NCBI GenBank assembly: GCA_964014485.1
Contig: CAXHAT010000242.1
Span: 1-10,488, forward strand
Source: an uncultured Deferribacteres bacterium
GTDB taxonomy: Bacteria; Zhuqueibacterota; Zhuqueibacteria; Zhuqueibacterales; Geothermadaptataceae
Reading direction: 5' to 3'
DNA: 10,488 nucleotides
A program made the translations under genes and the position numbers. Positions 1 through 10,488 of the stretch are shown here, piece after piece. The notes under the pieces are model-generated. The model did no database searches. It had not been told where the DNA came from and worked only from the letters and a program-made list of their open reading frames with translations. Every line of letters starts with the position of its first letter. Position 1 is the stretch's first letter.

Positions 1-54
1 TCACAGCTCACAGCTCACAGCTCACAGCTCACAGCTCACAGCTCACAGCTCACA
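1..54. repeat. Heptamer tandem repeat (TCACAGC)x7 plus TCACA, truncated at the window edge
   Basis: Read directly: 7 perfect units at 1-49 and a partial unit at 50-54. Confidence 0.99.
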
Positions 55-97
55 CAATCATCGTAGTACACACACTTGATTGAGCAACGCGAGTACG

Positions 98-1729
98 ATG
101 AATTATCTGGCGAAAAAAACGGCGACGGCGCTGGCTGGCGCTATTCTGCTTTCCGGCGCGTCCTGGACTTGGGCGCAAAACGATGAGTGCGCCAAAGCCG
201 AAAACGATATTAACGCGCTCAAATGCGCTTTTGGCGCTTCGCCGACCTTGCCGTCTCCGCTGACGCACGGGTTGCTGTATATTTCTGAATCCGACCTGTC
301 CGCCACCCCGCACGAAACATTTCTGTACCCCGACTCCTCGAATAAAATCCCGACGGCTCACCAGGCTGCCGGCGATTCAATTGCGCTGACCGTTGTTCCT
401 TTGAATATTGACGGCGAAGTTGATTTTGAGCTGGGAAGAATAAAGATCATCGCCGAAGGGATGTCGAATGCGCGCGATGAGTTCAACGCCTTTAGAACAT
501 TGTTTATTGAAAACAACATTGATCTGCGCGAAGAAGTGGAGTTCGTCAACTTGTCGGAAGGCGGCTGCGACTTGCTCTGCTGGGTCGACCGCGGCGTTGA
601 AGAAATCGATCGGCAGGTCCAAATCGCTTTTCTCAAACACTCAAACAACCGTCCGCAAAATCCCGACGGTTCGCCCAAAAGTTCAGCACCGCCTTTCTCA
701 AGTCGCGACGACAAGCGTTTCCCGAGCCATGCGCTGACAACGAAAGAAATGCTGAAAACAAGAATTCTTGACCTGAAAAGCCAGTACCCAAATCTAAAAA
801 TGGTTTTCCTAACCAGCCGCAGTTTTGGCGGTTGGAGCTGCGTGCCCGAAAACGGCAGCTATCGCGAGCCGGTCGGGTTTGAAGAAGGATTCTCGGTAAA
901 ATGGCTGATTGAAGATCAGATATCCGGGGCCGACGCGGAATTGCGTCTCGACGGCGATTCTCCAACGCCGTGGCTGGCATGGGGGCCGTATATTTGGAAT
1001 CCGGAAACGCCGGAAGATTATTTCAAAGGCGACGGCGTCCACCCGTGTGATTCCGGGACCGCTTATATTTCGAACCTGTGGTACGAAGCCCTGCTGGCCA
1101 ACACTGCGGCGCGTCCCTGGCTGCTCAAAAATCCGTTAACCCCGGTTGAGCTCGCGTCATTCACTGCCGAAGTGGTTGGTTTTGACGTGCATCTGCGCTG
1201 GACAACAGCTAGTGAAACCAACAATTTAGGTTTCGAAATCCAACGTCTGCGACTTGGCGTTGAAGCGGGTATGAATAGCTGGAAAATCGCAGGATTTGTG
1301 GAAGGGCGCGGAACGTCTTCTTCGCAATACGATTACCAGTTCCGCGATTTAAAGCTTGCTTCCGGCGAGTATGAGTACCGGTTGAAGCAAATCGATTTTG
1401 ACGGCGCGTTCGAATATTCCGCGAATTTGCACGTGGTTGTGTCCGGCCCAAGCCGATTCGAACTGCTGCAGAATTATCCAAATCCGTTTCGCAACCAGAC
1501 GGAAATCGTTTTTCGGCTTGAAACGGCAGAGACGGCCACGCTCGAAATTGTCAATCTGCTCGGACAGACCGTTCGAACATTTGACCTCAGACCGACGGTC
1601 GGCGAAGTGCAAAAAATCATTTGGAACGGGCTGGACGACGCAGGAACGCCGCTGCCGCCGGGTTTGTATTTTTACAGAATCGGAACCGGCGCCCGCGCGA
1701 TTTCGAACAAACTCATACTCACGCGATAG
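98..1729 (+). CDS. Secreted protein: SGNH/GDSL-like hydrolase domain, Ig-like domain and C-terminal T9SS type A sorting/FlgD-Ig domain (543 aa)
   Basis: Long ORF. ATG at 98 preferred over TTG at 80 because it gives a clean signal peptide MNYLAKK-TATALAGAILLSGASWTWA|Q. GMSN (458-469) and DGVHP (1031-1045) resemble SGNH blocks I and V. PVELASF (from 1142), WTTASETNNLGFEIQR and YRLKQIDFDG mark the Ig module. NYPNPF (from 1472) ... WNGLD..G..LPPGLYFYR marks the sorting domain. The hydrolase call is less certain than the C-terminal domain. Confidence 0.85.
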   Translation: MNYLAKKTATALAGAILLSGASWTWAQNDECAKAENDINALKCAFGASPTLPSPLTHGLLYISESDLSATPHETFLYPDSSNKIPTAHQAAGDSIALTVVPLNIDGEVDFELGRIKIIAEGMSNARDEFNAFRTLFIENNIDLREEVEFVNLSEGGCDLLCWVDRGVEEIDRQVQIAFLKHSNNRPQNPDGSPKSSAPPFSSRDDKRFPSHALTTKEMLKTRILDLKSQYPNLKMVFLTSRSFGGWSCVPENGSYREPVGFEEGFSVKWLIEDQISGADAELRLDGDSPTPWLAWGPYIWNPETPEDYFKGDGVHPCDSGTAYISNLWYEALLANTAARPWLLKNPLTPVELASFTAEVVGFDVHLRWTTASETNNLGFEIQRLRLGVEAGMNSWKIAGFVEGRGTSSSQYDYQFRDLKLASGEYEYRLKQIDFDGAFEYSANLHVVVSGPSRFELLQNYPNPFRNQTEIVFRLETAETATLEIVNLLGQTVRTFDLRPTVGEVQKIIWNGLDDAGTPLPPGLYFYRIGTGARAISNKLILTR

Positions 1730-1732
1730 TCT

Positions 1733-1756
1733 CTCCTCAACGCAAACGAGGGGTTT
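1733..1756 (+). terminator. Weak stem-loop after gene 1, possible intrinsic terminator
   Basis: CTCCTC (1733-1738) pairs with GAGGGG (1748-1753) including one G.U pair, with a 9-nt loop. It is followed by only TTT. Confidence 0.3.
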
Positions 1757-1975
1757 CAGACTGACAACTTTGACAAGACAACAAGAAGCTCTTTGTTCTC
1801 GCAAAACAGTTCTCAGGCATAGCGATAAATTACCGTTCGCTCCGAATCCGATGAAAGATTGACGGATATCTGGGCTACAGGAAATCTGCCTGTTATCGAA
1901 ATCGTTCCCGATTCAGTAATCAATGCCGCTCCGCCCGCCGTGTCACATAATTGCGCAGGACGCTCACAATTAAAC

Positions 1976-1985
1976 CAGGAAACGA
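1976..1985 (+). promoter_or_regulatory. Ribosome-binding site (AGGA) of the first kinase-fold gene
   Basis: CAGGAAACGA lies immediately before ATG 1986. Confidence 0.65.
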
Positions 1986-3356
1986 ATGATGGCTGAACGG
2001 AAAAAGCTGCACAAGTTCGAACAGCTCGAGGAAATCAGAGATGGAGCAATGCTCACTCGGGTGCTGAAAAAATACCTCGATGCAAAATTGGACGACGGTT
2101 TAACGATTTCTCAAGCTGCGCTTTTGCATGTTGACGCCAAGCGCGGGAAAGCCTGCAAGTTGATGATCAAAGCGAAGATCACCGATGGAAAAGAAATCAT
2201 TGGCGAACAAAAATATTTTGGCGGGTTGATCACGAGCTCTAAATATTCGCCGGAAGAGTATTATTACAGCATAACACAACGCCACACAAATGTTGTCGAT
2301 CCGGCTTACGGCCCGCCGTCAATGTTTGTTCGTGAGTGGGGTTTGCTGCTTTGGGCCTATCCGAATGACCCTAATTTGCCGGGTCTGGGATTATTTGAAA
2401 ACCGCGAAACGCTTTTGGCGCGAATGACTGAGCGGCCTGAGGTTTTTGGTTTGCCGACCGATGGCTACAAGCCCGTTTCGGCGACTGTTAAACTGACGAA
2501 ATACGTTCCGGGAATGCGGTGCGGCGCTATCGTTGCCGTTGAAGGACAAAAAGATGGGGAGACGCTGCGACACGAGCTTTTCGGCAAGGCTTACAGCAAA
2601 GGCGGCGGGCGAGATGCGTATAAAATCATGCGCAGCATTTGGGATGAGAATATAGCGCAAAATGCAGGCTTGCGCGTGGTCGAACCCTTTGGCTTCGACG
2701 AAGAATACGGCGTTGTCTGGCAATCAGCCGTTGACGGAAAACCGCCGATAAAAAGCGCTTCGCGGTTGAAATGTCTGGACGAAATCGCACAGAAAATCGG
2801 TGAAAGTCTGGCGGCTTATCATGCTTTGGATATGCAGTTGCCGAAAACTATGCAAGCCGCAGAACTGCTCGAAGAAGTTGAGCAAGCTTGCAGTGCAATT
2901 GAAAAAACGTTCCCGGCTTATGCTGATCAAGTTGAGTCGCTGAGAAAAAAATTGCTTGAGAATCCGCCGATTGATTTTGAGAAAACGCCGATTCATATGT
3001 CGTTCAAACTAAGCCACATTCTCGAAGATGACAATGAAATGACGATCATCGATTTCGATGGTGCGCGCATGGGCGATCCGGCCTATGATCTCGGTCGGTT
3101 CAACGCGCAAATCTTGCGGTTGAAAGCCGAGAAAAAAACGTCGTCTGAGATGGCTAAGAAGACGATTACCCGCTTCATACAGGGATACAATGAAAAAGCG
3201 CGCAAGCCGATAGCGCCGGAACGAATCGCATGGTCTACGGCAAACCATCTGGTCGCCAGCCAGGCGTTCAAAACTGTAAAACGCAAGAAGGAGAAAGCTC
3301 TGGTAGGATTGCTTGCTTTAGCTGATGAAGCGCTGCACGAGCTTGCCGGCGAATAG
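1986..3356 (+). CDS. APH/choline kinase-like phosphotransferase family protein, paralog 1 (predicted pseudokinase, HMS motif)
   Basis: 456 aa. FGKAY supplies the beta3 Lys. PIHMSFKLSHIL...IIDFDGARMGDPAYDLGRF matches the APH C-lobe pattern HGDxxxxN...DF/W...GDPxxDL except at the catalytic Asp. Shares WAYPNDP and KYVP..RC motifs with paralogs 2 and 3. The start could be the second Met (1989). Confidence 0.85.
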   Translation: MMAERKKLHKFEQLEEIRDGAMLTRVLKKYLDAKLDDGLTISQAALLHVDAKRGKACKLMIKAKITDGKEIIGEQKYFGGLITSSKYSPEEYYYSITQRHTNVVDPAYGPPSMFVREWGLLLWAYPNDPNLPGLGLFENRETLLARMTERPEVFGLPTDGYKPVSATVKLTKYVPGMRCGAIVAVEGQKDGETLRHELFGKAYSKGGGRDAYKIMRSIWDENIAQNAGLRVVEPFGFDEEYGVVWQSAVDGKPPIKSASRLKCLDEIAQKIGESLAAYHALDMQLPKTMQAAELLEEVEQACSAIEKTFPAYADQVESLRKKLLENPPIDFEKTPIHMSFKLSHILEDDNEMTIIDFDGARMGDPAYDLGRFNAQILRLKAEKKTSSEMAKKTITRFIQGYNEKARKPIAPERIAWSTANHLVASQAFKTVKRKKEKALVGLLALADEALHELAGE

Positions 3357-3415
3357 GTTTTGGGGAGGAGCTGAGATTCAACATCGGCGAATTCATTGAC
3401 GCCGGTATTCAGAAA

Positions 3416-3441
3416 CAGGAAACGACAACAGGAATTGACAA
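3416..3441 (+). repeat. Imperfect 13-bp tandem duplication carrying two SD-like AGGA motifs
   Basis: CAGGAAACGACAA (3416-3428) and CAGGAATTGACAA (3429-3441), 11/13 identical, ending 1 nt before ATG 3443. Confidence 0.7.
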
Positions 3442-3442
3442 C

Positions 3443-4825
3443 ATGCCTCAAATGAAAACTTATCCCGCGGACGAGAAGCTGCCGCACGTCAATATCGCTG
3501 CGAGCACAGAAAAAATAAGAGAGGTCTTTGCTCAAAAAATACCGCATTTCACCACTGGGGACTGGCGCGTGTATGACGTCGCCATCAAGCAAATGCAGTA
3601 TCGCCCGGGGAAAAAATTCGAAGCGAATTATGTAATTCATTTTGAGAATACGAAGAACAATGAAAAGGGGCGCCAGTTCTATTCCACGCTGATGCTGCCG
3701 AAAAAGGCTGCGGCGCATAAATACCAAACGGAGCGGGAGCGCGATTATTTGCAGCCGCCCGTTGCTCCGGGCCTCTTTTTTCTTGAAGATGTTGATATGA
3801 TCATGTGGGGTTTTCCCAACGATCCGAAGATCAAAAATCTGCTCGACGTGCTTCTCCCGCAGCGGCTCCAGGAGAGATTCGAGCGTTTCCGTGAACAATT
3901 CGAAATTCCGGAAGGCGCGCAAATCAAAAAGGTCAAGACGAACATGGCGAAGTATGTGCCGCGTGATCGCTGTACCATGAGCCACAAAATCAAATATGAG
4001 TTGGCCGGTAAAAATCAAGAAATGACGATTTTTAGCAAAACGTACAGCGTAAAATTTTCCGGCGAACCGCTCTTCAATTTGCTAAGGCAACTCTGGGAAA
4101 GCGAAGTTTGCCAAAGCGGGAAAATGCTGATTCCCAAGCCATTGTTTTATGACAAGCAAACGAACACCACCTACATGAGCGCGCTTTCAGGCGAACATTA
4201 TAGCGATAAGCTTGAAGAAATCGATCTCCCGCAGGTAGCGGCGCAATGCGGCGCTGGCTTGACTGATTTACAGCAAACGGAACTTTCCGTTTTCGAACAA
4301 CGGTCTCTGCGCGGCGAGCTGCGCGAATATGATGAAGGCATGCAAGTCTTGATCAAGTATGACGAAACCCTGCAGCCGCGATTGCAAAATTTGCGGCAGA
4401 AGCTGTCGGAAAGTCTGGAAAACTTGCCGCAACTGGAGAAAACGCCCAACCACGGCGCATTTCGACTCACTCAACTCTTGGACGTAGACGGAACGCCCGG
4501 CCTGCTCGATTTTGACGGCTTTCTGCTCGCAGATCCGCTCGTAGACGTCGCCAGTTTTGTGACGCATCTTTTCTATCTCGTTGTTAAGGGAGAAATCGAT
4601 CTGGAAACTTGTGAAAAAGCGACCAAAGCCTTCTGCAGCGCCTATGCGGAAAAAGCCCCGTCCGGTCTGCCTGAAAACGCATTACGATGGCACGCTGTTG
4701 TCGCTCTCGTTGGCAAACAAGCAAAAAAATGCGTCCGGCTAGCAAAAGACGGGCAAGGGGATCGGATAGAACAAATGATTCATCGGGCGGAAGAGATTTT
4801 TGAAGGTAAACAGGCGCTTGTCTAA
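3443..4825 (+). CDS. APH/choline kinase-like phosphotransferase family protein, paralog 2 (predicted pseudokinase, HGA motif)
   Basis: 460 aa. FSKTY Lys; PNHGAFRLTQLL...LLDFDGFLLADPLVDVASF; WGFPNDP and KYVPRDRC shared motifs; AGGA RBS upstream. Confidence 0.85.
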   Translation: MPQMKTYPADEKLPHVNIAASTEKIREVFAQKIPHFTTGDWRVYDVAIKQMQYRPGKKFEANYVIHFENTKNNEKGRQFYSTLMLPKKAAAHKYQTERERDYLQPPVAPGLFFLEDVDMIMWGFPNDPKIKNLLDVLLPQRLQERFERFREQFEIPEGAQIKKVKTNMAKYVPRDRCTMSHKIKYELAGKNQEMTIFSKTYSVKFSGEPLFNLLRQLWESEVCQSGKMLIPKPLFYDKQTNTTYMSALSGEHYSDKLEEIDLPQVAAQCGAGLTDLQQTELSVFEQRSLRGELREYDEGMQVLIKYDETLQPRLQNLRQKLSESLENLPQLEKTPNHGAFRLTQLLDVDGTPGLLDFDGFLLADPLVDVASFVTHLFYLVVKGEIDLETCEKATKAFCSAYAEKAPSGLPENALRWHAVVALVGKQAKKCVRLAKDGQGDRIEQMIHRAEEIFEGKQALV

Positions 4826-4842
4826 AGAAAGATGAACAAGTT

Positions 4843-6651
4843 GTGAGCGGAATTTGCGGCGTTTATTGTCCTCAGCATCCGGAGTACGCCGGGATCGGCG
4901 TTCTAAAGAAAATGTTGAGCGCTTTTCACTATGAAGGCGATTCCGAACGCTTTTTCCATATTGAAGAAGCCGCCGGCGTTGCTTTTGGGCAATTCCTGAC
5001 TACGTCGTTGTACGAACGTTCATGCATTGCCGAGCAGAAATGGCACGCTGACGACCGCTTCATCATCAGCTTGGAAGGAGAAGTTTTTACAGAAAAAACA
5101 AACCCTTCGGATCGACGTCCCGCTACGGACGCGTTCTTGTGCGAACTAAAACAAGAACGTGAAAAAGCTCCCCTAGGTCATGACGGGAATTATCGCGCCG
5201 CGATTTGGGATGCAAAAGCAAAAACGCTGCGAATTCTTACGGACCCGTTAAGAAAAAGGCCGTTTTATTACGCCTGCATCGAAGATTTAGGGCTTTTTGT
5301 GTATGCTTCTGAGCTTAAAGCTCTGATGAAACACCCGCGACTGGCCAGGGTTATAAATCCCGAAGCGCTGACAGCCTTTTTATCATTTGGTCATGTGCCT
5401 GCGCCGCTGGCGATTTTTGAAAATGTTTTCAAACTACTCCCTGGTGAAACGATTACATTCAGCGCTGACAACAAATTGCGGAAACGCCGCTATTGGCGTA
5501 TTCCGGATTTTGTCGAAGATGAGAAAGATATCGAATGTCTTGCTCATGAGGTAAAGAGCGCGTTTCTCCAAATGATCGAAAAAAATATCGCTCACGACAA
5601 AAGGGCGGGGATTTATTTCAGCGCCGGATTTGATTCGGCGATGATAGCGGCGAGCTTCAAGATTTTGGGCTATGAATCTCCTAATGCTTTTACGGTAGGC
5701 ATTCACAGCGACCGAAAGCAAGGTTTGCTGATGGAAGATTGGGTCTGGTCGAAGCGGGTCGCCGGAAAAATGGGTTTGCGCTTGCATAAGATAGAACTCA
5801 CTCATGAACACAATCCTTTACGAGACCTCGGCAAGCTTTTGCGACAATTTGATGAGCCTTTATTTACGCCCCATATCGAGAGTCAATATGTTCTTGCCGA
5901 ACGCGCAAAAAATACAGGAGTAACGCAATGTTTTACCGGCGGAGCTTCCGGACCGCTCTTTGGCAGGCCGTCTCGCAGGAAGCGCGAAAAGCTTTTGGCG
6001 AAACTGGGCAAGGCTTTGAATGTCGAATCGTTCATCTTTGAGAATTTCGCGCGGTTTGCCAAGCCCAAAGTTCAAGGTCTTTTGACGACGACTGACCTTC
6101 CGGCTCCGCAAAAAGTTGGAACCCGAATTATTCGGGAGTGTCTCAGCGGCATACAAGCCGGGGACATTATGGATAAACTATACACAGCATTCACGTATAT
6201 GCTCGTCGCAGGGCGCAACACGGATTTTCAATCGCATTTTACAGCTTTGACCGGCGTTCGAATTCATCTCTCTTTCTACGACAAGGCGCTTTTGAATTTG
6301 GCAAACAAGATTCCGGGTCGTTTTAAAGGTCTTGAGTCTGATGAAATGGACAAGGCGGTATTGCACAAAGCGTTCGATCATTTGATCCCGGAAGAAGTTC
6401 TTCGGCGGCGCAAAATCGGCTACCCGGGATATTTTTGGCACAAGGAAATTGAGACGTTGCGAAAAAGATTCCTTTCAAAAGAGGCCGTTCAACGGGCGGG
6501 CCTGCTAAACGCTGGAACGATTGGGAAACTGCACCGGAAGCTTGAAATCGGAACAGACCGCGCTGCCAACAGCCTCATGCTTGGGCTGGTTTTCTTACAA
6601 GCTTGGCATGAGGTTCACGTTCAAGGAAACGAAAATATTCGATTGAATTAA
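4843..6651 (+). CDS. Asparagine synthetase B-like protein (degenerate class II GATase domain plus ATP pyrophosphatase/synthetase domain), probable amide ligase
   Basis: 602 aa with GTG start. N-terminus MSGICG (cf. MCGIxG), TDPLRKRPFYY (cf. RDxxGxKPLYY), ASELKAL, KLLPG, PP-loop SAGFDS (5620-5637, cf. SGGLDS), FDEP, LSFYD (cf. xPFLD), and K..L...IPEEVLRRRKIGYP (cf. LPxxxxxRxKxxF). Confidence 0.9.
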   Translation: MSGICGVYCPQHPEYAGIGVLKKMLSAFHYEGDSERFFHIEEAAGVAFGQFLTTSLYERSCIAEQKWHADDRFIISLEGEVFTEKTNPSDRRPATDAFLCELKQEREKAPLGHDGNYRAAIWDAKAKTLRILTDPLRKRPFYYACIEDLGLFVYASELKALMKHPRLARVINPEALTAFLSFGHVPAPLAIFENVFKLLPGETITFSADNKLRKRRYWRIPDFVEDEKDIECLAHEVKSAFLQMIEKNIAHDKRAGIYFSAGFDSAMIAASFKILGYESPNAFTVGIHSDRKQGLLMEDWVWSKRVAGKMGLRLHKIELTHEHNPLRDLGKLLRQFDEPLFTPHIESQYVLAERAKNTGVTQCFTGGASGPLFGRPSRRKREKLLAKLGKALNVESFIFENFARFAKPKVQGLLTTTDLPAPQKVGTRIIRECLSGIQAGDIMDKLYTAFTYMLVAGRNTDFQSHFTALTGVRIHLSFYDKALLNLANKIPGRFKGLESDEMDKAVLHKAFDHLIPEEVLRRRKIGYPGYFWHKEIETLRKRFLSKEAVQRAGLLNAGTIGKLHRKLEIGTDRAANSLMLGLVFLQAWHEVHVQGNENIRLN

Positions 6652-6699
6652 AGAAAATATTGGACCACGCATCACGCGAATCATCATTGGAATAACATC

Positions 6700-8085
6700 G
6701 TGCGAGATCCGAGATTGCCGTTTTTGGAAGAAGCGATTGACGCGGAAAAAGTTGCGGCAAAGTTTGCCGCTTCATTTCGCGAAACGCTGACTGAAAACGG
6801 TTTGAAAGTTAAAAAATGTGTTGTTGAGCGCGTCCAGCACAAGAAAGGCAAACGCTGCCGAATTTTGTACACGCTCTTTTTCCAAAATGAAAACGGCGAA
6901 GAAACGCGCCACTGGTTTCACGGCAAAATGGTGAAGCAAGGGCGCGGCGCCCAACATTTTGAAGCCGCCCTGCAAAAGCTTGGCGTTGTTGACGGCCTTT
7001 GGCCGGCGGTGAGTTTGTGGGAAGAATGGGACTTTGTGCTCTGGGCTTTCCCCTACGATCCGGATATGCCGGGCTTGAATATCCCCGCAATCCCGACGAC
7101 TGTCAAAAGCATCATTAGCGAAAATACCGCAAAATTTGATTTTGACGAGAATTGCGTTCCTGAAGACGTCAAAATCGACCAGGTCAAGTACATGCCCGCA
7201 AAACGTTGCGTATTGCGCTACAACGTGGTTTTTCGGAAAGGCGACGCTGCGCAAGACCTGACTTTCTACGGCAAAGTCTACCCCGACGGGACAAGCCGCT
7301 ACCACTACGAAGTGCTGAAAACGGTGTATCGTTCCGCCGGAAATATTTTGAATGTTCCCGCTCCAATTTTGCATTTGGACGATGCGAACACGATCTGGCA
7401 GCACGCCTGGCCAGGAGAGCCGCTGATTGACAAAATAAACGAGATTTCACACGACGAGATTTTTCCGCGACTTGGCGAAATAGCGGCTAAGTATCACAGA
7501 ACAAAATGCGCTGGTTTGCCGAAGCATTTCAACTTCAAAACGGTCATGTTCGCCGCGAAGGAAGACGCCAAGATGCTTGGCTGGATGGCCCCGCATTTTA
7601 AGCAACGACTTGATCAAATTTACGAAACGCTTGCGTCGCTGCAAGAGCGCGTCGCAATGCAAAAAATCCCCGCCTCGCCAATACACGGCGCGATGCGGAT
7701 CGAGCAGTTTGTAACACGCGACAATGAGTTCGCGCTGCTCGATCTCGACGCCGCTTCAATCGGGGACCCGCTGTTTGACGTCGTAGAGTTTATAACCTCG
7801 TTACAATATCTCGAATTCTTACGCGGCATGGAACGCGAAGCCTTGGCTTGCGCCGAGAACCTGTTTCTGGAAAGCTACAAAAAACATGCGCTCTGGGAAC
7901 TGGATGATTTGCGGATTGCCTGGTATGCTTGCGCCTTTTTTATGACCAAAATCTACGATACGGTCAAAAATCTGGAGCAAAATTCTCTGCCGAATTTGGA
8001 CAAAGCGTTTGACGTTCTGGAGCAATGGCATGTTAAGCTTTTGCACGAAAGAGCGGCTTTAGCGCCGGAAAGCATGGTCGCCTAA
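6700..8085 (+). CDS. APH/choline kinase-like phosphotransferase family protein, paralog 3 (predicted pseudokinase, HGA motif)
   Basis: 461 aa with GTG start and GGA upstream. YGKVY Lys; PIHGAMRIEQFV...LLDLDAASIGDPLFDVVEF; WAFPYDP and KYMPAKRC shared motifs. Confidence 0.85.
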   Translation: MRDPRLPFLEEAIDAEKVAAKFAASFRETLTENGLKVKKCVVERVQHKKGKRCRILYTLFFQNENGEETRHWFHGKMVKQGRGAQHFEAALQKLGVVDGLWPAVSLWEEWDFVLWAFPYDPDMPGLNIPAIPTTVKSIISENTAKFDFDENCVPEDVKIDQVKYMPAKRCVLRYNVVFRKGDAAQDLTFYGKVYPDGTSRYHYEVLKTVYRSAGNILNVPAPILHLDDANTIWQHAWPGEPLIDKINEISHDEIFPRLGEIAAKYHRTKCAGLPKHFNFKTVMFAAKEDAKMLGWMAPHFKQRLDQIYETLASLQERVAMQKIPASPIHGAMRIEQFVTRDNEFALLDLDAASIGDPLFDVVEFITSLQYLEFLRGMEREALACAENLFLESYKKHALWELDDLRIAWYACAFFMTKIYDTVKNLEQNSLPNLDKAFDVLEQWHVKLLHERAALAPESMVA

Positions 8086-8131
8086 ACCGGCCTGTTCCGT
8101 TAAGATTTAAGCATTTTTTGAAGGAATTGGT

Positions 8132-8644
8132 TTGAAAGACAAAACAAAAGACGGCAAGAAAAAAGAGCGCGCGCTGGAAAAGTTTCCAATGATAAGATCA
8201 TTCCTGGAATACAGCAATTCGCTCAAAGATAAAACCGGAGTCGTTACGCCTGTTCAGCGTGAGATGATTTACACGGTCGTTTCGCGCCAAAACGGATGCG
8301 TTTTTTGCACCATCGGCCACGGGCGAAAACTCTTCGAATTAACGGGAGACAAAAAACTTTACGAAGACGTGGTCAAGGACTTTCGGCAAGCGGAAATTGA
8401 CCCTGGCGACATGTTAATGCTCGAATACGCGACAAGATTGAACCGGAAACCGGAAACGCTCAAGCGTGAACAACTGGCGCCCTTGCACGAAGCGGGTTTC
8501 TCCCAAGAAGCGATTCTGGAAATCATCACCCACGCGGCGGTGATGTCCGCTCAAAATCGGATTCGAACCGGCCTCGGTTACCAAATTTCTCCGGGAATGC
8601 AAAGGGAAGCAGAACGTTTGGGCTTATCTGAGAGCTCGATCTGA
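8132..8644 (+). CDS. AhpD/carboxymuconolactone decarboxylase family, peroxidase-related protein, paralog 1
   Basis: 170 aa with TTG start and AAGGA RBS at 8121-8125. QREMIYTVVSRQNGCVFCTIGH is the AhpD core E-x..CxxC-x3-H (Cys codons at 8297 and 8306). C-terminal L.EAGFS.E.I.EI......NR...LG is typical of the family. Confidence 0.88.
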   Translation: MKDKTKDGKKKERALEKFPMIRSFLEYSNSLKDKTGVVTPVQREMIYTVVSRQNGCVFCTIGHGRKLFELTGDKKLYEDVVKDFRQAEIDPGDMLMLEYATRLNRKPETLKREQLAPLHEAGFSQEAILEIITHAAVMSAQNRIRTGLGYQISPGMQREAERLGLSESSI

Positions 8645-8702
8645 GCAAAAATAGCCAAATTCGATGTTGGTAAAACAGTGTAGCACGATTGTGGTGATGG
8701 GA

Positions 8703-9215
8703 ATGAACACGAAGACGAAACGTAAGAAGGGACCGCTTGAAAAATATCCGGCGATTCGTGCATTTATGAAGTACAGCAACTCGATCAAATGGGAGCTTGA
8801 CGATTTGCCCCAGCTTCAGCGAGAAATGATTTATACGATCGTTTCCAAGCAAAACGGTTGTTTGTATTGCACAATTGGTCATGGCCGAAAGATTTTCGAG
8901 TTATCCGGCGACAAAAAATTATACGAGGACATTGTTAGAGATTTCCGCCAAGCCGAACTCGAAGATAGCGACAGGGCGATGCTTGAATTTGTAACCCTTT
9001 TAAATGAAAACCCTCAAGAGATCAACGTTGGGAAGCTCTTGGCGCTCAAGGAATGGGGGTTTTCAGAAGAAGCTGTGATCGAAATTTTGACCCATAGTTC
9101 AGTAATGACTGCACAGAACAGATTTCGGATGGGTCTCGGATTTGAGCTCACGCCCGGAATGCGCCGGGAAGCTTCGCGCTTGGGCCTTTGTACAAATTCC
9201 GGAACGCACGAATGA
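8703..9215 (+). CDS. AhpD/carboxymuconolactone decarboxylase family, peroxidase-related protein, paralog 2
   Basis: QREMIYTIVSKQNGCLYCTIGH motif. ATG 8703 chosen over 8664 and 8697 because GGTGA lies 5 nt upstream and it gives 170 aa, the same length as paralog 1. By hand count about 60% identical to paralog 1 (91/151, ungapped). Confidence 0.88.
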   Translation: MNTKTKRKKGPLEKYPAIRAFMKYSNSIKWELDDLPQLQREMIYTIVSKQNGCLYCTIGHGRKIFELSGDKKLYEDIVRDFRQAELEDSDRAMLEFVTLLNENPQEINVGKLLALKEWGFSEEAVIEILTHSSVMTAQNRFRMGLGFELTPGMRREASRLGLCTNSGTHE

Positions 9216-10327
9216 AAATCGCCTTTATTCGCACAAAAGTGCAAAGCACGGTTTTTCTCGACGAACCGAACGGCAGGCCAAGCGGCGAAGCGTTGGACGC
9301 AGCGACTTTGGAGAAGATGAAAATTACCGCAAAAGCGGGAAGCAGCTCCAAAAACGTCATGTTCGGGCTGGAAAAATACGGTCTGGTAGAATGCTTTGAA
9401 GAGTGGAAGTTTTGGGCGGGAGAATTTACGGAAACGCAATCGCCGGACGGTTTTCCGGTAAAAATTTTCCCTACAGACGCAGCGATGCGGTCGGAGTATC
9501 TCAAAAAGTACATTGCTGAAAACGGCCAGCCGGATATTCTTTGGATCGAAGGCCAGTCCTATCCGCCGTACATCGACCAGATTTTTTCTCTCTGCCCGGA
9601 AAGCTTCAAGATGCTCTATTCAAAAGACTGGGAGCCTTGGAAGGTTGAGCAGGTCGGATTGTACGATCTTGTGATGGTGGATGAGGAAATTCAAGCGCAA
9701 CGCATTCAGAAAAAGCACCCGAATGTTTATTGCGGCTTGTGGAATAAGTTTATCGACCACGAGAGCACCCATTTCCCGCTCGACGTTGAAAAAAAATACG
9801 ACGTCTGCTACGTTGCTTATCTGCGCGTAAGAAAGAATCATGAATTGCTTTTGAAAGCGGCGGCGAAACTGCCGGATCGCAATCTCAATATTGTCTGCCT
9901 CGGAGAAGATCGGAAAAACTACCGCGCCAAGCTCGAGAAAATGGTGGATGATCTAGGTCTTGACGTCACGTTTGTCGGCGAAGTCGGCAAGGGAGAGGTC
10001 AACCAATACATCAATCAATCGCGCATGGGCGTCATGACTTCGGTTTTGGATGCGGTGCCGCGTGCGACGCTCGAATACATGGCGGCGGATGTTCCGGTTT
10101 TGGTAAATGCGCACTTGCGCGCCGGTACGCGTTATGTCGGTGAGCAAGGCGGTCTCGTTAAAGCGCCGGAAGAATTTCACCGCGGCATTGAAGAGATTCT
10201 GGACAATCCCGAACGCTTTTCCCCGCGCGCGTTTTTTATGGAAAATTTCTCATTCGAAAAAAACATGGCCGTCGTGATCGATATTTTTAAGAAAGCGGGA
10301 CTGCCGCTCTTGGTGAATGGTAATTAG
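9212..10327 (+). CDS. Glycosyltransferase family 4 (GT-B, group 1) protein
   Basis: ATG 9212 overlaps the upstream stop (ATGA). MKIAFI N-terminal strand. C-terminal domain YVAYLRVRKNHELLL...FVGEV...SVLDAVPRATLEYMAADVPVLV matches the GT4 signature S..E.FP...LEAMA.G.PVV. 371 aa. Confidence 0.9.
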   Translation: MKIAFIRTKVQSTVFLDEPNGRPSGEALDAATLEKMKITAKAGSSSKNVMFGLEKYGLVECFEEWKFWAGEFTETQSPDGFPVKIFPTDAAMRSEYLKKYIAENGQPDILWIEGQSYPPYIDQIFSLCPESFKMLYSKDWEPWKVEQVGLYDLVMVDEEIQAQRIQKKHPNVYCGLWNKFIDHESTHFPLDVEKKYDVCYVAYLRVRKNHELLLKAAAKLPDRNLNIVCLGEDRKNYRAKLEKMVDDLGLDVTFVGEVGKGEVNQYINQSRMGVMTSVLDAVPRATLEYMAADVPVLVNAHLRAGTRYVGEQGGLVKAPEEFHRGIEEILDNPERFSPRAFFMENFSFEKNMAVVIDIFKKAGLPLLVNGN

Positions 10328-10373
10328 TAAGCAGTAAGCAGTAAGCAGTAAGCAGTAAACTGTGACCTGAAAC
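10326..10373. repeat. Heptamer array (AGTAAGC)x4, AGTAAAC, TGTGACC, TGAAAC; reverse-oriented arm of the downstream array family
   Basis: Read directly. Reverse complements GCTTACT, GTTTACT and GGTCACA fit, or differ by one base from, the GYTYACW consensus shared with GTTTACA and GCTCACA. Confidence 0.9.
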
Positions 10374-10440
10374 AAAGAGTCTCCTTACAGTTTACAGTTT
10401 ACAGTTTACAGTTTACAGTTTACAGTTTACAGTTTACAGC
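10326..10440 (+). terminator. Long imperfect stem-loop formed by the inverted heptamer arrays; possible terminator or mRNA 3' stabiliser
   Basis: AGUAAGC pairs with GUUUACA at 6/7 positions (one G.U). GTAAACTGTGA (10355-10365) pairs fully with TTACAGTTTAC using one wobble. It starts at the GT4 stop codon. There is no classic U-tract. Confidence 0.4.
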
Positions 10441-10488
10441 TCACAGCTCACAGCTCACAGCTCACAGCTCACAGCTCACAGCTCACAG
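10385..10488. repeat. Compound heptamer tandem repeat (TTACAGT)x7, TTACAGC, (TCACAGC)x6 plus TCACAG, truncated at the window edge
   Basis: Read directly from the sequence. Confidence 0.99.

Follow-up and report, generated by a model that had tools for sequence, protein, structure and literature searches.

The question raised by this locus is whether seven co-oriented genes, among them three for kinase-fold proteins, constitute one self-contained and undescribed system, as a preliminary description of the DNA had proposed, or whether they are a part of something larger. The window, i.e., the whole stretch of 10,488 nucleotides that was analyzed, comprises the following genes:

98-1729, + strand: G0, secreted protein with a T9SS C-terminal sorting domain (TIGR04183, 38.3 bits, cut-off 23)
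1986-3356, + strand: K1, kinase fold, about 456 aa (Pfam APH PF01636, E 1.2e-14)
3443-4825, + strand: K2, paralog of K1, 460 aa (Pfam APH PF01636, E 8.7e-10)
4843-6651, + strand: AsnB-like protein, 602 aa, between K2 and K3 (Asn_synthase PF00733, E 3.9e-28)
6700-8085, + strand: K3, paralog, 461 aa (Pfam APH PF01636, E 3.6e-7)
8132-8644, + strand: AhpD-like A, between K3 and GT4 (CMD/AhpD, TIGR01926, 107.3 bits, cut-off 81.8)
8703-9215, + strand: AhpD-like B, tandem paralog of A (CMD/AhpD, TIGR01926, 102 bits, cut-off 81.8)
9212-10327, + strand: GT4 glycosyltransferase (Glycos_transf_1 PF00534, E 1.2e-20)

The spacing of 86, 17, 48, 46, 58, and -4 nt across the seven genes from K1 to GT4, as given in the preliminary description, is borne out by the open reading frames of the + strand. 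The gaps of 58 and -4 nt hinge on the starts at 8703 (AhpD-like B) and 9212 (GT4), which are backed by paralog and homolog alignment, respectively. Tandem repeats close the window 160 nt past GT4, and no ABC, NRPS, or PKS genes are present in the window itself.

Kinase-fold proteins without the catalytic Asp

Instead of the expected catalytic loop HGDxxxxN, K1, K2, and K3 carry HMSFKLSH, HGAFRLTQ, and HGAMRIEQ, the catalytic Asp being replaced by Ser in K1 and by Ala in K2 and K3. The earlier claim of three full-length kinase-fold proteins lacking the canonical catalytic residue is hence correct. All three keep both the beta3 Lys of the ATP site and a DFD/DLD metal site (IDFD in K1). K1 and K2 are 24% identical to each other, the closest relative of K1 is metagenomic and 41% identical, and K3 shares 30-43% identity with 10 orthologs. 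Within the orthogroups the loop residue is constant: Ser in 21/21 K1 proteins, in whose family alignment HxSFKxSH...IDFD...GDP is invariant, and Ala in 12/12 K3 proteins; the Asp is absent from all nine aligned rows of K2 (window included) and from six out of six of K4, a further paralog found in relatives. Two smaller kinases of the related loci, sKa and sKb, possess the Asp in 12/12 and 14/14 cases. The beta3 Lys and the DFD/DLD site are kept in all orthogroups (sKa, sKb, and K1-K4), and among the 158 aligned domains of the best 150 representatives DxD was found in 151 and the Lys in 144. In a quick tree, the Asp-bearing and Asp-less branches separated with an SH-aLRT of 100 and every kinase-fold protein of the window fell within its own orthogroup, with K1 in the K1 clade (SH-aLRT 99) and K3 in a clade of K3 and K4 (SH-aLRT 100).

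The AF2 model of K1 (pLDDT 89.2) had the maltokinase 4u94 as best Foldseek match, over the full length (E 4.8e-11, 484 aligned columns, TM 0.50), and the top 14 matches included TvaE with leader peptide (8jsu) and LxmKY (9dk2). The core kinase-fold proteins can be described as maltokinase-like in architecture, with Ser, Ala, or Thr in place of the Asp. The kinase-fold trio and the GT4 proteins score below the cut-off of every curated NCBIfam family.

Related loci and the conserved module

When one genome per species was scanned with profiles, 58 loci were returned, of which 23 (L001-L023), from KSB1, Calditrichia, and other MAGs, are true relatives at 32-38% identity; their content was scored by phmmer, with the proteins of the window and of L003 as queries against the locus ORFs. 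The conserved core consists of kinase-fold paralogs of about 460 aa (K1-K3, with K4 in relatives) and, after these, a dedicated GT4. Further Asp-less paralogs adjoin the K1 homolog in 17 of the 23 loci, K2 orthologs (best match K2, >150 bits) occur in nine loci, and a K-K fusion was found in L014. The window-type GT4, present in 7/23 loci (375-482 bits) and located after K3 in L001, L003, L006, L009, L013, and L016, is the best conserved protein of the module, with 48-58% identity to six orthologs in alignment A6, which excludes the seventh ortholog (L001) because of a masked stretch. In seven other loci of the 23 a GT4x-GT4y pair replaces it.

In its full order the cluster runs from a MurG-like GT, a GT4, two canonical APH kinases, DUF5666 proteins, and two ABC exporters to K1-K2-K3, GT4, and K4, and in the relatives all parts preceding the K core lie on the same strand as the core. 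The first GT is MurG/MGT-like with a MurG-like GT28 C-terminal domain. The canonical kinases are the smaller, Asp-bearing APH proteins, of which sKb was detected in 15/23 loci; the DUF5666 proteins, one or two in number, are cytoplasmic beta-barrel proteins with strong matches in 9/23. MsbA-like exporter genes (ABC1 and/or ABC2) are located directly upstream in 16/23 loci, and their top NCBIfam matches are MsbA_rel for ABC1 (439 bits, under the cut-off of 780) and MsbA for ABC2 (425 bits, under the cut-off of 602). ABC2 is fused to K1 in L019 (1083 aa), L020 (1076 aa), and P0170, and GT4a to sKa in L004.

The preliminary description had missed what the relatives add, namely two Asp-bearing kinases, two more GTs, the DUF5666 proteins, and the MsbA-like ABC pair.

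Downstream, NRPS/PKS genes are encountered in four of the five window-type loci whose sequence extends more than 1.5 kb past the GT: L003 has MbtH and a type II thioesterase, L009 a PKS, and L013 and L016 both have MbtH, thioesterase, sulfotransferase, and NRPS. Sulfotransferase or secreted-phosphatase genes likewise often come after the core in relatives. This fits a small glycosylated metabolite, one of the products that had been considered earlier. Variant loci have histidine kinase and response regulator genes downstream instead.

The K trio and GT4 thus form a recurrent, co-oriented module in several uncultured bacterial phyla which is apparently undescribed; a targeted literature search found no published description of a cluster of Asp-less kinase-fold proteins and GT4. 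To this extent the suggested novelty of the gene combination stands, but not for the seven genes as one unit, since the window displays only part of the system and is not a self-contained seven-gene system.

The AsnB-like and AhpD-like genes

As a check, the preliminary description had proposed conserved co-occurrence of all seven genes, with homologs never occurring together elsewhere as the finding that would speak against it. No homolog of the AsnB-like or of either AhpD-like gene was detected in any of the 23 related loci (phmmer E<=1e-4), so that for these three genes co-occurrence was not observed. K2 and K3 abut or overlap in L001, L003, and L006, and it is this junction that the AsnB-like gene occupies in the window.

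The AsnB-like protein shares the two-domain architecture of the AsnB family (1ct9 asparagine synthetase B, the hydroxyamidotransferase 7ylz, lasso cyclases), with Asn_synthase covering residues 237-590 and 7ylz as best PDB match (E 1.1e-14). It misses every NCBIfam cut-off, reaching 153 bits for TIGR01536 (cut-off 267). In contrast to the family, it has Ser at residue 2 and its Cys at position 5 (MSGICG), a terminus also found in P0031, its only fairly close relative; this Cys could be exposed by removal of an N-terminal propeptide or by use of an ATT start at 4852. Neither the Arg of RRLSIID nor the Asn of NGEIYN is retained at the aligned positions, the PP-loop is a variant (SAGFDS), TGGASGP stands where the motif SGEGSDE is expected, and Gly, Gly, and Pro take the places of E348, D351, and E352 of E. 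coli AsnB. The label "glutaminase-dead" is therefore plausible through the lost Arg and Asn, and not through the residue implied at the time, as a Cys is present at position 5. The nearest relative, the metagenomic P0031, is 25% identical, and among 5.8 billion clusters no relative exceeded 25% full-length identity. The protein is an orphan lineage and, judged from the lost and replaced residues, degenerate in both its glutaminase and its ATP (synthetase) site; it may itself be non-catalytic. The suggestion that it installs an amide-linked non-ammonia amine is at odds with the missing E348/D351/E352, the variant PP-loop, and the isolation of the sequence.

Both AhpD-like proteins have an intact CxxC...H motif and are 58% identical over 161 residues. 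The best PDB match of A is AhpD 6k40 (E 8e-23), and a word-based search with A returned no relative besides itself.

Possible function and comparison with known systems

We regard it as an even chance that the window represents the distal half of a cluster that tailors and exports a glycosylated and phosphorylated product, with the Asp-less kinases as non-phosphorylating binding subunits and the AsnB-like and AhpD-like genes as lineage-specific inserts. Gene content, residue replacements, synteny, fusions, and the lack of AsnB-like and AhpD-like genes in relatives are observed, whereas the kind of substrate, the role as adaptors, and the logic of export are what we infer here: in the cytoplasm the GTs would glycosylate a lipid-like or peptide/polyketide-derived acceptor, the two canonical kinases would phosphorylate it there, and the ABC pair would then export the modified product. 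The Asp-less paralogs would not phosphorylate, but might serve as adaptor subunits which bind nucleotide or substrate, keep the intermediate in place for GT4, and pass it on to the exporter, in a manner comparable to TvaE, an inactive phosphotransferase homolog of thioamitide biosynthesis. In the lineage of the window, the AsnB-like gene between K2 and K3 and the two CxxC AhpD-like genes between K3 and GT would be inserted accessories, as read from one genome per species and with metagenomic sequences as closest relatives of the window proteins.

TvaE is reported to be an inactive phosphotransferase homolog that binds the leader peptide of the substrate as well as a partner enzyme (10.1101/2020.08.21.260521). 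TvaE and LxmX resemble the K proteins in having an APH fold without kinase active-site residues and in being encoded beside active APH-fold kinases, and TvaE (8jsu, with leader peptide) ranks among the five best Foldseek matches of K1 (TM 0.64 by target). However, TvaE has about 310 aa and lacks the N-terminal part of K1 of about 200 aa, and the cluster described here is devoid of precursor peptide, lyase, and LanD flavoprotein, contains three to four inactive paralogs instead of one, and shows, in some lineages, a fusion of K1 with an ABC exporter. The best full-length structural match of K1, mycobacterial maltokinase Mak/Pep2 (4u94, 4o7o), is likewise about 450 aa long with an N-terminal extension ahead of the kinase lobes. 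Yet identity is only 12%, K1-K3 give no match to the maltokinase model TIGR02457, the K proteins lack the catalytic Asp, and a TreS/GlgE context is absent here.

An envelope glycolipid or glycan pathway, which comes close to the glycan or glycolipid decoration suggested in the preliminary description, appears unlikely. Here a membrane lipid would receive a glycolipid head group from the GT28-like and GT4 enzymes and further decoration from kinases and sulfotransferases, and flipping to the outer leaflet would be the task of the MsbA-like ABC pair. The exporters, with their MsbA_rel and MsbA matches under the cut-offs, the MurG-like GT28 C-terminal domain and the GT4 enzymes, and the sulfotransferases in L005, L013, L016, and L018 (with PAPS synthesis genes in L005) would fit such a pathway equally well, and this reading is also consistent with CBM96-bearing secreted phosphatases adjoining the cluster and with the GH2 mannosidase-like gene next to the solo K1 homologs of L002 and L007. 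However, Pfam scans of L003, L009, and L004 found no polyprenyl-phosphate glycosyltransferase, Wzx/Wzy, sugar-nucleotide synthesis, or lipid synthesis gene within the cluster, four loci run on, on the same strand, into the MbtH, thioesterase, NRPS, or PKS genes, and four Asp-less kinase paralogs would be left without a role. Lower still we place the possibility that the Asp-less kinase-fold proteins are active enzymes with a remodelled site, such as non-canonical ATP-using transferases (adenylylating or ligase-type) or kinases with another base; non-canonical ATP-using enzymes had been among the options of the preliminary description. Kinase-fold enzymes performing non-kinase chemistry exist, SelO and SidJ being examples. 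Since the replacement residues are invariant within each orthogroup (HxSFKxSH in K1, HGAxRxEQ in K3), and with beta3 Lys and the DFD Asp retained, a remodelled active site fits no worse than a passive adaptor. Nevertheless, the replacement differs per orthogroup (Ser/Lys/His, Ala/Arg/Gln, Thr/Lys/Gln), a pattern not easily explained by a single new chemistry, and TvaE, the precedent nearest in fold, is reported to be without phosphotransferase activity (10.1101/2020.08.21.260521).

A class V lanthipeptide- or thioamitide-type RiPP pathway, comprising active kinases, inactive homologs, GTs, and ABC export, with the AsnB-like protein as lasso-type or amide-forming cyclase, is highly improbable. 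All kinase-fold proteins give weak LxmK matches (31-40 bits), TvaE and LxmK are among the Foldseek matches, and the AsnB-like protein scores 80 bits against the lasso cyclase model, but the respective cut-offs are 315 and 525. Moreover, Pfam scans found no HopA1-like lyase, LanD-type flavoprotein, RRE/PqqD, B-protease, or C39 peptidase domain, no precursor candidate was found (most intergenic gaps being <150 nt), and the related loci do without the AsnB-like gene. Equally slim are the chances that all seven genes cooperate, as the preliminary description had proposed, with the AsnB-like ligase joining an amine via an amide bond to a GT4-made glycoconjugate. The tight co-oriented spacing, including the 4-nt overlap of AhpD-like B and GT4, the + strand gaps without a terminator-like site (the scan did not exceed chance), and the uniform GC across the inserts argue for such a unit, whereas the absence of the three genes from all 23 relatives and the orphan AsnB-like protein with its altered acidic, PP-loop, and glutaminase positions argue against it.

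Two further systems resemble the proposed tailoring and export cluster in part. In the Bacillus spore-coat cotSA-cotS locus, as here, a GT4 gene adjoins APH-fold paralogs, those of the CotS family, some of which are reported to lack catalytic residues. In contrast, the proteins described here score only about 20 bits against the CotS model TIGR02906 (cut-off 172.7), the organisms are by lineage not spore formers, and to our knowledge cotSA-cotS has no ABC, GT28, or DUF5666 context. Antibiotic self-protection proceeds by modification, export, and reactivation outside the cell, as with OleI/OleB/OleR for oleandomycin or a kinase and an extracellular phosphatase for streptomycin. GTs (one of them MGT/MurG-like), APH-type kinases, ABC exporters, and adjoining secreted hydrolases are shared with it, but the cluster has no known antibiotic, and we know of no Asp-less kinase paralogs in the oleandomycin and streptomycin systems. 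The hydrolases behind this likeness are linked to the cluster by adjacency only: phosphatases that are secreted lie beside it in L001, L003, and L004 and an esterase in L009, and G0 may be a further case. The neighbors in these four loci are T9SS-tailed or homologous secreted hydrolases. G0 itself, possibly associated with the cluster, gave a GDSL esterase feature match in Atlas (score 0.92), which is only a lead towards an SGNH/GDSL esterase.

Gene order in the window and in related loci

Seven open reading frames, all on the plus strand, span positions 1986-10327 of the window, and their coordinates bear out the intergenic gaps given in a preliminary description of this DNA. They include the genes of three ~460-aa kinase-fold proteins, termed K1, K2 and K3, and lie downstream of the gene of a secreted protein, G0.

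Features of the window
98-1729, upstream of K1: G0, secreted protein carrying a C-terminal T9SS sorting domain
1986-3356, plus strand: K1, APH-type kinase-fold protein (Pfam/NCBIfam)
3443-4825, plus strand: K2, APH-type kinase-fold protein (Pfam/NCBIfam)
4843-6651, plus strand: AsnB-like protein (Pfam/NCBIfam)
6700-8085, plus strand: K3, APH-type kinase-fold protein (Pfam/NCBIfam)
8132-8644 and 8703-9215, plus strand: pair of AhpD-like proteins (above the TIGR01926 cut-off)
9212-10327, plus strand: GT4 glycosyltransferase (Pfam)

The window is bounded by heptamer tandem repeats, namely TCACAGC (7.7 copies, positions 1-54) and, in the repeat region at the 3′ end (10326-10488), ACAGCTC (7.6 copies), which is the same unit; the DNA past the GT4 gene is therefore not visible. 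Further arrays (AGTAAGC, 4.7 copies; TTACAGT, 7.9 copies) are located just 5′ of the final repeat, and comparable heptamer arrays were absent from 22 of 23 related loci in an exact-repeat scan. The assembly may have broken at dispersed arrays of this kind, or the segment may be one bounded by repeats. Concerning a plasmid origin, megablast of the window against a plasmid collection yielded zero matches. Promoter and terminator scans of the window did not rise above shuffled expectation, and Rfam and tRNA scans detected no RNA genes in it. For the N-terminal ~450 aa of G0 there was no Pfam or PDB-sequence match, while the Atlas feature lead for this protein is an SGNH/GDSL esterase (score 0.92).

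A scan with a K1-family profile, restricted to one genome per species, yielded 58 loci, of which 23 (L001-L023) are true relatives. These are distributed over KSB1, Calditrichia and MAGs labelled Cytophagia, Myxococcales, Eisenbacteria, Rokubacteria, Verrucomicrobiia and Methylomirabilota. The remaining 35 loci (L024-L058), all from Curtobacterium, are weak matches with 23-33% identity; the four of them that were inspected contain only a distantly related APH kinase, without a cluster, and all 35 were left out of the counts. When the window proteins and the cluster proteins of L003 were compared by phmmer with every ORF of the 23 loci, a recurrent co-oriented order emerged: MurG-like glycosyltransferase, GT4a (an upstream GT4), sKa, DUF5666 (one or two copies), sKb, ABC1, ABC2, K1, K2, K3, window-type GT4 and K4. 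Here, sKa and sKb denote smaller APH kinases and K4 a further kinase-fold paralog. None of the proteins of this cluster reached the cut-off of an NCBIfam model, ABC1 and ABC2 being closest to MsbA-type exporters.

Features of the 23 related loci (several of the loci lacking features, i.e., L015, L017, L018 and L023, are truncated by a contig edge)
Additional Asp-less paralogs adjoining K1: 17 of 23, plus a K-K fusion in L014
ABC1 and/or ABC2 immediately 5′: 16 of 23
sKb: 15 of 23
DUF5666, strong matches: 9 of 23
Window-type GT4: 7 of 23
Different GT4 pair 3′ of the K genes: 7 of 23

The preliminary description had put the seven genes forward as a single candidate system. This did not withstand the co-occurrence check, since phmmer found neither AsnB-like nor AhpD-like genes in any of the 23 related loci. 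In L001, L003 and L006, the genes of K2 and K3 overlap or directly adjoin each other, with the GT4 gene behind K3; in the window, exactly the K2/K3 junction is occupied by the AsnB-like gene and the K3/GT junction by the AhpD-like pair. Because K2, K3 and GT4 are contiguous in these three relatives and the additional genes of the window sit exactly at the junctions, the seven genes are, judged from gene order in 23 loci with one genome per species, a core of four conserved genes interrupted by three inserts specific to this lineage. For annotation, this is a caution that co-oriented neighbours do not equal one pathway, three of the seven window genes being idiosyncratic.

Two of the genomes also encode solo K1 homologs without a cluster (L002:9959-11326 and L007:821-2188), which have kept the motif HGSFKFSH and are each convergent with a GH2 beta-mannosidase-like gene. 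The DUF5666 proteins (L003:3825-4334 and 4471-4935, with orthologs in eight more loci) are highly conserved, cytoplasmic proteins of ~154-190 aa, which are always encoded between two canonical kinases and many of which end in TEIEGF. Their AF2 model is confident (pLDDT 92.9); in a Foldseek search, no PDB structure matched it at E≤0.001, with PilY2 and CusF, both small barrels, coming closest, and none of the listed papers on DUF5666 was relevant by its title or abstract start. Assignment of the cluster to a defence system was rejected, as PADLOC anti-phage models matched none of 14 proteins (seven each from the window and L003) at E≤1e-3 and Pfam matches to TCAD9 and GT4-conflict models were below the cut-offs.

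The kinase-fold proteins

K1, K2 and K3 are paralogs with pairwise identities of 23-24% and belong to the APH family (Pfam PF01636; 55.1, 39.2 and 30.6 bits, respectively, at a cut-off of 23.2). At the position of the HGDxxxxN motif of APH kinases they read HMSFKLSH, HGAFRLTQ and HGAMRIEQ, i.e., the catalytic-loop Asp (HxD...N) is replaced by Ser in K1 and by Ala in K2 and K3. The Asp is missing in all aligned orthologs, with the window proteins counted (K1, 21/21; K2, 9/9; K3, 12/12), and H-x-S-F-K-x-S-H is invariant in the 21 aligned K1-family proteins. In an alignment of 74 kinase-fold ORFs from the window and the 23 related loci, the replacement is fixed per orthogroup (Ser in K1; Ala in K2 and K3; Ser, Thr or Ala in K4). 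K1, K2 and K3 agree in their beta3 Lys, their DFD/DLD Asp and their GDP...D segment; the ATP-site residue K201 and the metal-site residues D356/D358 (K1 numbering) do not vary, either among them or in any orthogroup. The smaller kinases of the same clusters have retained the catalytic Asp (sKa, 12/12; sKb, 14/14). Because the replacements are fixed and orthogroup-specific across related loci, the loss of the Asp is not a decay within a single genome. A tree, which was a quick maximum-likelihood one only, separates Asp-bearing from Asp-less proteins with an SH-aLRT of 100; in it, the window kinase-fold proteins are long-branched, and each falls within the orthogroup to which it belongs.

Searching representative clusters with the K1 profile gave 7575 matches at E≤1e-3, 4591 at 1e-10 and 937 at 1e-30. 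Among 158 aligned domains, taken from the best 149 representatives and K1 itself, the catalytic Asp is present in 81, mostly as HGDLHLKN, and absent in 77 (40 Ser, 24 Ala, 9 Thr, 3 Glu and 1 Asn). The Asp-bearing sister group does not match any NCBIfam model above its cut-off either.

The AF2 model of K1, a confident one (pLDDT 89.2), matched APH-fold structures with a Foldseek probability of 1.00. Its top structural match is the full-length mycobacterial maltokinase, to which it is alike in overall architecture only; identity as a maltokinase (Mak/Pep2) was rejected, since K1-K3 have no TIGR02457 match and lack the catalytic Asp. In addition, no TreS/GlgE genes were found in the window or the Pfam-scanned related loci. 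Other high-ranking structural matches of K1 are LxmK and TvaE, the latter bound to its leader peptide. The scores of K1-K3 against the LxmK model NF038156 (39.8, 31.8 and 32.8 bits, respectively) are far below its cut-off of 315, thus this assignment was rejected as well, and lyase or precursor partners of the LxmK type were not found in the window or the scanned loci.

The inserted genes and the glycosyltransferase

The AsnB-like protein is above the cut-off of Pfam PF00733 (99.6 vs. 21 bits) and below that of TIGR01536 (153 vs. 267.1 bits). The AsnB residues Arg (RRLSIID) and Asn (NGEIYN), which we take to act in the glutamine site, are not kept, the aligned positions GQFLTTS and LEGEVF offering Phe/Leu and Glu. 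Its PP-loop reads SAGFDS instead of SGGxDS, and TGGASGP aligns to SGEGSDE of the E. coli AsnB structure 1ct9, so that Gly, Gly and Pro take the places of E348, D351 and E352; the PP-loop and these acidic residues are presumably catalytic in AsnB. The other eight aligned homologs have kept SGGxDS, and seven of them the acidic residues. The AsnB-like protein may be non-catalytic in both domains. Among 5.8 billion clusters it has no close relative, the best match being P0031 (25% identity) and all others scoring ≤120 bits; both P0031 and P0002, the nearest relative of K1 (41% identical), are metagenomic.

The N-terminus of the AsnB-like protein, MSGICG with a Cys at position 5, is shared with P0031, which is why this Cys may matter. 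The ORF starts with GTG at 4843 and has an ATT codon at 4852, immediately 5′ of the Cys codon; the Cys could become exposed by initiation at this ATT or by cleavage of a propeptide. As predicted in the database itself, the protein (P0030; 579 aa, 96% query coverage) is shorter than the ORF starting at 4843 and probably begins downstream of the Cys. Two more specific assignments were rejected, namely lasso peptide cyclase (NF033535; 80.2 vs. 525 bits), with no B-protease, RRE or precursor genes found in the window, and PEP-CTERM/XrtA EPS amidotransferase (TIGR03108; 135.1 vs. 816.9 bits).

The two AhpD-like proteins form a tandem duplicate with 58% identity, score 107.3 and 102 bits against TIGR01926 (“peroxidase-related enzyme”; cut-off 81.8) and have an intact CxxC...H motif (GCVFCTIGH and GCLYCTIGH). 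Their best solved relative is 6k40 (E 8e-23), and a word-based search revealed no close relative. The GT4 protein belongs to PF00534 (74.2 bits, cut-off 26.4); its residues D280 and E288, invariant in seven orthologs, presumably represent the E-x7-E-type C-terminal acidic motif.

Cluster surroundings and possible function

In L019 (3129-6380) and L020 (8090-11320), ABC2 and K1 are fused in single ORFs of ~1080 aa comprising ABC_membrane, ABC_tran and APH domains. P0170, a representative from the database, is built alike, and in all three fusions the Asp-less kinase-fold domain is the C-terminal one. In L004, GT4a is fused to sKa. Together, these fusions argue for K1 working at the exporter and for glycosylation and phosphorylation acting on one substrate.

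More than 1.5 kb of DNA past GT4 was available in five of the seven loci with a window-type GT4. In L003, GT4 is followed by K4, a T9SS metallophosphatase with CBM96, an MbtH-like gene and a type II thioesterase, in L009 by a PKS, and in L013 and L016 by MbtH, thioesterase, sulfotransferase and NRPS genes, while L001 runs out within its counterpart of the phosphatase gene of L003. In the other cluster variant, histidine kinase and response regulator genes follow. Sulfotransferase genes recur in or beside related clusters (L005:17505-20354, L013:10218-10961, L016:17050-17781 and L018:4300-5109), accompanied in L005 by PAPS synthesis genes (ATP sulfurylase, APS kinase), which hints at a product that is sulfated in some lineages. 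L004 contains a secreted phytase gene and L009 a T9SS esterase gene between ABC1 and ABC2. T9SS-tailed or homologous secreted phosphatases/esterases flank or interrupt the clusters in L001, L003, L004 and L009.

Starting from gene composition, synteny, fusions and residue patterns, which are directly established, we infer the likeliest mechanism, with an acceptor, an adaptor role and an export logic. A cytoplasmic acceptor, either lipid-like or NRPS/PKS-derived, would be glycosylated and phosphorylated, in some lineages additionally sulfated, and the modified product would be exported by the ABC pair. The Asp-less paralogs would bind nucleotide and/or the intermediate and thereby serve as adaptors for GT4 and the exporter, analogous to TvaE. 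Since secreted phosphatases/esterases adjoin the cluster, trimming of the exported product outside the cell is suggested, for which self-protection by modification, export and reactivation may offer an analogy. In its most specific form, this proposal would make the Asp-less, maltokinase-shaped K1-K4 a new type of pseudokinase adaptors that serve MsbA-type ABC exporters from the cytoplasm, recognise cargo phosphorylated and glycosylated by the neighbouring kinases and glycosyltransferases and couple the last glycosylation to export, with K1 docking on the nucleotide-binding domain, to which it is fused in some phyla. We consider this form tentative and rather unlikely to be correct.

Foremost among the rivals is an envelope glycolipid pathway, to which the enzyme families of the cluster would be equally suited. 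Next to it, the invariant residues replacing the Asp could constitute a new active site, in which case the paralogs would be enzymes. Precedent for an adaptor role comes from TvaE/LxmX-type proteins, described in 10.1101/2020.08.21.260521 as inactive phosphotransferase homologs with an APH fold lacking kinase active-site residues, TvaE acting similarly, in a binding/adaptor role, for its partner enzyme. K1-K3 share this combination of fold and missing residues. The binding partners of TvaE are the leader peptide of a RiPP and a protein of the LanD type; neither a precursor nor a LanD-type gene was seen in the window or the scanned loci. As lyase, flavoprotein, RRE and peptidase domains were likewise not found in the window and the Pfam-scanned related loci, a RiPP pathway is highly improbable.

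All cluster components are members of known superfamilies. A targeted literature search found no published description of the cluster or of the Asp-less paralogs; the KSB1 passages of PMC7472256 mention PKS and terpene clusters and do not name a phosphotransferase or a glycosyltransferase. If the adaptor proposal is true, the ~460-aa kinase-fold proteins, a large and so far uncharacterised family, include repeatedly retained, catalytically remodelled paralogs that partner with glycosyltransferases and ABC exporters. The idea of pseudokinases as adaptors, known from few RiPP pathways, would then be widened to glycoconjugate/natural-product export in the little-studied phyla KSB1, Calditrichota, Eisenbacteria, Rokubacteria and Methylomirabilota. 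In these same phyla, candidate hybrid NRPS/PKS clusters are flagged for product discovery.
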